Source of the DNA: Christensenella sp. UBA6880
Lineage (GTDB): Bacteria; Bacillota; Clostridia; Christensenellales; CAG-917
Length of the DNA stretch: 64,000 nucleotides
NCBI GenBank assembly: GCA_002449145.1
Contig: DKCG01000041.1
Span: 37,791-101,790 of the forward strand
Direction: 5' to 3'
The translations under genes were made by a program, and so were the position numbers. The notes beneath the pieces are model-generated. The model made no database searches and was not told where the DNA came from. It saw only the letters and a list, made by a program, of their open reading frames with translations. Within the stretch, counting starts at the first letter, position 1; each line of letters begins with the position of its first letter. This document shows, piece after piece, positions 1-64,000 of this stretch.

Positions 1-209
1 CGAAAACTCTCGTCGAAGAATCCAAAATCGTTATGAGAAACGCTCGCCGCGACGCTATCGAAGATCTCAAAAAGATCCAAAAGGCGTCCACGATCACCGA
101 AGACGATTTGAAGAGTTATACCGAAGACGTTGACAAGACTCTTTCCAAGAATACCGACGAAGTGGACAAACTGTTCAAGGAAAAAGAGCAAGAGATTCTT
201 TCAATCTAA
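1..209 (+). CDS. frr: ribosome recycling factor, C-terminal fragment (gene starts upstream of the window)
   Basis: Frame 3 reads ...IVMRNARRDAIEDLKKIQKASTITEDDLKSYTEDVDKTLSKNTDEVDKLFKEKEQEILSI*, a typical Frr C-terminus. Stop TAA 207-209 overlaps the uppS ATG (TAATG). frr-uppS-cdsA synteny. Confidence 0.85.
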   Translation, partial: KTLVEESKIVMRNARRDAIEDLKKIQKASTITEDDLKSYTEDVDKTLSKNTDEVDKLFKEKEQEILSI

Positions 210-862
210 TGAGTGCAAAGCATATCGGATTTATTATGGACGGAAACGGCAGGTGGGCGGTTGCTCACGGTATGTCGCGTCAAGAGGGCTACGCTCACGG
301 GCTTGTGGCTCTTTATAAGGTTGCAAAAAGGTGCTGCGAGCGCGGCGTGGAAGCGGTTTCCGTCTACGCTTTGTCAACGGAAAACTTGAACCGTCCGCAA
401 GAGGAACTCGATTCCATATTCAAAGTCGTCGAAAAATTCAATTTGACGTACGACGGCGAATATAAGATTTCGTATATGGGCGATTTCAGCAGCCTTGACG
501 ACAAACTTGCCGATTCGATCGAGCAAGTCGAGGAAAAAACTTACGATAACAAAGGAATGTGGCTCAATATTGCGTTCAATTACAGTGCAAGAGCAGACAT
601 TTTGCACGCGGCAAAGGTTGCGTACGACCACGGCGAGTTTTTGGAAGATACATTTGAAAAACATCTTTCGTCGTCACATCTTCCGCCTCTCGACCTTATC
701 GTGCGAAGCGGCGGCGAAATGAGATTGTCCGATTTTATGCTCTACGAAGCGGCGTATGCGGAACTTATGTTCCTCGACAAATTCTGGCCGGATATGGACG
801 AGCGCGACGTTGACAAAATTCTCGACGACTTCGATAAGCGTGTGAGAAAATTCGGGAAATAA
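209..862 (+). CDS. uppS: undecaprenyl diphosphate synthase (cis-prenyltransferase)
   Basis: 217-aa ORF with the N-terminal FIMDGNGRWA motif and the C-terminal RLSDFMLYE..ELMF pattern of UppS. Lies between frr and cdsA. Confidence 0.93.
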   Translation: MSAKHIGFIMDGNGRWAVAHGMSRQEGYAHGLVALYKVAKRCCERGVEAVSVYALSTENLNRPQEELDSIFKVVEKFNLTYDGEYKISYMGDFSSLDDKLADSIEQVEEKTYDNKGMWLNIAFNYSARADILHAAKVAYDHGEFLEDTFEKHLSSSHLPPLDLIVRSGGEMRLSDFMLYEAAYAELMFLDKFWPDMDERDVDKILDDFDKRVRKFGK

Positions 863-990
863 CGGATTTTGTGCGAATTTCGGCAAAATCCGATTTTTCG
901 TTTGTAATTAGATATTTTTTTGCAAGCGGTTTGCCGTTTGCACAGCGCATCGATTGCAATGTTTGCGGGCGAATGCGCCATGAGGTGTTT

Positions 991-1983
991 ATGCTGAAAA
1001 GAACGATTACTGCGATAGTGCTTCTTTTTTTCGTTGCGGGATTTTTGGTATGCGGCTATTTCAAAAGCCCGATTTTCGTCGATATGCTGATTTTGCTTTT
1101 CTTGGCAGGCTCGGTTTTCGAGATGTACAAATGCTTCAAAGACGCAGGCTACAAGATGTTTGCCGCCCCCGTCGTTTTGATGTTGGTTGCGGCGTACCCC
1201 GTGTATTACACGATGCAATACTACGTCGGCGCAGGCGCGACGAACACCAGCGTAGGTATTCAAGGTCTGTTGATGGTGCTTCTTGCAAGTTCGATGCTCG
1301 CGCTTACGATTTTTACGTTCAAACCTGCAAAGCACACTCAAAAAGAAGTCGACGAAGCAAAAGAGCAGGGTATAGAACTCGAACTCGATTCGTCAAAAGC
1401 GTGCGAACTCAAAGATTTACTCGCAAATATTTTCATTCTCGTATATCCGACGCTGTTCCTTATGAGCGCGTGGATAGTAAGTTACAAATACAGCGCGTTG
1501 TTTGCCGTTCCGTTTGCGATTTTAGTGCCGATTATCGGGAGCGATACGTTTGCGTACTGGTTCGGCTCTATGATAGGCGGAAAGAAACTTTGCCCCAAAA
1601 TCAGCCCTAAAAAGACGATTGCGGGCGGCGTCGGCGGTCTTGTCGGCGGTATGGTCGTTTCTATGCTGTTTTGGCTTCTTTTCGAGATGTTTGCCGACAA
1701 ATATCCGACTTTCATCGCAGGTTGCGGCTATACGGCGTTCTTTGCGCACGATATGAGCGGTTGGCAATGGAAAAGCGCGCTCGTGTACCTCGCAATAGGT
1801 CTCGTTTGCGGCGCGATAAGCGAACTGGGCGACCTTGCCGCTTCGCGTATCAAACGTGCGCTCGGCATAAAGGATTACGGCAAGATTTTCCCCGGACACG
1901 GCGGTTTTATGGACAGAATCGACAGCGTTATGTACTGTCTCGTCGTGCTGCTCGTGGCATTCTCTTGCATTTACGGTTATTGA
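991..1983 (+). CDS. cdsA: phosphatidate cytidylyltransferase (CDP-diglyceride synthase)
   Basis: ORF 871-1983. ATG 991 (MLKRTITAIVLLFFV...) chosen as the start. Multi-TM protein with the C-terminal GHGGFMDRIDS signature. Confidence 0.88.
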   Translation: MLKRTITAIVLLFFVAGFLVCGYFKSPIFVDMLILLFLAGSVFEMYKCFKDAGYKMFAAPVVLMLVAAYPVYYTMQYYVGAGATNTSVGIQGLLMVLLASSMLALTIFTFKPAKHTQKEVDEAKEQGIELELDSSKACELKDLLANIFILVYPTLFLMSAWIVSYKYSALFAVPFAILVPIIGSDTFAYWFGSMIGGKKLCPKISPKKTIAGGVGGLVGGMVVSMLFWLLFEMFADKYPTFIAGCGYTAFFAHDMSGWQWKSALVYLAIGLVCGAISELGDLAASRIKRALGIKDYGKIFPGHGGFMDRIDSVMYCLVVLLVAFSCIYGY

Positions 1984-2125
1984 TTCTTTCATACGGATTT
2001 AATAATCGACGGTTATACTGATAATCGCAATCGAAAAATAAATCGATTGCAACCACAAAGGCAATAAAAAATCCGCAAAAGACTTCAAATCTCTGCCTAT
2101 GCGGCGCGCGGATTTTAAGGATAAA

Positions 2126-3277
2126 ATGAAAACAATCACCATACTCGGAAGTACAGGCTCTGTCGGCAGACAAGTGCTTGACTCGGTTTGCGCACACCCC
2201 GACGTGTTTAAGGTCGTCGGGCTTTCGGCTTATACCAACGAATCGCTTTTGCGTGAACAAATCGAAAAATTCAATCCCACTCATTACTATTTCCCAAACG
2301 GCGCGGTTGAAGTGCAAAGTTCGCTTTTCGACTTTTTGGAAGACGACAAAACCTCGAAATGCCTTTCTTCGCTCGAAGAACTTGCAAGTATTCCGTCGGA
2401 TATAGTCGTTTTGGCGGTTACGGGAATAGCAGGGCTTTGGGCTGCCGTCGCTACGCTTAAAAGAGGCGGAACTCTTGCGATTGCAAACAAGGAAACTATC
2501 GTATGTGCGGGGCGTCATCTCAAATTCCTCGAAAAAAAGTACGGCGGAAAGATTTTGCCGCTCGATACCGAACATTCCGCAATTTTCTCGTGCCTTAGGG
2601 GCGAAGATAAAAAGTGCGTAAGAAGCCTCGTTCTGACGGCAAGCGGCGGCGCGCTTCGCGACGTTCCCACAAGTCAACTGGCAAAAGTCAAGGCAGAGGA
2701 CGCGCTGAAGCACCCCGTATGGAATATGGGCAAAAAGGTCACAATCGATTCGGCTACGCTGTTCAACAAGGGACTTGAAGTCATCGAGGCAATGCGCCTT
2801 TTCGAAGTGGAAGCAAAGGACGTGAAAGTGGTTATGCACAGAGAAAGCATAGTTCATTCGCTCGTCGAATTTACCGACGGAGGTATGAAAGGGTTGTTTT
2901 CCGTGCCCGATATGCGACTTGCGATAGAAACCGCGCTTTATTATCCCGAACACGGCAAAGACAGCGTTGCGCCGCTCGACCTTGCAAAACTCGGTTCGCT
3001 TTCTTTTTCCGCACCCGATTACGACAGATTCCCGTGCCTTAAAATCGCAATAGACGCGGCAAACGCAGGCGAGGGCGCGTGCATTGCGGTATCCGCCGCA
3101 GACGAAGTTCTCGTCGAGGAATTTTTGAAAGGTAAAATCAAATATCCCGAAATCGCAATCGCGCTTTCAAAGGTATTTGCAAAATTCAAAAAGGTCGGAA
3201 ACGTCGAACTCGAAGACGTACTTGGCATAGACGAGCAAGCAAGAAAATACACTTATTCTGTGATAGGAGTGAAATAG
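2126..3277 (+). CDS. dxr: 1-deoxy-D-xylulose 5-phosphate reductoisomerase
   Basis: ORF 2099-3277. ATG 2126 gives MKTITILGSTGSVGRQ (NADPH-binding motif) after an AAGGA SD. Full-length DXR-like sequence. Stop TAG overlaps the rseP GTG. Confidence 0.93.
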   Translation: MKTITILGSTGSVGRQVLDSVCAHPDVFKVVGLSAYTNESLLREQIEKFNPTHYYFPNGAVEVQSSLFDFLEDDKTSKCLSSLEELASIPSDIVVLAVTGIAGLWAAVATLKRGGTLAIANKETIVCAGRHLKFLEKKYGGKILPLDTEHSAIFSCLRGEDKKCVRSLVLTASGGALRDVPTSQLAKVKAEDALKHPVWNMGKKVTIDSATLFNKGLEVIEAMRLFEVEAKDVKVVMHRESIVHSLVEFTDGGMKGLFSVPDMRLAIETALYYPEHGKDSVAPLDLAKLGSLSFSAPDYDRFPCLKIAIDAANAGEGACIAVSAADEVLVEEFLKGKIKYPEIAIALSKVFAKFKKVGNVELEDVLGIDEQARKYTYSVIGVK

Positions 3278-4599
3278 TGTTCTTAATTTGCGCAACGGCA
3301 AGCGAAGTTTTCACATATATCGGATACGTCATCGTAGCCGTTCTTGCGCTTATGGCAATGATTGTCATACACGAACTCGGACATTACACCGCCGGCAAAT
3401 TGCTCGGATTCAAAATCGACGAGTTCGCAATAGGTTTCGGACCCGCAATCATCAAAAAACGCAATAAAAAGACGGGCGAATTGTTTACGCTTCGTCCGTT
3501 TCCCATAGGCGGATTTTGCGCTTTTCACGGCGAGGACGCCGAAGGCGCAATGGTTGACGAAAACGGAAATCAGGTCAAAGACGAAAACGGAAATATCGTA
3601 AAAGACCCCGACGCATTCAACAATCAGAAGGCTTGGAAACGCCTTATCGTGCTGTTTTCGGGCGCGTTTATGAACTTTTTGAGCGCAATCGTCATTATAA
3701 CGATATATTTTACCGCATACGGTCAGTTGCTTCCGAACGTCGTGGGCGTTCGCAATACCGCAACGTATCAGAACGTTTTTCAAGAGGGCGACGTCATTCT
3801 CAATATAAACGGAAAGCAAGTCAACATTATGCTTCAAGAGGACCTGGACAACGCGTTCAAGGATTTGTCCGACGATTCCTACTTTTGGGTTTTGAGAGGC
3901 GGACAACGCGTAAAAATCAACGCGCACAAAGTCTATTATAATCCGTTCGACGAGGACGATTTCATATACGCGATAAACGGAAAAGAACTCGAAACGCCCA
4001 TAGTCGCAAGTGCGCTCGGCGAGTACGCTGAGCAAAACGGTATCGACCAAACGCAAAAAATTACGCTAGTCGTGGTCAAATACGGCACGGACGGCAAAAT
4101 TGTCGAAAAAAGTTCTATGAGCGTGCAAAAAGGCGTTGTCGAGGGCGATTCCGAGGGATTTTACAGTTACGGGTTCGGCATAACACGCAGCCTTACGCAC
4201 GCGAAACTTCCGTTTTTCCTCGCATTCGGCAGAGCGTGGGGATTCAGTTTCTTCATCGTATTCAAGATTCTCGCCTCGCTCGGCGCACTTATTACGGGTA
4301 AATCGGGCATAGAAAACGCGGGCGGCACGATTACGACAATCAAGATGATGGCGCAAGTGTCTTCGCTCGGATTCGACAGTTTCCTGTACGTCGTTGCGAT
4401 AATCTCGGCAAACCTTGCGGTTATGAACTTGTTGCCGTTTCCCGCGCTCGACGGAAGCAGAATGCTGTTTACGCTGATTGAAATGATATTCAGAAAACCC
4501 GTACCGAGAAAAATCGAGGGCATAATCCACACGGTGGGACTCGTGTTGTTGATCGTGCTTGCGGTGTTCCTCGACATATTCCATTTGGTGAAAGGATAA
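3277..4599 (+). CDS. rseP: RIP zinc metalloprotease (site-2 protease, RseP/RasP family)
   Basis: 440 aa with a GTG start. HELGHY zinc motif in the first TM region, a PDZ-like central part, and LLPFPALDGSRM (LDG motif) in a C-terminal TM. Conserved position after dxr. Confidence 0.88.
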   Translation: MFLICATASEVFTYIGYVIVAVLALMAMIVIHELGHYTAGKLLGFKIDEFAIGFGPAIIKKRNKKTGELFTLRPFPIGGFCAFHGEDAEGAMVDENGNQVKDENGNIVKDPDAFNNQKAWKRLIVLFSGAFMNFLSAIVIITIYFTAYGQLLPNVVGVRNTATYQNVFQEGDVILNINGKQVNIMLQEDLDNAFKDLSDDSYFWVLRGGQRVKINAHKVYYNPFDEDDFIYAINGKELETPIVASALGEYAEQNGIDQTQKITLVVVKYGTDGKIVEKSSMSVQKGVVEGDSEGFYSYGFGITRSLTHAKLPFFLAFGRAWGFSFFIVFKILASLGALITGKSGIENAGGTITTIKMMAQVSSLGFDSFLYVVAIISANLAVMNLLPFPALDGSRMLFTLIEMIFRKPVPRKIEGIIHTVGLVLLIVLAVFLDIFHLVKG

Positions 4600-4610
4600 A
4601 GGTGCAAATT

Positions 4611-5663
4611 ATGACAGAACGAAAGAAAACGAGACAAGTCAGCGTAGGAAACGTGAAAATCGGCGGCGACGCACCTATAACCGTTCAATCTATGTTGAAT
4701 ACGAAAACGACGGACATCGAAGGTTCGCTCGCGCAAATAAATGCGCTTAAAGCGGTCGGTTGCGACCTCATTCGCCTTGCAGTGCCCGACGAGGATTCGG
4801 CAAGAGCGTTCGGCATAATCGCAAAAGAGTGCGGTTTGCCGCTCATTGCGGACATACATTACAACTACAAACTTGCGCATATGGCACTCGACGCTGGCGC
4901 AAAGAAAATCCGTATGAATCCCGGAAATATGCGCGATTTTTCGCAAATCAAACCGCTTGCCGAAAGAATGATAGATATGGGCATACCCGTGCGCGTGGGC
5001 GTGAACGGCGGCTCGCTCGACCCGAAATACAAGGGAATGGACGAGGCGCGCGCACTTTGCGAAAGCGCACTCGAATGTGCAAACGTCTTTGAAAGCGTGG
5101 GTATGAAAGACATAGTGATTGCAATCAAGCACTCTGACACGCTTCTCAACATAAAGGCAAACAGAATGCTGTCGAGTATGTGCGACTATCCGCTTCATAT
5201 AGGCGTGACGGAAGCGGGAACGCTTCGCACGGGGCTCGTAAAATCCGCAATCGGCATAGGAACGTTGCTAAGCGAGGGGATAGGCGACACTATCCGCGTT
5301 TCGCTTTCAACCAACGTTTGCGAAGAAGTGCTTGCGGGCAAAAAGATACTTCAAACTCTCGGACTTCGCAAAAACGCAGTGGAAGTCGTGGCTTGTCCGA
5401 CTTGCGCAAGAACGGAAATCGACGTCGAAGGACTTGCAAACAAAGTCGAAACTATGACGGCGGGAATAAACAAGCCGCTCAAAATATCCGTTCTCGGCTG
5501 TCCGCTCAACGGAATAGGCGAGGGCGAACACAGCGACCTCGGCATTGCGGGCGGAAAAGAAAAGAGCGTGATATTGCTTCACGGCAAGATTTACAAAACC
5601 GTGCCGAGCGAACGTCTTATGCAAGAATTTGAAAAAATTCTGCAAGATGTTTTATCAAATTGA
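4611..5663 (+). CDS. ispG: 4-hydroxy-3-methylbut-2-en-1-yl diphosphate synthase (flavodoxin type)
   Basis: ATG 4611 lies 6 nt after an AAGGTG SD (the track ORF starts at GTG 4602). GcpE-like throughout, with the cysteine motifs ACPTCART and LGCPLNGIGE. Confidence 0.92.
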   Translation: MTERKKTRQVSVGNVKIGGDAPITVQSMLNTKTTDIEGSLAQINALKAVGCDLIRLAVPDEDSARAFGIIAKECGLPLIADIHYNYKLAHMALDAGAKKIRMNPGNMRDFSQIKPLAERMIDMGIPVRVGVNGGSLDPKYKGMDEARALCESALECANVFESVGMKDIVIAIKHSDTLLNIKANRMLSSMCDYPLHIGVTEAGTLRTGLVKSAIGIGTLLSEGIGDTIRVSLSTNVCEEVLAGKKILQTLGLRKNAVEVVACPTCARTEIDVEGLANKVETMTAGINKPLKISVLGCPLNGIGEGEHSDLGIAGGKEKSVILLHGKIYKTVPSERLMQEFEKILQDVLSN

Positions 5664-5705
5664 CAAAAATATAGAATACTTTTCGACAAAAATCGCGAGG
5701 ATTTT

Positions 5706-7298
5706 ATGGCTACAAAGTTTTTTGAAGAATTTATGGTAAGAAGCAAAGGCGAGTTTCCGATGCTCAAACTTAACAGCGCAACCTACTATAAGGACAAAAG
5801 AGAGTTGGTGGTTAAGTTTATTATTTCCGCATTCGAAGTGCGCTCCTTCGACGAGGAAAGCAAAAAGAAAGTGCAATCGATTATCGAACAAATGTTTTCG
5901 GGCGTTTCGGTGAGCGTGCAGTACATAAGAACGTATGCGGACAACAACGTCGTAAAGAATAAGGTTTCCGAGTTTTTCAACCGCACGAATCAAATGATTT
6001 TCAGGCGCATAAACGACGATACGCTCAAAATCGATGTGGGCGACAACGACATCGACGTGAAATTCGTTTTCGACACGCCGACGTACAAACTTTTGACCGC
6101 GGGGGATTTACTTGCAAGGCTCGAAGAATATCTCGATTGCTCCTTCAATCAAAACATCGACATAATCGCCGAAGAAAGCCTCTATTCAGAGCAAAAAGAG
6201 GAAGATTTGGATATACATATCGACACGACGTTGCACGCCGATTCCGCATTGCGACTCGTGAGCGCGAGAGTGGGCGAAAAAGTGTATTCGAGAGGCAAAA
6301 TCGACGGTATTTCGCAAATGCCGAACTACATCGTCGATGTAAAAGGCGCGTGCGACAACATCGTTTTGTGCGGTAAAATCTCGCAAATCGAGAAAAAATC
6401 CTACAAAAACAAGAAGTATAATCCCGACGACCCCAAGAGCGGACCGGAAACGTTGCCGTTCGTAAAATTCGTTCTCGACGACACGACGGCGAGAATCGAG
6501 GGCGTGAGTTTCGTGGGAAAGGACGAGGACGCAGACAAAATCGTCGAACTCAAAGAGCAATCACAAGTCATTTGTATGGGCAAAGTCACGTGGTCGCAGT
6601 ATTCGGGCGCGTGGTCTTTCCAAGTGAACGCAATGTTCGAGGCGGACATCGATTTTGACAGCATTCACCTCAAATCCGTCAAGCCGTTGCCTGAAAAATA
6701 CACGACGATTATGCCGCAAAAATACGTCGATATGTCCGAAAAGACCTTGTTAGATGTTGAAAAACCCGCGAAAGTCATAAGCGACTATTTCAAGGATAAA
6801 ACCTTTGTCATATTCGACCTCGAAACGACCGACTTAAAGACGGAAACCGCAGAGATAATCGAACTTGCCGCACTGAAAGTGGTGAACGGCGTGCCTACCG
6901 AAACTTTCCAAACGCTCATAAAACCGCTTGCGGCGATTCCCGAAGAAATAACATCCATCACGCATATTTCAAACGCTATGGTGCTTGACGCGCCGAACGT
7001 AGAAAGCGTGATTCCCGATTTTTATAAGTTTGCGCACGGCTCGATACTTTGCGGACACAACATTGCGGGCTACGATTTCCCCATTCTTTCAAGAATCGGC
7101 GAAAAGAACGGATACGTTTTCAACAACGAACTTTGCGACACTCTGTTGCTTGCAAGGCGTTATCTTACCGAACTTCCTAACTGTAAACTCGAAACTATTT
7201 CAAAAGCGTACGGAATTTCACACGAGAATGCGCACCGCGCAATGAGCGACGTGTACGCCACTTTCGGCGCGCTCGAAGAAATCGCAAAGAGAATGTAA
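5706..7298 (+). CDS. PolC-like N-terminal/OB-fold protein fused to a DEDDh (DnaQ/epsilon-type) 3'-5' exonuclease, with no PHP or polymerase domains
   Basis: 530 aa, GAGG SD 5 nt upstream. Exo motifs FVIFDLETTDL, GHNIAGYDFPIL and HRAMSDVYAT; IIELAALKV resembles PolC exo IIELAAVKV. The middle part has a PolC OB-domain-like pattern. Occupies the polC slot before rimP-nusA. Confidence 0.7.
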   Translation: MATKFFEEFMVRSKGEFPMLKLNSATYYKDKRELVVKFIISAFEVRSFDEESKKKVQSIIEQMFSGVSVSVQYIRTYADNNVVKNKVSEFFNRTNQMIFRRINDDTLKIDVGDNDIDVKFVFDTPTYKLLTAGDLLARLEEYLDCSFNQNIDIIAEESLYSEQKEEDLDIHIDTTLHADSALRLVSARVGEKVYSRGKIDGISQMPNYIVDVKGACDNIVLCGKISQIEKKSYKNKKYNPDDPKSGPETLPFVKFVLDDTTARIEGVSFVGKDEDADKIVELKEQSQVICMGKVTWSQYSGAWSFQVNAMFEADIDFDSIHLKSVKPLPEKYTTIMPQKYVDMSEKTLLDVEKPAKVISDYFKDKTFVIFDLETTDLKTETAEIIELAALKVVNGVPTETFQTLIKPLAAIPEEITSITHISNAMVLDAPNVESVIPDFYKFAHGSILCGHNIAGYDFPILSRIGEKNGYVFNNELCDTLLLARRYLTELPNCKLETISKAYGISHENAHRAMSDVYATFGALEEIAKRM

Positions 7299-7472
7299 TA
7301 TCCGCAAAATCGCAACCGAGCGTAAACGTAAATCGCATAAGTGATTGCAAAAACGGTTGTAAAAAACGCCTAAAAGCGATTATTGCAAGGACAATTATTG
7401 CAAAAGCGATTGCAAAAGAAAAAGAAAATCGTAAAATATATAAATATATTTTGTGTTATCGGCATAAAACGC

Positions 7473-7501
7473 TTGCAATGCGCGGTTTTATGTGATACTA
7501 T
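7473..7501 (+). promoter_or_regulatory. sigma-A type promoter of the rimP-nusA-infB operon
   Basis: TTGCAA (7473-7478), 17-nt spacer, TGaTACTAT extended -10 (TACTAT 7496-7501). Predicted +1 near 7508, giving a 90-nt leader before the rimP ATG. Confidence 0.6.
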
Positions 7502-7526
7502 TTAGATACTATAGTAAAACCTTACT

Positions 7527-7555
7527 AGAGTGAGCGACGGCTCACTCTTTGTTTT
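7527..7555 (+). terminator. leader stem-loop / intrinsic terminator-like attenuator upstream of rimP-nusA
   Basis: 9-bp perfect stem AGAGTGAGC/GCTCACTCT with loop GACG, followed by TTGTTTT. A second hairpin, GACGATT...AATCGTC (7563-7583), abuts the SD. Confidence 0.6.
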
Positions 7556-7597
7556 AGAAGGGACGATTCGACAAAAATCGTCTTTAAGAGGTGCTGT

Positions 7598-8074
7598 ATG
7601 GCAAACGAAATTGCGGTTGAAGTCCGCGAAAAAGTGAAGAATCTCGCTCTCGAAGCGGTAAACGAAGCGGACGAGAATATCGAACTCGTGGACGTGGCGT
7701 TCTACAAGCAGTACGGAAAACTCACCGTCGAGGCTCTTTTGTGGAAGAAAGAAGGAATCGACCTTGACGACTGCGAAAAGGTGCATAATCTGCTTTCTGC
7801 AAAACTCGATTCGATAGAGGACGATTTCGACGACGATTACGTTCTGAACGTTTCCTCGCAAGGTCTCGACAGAAAAATCGTGACCAACGACGATTTCAGA
7901 CGCGCGCTCGACACCGAAATCGAGGTTTTCGACAAAAACAAGAAAAAATCGCACGGAACGCTTTTGAGTTTCGACGACGAAAACATCGTGATAAAAACCG
8001 ACGGAAAAAATCCGAAGGAAGTTAAAATACAAAGAAATTTATTGACCAAAGTACAACCATACGTCAGGTTTTAG
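7598..8074 (+). CDS. rimP: ribosome maturation factor RimP
   Basis: 158 aa with an SSQGLDRKI motif (RimP SSPGLDRPL-like). Immediately upstream of nusA. Confidence 0.9.
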   Translation: MANEIAVEVREKVKNLALEAVNEADENIELVDVAFYKQYGKLTVEALLWKKEGIDLDDCEKVHNLLSAKLDSIEDDFDDDYVLNVSSQGLDRKIVTNDDFRRALDTEIEVFDKNKKKSHGTLLSFDDENIVIKTDGKNPKEVKIQRNLLTKVQPYVRF

Positions 8075-8086
8075 GAGGACATAACA

Positions 8087-9157
8087 ATGATTAACAAAGA
8101 GTTCTTTCAAGCATTGGACGATCTTGAAAAGGAACAACGCATTCCCAAAGAGTCAATGATTGAATCGATCGAAGCAGGGCTTGTGTCCGCGTACAAGAAA
8201 GAATACGGCTTTGCAAGTCAGATTTCCGTTCGTCTCAATGAGGAAAAAATGACCTACAAAGTGTACGCGCACAAACTCGTCGTGGACGAAGTCGAAGACG
8301 AGGAATCTCAAATTTCTCTCGAAGACGCGCAAGACATCGACAAAAAGTACAAAATCGGCGACGTAGTCATCGAAGACATCACGCCCAAGGACTTTTCTCG
8401 TATCGCAGCGCAAACCGCAAAACAAGTCATTTTGCAACGCATCAACGACTATAAGAAGGAACTCGTGCTCAACGAAATGAGCGAGCGCACGGGCGAAATC
8501 CTCAGCGCAATCGTAAGAAGAAAGGAAGGAAACACCGTCTACGTTGAAATCACCGGCACGCAAATGGAAGGCGTTATGATGCAACAAGACCAAGTTCCCA
8601 CCGAAACGTACAACGTGAACGACGTCATCAAAGTGTACGTCAAGAAAATCCGCGACGGTATGCACGGCGCACAAGTGGTCGTGTCGAGAAGTTCGGCGGG
8701 CTTCGTTCGCAGACTCTTTGAACTCGAAGTTCCCGAAATCAAGGCGGGACTCGTCAAAATCAACAGCATCGTTCGCGAAGCGGGATTCCGCACCAAACTC
8801 GCAGTGTCGAGCGAAGACCCCAACGTCGACGCAGTCGGAAGTTGCATCGGTAACAAGGGCGTCAGAGTCAACGCGGTCGTTGCGGAACTCGGCGGCGAAA
8901 AGATCGACGTCATCGAATATTGCGACGATCCTATCGAGTATATCGCTCGCGCGCTTTCGCCCGCACAAGTGCTTATGGTTTCCATCAACGAGGAAGAAAA
9001 GAACGCAAAGGTTATCGTTCCCGACGAGAAACTCTCGCTTGCAATCGGCAGAAGCGGTCAAAACGCTCGTCTTGCGGCAAAACTTACCGGCTGGAAGATA
9101 GACGTCAAACCTTATTCCACGCTCAAAGTAGACGAGCAAGAAGTGCAAGGTGAATAA
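8087..9157 (+). CDS. nusA: transcription termination/antitermination factor NusA
   Basis: 356 aa with an S1 domain plus two KH domains (IGNKGVRVNAV; IGRSGQNARLAAKLTGWKIDV). Conserved operon position. Confidence 0.96.
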   Translation: MINKEFFQALDDLEKEQRIPKESMIESIEAGLVSAYKKEYGFASQISVRLNEEKMTYKVYAHKLVVDEVEDEESQISLEDAQDIDKKYKIGDVVIEDITPKDFSRIAAQTAKQVILQRINDYKKELVLNEMSERTGEILSAIVRRKEGNTVYVEITGTQMEGVMMQQDQVPTETYNVNDVIKVYVKKIRDGMHGAQVVVSRSSAGFVRRLFELEVPEIKAGLVKINSIVREAGFRTKLAVSSEDPNVDAVGSCIGNKGVRVNAVVAELGGEKIDVIEYCDDPIEYIARALSPAQVLMVSINEEEKNAKVIVPDEKLSLAIGRSGQNARLAAKLTGWKIDVKPYSTLKVDEQEVQGE

Positions 9158-9158
9158 A

Positions 9159-9407
9159 ATGTCCTATCCCAAGAACACCCGAAAATGCGTCGTGTGCAAG
9201 GAACACGCCGACAAGTCCGAAATGTTGAGATTCGTCAAAGACAAGGACGGAAAAGTGTTTCTCGACCGCTCGCAAAAAGCGGACGGCAGGGGCGTTTGGG
9301 TGCATAATTGCGAGGACTGCATACAAAAACTTATCAGAAAAAAGACTCTCAACGCCGCGTTCAAACGCAACGTCGGCGACGAGATATACGGTGAGATAAA
9401 TGAGTAA
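9159..9407 (+). CDS. ylxR: YlxR/RnpM family RNA-binding protein (DUF448)
   Basis: RKCVVCKEHADKSEMLRFV signature. ATG 9159 lies after an AAGGTGA SD (the track ORF begins at GTG 9150, inside the nusA end). Confidence 0.85.
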   Translation: MSYPKNTRKCVVCKEHADKSEMLRFVKDKDGKVFLDRSQKADGRGVWVHNCEDCIQKLIRKKTLNAAFKRNVGDEIYGEINE

Positions 9408-9672
9408 AATCGGTGCTTACGTCGGACTTGCGCAACGCTCGGGTTCGGTGCTTTACGGCGAAGATATTATTTGCGAGAAGAAAAACCTCGCAAAAGTCGT
9501 GCTCGTTTCATCGACCGCAACCGATAAGTATAAAGAAAGGATATTGAAGAAGATGAGTTGTCCCGTGTATATCGTGGACGGTCTTGGCGAGGCTTTGCAC
9601 CGCGAAGGTGTCAACGCAATCGCCATAACTAACGACAATCTCGCAAAAGCGGTTGTCGGTGTATTGAGGTGA
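9400..9672 (+). CDS. ylxQ: L7Ae-family RNA-binding protein YlxQ
   Basis: 90 aa with an L7Ae/L30e-like sequence, located between ylxR and infB as in Bacillus. Overlaps the ylxR stop. Confidence 0.82.
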   Translation: MSKIGAYVGLAQRSGSVLYGEDIICEKKNLAKVVLVSSTATDKYKERILKKMSCPVYIVDGLGEALHREGVNAIAITNDNLAKAVVGVLR

Positions 9673-9674
9673 AT

Positions 9675-12377
9675 ATGCCCGAAAACAAAAAAGAAACAAA
9701 CGTCGATTCCATAAAAATGCTCGGCGAGTATAAGGCGACCAAACTTGCCGAACTTTCCGAAAATATCTCTCGTCAAAAGTCGAGAGCAGCCGTGATTATG
9801 GCTTCTATCAAGGCAAAACGCGACGAACTCGTGCAAAAGGCAGAGCAAATCGAAAAAGCCAAAGAAGAAGCGAAAGCGGTCGAAAAGGCAAAGTTTGAAG
9901 AAGTCGAGAACAAAATCGAACGTGAATCAGAAAAATCCGTCGAAAAGGTTAAGACGCAGGAAACGCCCGTAGTCGAGTCTAAGGTCGAGGTCAAAACGGA
10001 AAAGGAAACGAAAGTCGAAAAACAGGTCAAAAAAGACGATACTTCCGCTTCCGAAAAAGAGACCGTAAAAGCCGAAGAAAAGACGGAAAAGAAATCCAAG
10101 CAGGACGAAGCAAAGAAGTCGCGTATTGCGGTCGTTCCCAAAACGCCTTTCGAACTAGCGCAAGAGAATCCCGAAATTTTGCCTAACGGCGAAGTGCGCA
10201 GGATTTACGTTCCGCCGACGCCGAAGCCGAAGGTTACGACGAGAGTGTTTGGACAAGGCGGTTATCAACAACCGCGCGGACCGAAGCCGCAACAAAACGG
10301 TCAAGGTCCAAGACCGCAAGGACAAAATCAAGGTCAAAACGGCGGTTTGAGACGTTCGTCGTCGCAAAGCGTTGCCAACGCCGCGCAGCAATTTCCTCCT
10401 AAACCTGCTGCGCAAAAGGGCAAGGGCGGCAAACAAAACTCAAACAACGGTTCGAGCAAGTTCGACGATAAGTCAACGATGAACAAGCGCGCGCTTATGA
10501 AACGCGGCTATCTCGTCGACGACAGAATTTCATACGACGAGGACGGCGAAGCAATCGTTCGCAACTACAAAGTCAACAAGAACAGAGGCGGTGGCAACAG
10601 CGCAACCGTTATAATCGAAAACGCGGTTATAACCACCGACCCCGTTTCCATCAAAACTTTGAGCGAAAAAATCGGTAAATCCGCCGCGGAAATCGTCAAA
10701 ACGCTGTTCGTTCTCGGCATTATGAAGACAATAAACGACAGCATCGATTTCGCTACTGCGGAACTTGTTGCCGACGAATTCGGAATCAAACTCGAATATA
10801 AGCCCGACGTGACTCTCGAAGATACGCTCAGCGCGCAACTCGAAGTGGACGACGTCGAAGAACTCGAAAATCTCGTTCCGCGTCCGCCTATCGTCACTAT
10901 TATGGGTCACGTCGACCACGGCAAAACTTCGCTTCTCGACTACATCAGAAAGTCGAACGTCACGGGCGGCGAAGCGGGCGGCATTACGCAACATATCGGC
11001 GCGTATACCGTTACGCTCAACGGCAATCCCATTACGTTCCTCGATACCCCCGGTCACGAAGCGTTCACGTCGATGCGTGCTCGCGGCGCGCAAGTTACGG
11101 ATATTGCTATTCTGGTCGTTGCGGCGGACGACGGCGTTATGCCTCAGACGCTCGAAGCAATCAGCCACGCAAAGCAAGCAAAAGTGCCTATCATCGTCGC
11201 TATGAACAAGATGGACAGAGCGGGCGCAAATCCCGACAAGGTGCTTTCGCAACTCGCAGAAAACGGCGTTACACCCGAAGAATGGGGCGGCGATACGCCC
11301 GTCGTGCGCGTGTCTGCAAAGACCGGTATGGGCGTTGAAGATTTGCTCGAACAAATCCTCGTACGCGCAGAAGTGGAAGAATTGCGCGCAAATCCCGACA
11401 GAAACGCAAGAGGCACTATCGTCGAAGCAAAACTTGACAAAGGTCTAGGCAAAATCGCAACTATACTCGTTCAAACGGGTACGTTGCACGTCGGCGATAA
11501 CGTCGTCGCCGGAACTTGCACGGGTAAAATCCGCGCTATGATCGACGATAAGGGCAGAAAGGTCAAGAAAGCAGGTCCGTCTATGCCCGTTTCGGTCACC
11601 GGTTGGGACGACGTTCCCGAAGCAGGCGACAGAATCGACGTCGTTGCTGACGAAAAGTTCGCAAGAGAACTCGCAGAAGAAAGAAAACTCAAACTCGCCG
11701 CAAGTCAAACGGAATCTACGTCCGTTTCGCTCAACGACTTGTTCGACAAGATTTCAAAAGGCGAACTCAAATCCGTCAAACTCATAATCAAAGCGGACGT
11801 TCAAGGCTCGGTCGAGGCGGTCAAGCAATCTCTTGCCAAACTCGGTAACGAGGAAGTCAATATCGACATCATTCACGCGGCTGTCGGCGGTATCAAAGAA
11901 AGCGACGTTTTGCTTGCGGAAACTTCAAACGCAATCATCATCGGATTCAACGTTCGCCCCGACAACAACGCAAAACAACTCGCCGCGCAAAAGAAAATCG
12001 ACATCAGATTCTACAACATCATTTACAACGCAATCGAGGACATCGAAAAGGCGGTCAAGGGTATGCTCGATCCCAAATTCAAAGAGGTCGTTCTCGGTTC
12101 TGCGGAAGTGCGTGAATTGTTCAAGATCAGCGGCGTAGGCACTATCGCAGGTTGCCACGTCATCGACGGCAAAGTCGTTCGCGGCGCGCAAGCACGTCTT
12201 ATCAGAAACGGAAAAGTCGAGTATACCGGCGAAATCGCTTCCTTGCGCCACGGCAAAGACGACGTCAAGGAAATGGCAAAAAACTTCGACTGCGGCATAA
12301 TGCTGTCCAACTTCCAAGATGTCAAAGTGGACGACGTAATCGAAGCGTTCACGATGGAGAAAACAAATGAAGATTAA
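9675..12377 (+). CDS. infB: translation initiation factor IF-2
   Basis: GTPase motifs [20 protein letters not shown] and NKMD. Low-complexity Lys/Glu and Gln/Gly-rich N-terminus. ATG 9675 follows a GAGGTG SD. Confidence 0.97.
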
Positions 12378-12756
12378 GATGGAACGAGTCAATTCCGAAC
12401 TCGCCAGACAAATCACCAAAATCATTGCCGAAGACGTTAAAGATCCGCGTCTTCACAATGCAATCGTCGGCGTGACCAAACTTTACACCACGCCCGACCT
12501 TAAATACGCAAAGGTATATTTGTCCATATATGCGGCAAACGACGAGGAAAGGCAAGAGGCGTATTACACGATTTGCCGTTCCAAAACGTTCATTCGCAAT
12601 ATGCTCAAAGACAGCGTGCAAATCCGTCTTTTGCCCGAACTCAATTTCATAATTGACGACAGCGTCGATTACAGCATAAAAATCGACGAAATACTCAATA
12701 AAATCAAAAAACTGGACGAGCAAAGGACGATTGCAAACACCGACGAGGAACAATGA
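12367..12756 (+). CDS. rbfA: ribosome-binding factor A
   Basis: 129 aa, RbfA-like (RVNSELARQI...DPRL...V.V..DL..AKVY). GGAG SD 7 nt upstream. Overlaps the infB end by 11 nt; ATG 12379 is an alternative start. Confidence 0.88.
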   Translation: MKIKMERVNSELARQITKIIAEDVKDPRLHNAIVGVTKLYTTPDLKYAKVYLSIYAANDEERQEAYYTICRSKTFIRNMLKDSVQIRLLPELNFIIDDSVDYSIKIDEILNKIKKLDEQRTIANTDEEQ

Positions 12757-13706
12757 ACGACATTCTTCAAGAAATCTCAAAAAAAATAAATCGCTCAGAC
12801 GATATTGCGCTTTATTGTCACACTAAACCAGATTGCGACGCTTTGGGCAGTATGCTCGCGCTTTACGTCGCTCTCAAAAACAAGGGTAAAAACGTTTCGG
12901 CATACTGCGATTCGCCCGTTCCCGACAAATATAAAACTCTGTTCAAAAGCGAAGATATTACTTTTCCGCAAAAGAGAGTTCACGACCTCGCAATCAGTAT
13001 AGACGCGAGTTCCATCGACAGACTCGGACAGTGTATGAAGTCGTTTTTGTCGGCAAAAACGCAAATTGTTATCGACCATCACAAATCCTTTGAGAGATTC
13101 GCTTCGCTTTGCTACGTTGACGAAACGGCAAGCGCGTGTGCGGAAATCGTTTTTCAACTGCTCAAATCTATGAAAGCAATCGATGTAAACGTTGCGAAAC
13201 TGCTTTTTTGCGGTATCGTGACGGACAGCGGTTGTTTTTCTTATTCCAACACCACGAAACGCACCCACGAAATTGCGTGTGAGTTGCTCGAATACGACTT
13301 CGACGCAAGCGAGGCGATTTATCAAGTGTACAGAAGCGTCACTTCAAACAAATTCGACTTGAAACGCCGTGCGCTTGCAAAAGCAAAATTCTTCGAGGAC
13401 AAACAAATTGCATTGATTTGCTTCACAAAAGAGGATTTTGCCGTAACCAACACGACTTGTGACGATACGGAAGGTATCGTAAGCGAACTTATCGACGTCG
13501 ATTGCGTGAAAGTCGCATATGCGTTATCGCAAGTGGGCGACAAGAACTTCAAACTCAGTATCCGCACGAAAGATAACGTTGATGCGTCCGACATTGCTAT
13601 GACTTTCGGCGGGGGCGGACACAAATTCGCGTCGGGTTGCCGAGTCAACGGCTATCTCGAAGACATAGTAGAAAAAATCGTAAAACTCGCAAAAGACAGA
13701 ATCTAA
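12753..13706 (+). CDS. nrnA: DHH/DHHA1 phosphoesterase (NrnA-type bifunctional oligoribonuclease/pAp phosphatase)
   Basis: 317 aa with DHH motifs (HTKPDCDALGS, IVIDHHKS) and DHHA1 GGGGHKFASG. Follows rbfA, as is common in Bacillota. Confidence 0.85.
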   Translation: MNDILQEISKKINRSDDIALYCHTKPDCDALGSMLALYVALKNKGKNVSAYCDSPVPDKYKTLFKSEDITFPQKRVHDLAISIDASSIDRLGQCMKSFLSAKTQIVIDHHKSFERFASLCYVDETASACAEIVFQLLKSMKAIDVNVAKLLFCGIVTDSGCFSYSNTTKRTHEIACELLEYDFDASEAIYQVYRSVTSNKFDLKRRALAKAKFFEDKQIALICFTKEDFAVTNTTCDDTEGIVSELIDVDCVKVAYALSQVGDKNFKLSIRTKDNVDASDIAMTFGGGGHKFASGCRVNGYLEDIVEKIVKLAKDRI

Positions 13707-13742
13707 CAGGGTATTTTGTCAAAATTACATTTTGAATCTTAT

Positions 13743-14630
13743 ATGAAAGGCTTTGTCAATATCAACAAACCATACGGTATGACTTCAAGCGACGTCGTAG
13801 TCAAAGTGCGCGGAATTCTGCGCAGAGTCAGCGGCGAAAAGCAAAAAGTCGGACATCTCGGCACTCTCGACCCAATCGGTACGGGCGTTTTGCCGATTGC
13901 CGTCGGAACTGCGACAAGGCTTTTCGATTATATGCAGCAAAAAGTCAAAGTGTATCGCGCAACTTTCGTTTTCGGCGAAACGACCGATACGCTCGATTGT
14001 ACCGGCAAGGTGGTCGAAAACAGTTCCGTTATTCCGACAAGAAAACAAATAGACGAAGCGACAAAAAATATCATCGGCGACGTCGAGCAGATTCCGCCAC
14101 AGTATTCGGCAAAATCCGTAGGCGGCGTAAGGGCGTACGACTTGGCACGCAAAGGTATTCAAGTCGAGTTGAAACCGAAAATAGTGACCGTATATTACGT
14201 CAAAGCGGTTGATTGCGATATAGACGGCACGCCGTATGCGCTCAAAAAAAACGAGTACGCATTTGAAATTGCGTGTTCGAGCGGAACGTATATTCGCTCG
14301 ATAGCGCGCGACCTTGCCGCTTCGCTCGGCACAGTTGCTTATATGTCGTCGATATGCAGAATCAAAAGCGGAGATTTTGAAATTTGCGATTCCGTTTCGC
14401 TCGATAATTTTGAAAAAATGCCGTTAGAGTGTCTAAAACCGATAGATTGTGCATTGAAAAGTTTTGAAAAAGTGCAAATCGACGATACGCAAACGAGCAA
14501 GGTTTTGAACGGCGTATGCATAAAAGTCGACAATTTGCTGCTCGGCGATTTCGTCGTCGAATGCGGCGGTGAAGTGCTCGGTATGGGCGAGTGCGCAAGC
14601 GGTTTGCTACATATGAAAACGAGGCTGTGA
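13743..14630 (+). CDS. truB: tRNA pseudouridine-55 synthase
   Basis: MKGFVNINKPYGMTSSDVV... and the catalytic GHLGTLDP motif. ATG 13743 is preferred over the track TTG 13716 by alignment logic with TruB N-termini. Confidence 0.92.
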   Translation: MKGFVNINKPYGMTSSDVVVKVRGILRRVSGEKQKVGHLGTLDPIGTGVLPIAVGTATRLFDYMQQKVKVYRATFVFGETTDTLDCTGKVVENSSVIPTRKQIDEATKNIIGDVEQIPPQYSAKSVGGVRAYDLARKGIQVELKPKIVTVYYVKAVDCDIDGTPYALKKNEYAFEIACSSGTYIRSIARDLAASLGTVAYMSSICRIKSGDFEICDSVSLDNFEKMPLECLKPIDCALKSFEKVQIDDTQTSKVLNGVCIKVDNLLLGDFVVECGGEVLGMGECASGLLHMKTRL

Positions 14631-14635
14631 AAAGT

Positions 14636-15586
14636 ATGAAAATCCTCGACTTTGAAAAACGATACGATATTCCCGTTGCGCTTGCGCTCGGCTTTTTCGA
14701 TTGTATCCACAAAGGACATCAAAAACTTTGCGAGCGTGTAATCGAGTATTCCAAATCAAACGGAATCGAAAGTGCGCTTTTGACGTTCACGAACGATCCG
14801 AACGTCCTTTTCGGCAACGAAAAACAAATATATTGTTTTTCCGATCGAGTAAAAGTGCTTGAAAAATGCGGTTTGAACGTCGTTATCGGCGCATCGTTCG
14901 ACGATAAATTCGCAAGTTTGTCACCGCTCGATTTTCTCGATGTGTTGACGTCGAATTTCAACGTAAAGTCGATTTTCGTCGGTGCGGATTACACGTTCGG
15001 CAAATTCGCGGCAGGGAACGTCGATTTGCTTCGCGAATATTGCGATAGCAAACGTATTTCGCTCTGCGTAGTGCCTTTTGAAACGTCGGACGGCGTGAAA
15101 ATCTCAACGTCGAAACTCAAATCGTACGTGAAAAACGGTCAAGTCGACAAACTCAACGAATATCTCGCTTTGCCGTATTTTATGAGCGGTGAAGTGTTGC
15201 ACGCACGCCACAAAGGCACGGGAATGGGATTTCCGACAACCAACATCGCACCCGACGAATCGCGTTTGCAACTCGAAAACGGCATATATGCGACTTTTTG
15301 CGAGGTTGACGGCAAAATTTTCAAATCTATGACCAACGTAGGCACGAAACCCACGTTTTCGGATAATTCCATATCCGTTGAGACTTATATAATAGATTTT
15401 TCAGGTGACTTATACGGCAAAAATATCGTCGTGTATTTCATCGAAAAAATGCGCGATATTGTCAAATTCGCCTCTCAAGCCGAGTTGAAAGCACAACTCG
15501 ACAATGACGAGGTCAATGCGATAAAAATTCTTGACGACTTCGAGCGCAATCACGCAGACAGTTTGCTTTTTAGAGGTGACAAATGA
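14636..15586 (+). CDS. ribF: bifunctional riboflavin kinase / FMN adenylyltransferase
   Basis: ATG 14636 (MKILDF...). GFFDCIHKGHQ nucleotidyltransferase motif, C-terminal riboflavin kinase part (GFPTTNI, ...YG...V.F). Follows truB. Confidence 0.92.
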   Translation: MKILDFEKRYDIPVALALGFFDCIHKGHQKLCERVIEYSKSNGIESALLTFTNDPNVLFGNEKQIYCFSDRVKVLEKCGLNVVIGASFDDKFASLSPLDFLDVLTSNFNVKSIFVGADYTFGKFAAGNVDLLREYCDSKRISLCVVPFETSDGVKISTSKLKSYVKNGQVDKLNEYLALPYFMSGEVLHARHKGTGMGFPTTNIAPDESRLQLENGIYATFCEVDGKIFKSMTNVGTKPTFSDNSISVETYIIDFSGDLYGKNIVVYFIEKMRDIVKFASQAELKAQLDNDEVNAIKILDDFERNHADSLLFRGDK

Positions 15587-16452
15587 TAAATAAAAGTAAC
15601 GTAGCATTGTTCGGACCGTCCGGACACGACGAACAGTTTGCAAAAGACGGATTGACCGCGACGCTTCAAATGCCGCAATGGTTGAGAGAAAAAGGACTCG
15701 ATTTGTTTGAATATTCCTTCGGCAAAGGTGTTCGCATAAGCGAACCAACCGCAGAAGCAATAGGGGACGAAGCCGACAAATTCGGTATCGAAATCAGCGT
15801 TCACGCGCCGTATTTCATAAATTTTGCCTCAGTCGAGCAGGAAAAAGCGGACAATTCTATAAATTATCTCACAAGTTCGCTCAAAGCACTCAGACATTTT
15901 CACGGTCAAAGATGCGTTTTTCACCCCGGTGCAGAAGGTAAACAACCTCGAAACGAAGCGTTTGCACGCACACTTGACAATTTTGCGCGCGCACTCGACG
16001 CTATAAAACAAAACGGCGACGAAGATTTGATCGTTTGCCCCGAAACTATGGGAAAACAAGCGCAAATCGGCACGGTGAGTGAAGTTATAGAACTTTGCAA
16101 ACTCGCCCCGAACGTTTATCCGTGCGTCGATTTCGGTCACGTCAACAGCCTTTGGGGCGGCGCATTGAAAACTTCCGACGATTTTCAACGTATCATTGAT
16201 GACATTTTCGACGGACTCGGCGAAGAAAAGACGAAAAATATGCACGTCCATTTCAGTAAGATTATGTACGGCGCAAAAGGCGAAATTAAGCATTTGACCT
16301 TTGCCGACAATATCTACGGACCTGAATTTGAACCGTTTTGTGAAGTGATTGTCAAAAACAATCTTACGCCTCACGTTTTGAGCGAATCCGCCGGCACGCA
16401 AATGTTCGACTCGCTCACTATGAAGCGCATGTACGAAAATATGTTAAAATAA
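15583..16452 (+). CDS. endonuclease IV-family TIM-barrel protein (AP endonuclease 2 superfamily)
   Basis: 289 aa. Blocks align with Nfo metal-ligand blocks: VHAPYFINF, VFHPGA, CPETMGKQ, CVDFGH, MHVHFS, VLSES. Overlaps the ribF stop by 4 nt. Confidence 0.65.
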   Translation: MINKSNVALFGPSGHDEQFAKDGLTATLQMPQWLREKGLDLFEYSFGKGVRISEPTAEAIGDEADKFGIEISVHAPYFINFASVEQEKADNSINYLTSSLKALRHFHGQRCVFHPGAEGKQPRNEAFARTLDNFARALDAIKQNGDEDLIVCPETMGKQAQIGTVSEVIELCKLAPNVYPCVDFGHVNSLWGGALKTSDDFQRIIDDIFDGLGEEKTKNMHVHFSKIMYGAKGEIKHLTFADNIYGPEFEPFCEVIVKNNLTPHVLSESAGTQMFDSLTMKRMYENMLK

Positions 16453-16500
16453 GTAATATTAATTTGACATCGTAAAATATCAATTTTAACATCGACAAAG

Positions 16501-16526
16501 TAGCGTCCACACGTACGCTATTTTTA
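16501..16526 (+). terminator. possible intrinsic terminator after the endonuclease IV-like gene
   Basis: TAGCGT/ACGCTA 6-bp stem with an 8-nt loop, followed by TTTTTA. Lies 49 nt after the stop codon. Confidence 0.4.
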
Positions 16527-16822
16527 TAACATAAAATTTTCCAAGATTTTCAAATTAGCAAGCGGGTAGAAAGAAAAGTTAAACTTCAAAATTAAAAAAA
16601 AGTTTGGCAAAAGAGGATGTCAAACTCAAAATTCAGTAGAAGTCCAAAACTCAAAAGTATATCGGTAGAGTGCAACGTTATAAAAATTAGACATTGAAAC
16701 AAAATTTTTCGCGAAAGAAGGGGAAATTTTGATGCTTAACCCGTATAGAAACTATTCGTAAAATCGCAGCTTTACGCAGAGAAAGCGATAAAATATGCAC
16801 TAAATAGAGGATTTTCAAAAAT

Positions 16823-16862
16823 CGCATTTATTTGTAAAATATTTTACAAATTCTAATATGCG
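16823..16862. repeat. perfect 20-bp palindrome with flanking 5-bp arms, T-runs on both sides (bidirectional-terminator-like)
   Basis: TTTGTAAAATATTTTACAAA (16831-16850) is its own reverse complement. CGCAT (16823-27) pairs with ATGCG (16858-62). Followed by TGTTTTTT and preceded by TTTTCAAAAA. Confidence 0.8.
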
Positions 16863-17185
16863 TGTTTTTTGAATTTCGATTACTTGAGTTTGCGACCGAT
16901 TTTACGGATCGATTTTAAGCTGATTTTCACCGCTTGTTTTCGGTGTTTTTGACCGATTCTATTATGTAATTTTTTTGTATTATTCGTTACAACTCATATA
17001 TTGTGCCGAAAAACCGTCGATTTATCTATCGTTTTACGAGGATTTTCGACGGCATTTTTGGTTTATGACCGTGCAAATTTTTACGTTTAATCCGCATTTT
17101 TAACGTTATATTACGGTTATTTTCGAGTTTTTTTTGAGATTTTAAGCGATTTTTCGGTGGCTTTTTAGCAATCTTTTGCGAGGCA

Positions 17186-18433
17186 TCAGTCGAAATTCAA
17201 GGATTCGAGTGTGTGCAAAACCGCTAAATATGCGTGTTCGTACGTCAAGCCGCCTTGAACGTAGACGATATACGGTTCTTTTATCGGCGAATCCGCGCTC
17301 AATTCGATTGACGAGCCTTGAATGAATGCGCCGGCAGCCATAATTACTTGATTTTGGTATCCCGGCATATCCCACGGCAAAGGTTTTACGTTGCTGTCAA
17401 TTGGCGAAATCTCTTGAATTGCGCCGCAAAAATCGATAAGTTTGTCTTCAGAGCCGAGTTTGATGCTCGTAACGATGTCGTAAGGCTTCATATCGTCGCG
17501 CGGAAGCGTCTCAAAACCGAGTTTTGAGTAGGTTTTTGCAAACAAAAGCGAGCCTTTGAGCGCATTTTTGACCGCAGACGGCGCGAGAAACAAACCTTGA
17601 TAATACGGCAAATAACCGTAGGCGTACGAACCTTCTTCCATACCGAGCGAAGGCGCGGTCAAACGATAGGAAACTTGCTCGACAAGTTGCGATTTTCCTG
17701 CAATATAGCCGCCTGTGGGCGCGATTCCGCCACCGATATTTTTGATGAGCGAACCTGCAATTAAATCTGCGCCGACGTCGGTCGGTTCGATTTTTTCGAC
17801 AAATTCGCCGTAGCAATTATCAATCAAAACAAGCGTTTCGGGGCTGATTTTCTTGACGAATTTGACGAGTTTTTCGACGTTTTCGACGCTGATTGCTTGT
17901 CTAAGGCTGTATCCGCGGCTTCTTGCGGCAAAAACAGCCTTGATTTTTTCGGTTTTAAGCGCGTTTTCGATGGCTTCATAGTCAAATTCCGGCGTTAAAT
18001 CGGGGTTGGTTTTCAAGTCGATTTTGTCGAATTTGATTCCGAAATCCTTCAAAGAACCTTTTTTATCCGCCAAAATAACGTCGGTTAAAGTGTCGTAAGG
18101 CATACCAGAAACCGCCAAAAGTTTGTCACCTGGACGCAAAACGCCGAAAAGCATAAGCGTCAAAGCGTGCGTTCCGGACACGATATTCGGCGAAACGATT
18201 GCGCTTTCGGCATTGAAAATGTCCGTATAAAGCCTACAAAGCGTATCTCTGCCGATGTCGTCGTAGCCGTAACCGGTCGTTCCGAACATATGGCGTGCCT
18301 GAATTGATTGATTTTTGTACGCGTCGAGAACTTTCTTTTGATTGTAAAGCGCGATGTCGTCAAGACGAGCGTATTGTTCTTTGAGTTCGTTTTCACATTC
18401 GATTACGAGATTTTTTGCCGATATTTTGTCCAT
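17186..18433 (-). CDS. ynbB: PLP-dependent Cys/Met-metabolism enzyme of the YnbB / 'aluminium resistance protein' (methionine gamma-lyase-like) family
   Basis: 415 aa. The N-terminus ...QARHMFGTTGYGYDDIGRDTL...IVSGTHAL.. is typical of this family. Located downstream of miaA, as in many Bacillota. Confidence 0.78.
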   Translation of the reverse strand: MDKISAKNLVIECENELKEQYARLDDIALYNQKKVLDAYKNQSIQARHMFGTTGYGYDDIGRDTLCRLYTDIFNAESAIVSPNIVSGTHALTLMLFGVLRPGDKLLAVSGMPYDTLTDVILADKKGSLKDFGIKFDKIDLKTNPDLTPEFDYEAIENALKTEKIKAVFAARSRGYSLRQAISVENVEKLVKFVKKISPETLVLIDNCYGEFVEKIEPTDVGADLIAGSLIKNIGGGIAPTGGYIAGKSQLVEQVSYRLTAPSLGMEEGSYAYGYLPYYQGLFLAPSAVKNALKGSLLFAKTYSKLGFETLPRDDMKPYDIVTSIKLGSEDKLIDFCGAIQEISPIDSNVKPLPWDMPGYQNQVIMAAGAFIQGSSIELSADSPIKEPYIVYVQGGLTYEHAYLAVLHTLESLNFD

Positions 18434-18590
18434 ATTTTTTGCCTTTTTAGGTTGTGTTTCGATTGATTTTTGAGATTTTGTATATCTTGTTTTAGTTGTT
18501 GTTTGATTTTACTTGCGGTAAACGTGATTATATTCCGTTAGTTTTGTTGTGAATTTTCGTGATTATAGTGAGCATTTTGTCGCAATTTTT

Positions 18591-19535
18591 TTATGTTTCA
18601 ACGGTTTTTTCTCGGATTTTTTCGGTCATATATTCGATTGCGCCGTCCGCGTCGGCGACGTCGAACCATTTTACGAAGTCGTATTTTCTGAACCAAGTCA
18701 GTTGTCGCTTTGCGTAGTTGCGGGAATGTTGCTTGATTTTGTCCTTGATTTGGTCGAGTTCGAATTGTTTGATGACGAATTTGCCGTTTTCAACCGTAAA
18801 CTTGCAATCCGCAAATTCTTTGTAGCCGATTGCTTGCATCGATTGATAGGAAAAATCGCCGACGGACAAAACTTCTTGAACGAGCCCTTGCTCGAACATT
18901 TTGTCAACGCGAGCGTTGATTCTCTCGTACAAAGCCTGTCTATCCGTGTTGAGCGCAACCATAATTACGTCGGGTTTTTCGCGTTCGTCTTGCGTTTGCG
19001 AAAGCGTTTTTCCCGTGCTTAAAACGATTTCGAGCGCGCGAATAACGCGTTTCGTATCGTTTTCGTGAAGTCGATTTGCGGTTTCGGGGTCGAGATTTGC
19101 GAGTTTTTCGTGCATAGCGTGCGCGCCGATTCGTTGAAGTTCGTCTTGTAAGTTCGCGCGCAGTTCCTCGTTTTTGTTCGTGTTTGAAAAACTCATCGGA
19201 TAAAGCAACGCTTCAAAATACAATCCCGTACCGCCGACGACGATTGGCAATTTTTCTTCGTTTTGCGCTTTCTCGATTTCGATTTTTGCCATACGAGCAA
19301 ATTCGGCAACCGAAAACTCGTCGCTCGGATTTACGACGTCGATGAGTTTGTGCGGAATCCTTGCACGAACGATAGGATCTTCTTTTGCCGTGCCGATGTC
19401 AAGCGTGCGGTAAATCTGCATACTGTCTGCGGATATAATCACGCTGTCGAAAATTTTGGCAAGTTTCACGGCAAGTGCTGATTTTCCCGAAGCCGTCGGA
19501 CCTGCGATGTAAATCGGCGGATAAATTTTGCTCAT
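18591..19535 (-). CDS. miaA: tRNA dimethylallyltransferase
   Basis: 314 aa with P-loop IAGPTASGKSALA, MiaA-like throughout. mutS-mutL-miaA synteny. Confidence 0.94.
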   Translation of the reverse strand: MSKIYPPIYIAGPTASGKSALAVKLAKIFDSVIISADSMQIYRTLDIGTAKEDPIVRARIPHKLIDVVNPSDEFSVAEFARMAKIEIEKAQNEEKLPIVVGGTGLYFEALLYPMSFSNTNKNEELRANLQDELQRIGAHAMHEKLANLDPETANRLHENDTKRVIRALEIVLSTGKTLSQTQDEREKPDVIMVALNTDRQALYERINARVDKMFEQGLVQEVLSVGDFSYQSMQAIGYKEFADCKFTVENGKFVIKQFELDQIKDKIKQHSRNYAKRQLTWFRKYDFVKWFDVADADGAIEYMTEKIREKTVET

Positions 19536-19682
19536 ATTGCTTTTTCGATGTTGCTCTCGAACTTTCGTCCGATTTTATTTTTGATTGTTAAACTGTTATT
19601 GGATTTTTCTTTATATATACGGATTAAAATATTATTATATATATATTTATCCTTATAAGTCGATTTGATTTTTTTGATTTTG

Positions 19683-21602
19683 TCAGACTATGCGCTTAAA
19701 CAATTTTTCGATGTCCTTTGCGCTGAATGCGACGACTGCGGGACGGCCGTGAGGACATTTTGTCGGAAGATTGCCGTTTTCGTCAACGTAGTTTTTGATG
19801 ACGCGCTCGATTTGCGCTCTTGAGAGCGATTGACCGCCTTTTATTGCGGCTTTGCATGCTTGCTGGCACAGTTTGTCTTTCAAGAGATTTTGAAGCGTCA
19901 ATTCGCTTTCGCTTTGCATATTCGCAAACAAATCCGAGAAAAACTTTGAAAAATTGACTTGCGCAACGGGTTCGGGCACGGCGTTTATCGTGTACGCACT
20001 TCCGCTTTTGCCTATCTCGAAACCGAGATTTTGCAAATTCGGCAAGATTCTTTCAAAATACTCGCTTTCCTCGCCCGTCATTGTCAATTTGAACGGAATC
20101 AAAAGCGGTTGCGTGTGTTCTACGTTGAATTTATCAATGATTCTATCGTACAAAATTCTTTCGTGCGCGGCGTGTTGATCGATAAGATAAACGAGATCGC
20201 CGCGTTCGCAAATGATGTACGTATCGAAAATCTGTCCGACGATTTTTCCGTCGAATACCGCGTAATCGTCGTTTTCTTTTTCTGTTGTTAAAATGCCGTT
20301 ATCGTCACAAGCAACGGATTCTACGCCGTCTAAACGATTTAAACTATGCGTAAAATCATTTGCAAAAGATACGTGCGTATCATTAAGCACCGAATCTGAA
20401 TTTCTGCTCGGAATATCGAATCCGAAATAGTTTTTCGGCGTGGTTTTTCCGCTGAAGAGTTTTGACGTATCGATGGCCGACTGCGCATAATTCACTTGTG
20501 GTTTACGCACGGGTTCAACGTCGAAATTGTTTGAAAAATCGCTCTGTTTAGTGGCGTTTTGCGTGTTTTCAGTCGGATTTTGCTCGACATCGAAGCCAAA
20601 GGCAACGTTTTTCAAACTGTTGTTTATCGTGTTTTGCACTGTGTGATAAACCGCGCTGAAAACCGCGTGTTTATCTCTGAATCTGACTTCCGTTTTCGAA
20701 GGATGAACGTTGACGTCAACGTCGTCGAACGGCATCAAAATATCCAAAACGAACATAGGATACGTGCGCTTCATCAAATATTCCGAATACGCTTTTTCGA
20801 CGGCGGTTTGAACGGTTTGATCCTCGACCGCTCTGCCGTTTACGATGATCGTCTGATATGTTCTGTTTGTCTTCGTATAGTCAACTTTTGAAGTAAAGCC
20901 CGAAACTTTTATCGCGCCGCCGTACTCGTCGCAGATTTCAAGAAGATTGTCGGCGGTTTTTGCGCCGTAAACCGAGAAAATCGCGTCGGAAAGCGTGCCG
21001 CCCTCGTTGCGAAGCAACGTTCCTTCCTCGTTTGAAAGTTCGATTCTGACGGACGGATTTGCCAAAATCAACATTCTAACGACGTCTTTTACGTAGTTGA
21101 GTTCGCTTACGCCTTTTTTGAGGAATTTGAGGCGCGCAGGCGTATTGAAAAATAAGTTTTCGACGCTGATAACCGTTCCCTCTGCTCTCGAATCGTCGCC
21201 CTCGAACGTGACTTTTCCGCCCGAAAGCGTAATTTTTGAAGCAATATCTTGATTTTTGCTCTTTGACGAAAGCGTGACTTCGCTGACGGACGATATACTT
21301 GCAAGTGCTTCGCCTCGGAAACCGAGAGTCGAAAGGCTGTCGAGATCTACGATATTTTTGAGTTTGCTTGTGGCGTGCGGCAAGAATGCTTTGCGCATAT
21401 CATCTTTCTCGATGCCGATTCCGTTGTCGCTGACTTGAATTTTGCGGATTCCGCCGTCTTCGACGTAAACGGAAACTTCGCTCGCACCTGCGTCTATCGA
21501 GTTTTCAATGAGTTCTTTCACGACCGACGACGGTCTTTCGACAACCTCGCCTGCCGAGATCATATTGAATACGTTTGGTTCAAGTACGTTAATTTTGCTC
21601 AT
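19683..21602 (-). CDS. mutL: DNA mismatch repair protein MutL (endonuclease-type)
   Basis: 639 aa. GHKL ATPase N-terminus (AGEVVERPSSVVKELIENSIDAGA). The C-terminal DQHAAHERILYD motif is characteristic of nicking MutL. Confidence 0.96.
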   Translation of the reverse strand: MSKINVLEPNVFNMISAGEVVERPSSVVKELIENSIDAGASEVSVYVEDGGIRKIQVSDNGIGIEKDDMRKAFLPHATSKLKNIVDLDSLSTLGFRGEALASISSVSEVTLSSKSKNQDIASKITLSGGKVTFEGDDSRAEGTVISVENLFFNTPARLKFLKKGVSELNYVKDVVRMLILANPSVRIELSNEEGTLLRNEGGTLSDAIFSVYGAKTADNLLEICDEYGGAIKVSGFTSKVDYTKTNRTYQTIIVNGRAVEDQTVQTAVEKAYSEYLMKRTYPMFVLDILMPFDDVDVNVHPSKTEVRFRDKHAVFSAVYHTVQNTINNSLKNVAFGFDVEQNPTENTQNATKQSDFSNNFDVEPVRKPQVNYAQSAIDTSKLFSGKTTPKNYFGFDIPSRNSDSVLNDTHVSFANDFTHSLNRLDGVESVACDDNGILTTEKENDDYAVFDGKIVGQIFDTYIICERGDLVYLIDQHAAHERILYDRIIDKFNVEHTQPLLIPFKLTMTGEESEYFERILPNLQNLGFEIGKSGSAYTINAVPEPVAQVNFSKFFSDLFANMQSESELTLQNLLKDKLCQQACKAAIKGGQSLSRAQIERVIKNYVDENGNLPTKCPHGRPAVVAFSAKDIEKLFKRIV

Positions 21603-21646
21603 ATACTACCTAACAATTCTAATTTTTGCGGTTTTTTGTAAATGTT

Positions 21647-24268
21647 TTAGTCTTCGAGTTGTTTTTTGAGATCGCAAAGCACGGTCAATGCTTGAAGCGG
21701 CGTGAGATTGTCAACGTCGAGATCTCTGATTTGTTGCTCTATCTTGCTCGATTGCGTATCGAACAAACTCACTTGCTCAGTTACGTTCTTTTTTGCCGAA
21801 CTCAACAGCATTTCGTTGGTGTCTCTGTTTTTCGAGTCTTCTTCGAGCGAGTGCATTATGCTCTTTGCGTGGTCGATAACCGATTTCGTAACGCCTGCGA
21901 GCGAGGCAACCTCGATACCGAAACTTTGCGATGCGCCGCCGCTTACGATTTTGTGCAAGAACACGATTGTGTCGTTTGCCCTACTCACGAGCACGCGATA
22001 GTTCTTTACGCCCTCTAAATCTTCGAGTTCGGTCAACTCGTGGAAGTGCGTTGCAAACAACGTTTTAGCTTTGATGTTTTTGGTTATGTATTCGAGCACC
22101 GCCCACGCAATCGACAGTCCGTCGAACGTAGACGTTCCCCTACCTATTTCGTCGAGAACGAGAAGGCTCGACGACGTGGCATAGTTCAATATCGTTGCGA
22201 CCTCTATCATCTCGACCATAAACGTACTTTGACCGCCGCTCAAATCGTCGCTTGCGCCGATTCTCGTGAAAATTCTGTCCGTCAAGGCGATTTTTGCGGA
22301 TTTTGCCGGCACGAAGCAACCGATATGCGCCATAAGCGTGATGATTGCGACTTGTCGCATATACGTCGATTTGCCCGCCATATTCGGACCCGTGATAATC
22401 ATAGTTCTGTTGTCCGCGTCGTCGAGAAGCGTGTCGTTGGGAACGTACGAGCCTCTGTCGAGCAACGTTTCAACGACGGGATGTCTGCCCTCTACGATGT
22501 CGATACACTTGATTTTCTTGTTTATTTCGGGTTTGACGTACTTGTTTGCAACCGATACGTTTGCGAGCGACACGAGGCAGTCGAGCGTGCTGAGCGCTTG
22601 AGCGTTCGATTGAAGTTTCGCAAGATTCTCGAAACACATATTTTTGAGTTCGCAGAAAATCTTGTCTTCGAGCGCGGTTGCGTTGGATTCGGCGGAAAGT
22701 ATCTTTTCTTCGAGTTGTTTAAGTTCGTCGGTTATGTATCTTTCGCCGTTTACGAGGGTTTGCTTTCTTTGATAGCGGTACGGCACTTTGTCGACGAACG
22801 ACTTCGACACCTCGATATAGTAGCCGAAAATCTTGTTATATCCGACTTTGAGCGTGCGTATGCCCGTTTCTTCCCTCTCTTGCGCTTCGAGTTGTGCAAG
22901 CCATTCCTTTGCGGAAGTTTTGATGTCTCGCAGTTGGTCGAGAGTATCGTCGTAGCCTTTTTTGACGTAGCCGCCGTTCTTGTAACTGCTCACGCCGTCG
23001 CGATCCAACGCGCTTTGAAGCGTGGCGCAGACGTTTTCGAGCGAGTAAAGCGAGCGATTTATACCCTTTACGAGCGTGCTTGTCGCGCCCGAAAGTAGTT
23101 GCTTGATTTGAGGAATCGCCTCGAGAGTGTCGCTTATAGAAAGCAAATCTTTCGGCGAGGCGTTGCCGTAGGCAAGACGGCCGTTGAGTCTTTCGAGGTC
23201 GCGAACGGAATAAAAGGATTCGCCGAGTCTTTCGCGCAACGCCTTTGAACTCATCAAATCTTCGAGTGCGTCGAGACGTTTGTTGATGGCGTCGGCGTCT
23301 TGAAGGGGTTGTTCTATCCAGCGTTTGAGCGTTCTTGCGCCCATTGCGGTTGACGTTTTGTCGAGAACCCAAAGAAGCGAACCTTGTCTTTTTCCGTCGC
23401 GTGCGCGCTGAGTAAGTTCGAGATTGCGCCTCGTCGCGTTGTCGAGCATCATAAAGGATTTATCGCGCAAATACGAGATTTTCGTAAGTTGTCCGAGGCT
23501 TCTCTTTTGCGTTTGCGCAAGGTATTCCAAAAGTCCGCCTGCGGCGCATACCGCAGCGTTTTTGTCCGTCAACTCGAACACGTCGAGCGAGCCGATTTTG
23601 AAAGCGGACAATATTTTTCTCGTAGCCGTCGAAACGTTGTAGGCAAAGTCGTGATAGCAATGCGCGCGCTTTTCGTTGGATACGAAATATTTGACCTTTT
23701 GGTATTTGGACACGAAGTCCTCGTTGCAGATAATTTCGCTCGGCGCAATGCTTCCCAAAATGTTGGAAAGTCGCTCTAAATAGTCCTCTGCCGAGTACTC
23801 GTACACGTTAAATTCGCCCGTCGAAATATCCGTCCACGCAATGCCGAACGTCGAGGAATTGGTGAAAATCGAGCATAGATAGTTGGAAGTTTTCTCGTCG
23901 AGTATATCTTCTTCCATAACCGTGCCGCTCGACACCACTCGCACTACGTCGCGATCGACGAGTCCTTTGGACGTCGCGGGGTCGCTTAATTGTTCGCATA
24001 TCGCGACGCGATAGCCGTTTTCGATGAGCCTTCTAATATAGTTATCGACTGCGTGATACGGAACGCCGCACATAGGCGCGCGCTCGGCAAGTCCGCAATC
24101 TCTGCCCGTCAAAGTCAAATCGAGCACTCTCGACGCTGTCACCGCGTCGTCGAAAAACATCTCGTAAAAGTCGCCCAAGCGGAAGAAAAGCAGACAATCG
24201 GGATAATTGTCCTTGATTTGAAAATATCGTTTCATCATCGGTGAGAGTTTATCTCTGTCGATATTCAT
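21647..24268 (-). CDS. mutS: DNA mismatch repair protein MutS
   Basis: 873 aa. Mismatch-binding N-terminus (GDFYEMF), Walker A GPNMAGKST, DEIGRGTSTFDG. Confidence 0.97.
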   Translation of the reverse strand: MNIDRDKLSPMMKRYFQIKDNYPDCLLFFRLGDFYEMFFDDAVTASRVLDLTLTGRDCGLAERAPMCGVPYHAVDNYIRRLIENGYRVAICEQLSDPATSKGLVDRDVVRVVSSGTVMEEDILDEKTSNYLCSIFTNSSTFGIAWTDISTGEFNVYEYSAEDYLERLSNILGSIAPSEIICNEDFVSKYQKVKYFVSNEKRAHCYHDFAYNVSTATRKILSAFKIGSLDVFELTDKNAAVCAAGGLLEYLAQTQKRSLGQLTKISYLRDKSFMMLDNATRRNLELTQRARDGKRQGSLLWVLDKTSTAMGARTLKRWIEQPLQDADAINKRLDALEDLMSSKALRERLGESFYSVRDLERLNGRLAYGNASPKDLLSISDTLEAIPQIKQLLSGATSTLVKGINRSLYSLENVCATLQSALDRDGVSSYKNGGYVKKGYDDTLDQLRDIKTSAKEWLAQLEAQEREETGIRTLKVGYNKIFGYYIEVSKSFVDKVPYRYQRKQTLVNGERYITDELKQLEEKILSAESNATALEDKIFCELKNMCFENLAKLQSNAQALSTLDCLVSLANVSVANKYVKPEINKKIKCIDIVEGRHPVVETLLDRGSYVPNDTLLDDADNRTMIITGPNMAGKSTYMRQVAIITLMAHIGCFVPAKSAKIALTDRIFTRIGASDDLSGGQSTFMVEMIEVATILNYATSSSLLVLDEIGRGTSTFDGLSIAWAVLEYITKNIKAKTLFATHFHELTELEDLEGVKNYRVLVSRANDTIVFLHKIVSGGASQSFGIEVASLAGVTKSVIDHAKSIMHSLEEDSKNRDTNEMLLSSAKKNVTEQVSLFDTQSSKIEQQIRDLDVDNLTPLQALTVLCDLKKQLED

Positions 24269-25632
24269 TTTTCCTCCTTATGTCCGAAAAGGGACGCCGA
24301 TTTTGATTCGGTTATTCTCACGTCGAAAAATTTGCCTATATCGTCTTTGCTGCCCTGAAAAGTGACGAGCCTGCCGCCGTCTTCTCTGCCGCAAACCATA
24401 CCGTCGAGTTTTGGCGCGACGTCCTCGCAAAGCACTCTGTACACGCCGCCGATGTAGGTTTTTGAAATCTCTTTGGTTATAGAGTTTTGAAGTTTGATAA
24501 GGCGCGCGATTCGCTCTTGCTTAACCGCGTACGGTATCTGTTCCATTTTAGCGGCGGGCGTGCCTTTTCTCGGCGAATAAATGAATGTAAAAGCGTTTGA
24601 ATAGCGCACTTTTTTCACGATCTCGAGAGTGTCTTGGAAATCTTCTTCCGTTTCGGTCGGGAATCCGACCATAATGTCCGTGGTTATGCCGATGTCGGGC
24701 ATACGTTCGCGCAGTTTTTCGATGATTTGAAGATATTGCGCGCTGTCGTAGCGTCTGTTCATATTTGCAAGCACCTTGTCCGAGCCTGCCTGAATTGGAA
24801 GATGCAGATTGTGACAAACGTGTTTCGATGTCGCCATAGCGTCGATAATATCGTCGTTGAGGTCCTTTGGGTGCGACGTCATAAAACGAACGCGAAAATC
24901 GTCGTCGATTTTGTCTATTTCGCGCAATAAATTCGCAAAATTCACCTTTTCGTCTGCTACGTCGTTGCCGTACGAGTTGACGTTCTGACCGAGAAGCGTT
25001 ATCTCTTTATATCCGTTTTCGACGCACTTTTTCACCTCGTCGAGCACGTTTTGCATATCGCGCGAAACCTCTCTGCCTCTGACGTACGGCACTATGCAGT
25101 ACGTGCAGAAGTTGTTGCAGCCGTATATGATGTTCACCCACGCGTTGGGATAACTCGTGCGGGTTTGCGGCGTATTTTCGTCCACGTCCAGATAATCCGA
25201 CGGCTGATTTACGTCGAAACAGCGGTATTTTTTGTCGCTGCGCTTTTTGATTTTCGCTCTGCCCTCGACAACCTTTTCAATTTCGTCTTTAAGCGCGGAA
25301 ATGTTGCGAGTGCCCAAAACTATATCGACGTACGGGAATCTTTCTTTGATGTTCTCTTTCACGCCGTCTTGTTGCGGCATACAGCCGACGACCGCAAGAA
25401 TAAGATTCGGATTGCGTTTCTTTTCCGCTTTCGTCACGCCTATATTGCCGAGCGCGCGGCGTTCGGCAGTGTCGCGAATACAACAAGTGTTGAAAACGAT
25501 TATGTCTGGATTTTCGTCTTCGGGACAATCGATATATCCCATTTTTTCGAGAATACCGGCGATTTTTTCGCTTTCGTGAACGTTCATTTGACAGCCGTAC
25601 GTGTTGATTTTGTAGAATTTCGTCATTTGCAT
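24265..25632 (-). CDS. miaB: tRNA-2-methylthio-N6-dimethylallyladenosine synthase
   Basis: 455 aa. UPF0004 N-domain YGCQMN, radical-SAM GCNNFCTYCIVP, TRAM C-terminus. 4-nt overlap with the mutS start. Confidence 0.93.
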   Translation of the reverse strand: MQMTKFYKINTYGCQMNVHESEKIAGILEKMGYIDCPEDENPDIIVFNTCCIRDTAERRALGNIGVTKAEKKRNPNLILAVVGCMPQQDGVKENIKERFPYVDIVLGTRNISALKDEIEKVVEGRAKIKKRSDKKYRCFDVNQPSDYLDVDENTPQTRTSYPNAWVNIIYGCNNFCTYCIVPYVRGREVSRDMQNVLDEVKKCVENGYKEITLLGQNVNSYGNDVADEKVNFANLLREIDKIDDDFRVRFMTSHPKDLNDDIIDAMATSKHVCHNLHLPIQAGSDKVLANMNRRYDSAQYLQIIEKLRERMPDIGITTDIMVGFPTETEEDFQDTLEIVKKVRYSNAFTFIYSPRKGTPAAKMEQIPYAVKQERIARLIKLQNSITKEISKTYIGGVYRVLCEDVAPKLDGMVCGREDGGRLVTFQGSKDDIGKFFDVRITESKSASLFGHKEEK

Positions 25633-25782
25633 CCTTTATGCTTTTGCGTTTTGCAAGATATTGTCGTTCGTTTGCGTATCTGCAAGCGGATTTTGCCTTG
25701 CTCGTACGCGCGCAATATGCGCATTATATTTATCAAAAATTTATTATACATAATTTCGGCGGATAAAACAATAATAAATTCA

Positions 25783-28077
25783 ATGAAAAAATCCGAAAAA
25801 ACGAAAATAGTCGATCCCGAAGTCAAAAAACGCAAAAAGCGTAAGGTTGCTATTGCTTTATCAGTTGTCTTCCTGCTTCCCGTCGTCGCAGCATCGGTGG
25901 CGATAGGCGGATTCGCAATATGGGCAAACACGCAAAAACCGAATGTGGATTTGCTTCCGACGGCAAGCGCAACACCCGTGTTTTTCGATTCGAGTGGCAA
26001 CGAATTACCCTACACCGAAGAAAACTACATTGCAACCGAGGACATTCCCGACAATCTCAAAAAAGCTTTCGTCGCGCTCGAAGACAAGCGTTTTTATTCG
26101 CATAAAGGATACGACCTCGTGCGTATGGCGGGTGCGCTCGTAAACAATGTAAAATCTGGCGCGCTCAAAGAAGGCGCGTCCACAATCACTCAACAACTCG
26201 TCAAAAACACGCACTTGACCCACGAAAAAACCGTCAGACGCAAACTCAAAGAGATTGCAATCGCAACGAATATCGAAAAGGAATATTCCAAAGACGAGAT
26301 ACTTGCGATGTACCTTTCGGTGATATACTTCGGCAACGGCGCATACGGCGTGAAGCAAGCGGCAAGATTGTATTTCGACAAGAATATTCAAGACTTAACC
26401 CTTCCCGAATGCGCAACGCTTGCGGGTATAGTAAAGAATCCTAAAAAATACTCGCCGTTTGCGACGGAAAGCGATTGCATATCGAGGCGCAATCTCGTTT
26501 TGTCGGTAATGAAAAAAGAGGGCTATATTGACGAAAACACGTATAACAATGCGATAAACGCCCCTCTCGAATCAACGAAAAATCAACAAAAAAGCGGCAA
26601 TCTAAACAAACGGATTTACGATTTATATATAAAATCGGCGATTGCGGAAGTTTGCCAAAAACTCGATATAACGAAGTACGAATTGTCAAACAGCGGACTT
26701 AAAATTTACCTCAACGTCGATTCGGAAATTCAAACGCAAATTGCAAAAATCGGAAGCGACAAAAGTCTGTATTCAACCGACGAAATCGACGGCGCGATTA
26801 TAGTTTTGGACAACGAAACGCACACGGTTTCGGCGTACTGGTCGAATCTTCCCTACGACATCAAAAGACAGGCAGGGTCGTCCCTAAAACCTCTTGCCGT
26901 TTACGCCCCCGCCCTTGATAAAAACGCAATAACGCTTGCAACACCAATCGTTGACGAGAAAGTAGTTTTCGGCGATTATTCGCCGTCGAATTACGGCGGA
27001 ATATATTACGGCGACACGACGATACGCCAAGCAATAAAGAAGTCTATGAACAGCGTAAGCGTCAAAACTCTCGATTATATCGGCGTTGATTCGAGCATTG
27101 CGTATCTCGACAAACTCGGTATAACTACGACCGAAAACGATAAAAACTACGCCCTATCCCTCGGCGCAATCTCAAACGGCGTTGGAGTGAAACAAATTGC
27201 GGACGCATATACAACGTTTGCAAACGGCGGCATCTATCAAGGCGCAAGTTTCGTAAATTACGTCGTAAAAGACGACCGAAAAATACTGTCGTCTTCGAAT
27301 ACATCGCAAAACCGGGTTTTCAAAGAGTCCACTTGCGACCAGATTAATTCCGCATTGTCCGACACGGTTAAAGACGGTACGGCAATCACTCTTTCGGTGT
27401 TAAACTTCGAGGTTTGCGCAAAAACGGGTACTGCCGAGCGAAACGACGGAAAAAACGGCGACGCTTGGTGCGCAAGTTACAACGACCAATACACCGTCGT
27501 CGTATGGCACGGCTCTGACAAGGGTATGAGCGAAAAAGGCGGTGGATTTGCAACGAAACAATGCCTCGAATCGTGGAAAACACTCGATTCAAACGGCAAA
27601 CAAATTATGAGCAAGAAAATGAAAAAGAGCGATTCAACTTTTACGCTCGACGTCGACTTGTACGCCACAAAGCGCAACAAAAGCGTTACGATTGCGAGTG
27701 AAAATACACCGATAGAATATCGAAAAACCGAAATATTTTCAAACGAGCAAATCTACCCTATGTCGTCTTGTTTCGATTGCGTTTCGCAAGACAAAGCGGA
27801 CTTTGAGGCAAAATATATAGACGGCAAAGTCACGATAACTCTGCCTTGCGAGGAAATCTACACCTACAAAATCACAAAGTACGACGTTTTCGGCGAAACG
27901 ATAATATCGCAAATAGACGGCAAAACTTCAAACGGAAATATAACCGTTTGCGATACGCCTTATACGTTTTCGGACATAGTTCGCTACAAAGTCGAATGTT
28001 TCGTCACGTCGAATCCGTCGGCAACCGCGTATGTCGAAAAAGACGTTTACGTCGGCGGCGACTTCTCTTTCGACTGA
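25783..28077 (+). CDS. class A penicillin-binding protein (glycosyltransferase + transpeptidase, PBP1A-like) with an extra C-terminal domain
   Basis: ATG 25783 (MKKSEKTK...; TM VAIALSVVFLLPVV). GT51 motifs EDKRFYSHKGYD and GASTITQQ. Transpeptidase motifs SSLKP, SMNS, KTGT. The track ORF start at 25051 is an antisense run-on over miaB. Confidence 0.9.
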   Translation: MKKSEKTKIVDPEVKKRKKRKVAIALSVVFLLPVVAASVAIGGFAIWANTQKPNVDLLPTASATPVFFDSSGNELPYTEENYIATEDIPDNLKKAFVALEDKRFYSHKGYDLVRMAGALVNNVKSGALKEGASTITQQLVKNTHLTHEKTVRRKLKEIAIATNIEKEYSKDEILAMYLSVIYFGNGAYGVKQAARLYFDKNIQDLTLPECATLAGIVKNPKKYSPFATESDCISRRNLVLSVMKKEGYIDENTYNNAINAPLESTKNQQKSGNLNKRIYDLYIKSAIAEVCQKLDITKYELSNSGLKIYLNVDSEIQTQIAKIGSDKSLYSTDEIDGAIIVLDNETHTVSAYWSNLPYDIKRQAGSSLKPLAVYAPALDKNAITLATPIVDEKVVFGDYSPSNYGGIYYGDTTIRQAIKKSMNSVSVKTLDYIGVDSSIAYLDKLGITTTENDKNYALSLGAISNGVGVKQIADAYTTFANGGIYQGASFVNYVVKDDRKILSSSNTSQNRVFKESTCDQINSALSDTVKDGTAITLSVLNFEVCAKTGTAERNDGKNGDAWCASYNDQYTVVVWHGSDKGMSEKGGGFATKQCLESWKTLDSNGKQIMSKKMKKSDSTFTLDVDLYATKRNKSVTIASENTPIEYRKTEIFSNEQIYPMSSCFDCVSQDKADFEAKYIDGKVTITLPCEEIYTYKITKYDVFGETIISQIDGKTSNGNITVCDTPYTFSDIVRYKVECFVTSNPSATAYVEKDVYVGGDFSFD

Positions 28078-28103
28078 GCCGTTGTTTTCGATTAGCGCAT
28101 TAG

Positions 28104-28130
28104 AAAAAGGCGAGAAAAATCTCGCCTTTT
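28104..28130. terminator. bidirectional intrinsic terminator between PBP1A (+) and thiI (-)
   Basis: AAAAA-GGCGAGA-AAAA-TCTCGCC-TTTT: 7-bp GC-rich stem with A-run and T-run flanks, between convergent genes. Confidence 0.8.
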
Positions 28131-28182
28131 CGCTAAATATTATGCTATTTTCTAAATTCAAATCTAAACTTAAAAACGAAAA

Positions 28183-29361
28183 TCAAAGAATCTCGATTCC
28201 TTCGACTGCTTTTGTAACCAAACCGTCAATGTCCATTGCCTTTTCCGCTTCTCTCACCTTTTCGAGTTTGGGGTGAATAACGGGATTTTTCGGCAAGAAA
28301 ATCGTGCAGCAATCCTCAAACGGTTCGATTGACGTTTCGTAAGTGCCGATTTTGCGCGCGAGATTCATCGTTTCTTCTTTATCAAACGCAATGAGCGGTC
28401 TGAAAATGGGCAAACTTGCGCAATCTTCCGTTGAAGTCATGCTCTCGACGGTCTGCGAAGCGACTTGACCGAGGCTCTCGCCCGTTATCAACGCTTTACA
28501 TTCCGCTTGTTTTGCGACAATCGAAGCAATGCGCATCATAAATCTGCGCATAATGGTTATCATAAATTCTGCAGGGCAAACCCTATGAATTTCCATTTGA
28601 ATTTCGGTGAACGGAACGACGTAAAGTTTGACATCTGTTGCGTATTTTTCGACGATATTGCGAAGTTCGACCACCTTTTCTTTTGCTTTTTCGGACGTGT
28701 ACGGCGGCGAACAGAAATGGATTGCGCAAAGTTTCATACCGCGCTTTGCCATCATATAAGCAGCAACCGGCGAATCGATGCCGCCCGAAAGCAACATAAG
28801 TCCTTTGCTCGAACAGCCGACGGGAAGTCCGCCCGCGCCTTGAACTACGTCGCTATATACGAACGAATAGCCGTTTTCGCGCATATCCACCAAGAAATCG
28901 TAGTCAAATTCTTTCAAATCCACCTTAAACGAGGTGTTTGCAAGCACCACGCCGCCGAGTTTTGCCGCAATCTCGTAGGAAGCGAGCGGTATACGCTTGT
29001 CGGCGCGTTTGACCGTGACTCTGAATTTCGGCGCTTTGAGCAAAGTTTCTTCTTGCGTTTTGATTGCAAGTTGCTTTATGCACTCTCTTACGTCGCAAAA
29101 ATCCTCGTTTGCTTTGGTTTCAACCTTGTACGCAACCGAAAACGAGTAAATTCCAAACACTTTTTTCAATCTGTCCACAAACTCGAATTCGTCGTCAACG
29201 TCGAAGTTTTCAACGAAATATCTGCCTTGCGAGCGCGCAAAGTCGAATTTCAATCCCGAAAGTGCTTGCTTTATGTTCTTTATAAGCAAACTTTCAAAAT
29301 AATCGCGGTTTTTGCCTTTGAGGAATATTTCCCCGTATCTGATGATAATAACTTTTTCCAT
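28183..29361 (-). CDS. thiI: tRNA 4-thiouridine(8) synthase ThiI
   Basis: 392 aa. THUMP-type N-terminus, PP-loop LLSGGIDSPVAAYM. Paired with a cysteine desulfurase, as usual in Bacillota. Confidence 0.93.
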   Translation of the reverse strand: MEKVIIIRYGEIFLKGKNRDYFESLLIKNIKQALSGLKFDFARSQGRYFVENFDVDDEFEFVDRLKKVFGIYSFSVAYKVETKANEDFCDVRECIKQLAIKTQEETLLKAPKFRVTVKRADKRIPLASYEIAAKLGGVVLANTSFKVDLKEFDYDFLVDMRENGYSFVYSDVVQGAGGLPVGCSSKGLMLLSGGIDSPVAAYMMAKRGMKLCAIHFCSPPYTSEKAKEKVVELRNIVEKYATDVKLYVVPFTEIQMEIHRVCPAEFMITIMRRFMMRIASIVAKQAECKALITGESLGQVASQTVESMTSTEDCASLPIFRPLIAFDKEETMNLARKIGTYETSIEPFEDCCTIFLPKNPVIHPKLEKVREAEKAMDIDGLVTKAVEGIEIL

Positions 29362-29414
29362 AGTCGTTCCGTAATGTATTTTTCGATTTTACATAAGTCT
29401 TTTTAGACTCAAAA

Positions 29415-30560
29415 TCAAATTCTCTTGTAAGCGGTGAGTTTTTCGAGACTGTTTTTTATGGTCGAGACGATATAATCGACGTCGTTTACGTCGTTTTCAT
29501 ACGACGTGCTGAATCGTATGATTCCGTCTTTATGACTTTCGTCGAGTCCGAGCAAGCCTTTGAATCTCGATTCGTGATGCGACGAACACGCCGAGCCGAT
29601 TCCCACCAATATACCGTAATCCTCTATGTCGTGCAACAAAACTTCGCCTCTTACGTCCTTAAACGCAACCGTCAATATGTTCGGCGCAAAATTCTCTTTG
29701 GGCGACACAATCTCGATTCCGTCGATAGATTCGGCAAGTTTTGCCATCAACTGTTCTCTAAAAATCATTTTTTTAGAATAGTCAGCATCAAAATTATCAA
29801 GGCAAGTCTTCACTGCTTGTGCAAATCCGATTATCGCAGGCGCGTTTTCCGTTCCCGAACGAAAGCCTTTTTCTTGTCCACCGCCATAGATAAGCGGCTT
29901 TATGGAAACGCCTTTCTTGACGAACAACGCCCCGATTCCCTTCGGTCCGTGAATCTTGTGCGCGGAAATCGTGTACAAATCCACGTCGAGCGCGCGTAAA
30001 TTCACTTTGATTTTGCCGAACGCTTGCACGCCGTCCGAATGAAACACGGCTTTGGGGCTATGCTTTCTCGTAAGGCGCACGAGTTTTGCGATGTCGTTCA
30101 CTGCCCCCGTTTCGTTGCTCACGTGCATAATCGAAACGAGCGAAACGCTTTCGTCGAGCAGTTTTTCAAATTCTTCGACGTTTATCGAACCGTCTTTGTT
30201 TATGGGCGCAAATCTAACGTCGAAACCTTGCATAGCAAGTTGATTCGCACTGTTTATAATCGCGTCGTGTTCGCCTTCGCCGACAATAATCTTGCTTCCT
30301 TTGGGTTTTCTCGTGCAGAACAATGCGGTATTGTCCGCTTCGCTTCCGCCCGAAAGAAAATACAACTCGCCGTCGGGTGCTTTGAGCGCGGATTTTATGT
30401 TTTCTCTCGCGTTTTTGATTTTGACGGACAATGCGACGGACGGTTTGTAAAGCGCGGACGGATTGAAAAAATCTTCCACGCTTTCTTTGCGTATCGTTTC
30501 GGCAACTTCGGGATAAATCCTCGTTGTTGCGGCATTGTCAAGATATATCAGTTTGTTCAT
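29415..30560 (-). CDS. iscS: cysteine desulfurase (class V aminotransferase, NifS/IscS-like)
   Basis: 381 aa. YLDNAATT N-terminus, PLP-lysine SAHKIHGPKGIG, active-site loop GSACSS. Confidence 0.88.
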   Translation of the reverse strand: MNKLIYLDNAATTRIYPEVAETIRKESVEDFFNPSALYKPSVALSVKIKNARENIKSALKAPDGELYFLSGGSEADNTALFCTRKPKGSKIIVGEGEHDAIINSANQLAMQGFDVRFAPINKDGSINVEEFEKLLDESVSLVSIMHVSNETGAVNDIAKLVRLTRKHSPKAVFHSDGVQAFGKIKVNLRALDVDLYTISAHKIHGPKGIGALFVKKGVSIKPLIYGGGQEKGFRSGTENAPAIIGFAQAVKTCLDNFDADYSKKMIFREQLMAKLAESIDGIEIVSPKENFAPNILTVAFKDVRGEVLLHDIEDYGILVGIGSACSSHHESRFKGLLGLDESHKDGIIRFSTSYENDVNDVDYIVSTIKNSLEKLTAYKRI

Positions 30561-30603
30561 ATTCGTTGTCAGATTGTCGATTTTTATAGTTTTGTTGGAT
30601 TAT

Positions 30604-31101
30604 TTATTTATTGTTTTCACCGTTGTTTGCGATTTCTTTTATCAGAAGCACGAGATAATCGTCGGGCGCAAACAAAAGTCGTTTTTTCTCGTTGTCGACT
30701 TTGAAAACTATTTGCCATACGCCGCTCTCGTACGCTTTCGAGGCGCAGAGTAAATCGGATTTTTCGTCGTATACGTCGTTCATTATCTCGAAGCCGCAAA
30801 CGTCTTTCCAAAGCAAATCGAGATACACTCGTTGTCTGTTCACAACGTCTTTTTCGATAACTTTCAATCTCGACGGCGAAAACTCGTAGGTGTACTCTTT
30901 TGCGGTTTTGTTGTAAAAGTGTATGCAGACCGCGCCGCCTACGAGCAACGCCGCAAAGCCGAACATAAAATACCAACTGTAAAACGCCGAAATCAGTATG
31001 AATCCGAGCGAGGCGAGAATCATAGTTATACCCGCCCATTGCAGTTGGCGCATTTTTTGCGACACTTCTACGTCGATTGTTTGCGAATAGTGGTCAGTCA
31101 T
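30604..31101 (-). CDS. hypothetical small membrane protein (two TM helices plus a ~90-aa soluble beta-rich C-terminal domain)
   Basis: 165 aa. TM helices ITMILASLGFILISAFY and FMFGFAALLVGGAVCIHF. The ATG lies 1 nt after the mutS2 TGA (TGAtATG), implying translational coupling. No family recognised. Confidence 0.6.
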   Translation of the reverse strand: MTDHYSQTIDVEVSQKMRQLQWAGITMILASLGFILISAFYSWYFMFGFAALLVGGAVCIHFYNKTAKEYTYEFSPSRLKVIEKDVVNRQRVYLDLLWKDVCGFEIMNDVYDEKSDLLCASKAYESGVWQIVFKVDNEKKRLLFAPDDYLVLLIKEIANNGENNK

Positions 31102-31102
31102 A

Positions 31103-33151
31103 TCACTTCACCTTGAAATAGTCGTCTTTTTTGACTTTCGTCGTGAGTTTTCCAAAGGAAACGACCGCTTCGCCGCGCTGATTCACGGACGTGAGTTTGC
31201 CCTTCTTTTGCAAGGATTTGACAAAGACGTTATCGCCGATTTTCAAAGGCGAATTGTCGGGAACGTCCTCGACGACCGCTTCTTTTTCGTAATTTGCGGA
31301 CATATTTTCGAGTTGCTTTTTGAGTTTTCTCGCCTCGAACAAATCCTTGTCTTCGACTTCGGGCTTGTTGAGAATATCCTTTAATTGCGCAAGAATATCG
31401 TTTGCTTCTTCAACGCTGTTTTCGATGAGACGTTTGGTTTCCTTGCGTATGCTCTCGTCGAGTTTTTCGCGCTTTTCTTCGATACGTTTCTTCTCGATTT
31501 CGGCGTCTTTCAACGCTTTTGCGGCGTTCTCTCTGTCAATCGACGCTTCGCTCACGAGTTCGGCGGCTTTCATTCTCGTCTTTTCCGCCGCTGTCAAAAC
31601 GTTGTCGAATTGACGTTTTTCAACGGATATTTTGCTCTTTGCGTTTTCGATAATCTCGTCCGAAAGCCCGAGTTTCTTTGCAATGGCGAGCGCGTTCGAC
31701 GAACCTATCGCGCCCATAACGAGTTTGTAGGTCGGACAGAACGTGTTGCTGTCAAATTCCATAGAAGCCGCAACGACGCCTTTCGTCACGAGAGAAAACT
31801 CTTTGAGGTCGTTAAAGTGCGACGTGATAAACGCTTTTGCGCCGACTTTGAGCAAGTATTCGGCGATACTTATGGCAAGCGCCGCACCCTCACCGGGGTC
31901 GGTACCTGCGCCGAGTTCGTCGAACAAAACGAGGGATTTGGACGTGATAACGTTCAAAATGCCAATCGTATTCTTGATATGCGACGAGAACGTGGACAAA
32001 CTTTGTTCAATGCTCTGCTCGTCGCCTATGTCGCTGTACACACCGTCGAAAACGGACAAGTTTGCGCTCTTTGCGGGGATAAACAATCCGCTCATTGCCA
32101 TAATCGTAAACAGACCGACAAGTTTGAGCGTAACGGTTTTTCCGCCCGTATTCGGGCCCGTAATCAACAGCATTTTTTCGTCTTTTTCAAGAGCGAGCGA
32201 CACGGGAACGACTTTTTTGCCGTCGATAAGCGGGTGTCTGCCCGCGCGGATATTGATTATTCCCGCTTCGTTGAGTTCGGGTTTCACCGCCTTGTACTCT
32301 CTTGCGAGTTGCGCTTTTGCAAACACCATATCCATATCGACGACGGTGTTGTAACTGTAAGTTATGCCGTCCGCGCAACTTTCGATTTGATTTGAAAAAC
32401 CTCTCAAAATCCTTTCGATTTCGAGTTGTTCGTTGACGAGTTCGACTTTTAGTTCGTTGTTGAGTTCGACAATTTGCATAGGTTCGACAAATAGCGTCGA
32501 ACCCGAAGCGGATTGGTCGTGAACGAGCCCGGGGATAGTGCCTTTGCAGTCGCTTTTTACGGGTATGACGTACCTATCGCCGCGCACGGTTATGATGTTG
32601 TCTTGCAAATACTTCGAGTACTGCGGCGAAGTTATGAAAAGTTGAAGTTTGCTTCTTACGTTGTCGTTGAGTTTGCGAATACGAATACGAATCGCGCGCA
32701 ACTCGTTCGAGGCGTTGTCGGCAACTTCCGTTTCACTCAAAAACGCGTCAAAAATCTTTTTTTCGAGGGTTTCGTTCTCGAACAGTCCCATTGCCATACC
32801 TGCAAGTATCGGGCAATCTTTCACCTTGTCGATAGAGTATTTAAGCCTTCTCGACACGCGAAGCGACCTTCCGACCTTCATAATTTCGGGGATCGCGAGC
32901 GTTGCGCCCTTTTTTGCCTTCACAAGAATCTCGCTTATGTCGTCAACTGCGAAATTCGGCGATAAGGAGTACTCGAAAAGCACTCTGTCCGCTTCCGCCG
33001 TTTCGTCGAGAGCGGCGTTTGCGTCCGCGATTTTTTCGAACGGGACAAGCGACCTTGCCTTATCTTTTCCGCCTTGCGATTGCGCAAACGAGGCAAGTCT
33101 GTCGAGAATTTTGGGATATTCGAGCGTATTCAAACTCTTTTGATCAAACAT
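31103..33151 (-). CDS. mutS2: endonuclease MutS2 homolog lacking the C-terminal Smr domain
   Basis: 682 aa. Walker A GPNTGGKTVTLK, DELGAGTDP, long coiled coil, KOW-like end (GDNVFVKSLQKKGKL...). It stops before any LDLRG/HGKG Smr motifs. Confidence 0.9.
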   Translation of the reverse strand: MFDQKSLNTLEYPKILDRLASFAQSQGGKDKARSLVPFEKIADANAALDETAEADRVLFEYSLSPNFAVDDISEILVKAKKGATLAIPEIMKVGRSLRVSRRLKYSIDKVKDCPILAGMAMGLFENETLEKKIFDAFLSETEVADNASNELRAIRIRIRKLNDNVRSKLQLFITSPQYSKYLQDNIITVRGDRYVIPVKSDCKGTIPGLVHDQSASGSTLFVEPMQIVELNNELKVELVNEQLEIERILRGFSNQIESCADGITYSYNTVVDMDMVFAKAQLAREYKAVKPELNEAGIINIRAGRHPLIDGKKVVPVSLALEKDEKMLLITGPNTGGKTVTLKLVGLFTIMAMSGLFIPAKSANLSVFDGVYSDIGDEQSIEQSLSTFSSHIKNTIGILNVITSKSLVLFDELGAGTDPGEGAALAISIAEYLLKVGAKAFITSHFNDLKEFSLVTKGVVAASMEFDSNTFCPTYKLVMGAIGSSNALAIAKKLGLSDEIIENAKSKISVEKRQFDNVLTAAEKTRMKAAELVSEASIDRENAAKALKDAEIEKKRIEEKREKLDESIRKETKRLIENSVEEANDILAQLKDILNKPEVEDKDLFEARKLKKQLENMSANYEKEAVVEDVPDNSPLKIGDNVFVKSLQKKGKLTSVNQRGEAVVSFGKLTTKVKKDDYFKVK

Positions 33152-33182
33152 AACTTCACTTATATTTCATTATCTTCCGCCC

Positions 33183-33210
33183 AAAACCGACGAAGCGTAA
33201 TGCCTCGTCG
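33183..33210 (-). terminator. intrinsic terminator after pheT
   Basis: On the - strand: CGACGAGGC-ATTAC-GCTTCGTCG (9 bp, one G-U) followed by GTTTTGG. Lies 22 nt after the pheT stop. Confidence 0.6.
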
Positions 33211-33231
33211 ATTTGCGGTTTTATATCGATT

Positions 33232-35631
33232 TTATCTGATTTTTGCGCCGACTTTGCGTTTGAGTGCGGACAAAATCTTTGCCATTTCGGCGGCGATTTC
33301 GTCGTCGGTGAGTGTACGTTCGAGCGATGAGAACGCAAAACTCATTGCAACGCTCTTTTTATTCTTACCGATTTGCTCGCTCTTGTATTCGTCGAACACT
33401 TTAACGTCGGTGAGGAATTTGATTTTCGTGCCTTTAACTGCGTCTACTATGTCTTGCGCAAGCACGTTATCGTCAACGACGACTGCGAGGTCGCGGTCGA
33501 TATTCGGGAATTTTCCGAACGGAACGCATTTGCTCTTTTCAAGGCTTTCGCTGTTGAAAATGCGGTCAATCGAGATTTCCGCAACATAGATTCTCGTATT
33601 GTCAACGCCGTAGTTCTTTTGAACGTCGGGATGCAATTCGCCGAGATAACCTACGCTCTTGCCGTTTACGAACACTTCCGCGCTTCTGCCCGGGTGTAAG
33701 AACGGCTTGTTTGCTCTTGCGTATTTTACGTCGATATGCAACGCTCTGAACACTTGCTCGATTGCGCCTTTAAGTTCGAAATAATCCGCTCCGTCGCCGT
33801 ATTCGCCGATGCAAAGTCTGCATTCTTCGTTCGGCAATTCTTCGAGCGGAAGGCTCTTTGGCAAGTATACGTTCGCAACCTCGAAAAGTCTTGCGCTCTT
33901 GTTGAAGTGGGTTGCGTTGTAAACGAGCGTTTCGATCATACTGTGCGTAAGCGTCGTACGCATAACGCTGAGTGCCTCGCCGAGCGGATTTTTGAGGCGG
34001 ATTGCGTTTCTTGCCTCGTCGTTCTCGTCGAGATTCAAAAGCGTTGCGAATTTCGGCGACGTGAACGAGTATGTCACGCTTTCCATAAGTCCGCACGCAC
34101 GCAAGGTATCTTTCACGACGTTCACGAACTTGTTTTTGTCGGGAAGTCCGCCCTCTGCAAGTCCCGCAAACTCGAACAAAGTCGGTTTGATATGCGAATA
34201 TCCGTAAACGCGGATAAATTCTTCTGCAATATCATTCACGCCGACGATGTCTTCTCTGTCCTCTTTCACGAGCGCGACGAGAGTTTTTCCGTCCTCTCTG
34301 ACCTCGATTCCGAGACGAGCGAGTATGGAAATAAGCGTTTTTTTAGGCACTTTGCAGCCGAGAATTTCTTGTATTTTCTTGGTTGTGAACGGAATTTCTC
34401 TGAGGGATTGATAATCCACTTTTACGTCGATAAGACCGTCTACGATGTCGCCCGAGCCGCTTTGATACACGAGGGTCAAAGCACGTTTGATTCCGTATTC
34501 TTGCGAAGCGAAATCAATGCCTTTTTCAAATCTTGCCGAACTGTCCGAGCGAAGATTGAGTGCGCGAGATGTACGGCGCACGTTGTCGCGAGCAAACTTT
34601 GCCGCCTCGAAAACGACTTCGTTCGTGTCGTCTTGAATACCGCTGTTTGCGCCGCCCATTATGCCTGCAACGGCAACGGGTCTGTCGCTGTCGCAAATGA
34701 CGAGCATACTCGGATCGAGTTTGTTTTCTTTTCCGTCGAGAGTTACGATAACTTCGCCTTCTTTTGCATTGCGCACGACGATTTTGTCGCCCGTAAGTTC
34801 TCTCTTGTCGAACGAGTGCATCGGTTGACCGATTTCGATAAGAACGTAGTTGGTGATGTCGACGATGTTGTTTATCGGACGAATACCCACCGCTCTCAAT
34901 CTCGATTTAATCGTTTGCGAGGACGGGAAAATTTTGATATTCTTCACGCCTGCCGCCATATATCTGGGGCAAAGTTCTTGATTTTGCACGTCAACGCTGA
35001 CCATATCGGTGACTTTTGCGCCGCAAGAGCAAACTTTATAGTCGATGACGGGTTCTCTGCAATCGGTGTTGAGCGCAACCGCGACTTCTTTTGCCATTTT
35101 GTAAATGCTGTTGCAGTCGGGACGATTTGCCGTGACGCTCACGTCGAGGATAATATCGTCGTATTCGAGTGCTTTGAGCGCGTTTTGACCGAGCGTCGTG
35201 CCCTCTGCAAAGCGAATGATGTCGCCCGTCTTTTGATTTTGTACGTCGTCCTCGGTTACGCCGACTTCTTCGAGACCGCAAAGCATACCCTCGCTGACGA
35301 CGCCTCTGAGTTCGCCTTTCTTGATGTCGTGACCGTCCGCAAGGTGCGCGCCGTCAAGCGCGACCGCAATGGTTTCGCCGCCCTCTACGGGAACGTTGGT
35401 CACGACTTGAATGGTCTTTGAACCGATATCGATTTGAGTTACACGCAAACGGTCGGCGTTCGGGTGTTTTTCGACCTTGACGATTTTTCCGACGACGACG
35501 TTTGTCGCTTGTTTTTCTTGATAAATAATATCTTCGACTTCAAAACCGATTCCGACGAGTTTTTTTGCGAGAGTCGGGATTGAAACGTTGATGTCCACGT
35601 AATCTTTAAGCCAGGAAATAGGAACTAACAT
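33232..35631 (-). CDS. pheT: phenylalanine--tRNA ligase beta subunit
   Basis: 799 aa. N-terminal tRNA-binding (OB) domain, B3/4 and B5 domains, FDX-ACB C-terminus. Follows pheS. Confidence 0.96.
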   Translation of the reverse strand: MLVPISWLKDYVDINVSIPTLAKKLVGIGFEVEDIIYQEKQATNVVVGKIVKVEKHPNADRLRVTQIDIGSKTIQVVTNVPVEGGETIAVALDGAHLADGHDIKKGELRGVVSEGMLCGLEEVGVTEDDVQNQKTGDIIRFAEGTTLGQNALKALEYDDIILDVSVTANRPDCNSIYKMAKEVAVALNTDCREPVIDYKVCSCGAKVTDMVSVDVQNQELCPRYMAAGVKNIKIFPSSQTIKSRLRAVGIRPINNIVDITNYVLIEIGQPMHSFDKRELTGDKIVVRNAKEGEVIVTLDGKENKLDPSMLVICDSDRPVAVAGIMGGANSGIQDDTNEVVFEAAKFARDNVRRTSRALNLRSDSSARFEKGIDFASQEYGIKRALTLVYQSGSGDIVDGLIDVKVDYQSLREIPFTTKKIQEILGCKVPKKTLISILARLGIEVREDGKTLVALVKEDREDIVGVNDIAEEFIRVYGYSHIKPTLFEFAGLAEGGLPDKNKFVNVVKDTLRACGLMESVTYSFTSPKFATLLNLDENDEARNAIRLKNPLGEALSVMRTTLTHSMIETLVYNATHFNKSARLFEVANVYLPKSLPLEELPNEECRLCIGEYGDGADYFELKGAIEQVFRALHIDVKYARANKPFLHPGRSAEVFVNGKSVGYLGELHPDVQKNYGVDNTRIYVAEISIDRIFNSESLEKSKCVPFGKFPNIDRDLAVVVDDNVLAQDIVDAVKGTKIKFLTDVKVFDEYKSEQIGKNKKSVAMSFAFSSLERTLTDDEIAAEMAKILSALKRKVGAKIR

Positions 35632-35640
35632 ATTCGCACC

Positions 35641-36660
35641 TCAGTTGAATTGTTTGAGAAAACGCACGTCGTTTTCGTAGAGCATTTTGATGTTGGGAAT
35701 GCCGTATTTTATCATAGCGATACGGTCGATACCGAATCCGAACGCAAAGCCGCTGTATACGCTGCTGTCTATGCCGCACATATCGAGGACGTGCGGATTG
35801 ACGATACCTGCGCCGAGAATCTCGACCCAACCCGTGCCCTTGCAGACTCTGCAACCTTTTCCGTGGCACATAGAGCAAGTGACGTCAACCTCGACGGACG
35901 GCTCTGTGAACGGGAAATACGACGGGCGAAGTCTGACTTTGGTATCTTTCGAGAAAAGTTTTTCCGCAAACGTTTGCAAGCAACCTTGCAAATCGCCCAT
36001 AGTGATGTGTTTGTCGATTGCGAGTCCCTCGAATTGATTGAAAATCGGGCTGTGGGACGCGTCGTCGTCGCTTCTGTACACCTTGCCGGGTGAAATTATG
36101 CGGATAGGCGGCTCGCCCGCTTGCATAACGCGCGCTTGAACTGCGGAAGTTTGCGTGCGAAGCACGATGTTGTCGTTGATATAGAAAGTGTCCTGCATAT
36201 CGCGTGCCGGATGGTCCTTGGGTACGTTGAGAAGTTGGAAATTATACAAATCGCTTTCGATTTCGGGACCTTCCACGACGGAGAATCCCATAACAGAGAA
36301 AATATCGATAAGTTCTCTCGTGATGAGCGTGAGAGGATGCAAAGTGCCGAGATTCTCGCGGTTAGACGGCAAAGTAACGTCGATTTCCTCTGCTTTGAGG
36401 CGAGCAAGTTTTTCTTGCTCTACAACTTGTTCCGTCTTTAGATTGAGCACTGTTTCGACTGCCGAGCGCAATTCGTTGACGAGTTTGCCCATCATCGGAC
36501 GTTCCTCTTTGGGTACGTTTGCCATATCTCTCATAAGCATAGAGATTTCGCCGCTTTTGCCGAGATATTTGACTCTGACGTCGTTGAGATCCTGCGACGT
36601 TTGAGCCTTCTCGATCATTTCAAGAGCGGCGTTTTTGATAGCGTCCATTTTTTCTTTCAT
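35641..36660 (-). CDS. pheS: phenylalanine--tRNA ligase alpha subunit
   Basis: 339 aa. Class II core with HPARDMQDTFY and GFAFGFGIDRIAM motifs. AGGAG SD. Confidence 0.97.
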   Translation of the reverse strand: MKEKMDAIKNAALEMIEKAQTSQDLNDVRVKYLGKSGEISMLMRDMANVPKEERPMMGKLVNELRSAVETVLNLKTEQVVEQEKLARLKAEEIDVTLPSNRENLGTLHPLTLITRELIDIFSVMGFSVVEGPEIESDLYNFQLLNVPKDHPARDMQDTFYINDNIVLRTQTSAVQARVMQAGEPPIRIISPGKVYRSDDDASHSPIFNQFEGLAIDKHITMGDLQGCLQTFAEKLFSKDTKVRLRPSYFPFTEPSVEVDVTCSMCHGKGCRVCKGTGWVEILGAGIVNPHVLDMCGIDSSVYSGFAFGFGIDRIAMIKYGIPNIKMLYENDVRFLKQFN

Positions 36661-36714
36661 AACAACTCCTAAATTCTTCGCACGCGTAGTGCGCGCACGC
36701 TAAATATATAAAAA

Positions 36715-36743
36715 ATAATAACAATATAAGAACGATAAGTCAA
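36715..36743 (-). promoter_or_regulatory. sigma-A type promoter of pheST
   Basis: - strand: TTGACT (36743-36738), 17-nt spacer, TATTAT (36720-36715). Predicted +1 near 36708, giving a 48-nt leader. Confidence 0.55.
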
Positions 36744-37000
36744 CAAAATGTGCCAAAACGGTGTCGAAACGTCGAAAAATTGTGTCAAAATGCCGTCATA
36801 GCACAAACAAAAAATGCTAAAACGCCGACATAGCCACAATCAAAATATGTTATATTGCTTTCAACGCGTCAAAAACTCTTTTAATCGGCACAAAAACAAT
36901 AAAAATAACGTATGAATTGCAATCCACATTTGCCAAACAGCAAAAAGCAAGCAAAATCACAGCAAACCATTGCAATATCATATGCAATTTCATAAAGCAA

Positions 37001-38377
37001 TCACTTCTTCACTATGACGGTTACGTCGAGCGGCTTGTTTGCAAGTCGAATATATTTAGTTCCCTCGATTCGAGTGCTTCCGAGATATATTTTCGTATCG
37101 TCGCCGCGTTTTATGTGCATATTATGCTTTACGCCGTTGTTTGAAAACACGACGTCCGCGCTGTCGATATTGTCGGGCAAATGCGGCGATATGCGCAACA
37201 CGTCGCCGAACGTGGAAATTCCGAAATTCAAATTATCAAACTTGTATATAGGCTCAAAAGTATTCTCAAAATCGACTAATTTTGAAATACTTTTGTTCTC
37301 TTTCGTTGATTTCTTGTCGAAAAACACTCGCATAAAGAAATCCGAACTCAACGCCGCGCCGAGCATTGAGATGTCCTTTTTGTGAGAAAGAATACAAATC
37401 GATTTATTGAAAAAATCCGCCTTTTTCACTTTGCTATGCCCTGCCGACGCACTTTGCATATACTTCTCGACTCGGATTGCATACATAAACTCGTCGAGGT
37501 TTTCCTTTTCGCTCAAACTGCTTGCAAGCGACAAAAAGCCGAATTTTTGATTTTCGGTCGCATTTTCAAAACAATCGAATTTATCGTATATTTCGAGCGG
37601 CGTATAGTATCTCGAAAAATCGAAATTCAGCACGGATTCCGCACTGTCGCAAAGTCTCGAATAGGTCATATACAAACCGTCGATAACGCCGTCGAGGCTC
37701 TCTTTGTCCTTCTTTTGATAATTCGATTCGAGCATACAGAGTTCTAAAAACAGTTTCGATTTTGAAAAACTTTTGTATTTTTTGTTATCGAACGCCATTC
37801 CGTTGTCTTTAACGTATTTTTTTGCAAGATTCATCGCCTTTGCAACCGTATTCAAGTTTTCGAGAACGAAATAGATTTTTTCGAGAATAACATACAAAAA
37901 CGCTTCTTTCATCGTCGTTATCTCGGCAAAAGTCAGCGTTTTTAGCCTATTATGTTCGTTTGCAAGCGTTTTGAATCTGTCCTCGACGAAAATCCAGCCC
38001 GTAGAAGCGAGGCAAAATCTTGCAAGTTCCACCGCTCTCGGCTTGCCGTTTACGCTCGGATTGTCGCAAAGCGCGACGAAATCTATTTTGCAAATTTTAT
38101 CGACAATCTGCCTATCCTCGCAAAACGTCGAGAATATCCCTTTATATTTTTTGTTTTTCAACTTGAAAAGCAGCCGTTTTATATGCCTTTTGTACTTTTT
38201 GTCCTCGATTTCGCTTCCCTTGTCGGGCGATTGAAAATCGAATACGAGAAGTTTGGATTTTCCCTCGTACTCGGCGTTCGTAAGCACGGGAAAATACACC
38301 TCTTTGGGATTCTTTTTCAAAATCATATATACGATGAAAAACACCGTAACGACCAATATCGTCAATGCGTACGCCAT
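37001..38377 (-). CDS. hypothetical membrane-anchored protein (orphan, AT-rich)
   Basis: 458-aa ORF with one N-terminal TM (ALTILVVTVFFIVYMIL) followed by KKNPKE. Sampled 60-nt windows are 28-42% GC versus about 50% in pheS. No catalytic motif recognised. Confidence 0.6.
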   Translation of the reverse strand: MAYALTILVVTVFFIVYMILKKNPKEVYFPVLTNAEYEGKSKLLVFDFQSPDKGSEIEDKKYKRHIKRLLFKLKNKKYKGIFSTFCEDRQIVDKICKIDFVALCDNPSVNGKPRAVELARFCLASTGWIFVEDRFKTLANEHNRLKTLTFAEITTMKEAFLYVILEKIYFVLENLNTVAKAMNLAKKYVKDNGMAFDNKKYKSFSKSKLFLELCMLESNYQKKDKESLDGVIDGLYMTYSRLCDSAESVLNFDFSRYYTPLEIYDKFDCFENATENQKFGFLSLASSLSEKENLDEFMYAIRVEKYMQSASAGHSKVKKADFFNKSICILSHKKDISMLGAALSSDFFMRVFFDKKSTKENKSISKLVDFENTFEPIYKFDNLNFGISTFGDVLRISPHLPDNIDSADVVFSNNGVKHNMHIKRGDDTKIYLGSTRIEGTKYIRLANKPLDVTVIVKK

Positions 38378-38441
38378 ACGGCGATTATTGCCATATTTTG
38401 CTCGAAATAGTAATTCTAAATCAACATATTTTCAAATTCGG

Positions 38442-38470
38442 TTGCAAAATATCGTCATTTGTGCTTTAAT
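38442..38470 (+). promoter_or_regulatory. promoter of rnpB
   Basis: TTGCAA (38442-47), 17-nt spacer, TTTAAT (38465-70). Predicted +1 = 38477, which is the first G of the P1 helix. Confidence 0.6.
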
Positions 38471-38476
38471 CTTAAT

Positions 38477-38796
38477 GCGAGTTAGCCGAACGGTCGCGTG
38501 AAATATTGAGGAAAGTCCGAGCATCACAGGGCAAGGGTGCCGGGTAACTCCCGGTGAAGGCGACTTCAAGGACAGTGCAACAGAAAAAAACCGCCGCGTA
38601 TGCGGTAAGGATGGAAAGGCGAGGCAAGAGCTCACCCGCAATTTGGCGACAATGCGCGATGTAAACCCCACTCGATGCAAGATCGGGAGTACGAAATGCG
38701 GCCCGCAAACTCCCCACATCGCTTGAAACGTGCAGAAATGTACGTTGTAGATAGATGACCGTTTAAGACAGAACTCGGCTTACAGACTATCTCGCA
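38477..38796 (+). ncRNA. rnpB: RNase P RNA (bacterial, type A-like)
   Basis: Universal motifs GAGGAAAGTCCGAGC (38508-22) and ACAGAACTCGGCTTA (38768-82). P1 pairing GCGAG (38477-81) with CTCGC (38791-95). GGTAACTCCCGG and AGGACAGTGCAACAGAAA blocks. Confidence 0.9.
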
Positions 38797-38801
38797 AAAT
38801 G

Positions 38802-38832
38802 AAAAAAGAAGGCGCAAGAGCCTTCTTTTTTC
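38802..38832. terminator. bidirectional intrinsic terminator (rnpB on +, recN on -)
   Basis: AAAAAA-GAAGGC-GCAAGA-GCCTTC-TTTTTT, with A- and T-runs on either side. Confidence 0.8.
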
Positions 38833-38871
38833 TTCTATTTGATTATGTTTTTCTTCTAATTGATTATGTTT
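38830..38871. repeat. tandem 21-bp duplication in the recN 3' region
   Basis: TTCTTCTATTTGATTATGTTT (38830-50) and TTCTTCTAATTGATTATGTTT (38851-71), 20/21 identical. Followed by two TTTAGATTTAT copies. Confidence 0.85.
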
Positions 38872-39002
38872 ATTTTAGATTTATTTGTACTTAGTTTAGA
38901 TTTATATATTTGTCAGATTGCACGATACGTTTTGACGTAATTGCGACTATTGCGGCGTAATCTATCTTATTTGCATTTCAAATAATGCGGCAAGATTGCG
39001 GA

Positions 39003-40694
39003 TTATTTCAAAGAATCCTTGTATCTTTGCGCGTTTGCTTTCATCTCTTTTGCGTGCGGCACGGCGTATATCGAATAGTCGTTTCCGCCGATAAGCCTTG
39101 CCACTTCGTCCGTATCGTCCTCGAGCAAATCGACGTGAGTCAACGTCTTGCCGTTTTCGGTGGACTTCGAGATGAGATAGTGATTGTCCGCCATAGAAGC
39201 GAGCGACGGCATATGCGTCACGGCAATGACTTGTCTTGCACGTGAAATGTTACACATCTTTTCGGACACTACCTGCGAGATATTGCCCGAAATTCCGGTA
39301 TCTATCTCGTCGAAAACCATAGTGCCGATGTCGTCAACGCCTGCGAGAATGTTTTTGAACGCAAGCATAAATCTTGACATTTCACCGCCCGAAATTATCT
39401 TCGCAAGCGGTTTTAATGGCTCGCCGACGTTTGGTGAAATCATAAATTCCACGCTATCCGCGCCGTTTGCGGATATTTGGTCAACGTCGTCCGTCGTTTC
39501 GATTTCGACTTTGAACGTCGAACCGCCCATACCCAAATCGCAAAGTTCTTTCGTGATGTCTTTTTCAAACTTATCTGCGATTTTACGTCTTTCCTGCGAG
39601 AGTTTTTTCGCGCTTGCAAGCAACTTTTCGGCGGCGACTTTAATTTCTTTTTCGAGTTGGTCCACTCTTTCGGTTGCGTTCGAGAGCGTTTGCGCTTCTT
39701 TGGTCGCTTCTTCATAGAATCTTTGCAATGATTCGTAGCTTCCGCCGTACTTGCGCAAAATCGTGCGCACTACTTCCAACCTTTCCTCAATCTGCTCTGC
39801 CGAGCGCGAATCGAAGTCGAGTTTTTGAAGCATATCCGAAAGAGTTTCGGATATATCCGTAATTTCAACCTTGCAAGAATCCAACCTATCCACGATAGGC
39901 GCGATGTTTTCGTCGTATGAAGAAATTGTGTTCAAAAGCGAGTTTGCGTTCTTTATGGACGCGCTCACGCTTTGAGAATCGTATCCGTCCAAAAGGTTTT
40001 TCGCACCTTCGAGCGCGGATATGATTTTTTCCATATTGCGAATACGCTTGCGAGCGGAAAGGAGTTCGTCTTCCTCGCCTTCTTTTACGTCCGCTTTTTC
40101 GATTTCGTCAATCTGGAAGGATAAAATATCGAGTTTTCTCTCTCTTTCGTCGGCGTTTCCGAATCTGGAAAACTCTTTTTTGAGCGACGTGTATTCGGCA
40201 AAATCCTTTTCGACTTCGCCCTTTACCGTCGCGATTTTCTTTTCGCCGAGTTTGTCGAGAAGTTTGATATGATTCGCGCTTTTAAGTAGCGATTGATGTT
40301 CGTGCTGACCGTGAATATCGACGAGAAGTTCGGTAAGGCTTTTGAGTGCTGACAAAGTGGAAATTCTACCGTTTATTCTGCACTCGTTTTTGCCGTCCGC
40401 ACTCATTTTTCTGCGCAAAATAAGCACGTCTTCGGCTTCGATTCCCAAATCGTCGAGACAATCCTTTACGGCCGGCGTAAGATAATCCTCGAACACCGCC
40501 TCTACGCTCGCCTTGTCCGTACCGAAGCGAATGAGGGATTTATCCGCGCGCTCGCCCAACACGAAATTGAGCGAGTCGATAATAATCGACTTACCCGCAC
40601 CCGTTTCGCCGCTCAAAATATTCAACCCGTTTTTGAGTTCGAGTTCGAGTTTATCGATGAGCGCGATATTTTCGATTGAGAGTTGGCAAAGCAT
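39003..40694 (-). CDS. recN: DNA repair protein RecN
   Basis: 563 aa. SMC-like Walker A GETGAGKSIIIDSL, coiled-coil middle, C-terminal signature/Walker B (SGGEMSRFMLAFK...VFDEIDTGISG). Confidence 0.96.
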   Translation of the reverse strand: MLCQLSIENIALIDKLELELKNGLNILSGETGAGKSIIIDSLNFVLGERADKSLIRFGTDKASVEAVFEDYLTPAVKDCLDDLGIEAEDVLILRRKMSADGKNECRINGRISTLSALKSLTELLVDIHGQHEHQSLLKSANHIKLLDKLGEKKIATVKGEVEKDFAEYTSLKKEFSRFGNADERERKLDILSFQIDEIEKADVKEGEEDELLSARKRIRNMEKIISALEGAKNLLDGYDSQSVSASIKNANSLLNTISSYDENIAPIVDRLDSCKVEITDISETLSDMLQKLDFDSRSAEQIEERLEVVRTILRKYGGSYESLQRFYEEATKEAQTLSNATERVDQLEKEIKVAAEKLLASAKKLSQERRKIADKFEKDITKELCDLGMGGSTFKVEIETTDDVDQISANGADSVEFMISPNVGEPLKPLAKIISGGEMSRFMLAFKNILAGVDDIGTMVFDEIDTGISGNISQVVSEKMCNISRARQVIAVTHMPSLASMADNHYLISKSTENGKTLTHVDLLEDDTDEVARLIGGNDYSIYAVPHAKEMKANAQRYKDSLK

Positions 40695-40739
40695 AATTCA
40701 CCGCCTTCGACGAATGTCAAAAAGCAAATACGTTCGTGA

Positions 40740-41210
40740 TTAATAAAGTCTGTTCGCTTCGAGCAAATCTTCGAGACGTCTGCGTATCATATCGACGTGT
40801 TCGAGAGAATCCACCGCAACGAAAATCGTGTTGTCGCCCGCGATAACGCCGAGAACTTCGTCATACGACAGTTTGTCGATAAGTTCCGCGGCAGGACCTG
40901 CGCTGCCCGTTTCCGTTTTGAGAACTACGAGATTGCCCGTGCTCTTTATGGAAACGACAGTGTTTTTGAACATACTCAAAAATTTGTCTGCGGCACTTGC
41001 CTCTTTCGTTTGTTGCGCGGTGTATTTATAATGTCTGCCGTCGCTCGATAGAGTTTTGATAATGCCCATTTCCTTGATGTCGCGCGACACGGTGGCTTGG
41101 GTCACCGAAAAGCCTTCGCTGCGAAGGTAATCCACAAGTTCTTCTTGCGTGTCGACGTCGTGCTTTGAAATGATGTCCAAAATTTTGAGTTGTCTGTTTG
41201 CTCTCGCCAT
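40740..41210 (-). CDS. argR: arginine repressor
   Basis: 156 aa. Winged-helix N-terminus (VTQATVSRDIKEMGI), C-terminal oligomerisation domain (GVIAGDNTIFV). argR-recN synteny. Confidence 0.94.
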   Translation of the reverse strand: MARANRQLKILDIISKHDVDTQEELVDYLRSEGFSVTQATVSRDIKEMGIIKTLSSDGRHYKYTAQQTKEASAADKFLSMFKNTVVSIKSTGNLVVLKTETGSAGPAAELIDKLSYDEVLGVIAGDNTIFVAVDSLEHVDMIRRRLEDLLEANRLY

Positions 41211-41221
41211 AATAATTCACC

Positions 41222-42025
41222 TTATCCTCTGGGATCGACTAAACCCCATCTGTTCATTTTTTGAAGCAATTTCTTGAAGAAATTGTTATCTTTGGTTGCC
41301 AAAAACTTTACGTTTCGAGCGGATTTTTCAACGAAAACGCTCTTTTCGCCCTCGATATTCGCAACGTTCTCGCCGTCGGCGCACACGAGTGCTTTTTCGC
41401 CTTTTGCAAGTCGCAATTCGATTTTGGATTGCGCGTTCACGACGAGCGGTCGAGAATGTAAAGAGTGCGCGCATACGGGGATAATCACGAGCGCGTCAAC
41501 GTCGGGCGCAAGCACAGGACCGCCTGCAGACAGCGAATACGCCGTAGAACCCGTCGGCGAAGACACGATTGCGCCGTCGCTGTGGTATGAATCGACAAAC
41601 TTTCCGTCAACGTAGACGCCGATATAAATCGGGCGCGAAGTCGCGCTTTTAAGCACGATTTCGTTGAGTGCTTTCCCGCAAAAATCGTCGAAGCGCACGT
41701 CGAGCATCGCTCTTTTCTCGATTTTGCCTTCTAAAATCCCGTTTGCGATTTCGCTTGCCGAAGAATCCTTTTCAAACTGTGTCAAAAATCCGAGATTTCC
41801 GATGTTTACGCCCGTTACGACGACATCTTCTCTTACGTCTTTCACCGCTTCGAGAACCGTTCCGTCACCGCCGAAAACGATCAGATTGCTGCAATCGGAC
41901 GGAATATTTTTCCCGTCCTCGATCTCGAATATGTCAAATCTATCGTCGGCTTTGAGCAAAGCGACGATATCGTTCATTTCCTTTGAATATTCGGCTTTCG
42001 TGAAAATTGCGATTTTCGTTTTCAT
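41222..42025 (-). CDS. nadK: NAD kinase
   Basis: GGDGT motif (IVFGGDGTVLEA), NadK-like throughout. ATG 42025 (MKTKIAIF) is preferred; the track start 42031 is a TTG lying at the predicted transcription start. Confidence 0.9.
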   Translation of the reverse strand: MKTKIAIFTKAEYSKEMNDIVALLKADDRFDIFEIEDGKNIPSDCSNLIVFGGDGTVLEAVKDVREDVVVTGVNIGNLGFLTQFEKDSSASEIANGILEGKIEKRAMLDVRFDDFCGKALNEIVLKSATSRPIYIGVYVDGKFVDSYHSDGAIVSSPTGSTAYSLSAGGPVLAPDVDALVIIPVCAHSLHSRPLVVNAQSKIELRLAKGEKALVCADGENVANIEGEKSVFVEKSARNVKFLATKDNNFFKKLLQKMNRWGLVDPRG

Positions 42026-42036
42026 AATCAAGAGGC

Positions 42037-42065
42037 ATTATACAACATCGAAAGTTTTTATTCAA
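42037..42065 (-). promoter_or_regulatory. candidate promoter of nadK-argR-recN (near-leaderless)
   Basis: - strand: TTGAAT (42065-60), 17-nt spacer, TATAAT (42042-37). Predicted +1 near 42030, only about 5 nt before ATG 42025, with no SD. Confidence 0.5.
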
Positions 42066-42091
42066 GTATAAAACGAAGTTTTATTGAATAA
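42058..42091. repeat. AT-rich 14-bp interrupted inverted repeat overlapping the nadK -35 element
   Basis: TTATTCA(agt)ATAAAAC-GAA-GTTTTAT-TGAATAA: 7+7 bp with a 3-nt bulge. Sits between the divergent promoters. Confidence 0.7.
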
Positions 42092-42157
42092 TTGCATATT
42101 TTCGGCGATTTTATGCAAAGCGGAATTTGCGGCGATTTGCAACTTTGCCTCTATCGA

Positions 42158-42185
42158 TTGACATATTTGCTCGCTTTTGTATAAT
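42158..42185 (+). promoter_or_regulatory. near-consensus sigma-A promoter for a leaderless mRNA
   Basis: TTGACA (42158-63), 16-nt spacer, TATAAT (42180-85). Predicted +1 = 42192, which is the A of the ATG of the small ORF. Confidence 0.65.
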
Positions 42186-42191
42186 TGAGGT

Positions 42192-42515
42192 ATGTTTAGT
42201 TTGGTTTTATCCATATCCGAATTCGCAACGAAACTCGTCGCCGGACTGTCCGGCACTATTTTTGCGTTGCTGATTTTAGGACTCGCTATCGGCGCAAGAA
42301 ATCGTGTTCCGAAGAATATAAATCCCGACGAACTCAAACGCAAGGCAAAGGACGCTCCCGAAGTCGAAAACACGGACAAGAAAGGCAAAAAATCCAAATC
42401 CGACAAATCGAAAAACAAAGCGGAATCGACCGATAATAAGCAAGATAAATCCGATACCAACGAAAATAACGCCGACAACTCATCGAAAAAGGAAGAAGCG
42501 GTAGACAAAAAGTAA
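42192..42515 (+). CDS. small membrane protein with a Lys/Asp/Ser/Asn-rich disordered tail
   Basis: 107 aa. Hydrophobic N-terminus (LSGTIFALLILGLAIGA), then a tail ...KKGKKSKSDKSKNKAESTDNKQDKSD.... Purine-rich coding strand like other genes here. Has its own promoter and terminator. Confidence 0.55.
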   Translation: MFSLVLSISEFATKLVAGLSGTIFALLILGLAIGARNRVPKNINPDELKRKAKDAPEVENTDKKGKKSKSDKSKNKAESTDNKQDKSDTNENNADNSSKKEEAVDKK

Positions 42516-42565
42516 AACGCAATCAAATAATCGAAAATGGCGACAAATCGAAATACGATACAAAA

Positions 42566-42596
42566 ATGACGTCTCAAACGGACGTCATTATTTTTT
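42566..42596. terminator. bidirectional intrinsic terminator shared by the small + ORF and tlyA
   Basis: AAAA-ATGACGTC-TCAAACG-GACGTCAT-TATTTTTT. The 8-bp stem abuts the tlyA stop codon (42588-90). Confidence 0.8.
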
Positions 42597-43307
42597 CATA
42601 TAGAGCAAATATTCGATGTTTTTGTTCTCGTAGCGTATGGGCGAAGTGGACAAATCCAGTATTTTGAAGCCGACGTTTTGCGCGTATTCGGTGACGTTAT
42701 TCACCGCTTTTTTTCGTAGTTTTTCGTCGGTAACGATACCGCTTTTGTTGAGCGCGGATTTGTCGAGTTCAAATTGCGGTTTGATAAGCACGACCGCCTC
42801 GCCGTCCGTTTCGAGCAAATCGAACATAGATTTCAAAACGTACGTCAAAGATATAAAACTCACGTCACTGCAAAGAAAATCGACTTTTTCGAGGTTATGC
42901 GGCAGTTCTCTAGCGTTCGCTTTCAAAAATTCGACCTTACCCGATTCGAGAAGCCTATTTTCGAGCGCGCAGTCGGCAACGTCTACGGCAAGCACGCGCT
43001 TTGCGCCGTGACGAAGCAGACAATCGGTAAATCCGCCGTTCGAACAACCAATATCCGCGCAGTATTTTCCCTCGACGTTAAGGTTAAAGTCGCAAAACGC
43101 TTTTTCGAGTTTATACGCCCCTTGCGAAGCGTAATTTTCGTCGTTTACGATTTGCACATCGTCGCTATCCGTTACGTCGGTCGAGGATTTTGAAACGATT
43201 TTACCGTTTAGAGTCACTCTACTCGTTTTTATAAGATTCTCTGCGTATGTGCGGGATTTTAGATTGAATTTTTCTTGAATATACCTGTCTATTCTCATAT
43301 GATTCAA
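42588..43307 (-). CDS. tlyA: TlyA-family rRNA 2'-O-methyltransferase (S4 domain + FtsJ-like)
   Basis: 239 aa. S4-like N-terminus (RIDRYIQEKF...SRTYAENLIK), SAM-binding CADIGCSNGGFTDCLL. Confidence 0.9.
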   Translation of the reverse strand: MNHMRIDRYIQEKFNLKSRTYAENLIKTSRVTLNGKIVSKSSTDVTDSDDVQIVNDENYASQGAYKLEKAFCDFNLNVEGKYCADIGCSNGGFTDCLLRHGAKRVLAVDVADCALENRLLESGKVEFLKANARELPHNLEKVDFLCSDVSFISLTYVLKSMFDLLETDGEAVVLIKPQFELDKSALNKSGIVTDEKLRKKAVNNVTEYAQNVGFKILDLSTSPIRYENKNIEYLLYMKK

Positions 43308-43316
43308 TCCTAAAAT

Positions 43317-44213
43317 TCAATCATTGTCCGATTTACTTGATTGCTCGTTTACGTGTTTTTTCTCTTGTTGTTTTGCGATTTTGGCTTTCTTTCTTATCTT
43401 TCTCTCGTCCTTATTGAATACGGCGAGAACGCGCGCGACGAACATAACGAAATCTCGAGAATTGTCGATTGCGATTTTTTTCATAAACGCCTTGCCGCCG
43501 ATTGTCATTGCAGACACTATTGCCGAAACGACGATAGAAAGCACGATTTGCCACGTTTCGGTCAAAGAAACGGTTATTTTGACAACCAACACCGCCGAGC
43601 AAGCACCCGAAATAATACTGAATATATCGCCCACTATATCGTTGCAAACGCTGGACACGGTATCGCTGTTTTTGGTGAGCCAAAGCGCGGTTTTTGCGCC
43701 GTACACCTTTCTCGAAGCCATAGAGATTATAGGCGTCGTATCGCAAGAGGTCACCGCAACGCCGATTGCGTCGAATAAAATACCCGACAAAATGAGGAAC
43801 GCAAGCAAAATTATGACAACCACGAGTTGTTCTGCGTTAGACACGATTTCGCTCAGATACGAGAAAAACGCTGACAAGACGAGGGAAATTACCGTTGCTT
43901 TAATCCACCAAAGATTGCGCTTTTTCTTGGGAGTTTTCTTCTTTTTATCGTCCTTTGACGCGTCGAGTTTGTCCGATTTGTCGACGTGTTTATTGCTTGT
44001 CAAGTCGTGTTTTTGACTTGCCGTCGTTGCGACGATTTTGTCGATGTTCTTGTTGTTTGAATCGGAATCCGAAACGGCATTGACTTTGTCGTCAACGCCT
44101 TGATTTTGAGTATCTAACTTAGTGTTTTGAATATCAGATAAATTGCCGGCGCCGTCGGAAACGTTGCCCGACGATGTATCGCTTTGAGATTTGTTATCGC
44201 TATGAGTCTGCAT
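43317..44213 (-). CDS. oapA: four-TM membrane protein, candidate OLE-associated protein A, with a ~100-aa low-complexity N-terminal extension
   Basis: ATG 44213 lies after a GAGGTG SD (the track start 44219 is the GTG inside the SD). Four hydrophobic helices after residue ~100, DIVGD (DxxxD) in helix 3. Directly downstream of the large RNA and upstream of tlyA. Confidence 0.55.
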   Translation of the reverse strand: MQTHSDNKSQSDTSSGNVSDGAGNLSDIQNTKLDTQNQGVDDKVNAVSDSDSNNKNIDKIVATTASQKHDLTSNKHVDKSDKLDASKDDKKKKTPKKKRNLWWIKATVISLVLSAFFSYLSEIVSNAEQLVVVIILLAFLILSGILFDAIGVAVTSCDTTPIISMASRKVYGAKTALWLTKNSDTVSSVCNDIVGDIFSIISGACSAVLVVKITVSLTETWQIVLSIVVSAIVSAMTIGGKAFMKKIAIDNSRDFVMFVARVLAVFNKDERKIRKKAKIAKQQEKKHVNEQSSKSDND

Positions 44214-44239
44214 ATGCACCTCAAAATAAAATTCTATGT

Positions 44240-44814
44240 AATGGTGGCAACGTCTCGGGTAAACCTTGCGCCATAGGTTCGGTAGGTTTTCCCTGACTCA
44301 AAACTCGTCGTCGCCGTCCGAGAAGTTTCCTATCATATGAGTCATCTCAAAGAGAAACCGAATCGCCACTTAGAGCACACTATAATCCCCGAGTCGCCTC
44401 GCAAGAACAGTCTAGAAGATTTCCTTGACAGATTCCGCCCGCCCTTATCTTTTTTTGCAAAGAGGATTTCACAAGGCGATCGCCCGTCGTTGTTGCGCAA
44501 CGCCGACGAGCGTGGTTCCTTGATCCCTCCAAATCACTCAAAGCAGGCTACACTGTACACAGCGCAGTTGCACCGCATATCAGGTTTAACCCCGGTCAGT
44601 AGACGATTTTGCGCGACTACCGAGTCGGGTCTCCACGGAAATTGGGTCGGGTTTCGTATGCCGTTACAAGCCGCCCAAAGTCCTTAACTCCCAGCAACAG
44701 CCCCGATTTGGGCAAAAGAAGCCATCACCAGAAACTTCATCGATATGCCCTTCGGCGATATTTTACCCCCGCCTCCGAGTCGGTGGAATCTGACTAGAAT
44801 ACTGCACCACCATT
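44240..44814 (-). ncRNA. large (~575 nt) structured non-coding RNA, best candidate: OLE (ornate, large, extremophilic) RNA class
   Basis: No credible - strand ORF, 50-60% GC. The predicted +1 is the first base of a 10-bp terminal helix (44805-14 with 44240-49; two G-U pairs form only on the - strand). Nested 8-bp helix 44785-92/44429-36. GNRA hairpin 44390-401. Context is oapA-like-tlyA-nadK-argR-recN. Confidence 0.65.
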
Positions 44815-44820
44815 AATTAT

Positions 44821-44848
44821 ATTATATCAAAAAAAAGAAATATGTCAA
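44821..44848 (-). promoter_or_regulatory. near-consensus sigma-A promoter driving the large RNA
   Basis: - strand: TTGACA (44848-43, immediately after the recG TGA), 16-nt spacer, extended -10 TGaTATAAT (44829-21). Predicted +1 = 44814. Confidence 0.7.
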
Positions 44849-44849
44849 C

Positions 44850-46877
44850 TCAACTGTTGAGTGTGACCGAATTTATGGTATCCAAAAACGCATCGATTTT
44901 GGATTTTGACGTCCTCGTAAGTGTCAAAAGTTCGTTCAGCGAAAGATTTGAAAGGAATTTGTCGGCGTATTCCTTTGCGTTAGACAATATTTGCGCGTTT
45001 ACTTCGAGAGAAAACATAGGCGTAAGCGAGCGACCGCTCTGTTTTACGCCCAAAAAGTCGCCTGCGCCGCGCATTTCGAAGTCCACTTCGGCAAGATACT
45101 GTCCGTCGTTGGATTTTTCAAGCGTTTGAAGCCTCTCGATTGCCTTTTCGCCTTTATTTGAGGAATGTAATATACAATGCGCTTCGCTTCCGTCTCTGCC
45201 CACTCTGCCTCGAAGTTGGTGCAAAGAAGAAAGTCCGAATCTGTCCGAATTCAAAATGAGAATTTCCGTTGCCTTGGTGTCGATTCCCACTTCGATAACG
45301 CTCGTTGCGACCAAAAGCCTCGTATTGCCTTGCGAAAACTCGGTCATTGCGCGTTCTTTCTCCTCGTTTTTGAGTTTTCCGTGAATGACAGAAACGGGAA
45401 AATCATCAAATAGATTGCCGAAATCACGCATAAAACTCTCAATCGACATAAGGTTGTTGCCCTCTGCGTCGAATATGGACGGACAAACGATAAACGCTTG
45501 CTTGCCTTCTTTGAGTTTGCGCACGATAAACTCTACCGACGATTGCAAATCTTCGTATACGGACGTTATCACGTTCGTTTGCGCTTCCGCTCGTTTTTCT
45601 ATGCGTGAAATGGCAATATTCTCGTAAAAAGTGAGTGCCATCGAGCGCGGAATAGGCGTTGCGGTGAGGCTCAACACGTCGCACGCACCCTTTCTTTCCA
45701 ACTTTGCTCTGTCGTTTACGCCGAATCTGTGCTGTTCGTCTATAACCGCCAAAGCGAGATTTTTGTATTCAACGTCGTCGGACACAATCGAATTTGTGCC
45801 GATAACGCATTGATAATATCCGTTTTTAAGTCCTGCAAGCACGTTCTTTCTCTCGCTTTGCGTGCAAGAACTCGTAAGCAACGCAAATCTTATGCCCGTT
45901 GCCTTTGCCACTTGCGCAAACTTCTTTGCGTGTTGAGTTGCAAGTATTTCGGTTGGTGCCATAAGCGCGGCTTGTTTTCCGCCTTTTGCCGCCGCGCACA
46001 TCGCAAAGAACGCAACGGCGGTTTTGCCGCTTCCAACGTCGCCGCTAATTATTCTCGACATATATTCGCTTGAGCGCATATCCGACATAATATCTTCAAA
46101 CGCCTGCGTTTGAGAGTCTGTCGGGGCGAAAGAAAGTGTATTTATGTAGTCAACTATTCTAAAATTGTCGAAATTATAAAATACTTTTCTCGCTTTTTGA
46201 GCGTTATTGCGCAATTTTCGGTATATTGACAGAACGATTGAAAGGTCGAGCGATGCAAGCGAATCTATCGCCCTTTCGGCAATATTTATGCTCGTAGGCC
46301 TGTGCGCCGCCTCGAAACACAACGCGAAATCTTTGTTGATTTTGGCAAGATTGCCTTCATACGTTGCGCCTTTCACGCTGTCGAGCGCAGAGTAAACGAT
46401 ATTCTTAAAAGCGTTCTGCCCCATCGTCGAGCCGAGCGGATAAAGCGTGTATATTCCGTCGAGTTTTGAAATCTTTTCGATTTTTTCAAGCGAAGGATTT
46501 ACGACTGTGAGCGAGCCTTGATCGTTTGAAAGCCTCGTGAGCAGTCTGTACGACTGCCCGACGGAAAATCCGTCGTGCAAGAACGGCATATTGTAAAACA
46601 TCGCCTTGAAATAGATTCTGTTGTTTGCAAGGTTGTCGCTGAATATGACGAAAAATGACTTCGTTTTCGAGCGAGTCACGTTCGATACGCTCTCTACTCT
46701 GCCTTCGAGCAACACGAGTTGTCCCGCTTGCGCGTCGATAACTTTTATAGGACTTTTAAGATCGATGTACTTGCGCGGTAAAAAAGAAAAGACCTCGAAT
46801 ACGGAATGTATGTCAAGGTCGTTAAGTTTTTTTATCGTTGCGTCACCGACGCCCTTCACATCGCGCAACGTAAGCAT
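44850..46877 (-). CDS. recG: ATP-dependent DNA helicase RecG
   Basis: 675 aa. Wedge/OB N-terminus, helicase motifs GDVGSGKTAVAF, DEQHRFG, TATPIPR, QLRGRVGR. Confidence 0.96.
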   Translation of the reverse strand: MLTLRDVKGVGDATIKKLNDLDIHSVFEVFSFLPRKYIDLKSPIKVIDAQAGQLVLLEGRVESVSNVTRSKTKSFFVIFSDNLANNRIYFKAMFYNMPFLHDGFSVGQSYRLLTRLSNDQGSLTVVNPSLEKIEKISKLDGIYTLYPLGSTMGQNAFKNIVYSALDSVKGATYEGNLAKINKDFALCFEAAHRPTSINIAERAIDSLASLDLSIVLSIYRKLRNNAQKARKVFYNFDNFRIVDYINTLSFAPTDSQTQAFEDIMSDMRSSEYMSRIISGDVGSGKTAVAFFAMCAAAKGGKQAALMAPTEILATQHAKKFAQVAKATGIRFALLTSSCTQSERKNVLAGLKNGYYQCVIGTNSIVSDDVEYKNLALAVIDEQHRFGVNDRAKLERKGACDVLSLTATPIPRSMALTFYENIAISRIEKRAEAQTNVITSVYEDLQSSVEFIVRKLKEGKQAFIVCPSIFDAEGNNLMSIESFMRDFGNLFDDFPVSVIHGKLKNEEKERAMTEFSQGNTRLLVATSVIEVGIDTKATEILILNSDRFGLSSLHQLRGRVGRDGSEAHCILHSSNKGEKAIERLQTLEKSNDGQYLAEVDFEMRGAGDFLGVKQSGRSLTPMFSLEVNAQILSNAKEYADKFLSNLSLNELLTLTRTSKSKIDAFLDTINSVTLNS

Positions 46878-46878
46878 C

Positions 46879-48534
46879 TTATTCTGCGGAAATTATGTAG
46901 TAATAATGCGGTTGTCCGCCCGCATAGCAAGCGGTTTCGAGCCAGTCAAACTCTTCCGAAACCTTTTGGGCGAGAGCGTTTGCCTCGTCGGCTGATACGT
47001 CTTTGCCGTAATAAAGCGTGAGCATATCTTTGTCTTTTGCGATTTTTCTTATCGTATCGAGAGTGGTTTCTTCAATGCTTTGACTCTTCGCGACGATTTT
47101 CTTTTCGCAAATACCGATTATATCGCCCTCTTTAACGGAAAATCTGTTCATACGAGTAGAACGAACGGCGTGCGTAATTTCTGCGCAAGTCACGTCTTGC
47201 ATAGCAACGCACATATTTTCGTAATTTTCTTCGGGCGTCGAATCGGAATCGAACGCAAGCGAAGCGGAAATACCTTCGGGCATATTCGTCGTCGGGATGA
47301 CGTACACTTCGGATTTTGCGAGTTCTTTTGCCTGATTTGCGGCAAGAATGATATTCGAGTTGTTTGGAAGCACGAAAACGTTTTTCGCTTTTGCGTCGTT
47401 GACGGCTTTGAGAATGTCGTCGACGCTCGGATTCATAGTCTGACCGCCCTCGACCACGATGTCAACCATCAAATCTTTGAATATGTTTGCCATACCTTCG
47501 CCCGAGCAAATGGAAATCATCGCGTATTCTTTGAGTTCTTCTTCCTCGTCGGGCTTGTCGTTTGCGTGGATTTTGCGGTTTTGTTCGAGCATATTCTCGA
47601 TTTTCACGCCGTCGAGTTCACCGAGTCCCAAAGCCGCTTTCAACGCTCTGTCTGGATGATTGGTATGAACGTGAGTTTTCACAAGATCCGTATCGCCGAT
47701 GACCAGCACGCAATCGCCGATTGTCATAAGATAATCTCTGTATTTGTTGATTGCAGCCGTCGTAACTTCGTTTTTGAGGTGCGTGATAAAATATTCCGTG
47801 CAATATTGGAACGTAATATGTTCATAGTCGTTTTCGAGCGGGTCAAATTCCTCGCCGGGTGCGGCGAGCGGCGCGCTTTCTTCGGTTGCGACTTTACCGC
47901 CGCTGATAAGCACGAGTTCTTCGCCGATAAGCGTGCGATACATACCGTCGAACACCGTAACGAGACCTCTGCCGCCTGCGTCCACGACGCCCGCTTTTTT
48001 AAGCACGGGAAGCATATCGGGGGTTCTTTGCAGAATTTCCTCGCCTGCGTCAATAACGCGTTTAAGGAAGGATTCAAATTCGATTTTTTTGCCTTTCGAC
48101 GCGCTTTGCGCTTCTTCTGCCATTGCTCTGACGACGGTCAGAATCGTGCCTTCTTTGGGCTTCGTGACCGCGCTGTACGCAATTTCCGTACCCGTTTTCA
48201 AGCACTCTGCGAACGTTTTGGGCGAGAGGTCGGCTTTGCCTTCGAGAGCCACGGCGAATCCTCTGAAAATTTGCGACGATATAACGCCGGAATTGCCTCT
48301 TGCGCCTTTGAGTGCGCCTTTTGAGAACGCGAGCGCGATTTCGTCTATGAGCAAAGAACCGCAAGCGTTTGCTTCTCTAACTGCCGACGCGAGCGTGAGC
48401 GACATATTCGTGCCGGTATCGCCGTCGGGAACGGGAAATACGTTGAGTTCGTCAACGATAGCCCTGTTCATTTCGAGAGCCTTTGCGCCGCCTTGCAGCA
48501 TTTCTTTGAATTTTAATCCGTCAATTCTTATCAT
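46879..48534 (-). CDS. fakA: DAK2-domain protein (YloV / fatty acid kinase FakA type)
   Basis: 551 aa with the DGDTGTNM Dak2 motif. Conserved asp23-yloV-recG arrangement. Confidence 0.85.
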   Translation of the reverse strand: MIRIDGLKFKEMLQGGAKALEMNRAIVDELNVFPVPDGDTGTNMSLTLASAVREANACGSLLIDEIALAFSKGALKGARGNSGVISSQIFRGFAVALEGKADLSPKTFAECLKTGTEIAYSAVTKPKEGTILTVVRAMAEEAQSASKGKKIEFESFLKRVIDAGEEILQRTPDMLPVLKKAGVVDAGGRGLVTVFDGMYRTLIGEELVLISGGKVATEESAPLAAPGEEFDPLENDYEHITFQYCTEYFITHLKNEVTTAAINKYRDYLMTIGDCVLVIGDTDLVKTHVHTNHPDRALKAALGLGELDGVKIENMLEQNRKIHANDKPDEEEELKEYAMISICSGEGMANIFKDLMVDIVVEGGQTMNPSVDDILKAVNDAKAKNVFVLPNNSNIILAANQAKELAKSEVYVIPTTNMPEGISASLAFDSDSTPEENYENMCVAMQDVTCAEITHAVRSTRMNRFSVKEGDIIGICEKKIVAKSQSIEETTLDTIRKIAKDKDMLTLYYGKDVSADEANALAQKVSEEFDWLETACYAGGQPHYYYIISAE

Positions 48535-48549
48535 TTTTGTATATACCTA

Positions 48550-48900
48550 TCACACGCGAATGCCGACAACGTTGACGTGAACGCGTTTTACGCGCATACC
48601 CGTGAACGTTTCAAGCGAGAACTTGACCGCATCCGCAAGGGACTTTTTAACTGCTTCGATATTCACCCCAAGTTTCAAAACGACAAACAACTCGACATAG
48701 ATAAGGTCGTCCACAGTCTGAACGAGCGCGCCTTTGCCGAGTTGATTTTTTCCGAGAAGTTGGCCTATATTATCGCTGAAACGGCGTGAAACCAAATCCA
48801 CCACGCCGTAACAGTCCTGAGCCGAGTGACTTGCGATAATCTGCATAGCCTCATCGCTCACGGAAATTTTGCCAAACTTGTTTGAAGTTGAAAGCGACAT
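48550..48900 (-). CDS. yloU: Asp23/Gls24 family envelope stress protein
   Basis: ATG 48900 (MSLSTSNKFGKISVSDEAMQIIA...) lies after an AAAGGAA SD. The track start 48948 falls inside the promoter -35 element. Confidence 0.85.
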   Translation of the reverse strand: MSLSTSNKFGKISVSDEAMQIIASHSAQDCYGVVDLVSRRFSDNIGQLLGKNQLGKGALVQTVDDLIYVELFVVLKLGVNIEAVKKSLADAVKFSLETFTGMRVKRVHVNVVGIRV

Positions 48901-48919
48901 ATCAATTCCTTTTTCTAAA

Positions 48920-48948
48920 ATATTACTATATAAGATAATTTTTTGCAA
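48920..48948 (-). promoter_or_regulatory. promoter of the asp23-fakA-recG operon
   Basis: - strand: TTGCAA (48948-43), 17-nt spacer, TAATAT (48925-20). Confidence 0.55.
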
Positions 48949-48975
48949 CTAAATCACAAATTTTATGCAAATCAG

Positions 48976-49004
48976 TTGCAAAACCTATTTATATTTGTTA
49001 GAAT
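48976..49004 (+). promoter_or_regulatory. promoter of rpmB
   Basis: TTGCAA (48976-81), 17-nt spacer, extended -10 TGtTAGAAT (TAGAAT 48999-49004). Predicted +1 near 49011. AGGAGG SD before the ATG. Confidence 0.6.
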
Positions 49005-49034
49005 ATCAATCGTTCAAATTAGGAGGTACAGTAT

Positions 49035-49226
49035 ATGTCCAGAGTTTGTAGTGTATGCGGAAAAGGCAGAATGAGCGGCAACGCAGTCAGCCACAGCAAC
49101 AGAAAGACCAGACGCAGTTGGGCGCCCAACGTTCAAAAAGTCAAAGTCAATACACCGACCGGCGGAGTTGAAGAAACTTACGTTTGCACGCATTGTCTTC
49201 GTTCCGGCAAAGTTGACCGTGCGTAA
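49035..49226 (+). CDS. rpmB: 50S ribosomal protein L28
   Basis: 63 aa: [36 protein letters not shown]... Canonical L28, divergent from asp23 as in Bacillus. Confidence 0.97.
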
Positions 49227-49257
49227 TTCCTTTTGAATAATGTAGCAATCAACGTTA

Positions 49258-49283
49258 GCCTTCCGAAAGGAAGGCGTTTTTTT
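49258..49283 (+). terminator. intrinsic terminator of rpmB
   Basis: GCCTTCC-GAAA-GGAAGGC followed by GTTTTTTT. Confidence 0.88.
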
Positions 49284-49338
49284 GTTGTAACAAAACCACG
49301 TTTTTGCTACGGCGAAAACGAATTTTAGTTTCTTCTAT

Positions 49339-49425
49339 TCACTTCTTCTCTTTGTCTTTTTTCACAAAGAGTTTAAGGATTGCTTTGACGAATTTGGGCG
49401 GATTTAGACAAATGATTTTATTCAT
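49339..49425 (-). CDS. spoVM: 28-aa SpoVM-like amphipathic peptide (not in the ORF track, below its size cut-off)
   Basis: GAGGTGA SD then ATG; peptide MNKIICLNPPKFVKAILKLFVKKDKEKK. Resembles B. subtilis SpoVM (..IKLPKFLGGIV..), and lies in the same rpe-[spoVM]-rpmB slot and orientation. Confidence 0.6.
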   Translation of the reverse strand: MNKIICLNPPKFVKAILKLFVKKDKEKK

Positions 49426-49472
49426 ACTTCACCTCGTTTTTTACAAGGTATGAATCGAAAACGCCAAACGTT

Positions 49473-49505
49473 ACAAAGAAAAAACGAACCGCAAAGGATT
49501 CGTTT
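49473..49505 (-). terminator. intrinsic terminator after rpe
   Basis: - strand: AAACGAA(T)CC-TTTGC-GGTTCGTTT followed by TTTCTTTG (9 bp with a one-base bulge). Confidence 0.6.
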
Positions 49506-49578
49506 CAATTCAAAAATTTCATAACGATTTATATCGTTTATTCGCCGCCGTTTACGCGATTATCGCAACGCAAACGTC

Positions 49579-50223
49579 TTATTGCAAATGAAGCGATTTT
49601 ATCGTTTTTTGCGGGTCTTCTGACTTAAAAACCGAACTTCCCGCAACCGCTACGTCAACGCCCGCTTCTTTTAGAAGCGCAACGTTTTTCTCGCTCACGC
49701 CGCCGTCAACTTCGATGAGATACTTATATCCGTGTTTTTCGCGCTCTATTGCGCCGAGTTTGGCTTTTTCAAGGCATTGCGGCATAAAACTTTGACCGCC
49801 GAACCCTGCCTGAACGGTCATAATAACCAGCATATCGATTTGACCGAGATAGGGCTTTACGACGTCGAAATCGACGTCTGCATTGACCACCAAACCGCAC
49901 TTTTTGCCTTTTGATTTGATTATATCGAGCGCGCCTTGCACGTCGTCGGACGCATCGGGGTGAAACGTCACGACGTCCGCCCCCGCATCACAAAACTTGC
50001 CGACGTACTTTTCGGGTTTGGTTATCATAAGATGAGCGTCGATGGGCAAAGTCGAGTTTTGCTTGAACACTTTTATCATCGGCATACCGAAAGTTATATT
50101 CGGGACGTAAACGCCGTCCATAACGTCGGCGTGAACGATGTCCGCGCCCCATTTTTCGATATTCTTGACTTCCGTTGCCATATTGCCGAAATCCGCGGCG
50201 AGCATTGACGGTGCAACCAACAT
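49579..50223 (-). CDS. rpe: ribulose-phosphate 3-epimerase
   Basis: 214 aa, typical Rpe (APSMLAADF...HADVMDG..VPN..., MTV.AGFGGQSF). Confidence 0.95.
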   Translation of the reverse strand: MLVAPSMLAADFGNMATEVKNIEKWGADIVHADVMDGVYVPNITFGMPMIKVFKQNSTLPIDAHLMITKPEKYVGKFCDAGADVVTFHPDASDDVQGALDIIKSKGKKCGLVVNADVDFDVVKPYLGQIDMLVIMTVQAGFGGQSFMPQCLEKAKLGAIEREKHGYKYLIEVDGGVSEKNVALLKEAGVDVAVAGSSVFKSEDPQKTIKSLHLQ

Positions 50224-50387
50224 AACTTTACCTCTATATTATTTTATTAAGATAGTTTAATTTGATATTCGGATATTCCGCAACCCACGCAACGCGTGGA
50301 TATCACCCAAACGAAGTTTGGATTTCAACCGAGCAGAGCGAGGATTTCATCCACGCAGTGGATATCGTTTGCGACGAAGGCGCAATT

Positions 50388-51245
50388 TTAATCGTATTGC
50401 TTCTCTTTTCTCTCGACGAGTTCTTGATAAATGGTCTTATATCTTTCGTATCTGCCCTCGCCTATTTCCTTACCCACGTGCGCTTTTACGGCGCAATCCG
50501 GTTCGTCTATATGCGTGCACATATTGAAGCGGCATTCTTTTCTGAACGCTTCCAAATCGTCGAAATAGAGCCTTAGATTTTCGGGCGCAACGTCCACGGT
50601 TTCGAGCATTGAAAAGCCGCAAGTATCTACGAAATAAGTCGATTCGCCGATATGGAAAATCTCGGTTTTTCTCGTCGTATTCTTGCCGCGCTTTATCTTT
50701 TTTGCAAGTTCGCCCACTTCTAGCAAATCGCAATCGAGAATATTGTTGAGAAGCGAACTCTTACCCACCGCCGATTGTCCCGCAAAGCAAGCGGTTTTAC
50801 CCTTTGCGCAATCCACGATTTTTTTGACGTTTTCGCCCGTTTGCGCGCTACATTCAATCTGCTTTACGACGCCGTCGTATTCGTTCGTATCGATTGCTTT
50901 CACGTCGCATTTATTCTTAACGAGCACGGGTTCGATACCCTCGACGAGGCAGTTCACGATGATTTTGTCCACGAGCAGAAAATCGGGTTGGGGTTCGGGC
51001 GCAATCACGATAAAGCATACGTCGACGTTTGAAACGTACGGACGGATAAGACGATTTTTGCGCGGCTCAACGTTTTCGATGACGAAACTGTCGCGCTCTT
51101 TTGCGATTTCGACATAGTCGCCTACGTAAATCAAGCCGTCGTTTTTCAGTCTTTTGCGTGCAAAGCAAACCTTGACGCCCTCGTCGGTGTCAACGAAAAA
51201 CTTTGAAGCGACCGCTTTTATAACTCTGCCTTTGTACGTTTTCAT
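50388..51245 (-). CDS. rsgA: ribosome small subunit-dependent GTPase A
   Basis: 285 aa. OB N-terminus, circularly permuted GTPase with GQSAVGKSSLLN, C-terminal zinc knuckle CRFNMCTHIDEPDCAV. Confidence 0.94.
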   Translation of the reverse strand: MKTYKGRVIKAVASKFFVDTDEGVKVCFARKRLKNDGLIYVGDYVEIAKERDSFVIENVEPRKNRLIRPYVSNVDVCFIVIAPEPQPDFLLVDKIIVNCLVEGIEPVLVKNKCDVKAIDTNEYDGVVKQIECSAQTGENVKKIVDCAKGKTACFAGQSAVGKSSLLNNILDCDLLEVGELAKKIKRGKNTTRKTEIFHIGESTYFVDTCGFSMLETVDVAPENLRLYFDDLEAFRKECRFNMCTHIDEPDCAVKAHVGKEIGEGRYERYKTIYQELVERKEKQYD

Positions 51246-51371
51246 TCCGCCTTTATGATTTCGATTTTGCCTATTTTTTCGGATTAAATCCGTATTTTCG
51301 TTTTCGTTATTTCTATTCGTTTCGGTTGCGATTCATATCGTTTTTTTATGCGATATGTCGCGCTTTTTCGG

Positions 51372-52427
51372 TTATTTTTCGACGTTTTCGAGGTATCTTC
51401 TGCGCAGTTGACCGCACGCGCCCTCGATGTCGTTGCCCAAACTTCTGCGTATGGTTGCCGACACGCCGAGTTTTTCGAGTTTATGCAAAAATTCTTCCGT
51501 TGCGTCAACGCTCGGCGCAACGTGATTGCGCTCTTTGACCTCGTTGAGCCTTATGAGATTGACGTGCGCGGGAAAGCCTTTCAAGAGCCTTGCAAGTTCT
51601 CTTGCGCAAGCGTCCGAGTCGTTTTCGCCTTTTATGAGCGTGTACTCGAATATGACTCTGCGCCCCGTCTTGTCGAAATAGTATCTTGCGCTGTCCACGA
51701 GTTGCTTGACGGAATACGCTCTGTTTACGGGCATAAGCGCGCTTCTCAAATCGTCGAACGGCGCGTGCAGACTTATCGAAAGCGTGACTTTGTGACCGCT
51801 GTCGGCAAACTTGCGGATTTTGTCGCAAAGTCCCGAAGTGGACAAAGATATATTGCGCTCGCTGATGTTTATGCCGTTTGAATCGCTCACTTTGTCGAGA
51901 AATTCGAGCACGTTGTCGTAGTTGTCGAAAGGTTCGCCGCTTCCCATAAGCACGAGATTCGTCACCGCTCTCGCCTTTGCGCTGCCGCCGTTATCGCGGT
52001 TTACGCAAATGACTTGACCGAGCATTTCGGCAGACGTGAGATTTCTCACGAGTCCGTCGAGGGTCGAAGCGCAGAACGTGCACCCCATACGGCAACCTAT
52101 TTGCGTGGACAGACAAAGCGTATCGCCGTAATCGTGCGGCATATATACGCCCTCGATGAGATTATCGTCCAAGAGTCGGAACAGATACTTTTTCGTGCCC
52201 GACTTGCCCGTAAAAACTTCGAGAATGCTCACGGGATTCGCAACGAAATTCTCTTTGAGCCTTTCTCTCAAATCCTTTTTGAGCGAGGTCATTTCGTCAA
52301 AGTCTTTTCCGTCTTGCAAAAACGAGTAGATTTGCGAAGCGGTATATTTCGGACAATCGGGAACGAGAGAGGCAATTTCCTCTCTGCTAAGTCCGAGCAT
52401 AACCGATTTTTGCGTACTTTCGCTCAT
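51372..52427 (-). CDS. rlmN: 23S rRNA/tRNA adenine-C2 methyltransferase RlmN (radical SAM)
   Basis: 351 aa with CRMGCTFCAS radical-SAM motif and the C-terminal ...DIEGACGQL catalytic Cys region. Confidence 0.94.
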   Translation of the reverse strand: MSESTQKSVMLGLSREEIASLVPDCPKYTASQIYSFLQDGKDFDEMTSLKKDLRERLKENFVANPVSILEVFTGKSGTKKYLFRLLDDNLIEGVYMPHDYGDTLCLSTQIGCRMGCTFCASTLDGLVRNLTSAEMLGQVICVNRDNGGSAKARAVTNLVLMGSGEPFDNYDNVLEFLDKVSDSNGINISERNISLSTSGLCDKIRKFADSGHKVTLSISLHAPFDDLRSALMPVNRAYSVKQLVDSARYYFDKTGRRVIFEYTLIKGENDSDACARELARLLKGFPAHVNLIRLNEVKERNHVAPSVDATEEFLHKLEKLGVSATIRRSLGNDIEGACGQLRRRYLENVEK

Positions 52428-53704
52428 TTCACCCTCTGCAATCTTGCAATAAAGAATCCGTCGTATTCCTCGTGAGGCAAGATTTGAATCGTGCCGTTAT
52501 TATCTTTGTATTTTCCGCCGTCGATACGGTCGAGTCCGTCAATTTTTTCAAGCGCGAAACCGTCGTTTTTCGCAATAAAATCGTTTACGACGTCCTCATT
52601 TTCTTCCTTGAACAAGGTGCAAGTGGAATAAACCATTTTGCCGCCGACTTTGAGATATTTTGCGGCGTTTTCAATGATTTTCCGTTGCATATCGGCAAGT
52701 TCTATGACGCACTTTTCGTCCTTGTTCAAAAAAACGTCGGGGTGCTTTTTGAATGTCCCCAGACACGAACACGGCGCGTCGCAAAGCACGAAATCGAAGC
52801 AATCTTTCCATTCGTCCGACAAAACGCAAGCGTCGGCTTGAATCGCCTTTACGTTGGGCGTATGCATACGGTTTTTGTACTTTTGAATGAGCGCGACTCT
52901 GTGCGGATAGAGGTCGCACGCGGTGATTTTTCCGTGCGGACAAATCTCGCTCATATACATCGCTTTTCCGCCGGGGGCGGAACATATATCGAGAACTTGC
53001 GCCCCGTCCGTAACGTTCAAAGCCTGCACGGCGAGCATACTCGACGGCGATTGAAACGTCACGAGACCTTTGTCGAACATACGCTTCACGCAATCCGTCG
53101 CTTTGACGATATAGCCGCCGACGTCGCTCTTTTTGAACTCGACTTTGTTCTTTTTGAGCAAAAATTCAACGTCGATCGGCGTTGCCATACGGCTGTTTAT
53201 GCGGATATGTTCGAGCGTATCGCTTTTTGCGGATATAATCTCGATCGCCTTTTCTTTGCCGTATTGCGCCACGAGTTTATCGCAAAACCATTTCGGTTTC
53301 GAATAGGTCACCGACAAATAGCAATCGTCGTTTTCGCTCGGAAGCGTAAACTTGTTGTCCGCAACTTTTTTGAGAACGGCGTTTACGAATCCACTCGCGC
53401 CGCCTTTACCGTTGGATTTTGCGACTTCCACGCACTCGCTGACGATTGCGAATTTCGGCACGTCCGTGAGACTAAGAAGCGCGTACGTTCCGATTTTCAA
53501 GAGCGTTTGCACGGATTTTTGCGGTTTTTTCTCGACGAGTTGATTGAGGATATACTCGATTTTCACGTTTTCTTCGAGCGTGCCGTACACGAGCCTTGTG
53601 GACATATCGCTCACGCGCTCGCCGAGGAACGCCATATTGCTGTACGTTCCCTCTTGAAACACTTTCGATAGTATTTTGTATGCGCTGTCGATATGTTTTC
53701 TCAT
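52424..53704 (-). CDS. rsmB: 16S rRNA (cytosine967-C5)-methyltransferase
   Basis: 426 aa. NusB-like N-terminus, SAM MTase motifs LDICSAPGGK and LCDAPCSCLGT. 4-nt overlap with rlmN. Confidence 0.9.
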   Translation of the reverse strand: MRKHIDSAYKILSKVFQEGTYSNMAFLGERVSDMSTRLVYGTLEENVKIEYILNQLVEKKPQKSVQTLLKIGTYALLSLTDVPKFAIVSECVEVAKSNGKGGASGFVNAVLKKVADNKFTLPSENDDCYLSVTYSKPKWFCDKLVAQYGKEKAIEIISAKSDTLEHIRINSRMATPIDVEFLLKKNKVEFKKSDVGGYIVKATDCVKRMFDKGLVTFQSPSSMLAVQALNVTDGAQVLDICSAPGGKAMYMSEICPHGKITACDLYPHRVALIQKYKNRMHTPNVKAIQADACVLSDEWKDCFDFVLCDAPCSCLGTFKKHPDVFLNKDEKCVIELADMQRKIIENAAKYLKVGGKMVYSTCTLFKEENEDVVNDFIAKNDGFALEKIDGLDRIDGGKYKDNNGTIQILPHEEYDGFFIARLQRVK

Positions 53705-53757
53705 ACGTTCCTCAATGAAGTTTTCGTTTTATTCGTTACGCAATCTGATGCGCCTTT

Positions 53758-54696
53758 TCATTCGAATTTCGTGCCTATTTCGATGTTTCTTCCGAGCAAA
53801 AACGCGTTGTCGCTCATACGCTTTCCGCCTTCGAGTTGAATCTCTGAAAGTCTTACAACGCCGTCTGCGACCTTCACGAACAATCCCTCTTTCGCAGAGG
53901 ATTTGACGACTTGTCCGAACTCGAAAGAATCTACGTTTTCTATGTTGCAATCCGCCTTTTCGACTTTGAACACTTTGAGCGTTTTGCCAAAAACGTGCGT
54001 AAACGCCGACGGCCACGGCGACATACCTCTAACGAAGCAATCGATTTGCCGAGCGGTTTTTGAAAAGTCGATATTGCCGTCCTCTTTGCTTATCATCGAG
54101 CAATGCGTCGCTTTACTTTCGTCTTGCGGCACGAACACGGCTTTTCCGCTTTCGACGAGGGATATTGCCTCGCAAATCGCCTCGCCGCCGAGAATCGCGA
54201 GTCTGTCGAACAACTCGCCCGCCGTTTCGTCTTTTCCGATAGGCGTTGCTTTTTCAAGCAAAATATCGCCTGCGTCAACCGCCTTTACCGTGCGCATAAT
54301 GGTTATGCCGCTCTCAACGTCGCCGTTGATAATCGACCATTGAATGGGCGACGAACCTCTGTATTTAGGCAAAAGCGAAGCGTGTACGTTGAGCACGCCG
54401 AATTTCGGAATCGCCAAAAATCTTTCGCTCAAAATCTGACCGAACGCCGCGGTAACCACAATGTCGGGATTGAGATTTTCGATGTCCTCTATGCCCTCTC
54501 TCGACACTTTTTCGTACTGCAAAACGGGTATCGAAAGTTCTTGCGCCTTGACTTTGAGCGCAGAGGGTTTGAGTTGGTAGCCGCGCCCGACGGGTTTATC
54601 AAGTCCTGTAACCACTGCGGACACGGGATATACCGAATTAAGTTTTTCAAGCACCGTCGCCGAAAAATCGGGACTGCCCATAAACACGATTTTCAT
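53758..54696 (-). CDS. fmt: methionyl-tRNA formyltransferase
   Basis: 312 aa with the VHASLLPKYRGSSPIQ motif. def-fmt synteny. Confidence 0.95.
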   Translation of the reverse strand: MKIVFMGSPDFSATVLEKLNSVYPVSAVVTGLDKPVGRGYQLKPSALKVKAQELSIPVLQYEKVSREGIEDIENLNPDIVVTAAFGQILSERFLAIPKFGVLNVHASLLPKYRGSSPIQWSIINGDVESGITIMRTVKAVDAGDILLEKATPIGKDETAGELFDRLAILGGEAICEAISLVESGKAVFVPQDESKATHCSMISKEDGNIDFSKTARQIDCFVRGMSPWPSAFTHVFGKTLKVFKVEKADCNIENVDSFEFGQVVKSSAKEGLFVKVADGVVRLSEIQLEGGKRMSDNAFLLGRNIEIGTKFE

Positions 54697-54757
54697 AACT
54701 TATTTCTTTGTTTTGCCTATTTATTTGCAGTTTATTGCGCTTTTTGCGTAACGTCGT

Positions 54758-55216
54758 TCAGTCTTGCTCGTCGAGCAGTTGTTTGCATTTCGACGTATAC
54801 AAGATTCCGTCCAAGTGGTCGATTTCGTGACAAAACGCTCTTGCCGTAAAGCCTTCGACTCTGTATTTTTGTTCTTTGCCGAATCTATCGAGAGCGGTGA
54901 CTTTAACCTTCATAGGACGGGTCACTTCGCCGTACTTTTTAGGCACGGACAAACAGCCTTCGAGCCCTGTTTGCTCGCCGCTTTGCGAAGTTATGACTGG
55001 GTTTACGAGTTCAAAATATCCGTCGTCGGTGTCAACCACGCACACACGCTTCAAAACCGCGACTTGCGGCGCGGCAAGACCTGCGCCGTTTGCGGCTCTG
55101 ACGGTATCTTTCATATCGTCGAGCAAAGTCCAAAGTCTTTCGTCGAACTTGTCCACTTCTCTGCATTTTTTCGTCAAAATGGGGTCGGGCACTTTGACAA
55201 TCAATCTTTTTGCCAT
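54758..55216 (-). CDS. def: peptide deformylase
   Basis: 152 aa with the three motifs GLAAPQV, EGCLS and HEIDHL. Confidence 0.96.
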   Translation of the reverse strand: MAKRLIVKVPDPILTKKCREVDKFDERLWTLLDDMKDTVRAANGAGLAAPQVAVLKRVCVVDTDDGYFELVNPVITSQSGEQTGLEGCLSVPKKYGEVTRPMKVKVTALDRFGKEQKYRVEGFTARAFCHEIDHLDGILYTSKCKQLLDEQD

Positions 55217-55235
55217 ACTTTATATCCTTCCGTGT

Positions 55236-57410
55236 TCAAATCAAACTTTGCGGATTGATTTCGACGAACACGTTGCATTTTTTCGATTTGTTTTGGTCGG
55301 CGATTTTGTATATTTCGCCGATGATATTCTCAAATTGTTGCGGCTCAATCCTCATCATCACTTGATAGCGGCAAAGACCGTTCATACGCGTGACGGGCGA
55401 TTTGCTTGCGCCCAAGTACACGAATTTTCCGCTTTGCGACTGCAGATTCTGAACGGATTTATACACGTTTCTCGCCGCGTCCACCACGTCTTGCTCGTTT
55501 ACGGACGACAAAAGCACGCGCACGACTTTCGTAAAAGGCGGAAATTTGGTCACCATTCTCGTGTTGATTTCCTTTTTCCAAAATCCTATGTAGTCGTACG
55601 TTCTTCCGAAGCGAAAAACGTAATGTTTCGGCGCGTAGGTTTGAAGAATGACTCTGCCCTCTTTTTCCGCTCTGCCCGCTCTGCCCGCAACTTGCGTAAT
55701 GAGTTGGAACGTGCGCTCGCTCGAGCGATAATCGCTGAAATACAGCGCGGCGTCCGCTTCGAGAATACCAACGAGCGTGACGTTGCCGAAGTCGTGACCT
55801 TTTGCAATCATTTGCGTGCCGACGAGCACGTCCGCTTCCTTGTTGCCGAATGAGGAAAGAATCTTGAAATAACTGTCCTTTCTCACGGTCGTATCGTTGT
55901 CCATACGCAAGACTCTGACGCCGGGAATGAGATTTTTAAGTTCTTCGACAACCTTTTCCGTTCCGATTCTGCCTTGCTTTATCTCGTGACTGCCACAGTT
56001 TGGACACTTGGTCAAAGCGTGGTATCTGCGCCCGCAATAGTGGCATTTTAGTTCGTTGTCTTCCTTATGATAGGTCAACGAAATGTCGCAATCCTCGCAC
56101 TTTGCTATATATCCGCATTCCTTACAGCGGATAAACGAGGCAAAGCCTCTGCGATTGAGAAAGAGCATAGCCTGCTCGCCTTTTGCGACGGTTTCCTTGA
56201 GAGCCTCTTGCAAAGCAAGAGAAAACAGACTGCGATTGCCTTGTCTGAACTCTGCCGTCATATCCACGATTTCCATTTCGGGAAGTTTGTGTTTGGATAT
56301 TCTTTCGGGCAGCGATACGAGCCCGTACACGCCCTCGGTCGCTTTGAGATAGGTTTCCATATCGGGCGTAGCCGAACCGAGAATAAGCACGCAATCGTTT
56401 GCTTTTGCGCGGTATTCCGCAATAGTTTTCGTGTCGTAGCGCGGATTGGATTCCGACAAATAACTCGTGTCGTGTTCCTCGTCGATAATGATTGCGCCGA
56501 TGTTTTCGAGCGGTGCGAATATTGCCGACCTTGCGCCTATTGCGATGTGCGCTTTGCCGGTTTTGAGTCTTTTCCACTCGTCGTAGCGTTCGCTTGCGTT
56601 AAGTCCGCTGTGAAGTATCGCAACGTCGTCGCCGAATCTTGCGCGGAACAATCCGAGCATTTGCGGCGTAAGCGAGATTTCGGGAACGAGCATAATCGCG
56701 GTTTTGCCTTTTGCAATCATACGCTCTATCACGCACTCGTACACTTCGGTTTTTCCGCTTCCCGTAACGCCGTGCAAAAGATACGTTCCTTTCGCGCCGC
56801 AAAGCGTTTCCACCGCGCTCGCCTGCATTTCGGTAAGAACGACGTGCTTTTTCTCTCTTTGCAGAGTTTTGAGCGGCGTTGAACGCTCGTGTACGTCGCT
56901 TTCGGTCACGACGCCTTTTTCACGCAATCCGTTTATTGCGCTAACGCCGAATTTCGCGTTCAAAAAACTCAAAAACTGCCCGCCGTTAGAGGCGATATAG
57001 TCGAGAGCATCTTGTTGCTTTTCCGCCCTCTTTCCAACTATTTCTTTGAGTTCGGCAAGCGTTCTCGAATCGTCGGCGGTGAGAAATTTCCTCGTATATT
57101 CGGGGTCTTTTTCCTCGCGTAGTTGTTGAGGAACGAACAAGCGCAAAACGTCGATATAGCGCAGATTGTACGTTTTGCGCATAAAGTTCATAAGTCCCAA
57201 CTGTTCGGGACTTATGGGCGAATCGAGATATTGCGCTTTTTTAAGGTCTTGAAATTCCGACTTATCCTTTTTGCCGATAACAAAGCCGATAAGCCTCTTT
57301 TTTCCGAACTCGACAACGACTCTGCTGCCTATCGGCACGTCGTCGCCGATATAATCGAAAGTCCTGTCCACGTCGCTATTCGAGATGTTGACGATGACTT
57401 CCAGAATCAT
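55236..57410 (-). CDS. priA: primosomal protein N' (replication restart helicase PriA)
   Basis: 724 aa. Walker A GVTGSGKTEVY, DEEHD, Cys-rich zinc region (CKECGYIAKCEDCD...CHYCG...CPNCGS). Confidence 0.95.
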   Translation of the reverse strand: MILEVIVNISNSDVDRTFDYIGDDVPIGSRVVVEFGKKRLIGFVIGKKDKSEFQDLKKAQYLDSPISPEQLGLMNFMRKTYNLRYIDVLRLFVPQQLREEKDPEYTRKFLTADDSRTLAELKEIVGKRAEKQQDALDYIASNGGQFLSFLNAKFGVSAINGLREKGVVTESDVHERSTPLKTLQREKKHVVLTEMQASAVETLCGAKGTYLLHGVTGSGKTEVYECVIERMIAKGKTAIMLVPEISLTPQMLGLFRARFGDDVAILHSGLNASERYDEWKRLKTGKAHIAIGARSAIFAPLENIGAIIIDEEHDTSYLSESNPRYDTKTIAEYRAKANDCVLILGSATPDMETYLKATEGVYGLVSLPERISKHKLPEMEIVDMTAEFRQGNRSLFSLALQEALKETVAKGEQAMLFLNRRGFASFIRCKECGYIAKCEDCDISLTYHKEDNELKCHYCGRRYHALTKCPNCGSHEIKQGRIGTEKVVEELKNLIPGVRVLRMDNDTTVRKDSYFKILSSFGNKEADVLVGTQMIAKGHDFGNVTLVGILEADAALYFSDYRSSERTFQLITQVAGRAGRAEKEGRVILQTYAPKHYVFRFGRTYDYIGFWKKEINTRMVTKFPPFTKVVRVLLSSVNEQDVVDAARNVYKSVQNLQSQSGKFVYLGASKSPVTRMNGLCRYQVMMRIEPQQFENIIGEIYKIADQNKSKKCNVFVEINPQSLI

Positions 57411-58591
57411 AGAGCGTTCACCTTGTCGAGAATGACGTCGGCAAGTTCTCTCTTGCTCACTTTTCCGCTTTCAAACTCGTTGCCGTCGTTGTCGATTATC
57501 GTTGCGACGTTGGTATCTACGTCAAATCCCGCGCCCTCGACGGTAACGTCGTTTGCGACCACGAGGTCGGCGTGCTTCTTTTTGAGTTTGCCTTTGGCGT
57601 TTTCAATCAGATTTTCGGTTTCGGCGGAAAATACGACGAGTTTTCTTTCGCCCTTCTTTTCGCCGAGCGTTTTTGCGATGTCGGGATTTTTGACGAGTTC
57701 GAGGGTCAGCGTGTCGCTCTTGACCTTTTGCGAAAACGTGTTTTTCACCTTGTAGTCGGCAGGTGCGGCTGCCATTATCGCAACGTCGCAAGAGTCGAAC
57801 TCCGCATTGCAAGCGTCGAGCATTTCTTGCGTCGTGGTGACGTGAATTGCTTTTTCGACGCATTTTGGCACGTCAACCTTGACGTTTCCGTACACGAAAA
57901 CGACGCTTCCGCCTCTGTCCGCAACCGCTTCGGCAAGTGCCTTGCCCATCTTTCCGCTCGAATGATTTGCGATGACTCGCACGCCGTCGATTTTTTCTTC
58001 CGTACCGCCCGATGTGATAAGCACGCGCTTATTTTCAAAATCCTGCACGGGCGTGAGATAGTCCACGATTGCCTTCACTATGTCGCAAGGCTCTGCCATA
58101 CGCCCTTTTCCTACGTCGCCGCAAGCCAACAGCCCAACCGCCGAATCGCAAAAAAGTACGCCGCGCTCACGCAAAGTCTGCATATTCTTTTGCGTTGCAA
58201 CGTCATCGTACATATTGCAATTCATCGCGGGACAAATGAGTTTTTGAGCGTTCGAGGCAAGATACGTCGTCGTGAGCATATCGTCCGCAATGCCCTCTGC
58301 AAACTTTGCGATGACGTTTGCCGTCGCAGGGGCAACCACCAAAATATCCGCTTTTTTTGCAAGGGATATATGGTTGATGTCAAATTCCTTGACAGGCTCG
58401 AAAGCGTTTGTGACGACGGCGGATTTTGCGAGCGTTTGGAAGGTCAAAGGCGTGACGAACTCGCGGGCATTATCAGTCATAATAACGTCCACGTTTGCGC
58501 CCGACTTCTTGAGCCTCGATACGATTTCGCACGCTTTGTAAACGGCGATACCGCCGCTTACGCCCAAAACCACGTTTTTTCCGTACAGCAT
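57407..58591 (-). CDS. coaBC: bifunctional phosphopantothenoylcysteine decarboxylase / synthetase
   Basis: 394 aa. Flavoprotein N-domain (GVSGGIAVYK) plus a CoaB C-domain. 4-nt overlap with priA. Confidence 0.93.
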   Translation of the reverse strand: MLYGKNVVLGVSGGIAVYKACEIVSRLKKSGANVDVIMTDNAREFVTPLTFQTLAKSAVVTNAFEPVKEFDINHISLAKKADILVVAPATANVIAKFAEGIADDMLTTTYLASNAQKLICPAMNCNMYDDVATQKNMQTLRERGVLFCDSAVGLLACGDVGKGRMAEPCDIVKAIVDYLTPVQDFENKRVLITSGGTEEKIDGVRVIANHSSGKMGKALAEAVADRGGSVVFVYGNVKVDVPKCVEKAIHVTTTQEMLDACNAEFDSCDVAIMAAAPADYKVKNTFSQKVKSDTLTLELVKNPDIAKTLGEKKGERKLVVFSAETENLIENAKGKLKKKHADLVVANDVTVEGAGFDVDTNVATIIDNDGNEFESGKVSKRELADVILDKVNAL

Positions 58592-58642
58592 AATAAGCCT
58601 CGTTTCAATCGAGATTGAAAAATCGTCGTAATACCGTTCGGA

Positions 58643-58837
58643 TTAGTCGCGAACGATTTTGATTTTGTCTTCGTAGATTTCCTTGCAAGCGAGCGAAATG
58701 GGTTTCAAACCGCTCTTTTCAAGGTAACTGCTTTCGGTCGTTGCGAGTTCGCGCGCGCGTTTTGCAACGGCGACGGTAAGTGCGTATCTGCACTCTGCGT
58801 GTTTGATGAGTTTGTCGATGGGGGGATCGATCATCAT
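58643..58837 (-). CDS. rpoZ: DNA-directed RNA polymerase subunit omega
   Basis: 64 aa. ..SRYALTVAVAKRARELA-type sequence (here ECRYALTVAVAKRAREL). gmk-rpoZ synteny. Confidence 0.9.
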   Translation of the reverse strand: MMIDPPIDKLIKHAECRYALTVAVAKRARELATTESSYLEKSGLKPISLACKEIYEDKIKIVRD

Positions 58838-58929
58838 AGTTTGTTTCCTCCGATTGAGTATGTAAATTTGTTTTGTTTTTATGTTTACGCTTTGTGAGCG
58901 AGTTTTTACGATGTTTTTTATTGCTCTGC

Positions 58930-59502
58930 TTATTTAAGTTCCGCCCTTCTTTTTTCGAGGTAGTTTACGATTTTGTCGGCGCAAACGTCTGCAACGTCGT
59001 TTATCACGACAAAGTCGTAGTACGGTATGCACTTTCTTTCAAACTCGATTTCGTCAAGGCGTTTTTTGAGAGAATCGGGCGTTTCGCTACCTCTGCCGAT
59101 AAGGCGTTTTTTGAGTTCTTCGAGAGACGGCGGATTGATGAATATCGTCACGCAATCGGGATACACTTTTTTGATGTTCATTGCGCCCACGCTATTGATG
59201 TCGAGCAGCACGTCGAAGCCTTGATTGCGCTTCGTTTCCACTTCGCATTTGAGAGTGCCGTAGCAGTTTGTGAAAGTGCGGGTGTATTCCACAAATTCGT
59301 CGTTGTCGGCGCGCTTTACAAACTCGTCCTCGGTGATGAAATAGTAATCCACGCCCTCTTTTTCGCCGTTTCTCGGCTTTCTCGAAGTGCAGGACACCGA
59401 AAATCTCAGATTCGGCATCTTTTGGAACATTTTTGATATAACGGTACTTTTGCCCACGCCGCTGAATCCCGACACGACGATGAGCAATCCTTTGTTGTGC
59501 AT
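58930..59502 (-). CDS. gmk: guanylate kinase
   Basis: 190 aa. P-loop SGFSGVGKST and a TSRKPRNGE motif. Confidence 0.95.
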   Translation of the reverse strand: MHNKGLLIVVSGFSGVGKSTVISKMFQKMPNLRFSVSCTSRKPRNGEKEGVDYYFITEDEFVKRADNDEFVEYTRTFTNCYGTLKCEVETKRNQGFDVLLDINSVGAMNIKKVYPDCVTIFINPPSLEELKKRLIGRGSETPDSLKKRLDEIEFERKCIPYYDFVVINDVADVCADKIVNYLEKRRAELK

Positions 59503-59531
59503 AATCGTTTACCTTCCGGATTGAATATTCG

Positions 59532-60407
59532 TCATTCGACGTTTGCGGCTTGTTCGCGCATTTTTTCTATCTCGTTCTTGATTGCAAGAACTTCATTCGT
59601 GATTCGCATATCGTTTGCTTTCGAGCCTATAGTGTTGGTTTCTCTGTTGAACTCTTGTACGAGGAAGTCCATTTTGCGCCCGACGGGTTCGTTTGCCTCG
59701 AGAAGCGAGCGCATATTCGCGATATGAGTGGAAAGTCTCGTGATTTCCTCGTCTATTGCGCAATGGTCGGCGTAGAGCGCGACTTCGGTTGCGAGGCGTT
59801 GTTTGTCGATGAGCGACGGCTCGACCACTTCGGCGATTCGAGCGTTGAGATTGGCTCTGTAATCCTCAACCACTTTCGGCGCAAACTCTTTGATATGTTC
59901 GAGGCAATCTTTGATTGAATCGAGTTTCTTTACGAAATCGACCTTTTGCGATTGACCTTCTTTTTCACGCATAGATTTGAGATTTTCAAGCGCAAGATTC
60001 ACTGCTTCGAGAGTCATTTCGCAAAGCAAATCCTCGTCCTCGACCGCTTCTTGTCTCGTCACTATGTCGCCGACTTTCAAGAGAGTCGAAACCGTCACGT
60101 CGTTTTCGAGTCCGGTGCCGTCCGTAAGTTTTTTAACAGCAGCAAGATAATTGTTTGCAAGTTCGAGATCCACCGTGTACGCGCCCTCGTCCGTCGACGA
60201 TTGTTCATAGGTGAGATAAAGATCGACGTGACCTCTCGATATTGCCTTGGAAACGGCTTTTTTCAATTTGTCCTCCACGAACAAGAAGTTGCGAGGAAGT
60301 TTGAAATTACAATCCAAAAACCTGTGATTTACGGTTTTAATTTCGATGGTTATGGTCTTTCCGTCGCGTTTTGAAACGCCTTTGCCATACCCTGTCATAC
60401 TGTGCAT
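59532..60407 (-). CDS. yicC: YicC/YloC family stress-induced protein (endoribonuclease YicC-like)
   Basis: 291 aa. MHSMTGYGKG N-terminus and the C-terminal DUF1732-like EIEKMREQAANVE. Position upstream of gmk as in Bacillus yloC. Confidence 0.88.
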   Translation of the reverse strand: MHSMTGYGKGVSKRDGKTITIEIKTVNHRFLDCNFKLPRNFLFVEDKLKKAVSKAISRGHVDLYLTYEQSSTDEGAYTVDLELANNYLAAVKKLTDGTGLENDVTVSTLLKVGDIVTRQEAVEDEDLLCEMTLEAVNLALENLKSMREKEGQSQKVDFVKKLDSIKDCLEHIKEFAPKVVEDYRANLNARIAEVVEPSLIDKQRLATEVALYADHCAIDEEITRLSTHIANMRSLLEANEPVGRKMDFLVQEFNRETNTIGSKANDMRITNEVLAIKNEIEKMREQAANVE

Positions 60408-60437
60408 ATACGCGCACCCGCCTAATAATTTTTTGAT

Positions 60438-60466
60438 ATTATATCACAAAGTTTATTCAAACACAA
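60438..60466 (-). promoter_or_regulatory. candidate promoter of the yicC-gmk-rpoZ... operon
   Basis: - strand: TTGTGT (60466-61), 17-nt spacer, extended -10 TGaTATAAT (TATAAT 60443-38). Confidence 0.45.
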
Positions 60467-60494
60467 CAAATTGCGCCAACAATATGACAAAAAT

Positions 60495-60516
60495 AAAAAG
60501 GCACTTGTGCCTTTTT
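60495..60516. terminator. short bidirectional terminator-like hairpin after ligA
   Basis: AAAAAGGCA-CTTG-TGCCTTTTT (9 bp, four of them G/C-containing), 49 nt after the ligA stop. Confidence 0.5.
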
Positions 60517-60564
60517 AAGTTGAAAAAACAATATTTTTCGAGTTTTAATCGAATTTAGGTTCAA

Positions 60565-62517
<1,953 letters not shown>

Positions 62518-62702
62518 CTATTTGTTGCCTTAATTTTGAAAGGCATACCCATTCAAACTTAACTTATAATTCGCTTATTGTCAATATCGCATTTATGCGT
62601 ATGCGGATTTTCGAGTATCTGACCGCATTAATTCGCATTTTAGTTTGCAAATTTGCGATTTTCGCAATATACCGAAAAATGCGTTTTCACGCCGATTTTT
62701 TA

Positions 62703-64000
62703 TCAGCCGTTTTCTTTTTTGTCTATGACTTTGAGGTTTGCCGCCGCGATTGCGAGCGAGAATCTCTTTACGCCCAAACCCTTAAACGCGATTGCCGCAA
62801 TCTTGTCTTCGCCGTCGCCGCTCGTTTGAATTATGATACCGCGACCGAACTTGTTATGCTCGACGATTGTGTCCTTTTTGAATTGCGAATAGTCAACGTT
62901 CGAGGCTTTTTTCGGCGTTTCGAGAGTGGATTTTGAAAATCCGTTCGACAAATTCTTTTTGAACGCCGAAGTTTGCGGATTGTTCACGCCGAGTTTAATG
63001 CGGTCTTTGGTATCGAACGTAGGCGACGTATAATTGGAATTTGCGTAGCGCATAGAGGATTTGAATCCGCTCATTTCGCCCACGAAACGGCTTTTCGGCA
63101 AGTATTCCGTACGCCCGAAACGATAGCGTTGACGAGCGTTGAGAACAAACAATTTCTTTCTCGCGCGCGTTATTGCGACGTACATAAGTCGTCGCTCTTC
63201 CTCTACGTCGCCCGCCGTAATCGCTCTTTGCGTGGGGAAAATTCCGTCTTCGAGCGCAACGAGGAACACGTCGTCGAATTCGAGTCCTTTCACCGCGTGT
63301 ATCGTGGCGATCGTGACGTAGTCGTCGCCACTCATTTCGTCCGTGTCCGAAACGAGCGCGACCGATTGCATAAAGTCGGATATGCTCGCACCATCGTTGT
63401 CCTGCTCGAATTGCTGAACCGCGGACACGAGTTCTTCGATGTTTTCGAGGCGGTTTGCGTCGTCGGGGTCTTGACTTTGGGAAAGCGCGGCTTCCAGTCC
63501 GCTTCGACGAATGACGTATTGCACGAACTCAACCGCCTGCATTTGCTTTGAGAATTGCACCAAATCCGTCGCTATTTGCGTAAACGGCGCAAGTTTTTTT
63601 GCGGTCGTCGGCGTGAGCCATTCGGGATTAAGAAGCACCGAAAACATAGTCGCGGACTTTGCTTTTGCAACGTCTTGCAACTCTTGTACTGCCGTGTTGC
63701 CTATGCCGCGCTTGGGATAGTTCACCACGCGCAGAATACTGTCGTTGTCGCTCGGATTTATTGCAAGGCGAACGTACGCCAAAGCGTCCTTGATTTCCTT
63801 GCGTTCGTAGAATCTAAAACCGCCGAAAACCTTGTACGGTATGCCGTGCAGATTAAATTCTTCTTCAAACTGACGAGTCACCGAGTTTGCGCGCACCAAA
63901 ACCGCCATATCCTTGTAATTTTCGCCGTTTCTGTGCAACGTATTTATGGTTCTAGCGACATACGTCGCCTCGTCGCGGTCGTTGTACGCCTCATAGTACT
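62703..64000 (-). CDS. pcrA: ATP-dependent DNA helicase PcrA/UvrD, C-terminal part (gene continues beyond the window)
   Basis: The frame stays open up to position 64000 (..YYEAYNDRDEATYVARTINTLHRNGENYKDMAVLVRANS..). Motifs V/VI (TIHAVKGLEFD, RRLMYVAITRARKKL), C-terminal Tudor-like tail. pcrA-ligA synteny. Confidence 0.9.
   Translation of the reverse strand, partial: YYEAYNDRDEATYVARTINTLHRNGENYKDMAVLVRANSVTRQFEEEFNLHGIPYKVFGGFRFYERKEIKDALAYVRLAINPSDNDSILRVVNYPKRGIGNTAVQELQDVAKAKSATMFSVLLNPEWLTPTTAKKLAPFTQIATDLVQFSKQMQAVEFVQYVIRRSGLEAALSQSQDPDDANRLENIEELVSAVQQFEQDNDGASISDFMQSVALVSDTDEMSGDDYVTIATIHAVKGLEFDDVFLVALEDGIFPTQRAITAGDVEEERRLMYVAITRARKKLFVLNARQRYRFGRTEYLPKSRFVGEMSGFKSSMRYANSNYTSPTFDTKDRIKLGVNNPQTSAFKKNLSNGFSKSTLETPKKASNVDYSQFKKDTIVEHNKFGRGIIIQTSGDGEDKIAAIAFKGLGVKRFSLAIAAANLKVIDKKENG

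Follow-up and report, generated by a model that had tools for sequence, protein, structure and literature searches.

The window analysed here, a stretch of DNA of 64,000 nucleotides, contains a gap of 636 nt (44214-44849) between the stop codon of recG and the next gene on the minus strand, which raises the question of what this spacer encodes. Within 44214-44849, no minus-strand open reading frame (ORF) of at least 70 codons was found. The GC content of the gap is 48.6%, that of the RNA at 44240-44814 is 51.7%, and local 300-nt intervals reach 52-54%, compared with 23-48% (mostly 23-42%) in the other spacers of the window and 46.5% across the window as a whole. A first-pass annotation of this DNA had described the gap as lacking a credible minus-strand ORF and as richer in GC than other spacers; both observations hold, although its figures of 50-60% against about 30% slightly overstate a real contrast.

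The whole 64-kb window was scanned with the complete set of 4227 Rfam families, each at its curated threshold, and the covariance-model scan returned two matches, OLE (RF01071) and the class A RNase P RNA (38478-38798). The OLE match runs from 44826 to 44228 on the minus strand with a score of 412.5 bits (E 9.6e-118), where the curated gathering score is 50 bits, and covers model positions 1-616 of 616 without truncation. ROOL, GOLLD, raiA, tmRNA and all other Rfam families gave no match above threshold elsewhere in the window. Sequence blocks invariant in OLE RNAs are found in the RNA, among them GUGGUGCAGUAUUCUAGUCAG, AUCGAUGAAG, GUUAAGG, CCGUGGAGAC, GGGAUUAUAGUG and GGGAAA.CCUAC, and its single-sequence minimum free energy is -205.9 kcal/mol (z = -2.35). 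The first-pass annotation had favoured an OLE-class ribonucleoprotein (RNP) locus and had proposed the RF01071 search, with ROOL, GOLLD, raiA and tmRNA as control families. The end-to-end match, controls below threshold, and an OapA-type gene directly downstream, followed by tlyA-nadK-argR-recN, bear this preference out. Judged from its sequence, the recG/oapA spacer is a full-length ole gene from an uncultured member of the gut Clostridia, with a probability of about 0.97. The OLE class (ornate, large, extremophilic), bacterial RNAs of ~600 nt that bind OapA, the membrane protein encoded beside them, is already known, and the copy in the window is an ordinary, typical full-length member of it. 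The coordinates of the RNA, its elements and the adjoining genes are collected in Table 1.

Table 1. Position of the OLE RNA, its structural elements, its promoter and the adjoining genes in the window.
Feature	Position	Strand	Remarks
OLE RNA, full-length type, about 575 nt (predicted +1 to P1 3' end)	44240-44814	-	RF01071, covariation
Sigma-70-type promoter: TTGACA 44848-44843, 16-nt spacer, extended -10 TGaTATAAT 44829-44821	44821-44848	-	12/12 match
P1 5' strand AAUGGUGGUG	44805-44814	-	pairs with 44240-44249; 10 pairs
P2 5' strand CAGU-AUU-CUAG, holds CUAG palindrome	44794-44804	-	pairs with 44408-44415
P3 5' strand CAGAUUCC	44785-44792	-	pairs with 44429-44436
P4 hairpin, conserved A-rich loop GGGGUAAAAUAU	44754-44773	-	UAAAA invariant in 50 sequences
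AUCGAU palindrome, P4a region	44739-44744	-	kept as AUCGAU or AUCGGU
Distal P9 hairpin (approximate coordinates), apical loop UUGCGCAA 44493-44500, self-complementary GCGC 44495-44498	44481-44512	-	
P3 3' strand GGAAUCUG	44429-44436	-	pairs with 44785-44792
P2 3' strand CUAGACUG	44408-44415	-	pairs with 44801-04 and 44794-97
Long-range domain 2 helix, 5' strand GGCGACUCGGG	44388-44398	-	pairs with 44249-44259; Rfam consensus pairing
P12.2/P13 region, GNRA loop GCGA 44311-44314	44301-44325	-	present and conserved
P1 3' strand UGCCACCAUU	44240-44249	-	pairs with 44805-44814
oapA ribosome-binding site GAGGUG, 3 nt 5' of ATG (44213-44211)	44217-44222	-	kept in close relatives (columns 787-792)
oapA, 298 aa	43317-44213	-	four hydrophobic segments, DxxxD, CNNM similarity
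recG, upstream neighbour	44850-46877	-	
Downstream cluster tlyA 42588-43307, nadK 41222-42031, argR 40740-41210, recN 39003-40694	39003-43307	-	

The consensus line of the Rfam family leaves P1-P3 unannotated, and these helices were therefore tested separately. With the downstream protein as the query, 78 related genome loci were fetched, and 50 distinct OLE sequences with their flanks were aligned. In P1, 91% of the cells are paired and four of the 10 pairs carry compensatory changes, with its two G-U pairs varying as UG/CG/UA and GU/GC and never breaking. P3 has compensatory changes at six of its eight pairs. P2 is 99.5-100% paired yet invariant, and hence uninformative for covariation. Considered jointly with a 3-bp extension, the three helices are paired in 91.6% of cells, against 31-49% when the partners are slid by 1-3 columns; 13 pairs show compensatory changes, and the observed values were reached by none of 500 shuffles. 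The terminal and nested helices had been drawn beforehand at exactly these coordinates, with covariation suggested as the check, and they come through it, P1 and P3 being supported and P2 remaining invariant. An independent RNAalifold run yielded 141 consensus pairs, with compensatory changes at 82, and recovered P1, the first P2 segment and P3, giving the second P2 segment (UUCUAG) another partner; with both segments invariant, the two pairings of the second are equally compatible with the data. Covariation among the relatives supports P1, P3 and most internal helices of the predicted fold. In published work, a partial OapA-binding site has been mapped 'in or near P2', and P3 is proposed as a membrane-spanning helix (PMC12265935).

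The motifs for protein binding and dimerisation are all present in the RNA, namely the P2 and P4a palindromes, the P13 GNRA loop, the A-rich L4 and the self-complementary P9 loop. The A-rich P4 loop forms a dimer contact in cryo-EM structures (PMC12286853), the palindrome of the P4a region is the second mapped OapA-binding site (PMC12265935), and the P13 GNRA region is the known OapB-binding site (PMC9723947). The P9 apical loop, identified by cryo-EM as a kissing-loop dimer contact with GGCC, GAUC and AGCU reported (PMC12286853), carries GCGC in 12 of the 50 sequences, which are the window and its 11 closest relatives, and GGCC (UGGCCA) in 33. Passing from GGCC to GCGC takes two changes that jointly preserve self-complementarity, a pattern that fits an intermolecular kissing contact. 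In the long-range domain 2 helix, alignment columns 574-584 pair with 736-746, and both sides have changed in 12-24 sequences at several pairs.

Local hairpins and a repeated octamer had also been read from the single sequence. The sequences themselves are present, including three copies of the octamer CGACUCGG, but the hairpins at 44390-401 and 44614-27 are unconserved in relatives and compete with covarying pairings. Both were rejected as native folds, since the bases of CGAG-GCGA-CUCG (44390-401) covary in the 44388-98/44249-59 helix and those of CGACU-CGGU-AGUCG (44614-27) belong to a longer hairpin at about 44590-44630. A further hairpin, placed at 44474-99, did not come out as drawn; the consensus has its hairpin at about 44481-44512. 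Three copies of CGACUCGG fall in the 575-nt RNA, against five in the whole 64-kb window counting both strands. They lie at 44389-44396, 44620-44627 and 44775-44782 on the minus strand, each in a separate helix of which it occupies the 5' strand, and only the closest relatives have all three. No pairing partner shared by the copies was found, and the triple occurrence is treated as incidental.

The -35 hexamer of the promoter starts 1 nt past the recG stop codon (44852-44850), and within the -10 element TG lies at 44829-28 and TATAAT at 44826-21. The region contains nine promoter-like sites against 2.9 expected, of which TTGACA-16-TGaTATAAT is the sole perfect one. In the 50-sequence alignment, neither hexamer shifts in any member of the recG-OLE clade, while the flanking sequence diverges; such positional conservation is better functional evidence than a consensus match alone. 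Previously described as near-consensus, the promoter is in fact a perfect 12/12 match with TG, and its position is kept clade-wide. The predicted +1, at 44814, is the first base of P1. In B. halodurans, a promoter close to the gene drives high-level OLE transcription, and the 5' ends of the RNA were mapped experimentally to the beginning of P1 (Wallace et al. 2012, PMC3413148). A consensus promoter of its own had been listed as setting the RNA apart from OLE, a distinction removed by the equal geometry of the B. halodurans promoter (PMC3413148).

No terminator-like site was found on the minus strand in the interval from the RNA to the next gene, in agreement with the first-pass annotation, and only 26 nt, the GAGGTG ribosome-binding site included, separate the P1 3' strand from the oapA ATG. 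The RNA and oapA are therefore very probably co-transcribed, and these two features would suit a region acting mainly as a cis-acting 5' leader of the oapA mRNA rather than as a stable independent RNA. This explanation is nevertheless very improbable, given that the B. halodurans OLE is a single, very stable, abundant species acting with OapA (PMC3413148), and that the approximately 140 conserved base pairs, together with the protein-binding and dimerisation motifs, go well beyond the needs of a leader. For the OLE RNA, the promoter and the missing terminator are consistent with an abundant, stable, discrete, membrane-localised transcript.

A second alternative, proposed earlier as the fallback, is a large structured RNA of an undescribed class, similar to OLE only in its size and neighbouring genes. 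It retains next to no credibility and is rejected because RF01071 matches end to end, with the invariant OLE blocks present, and because the OapA-type gene and tlyA-nadK-argR-recN lie downstream. Protein coding, for example by the 116-aa antisense ORF at 44337-44687 on the plus strand, is just as implausible and the ORF was rejected as a gene: the frame exists and most relatives have long antisense open frames, but their longest open frame is unstable in length (61-182 codons) and differs in frame label, which is only indicative as the count starts at the end of each individual sequence, the substitutions compensate base pairs and are not codon-patterned, and the indels are not multiples of three.

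The gene downstream of the OLE RNA is assigned by its sequence to the OapA type. Its product displays four hydropathy peaks, the DxxxD motif as DIVGD at residues 192-196, a lysine-rich patch ahead of the first transmembrane segment, and a basic C-terminal tail. Comparison with PF01595 (CNNM) gave 28.2 bits (E 1.8e-6), just under the cut-off of 28.4, and OapA proteins are expected just below the CNNM cut-off (PMC11332333). The best PDB match, a weak one (E 0.33), is CorB 7M1U, which has been named as the structure closest to OapA (PMC11332333). The four segments, DIVGD, the basic patch and the position after ole are shared with OapA, itself kin to the CNNM/DUF21 domain of the MpfA/CorB Mg2+ transporters. 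Unlike the homologues in short-OLE loci, which have about 169 residues and lack it, the 298-aa protein carries a charged N-terminal extension of about 100 residues that is rich in K, D, S and N and varies in length within the clade. An identical OapA protein is encoded on 24 or more metagenome contigs.

The genes upstream follow the order yicC-gmk-rpoZ-coaBC-priA-fmt-rsmB-(radical SAM gene)-rsgA-rpe-rpmB-asp23-fakA-recG, in which the radical SAM gene is probably rlmN, and which we take to resemble the ylo region of Bacillus subtilis. In about 65 of the 78 related loci, OLE directly precedes an oapA homologue in the same orientation. Among the loci L005-L046, most of those with sufficient contig reach retain the order asp23-fakA-recG-OLE-oapA-tlyA-nadK-argR-recN, down to 54% RecG identity. 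The adjacency to recG and the missing ispA and dxs had been counted as differences from OLE; the arrangement is common to a whole clade of gut Clostridia genomes, so that a recG-OLE junction lacking ispA and dxs is the clade norm and not a peculiarity of the window. A full-text literature search, with the 2006 and 2011 papers outside its scope, returned no published statistics on recG adjoining ole. One related OLE copy, L007:21-130 at the start of contig URTQ01000034.1, departs sharply from all close relatives over roughly its first 100 nt, which span the promoter and P1-P4, and is nearly identical to them in the rest; a chimeric contig end or local recombination is the probable cause.

The window matches metagenome contigs, and the nearest genomes are gut metagenome-assembled genomes (MAGs) labelled uncultured Clostridia, Clostridiales or Christensenella sp. 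The host would accordingly be a mammalian-gut anaerobe of the Bacillota, with anaerobiosis deduced from taxon and habitat. It is not an extremophile, and anaerobes are within the known host range of OLE. No oapB and no ybxF-type oapC were found in the 64-kb window, with no KOW or L7Ae Pfam match among the approximately 55 ORFs scanned. OapB (YbzG, with a KOW domain) and OapC (YbxF, of the L7Ae family) are normally encoded elsewhere in the genome, in translation operons.

Fernando and Breaker (2024) catalogued 2,822 OLE genes in GTDB Bacillota and divided them into full-length RNAs and two reduced variants that are characteristic of uncultured clades from the gut, variant 1 corresponding to the TANB77 clade and variant 2 to the RF39 clade (PMC11332333). 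With full-length OLE (RF01071), the window RNA has in common a length of about 575-600 nt, all model positions, P1-P3, the A-rich P4 loop, the AUCGAU and CUAG palindromes, the P13 GNRA site, the downstream oapA, a proximal promoter and a Bacillota anaerobe as host. It differs in the P9 loop, which is GCGC instead of the common GGCC and still self-complementary, in one small domain 2 hairpin about 10 nt shorter than in the RF01071 model, and in having recG as upstream neighbour instead of xseAB-ispA, cited as typical in the first-pass annotation. Variants 1 and 2 belong to the same family and likewise occur in uncultured gut bacteria; unlike them, the window RNA possesses the P7-P9 region and the OapB site and scores 412 bits. 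Scanning of 12 loci with a short OapA or a formerly undetected OLE gave OLE RNAs of 480-500 nt and 207-246 bits in 10, a size that fits variant 2.

Minimal OapA homologues of 169-175 aa follow short OLE RNAs in the loci L062-L077, from MAGs labelled Bacilli, Tenericutes and Muribaculaceae. These short RNAs were missed by single-sequence nhmmer with the window RNA and were found only by the covariance model. The taxon labels of several bins are implausible (Bacteroides, Muribaculaceae, Phascolarctobacterium), and mis-binning is the probable cause.

Other elements of the window were also recorded. The 556-nt gap between tlyA and nadK contains a 107-aa ORF on the plus strand (42192-42515) with an N-terminal hydrophobic segment and a tail rich in K, D, S, N and E. 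Its N-terminal 46-56 residues are conserved at over 20 related loci (43-85% identity), no Pfam match was found for it, and it appears to be the real gene of this gap, on the opposite strand. The 171-aa minus-strand ORF at 42062-42577 was rejected as a gene, being F/L/S-rich, without a family match and broken in frame in relatives. Homology between the tail of the 107-aa protein and the OapA extension was likewise rejected, the likeness being one of composition only. The RNase P RNA of bacterial class A (38478-38798, plus strand, 244 bits) lies between recN and a 458-aa ORF (37001-38377) for which no family match was found. A 90-aa ORF on the plus strand (9400-9672) lies after nusA, between ylxR (9150-9407) and infB (9669-12377); it has no Pfam match and shows weak full-length similarity to B. 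subtilis YlxQ (PDB 3v7q, E 0.015). The product is probably the kink-turn-binding member of the L7Ae family that the nusA-infB operon encodes, paralogous to OapC/YbxF. No rimP, expected before nusA, was identified in the window. The long spacers at 16453-17185 (733 nt), 24269-25050 (782 nt) and 7299-8086 (788 nt) contain no family-matching ORF and no Rfam match at the gathering threshold, and no Pfam match was found for the 98-aa ORF at 24634-24930 or the 176-aa minus-strand ORF at 7502-8032.

A mechanism for the locus can be proposed from published OLE work in Halalkalibacterium halodurans and two Clostridium species. The OLE RNA would be abundant and stable, transcribed from its own promoter, with read-through supplying the oapA mRNA, and would fold into two domains. 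Dimerisation would occur through the A-rich P4 loop, contacts of the P5/P6 loops and the self-complementary P9 apical loop, and OapA dimers would bind the palindromes near P2 and P4a and thereby bring the RNA to the membrane, perhaps with P3 across the bilayer, as in the published dimer and membrane model (PMC12286853, PMC12265935). Further partners in the RNP would be OapB, bound at P13, and a protein of the L7Ae family bound at the kink-turn, OapB and OapC being described as OLE partners (PMC9723947). The RNP would aid tolerance of alcohols, cold, excess Mg2+ and poor carbon sources, of which ethanol and cold phenotypes have been reported for OLE (PMC3413148).

The locus deserves annotation as ole-oapA rather than as an empty spacer beside a 'hypothetical membrane protein'. 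Beyond annotation its import is small, as thousands of OLE copies have been catalogued in Bacillota, gut lineages included. The double change from GGCC to GCGC, which keeps self-complementarity, lends the published kissing-loop dimer contact independent support from comparative data, and the clade shows that the OapA N-terminus tolerates long disordered additions. It is conceivable, if unlikely, that the clade has added components of its own to the OLE particle, namely the OapA N-terminal extension and the conserved 107-aa single-pass membrane protein. If so, together with the GGCC-to-GCGC switch, the clade would offer a natural variant for dissecting the assembly of the OLE RNP.
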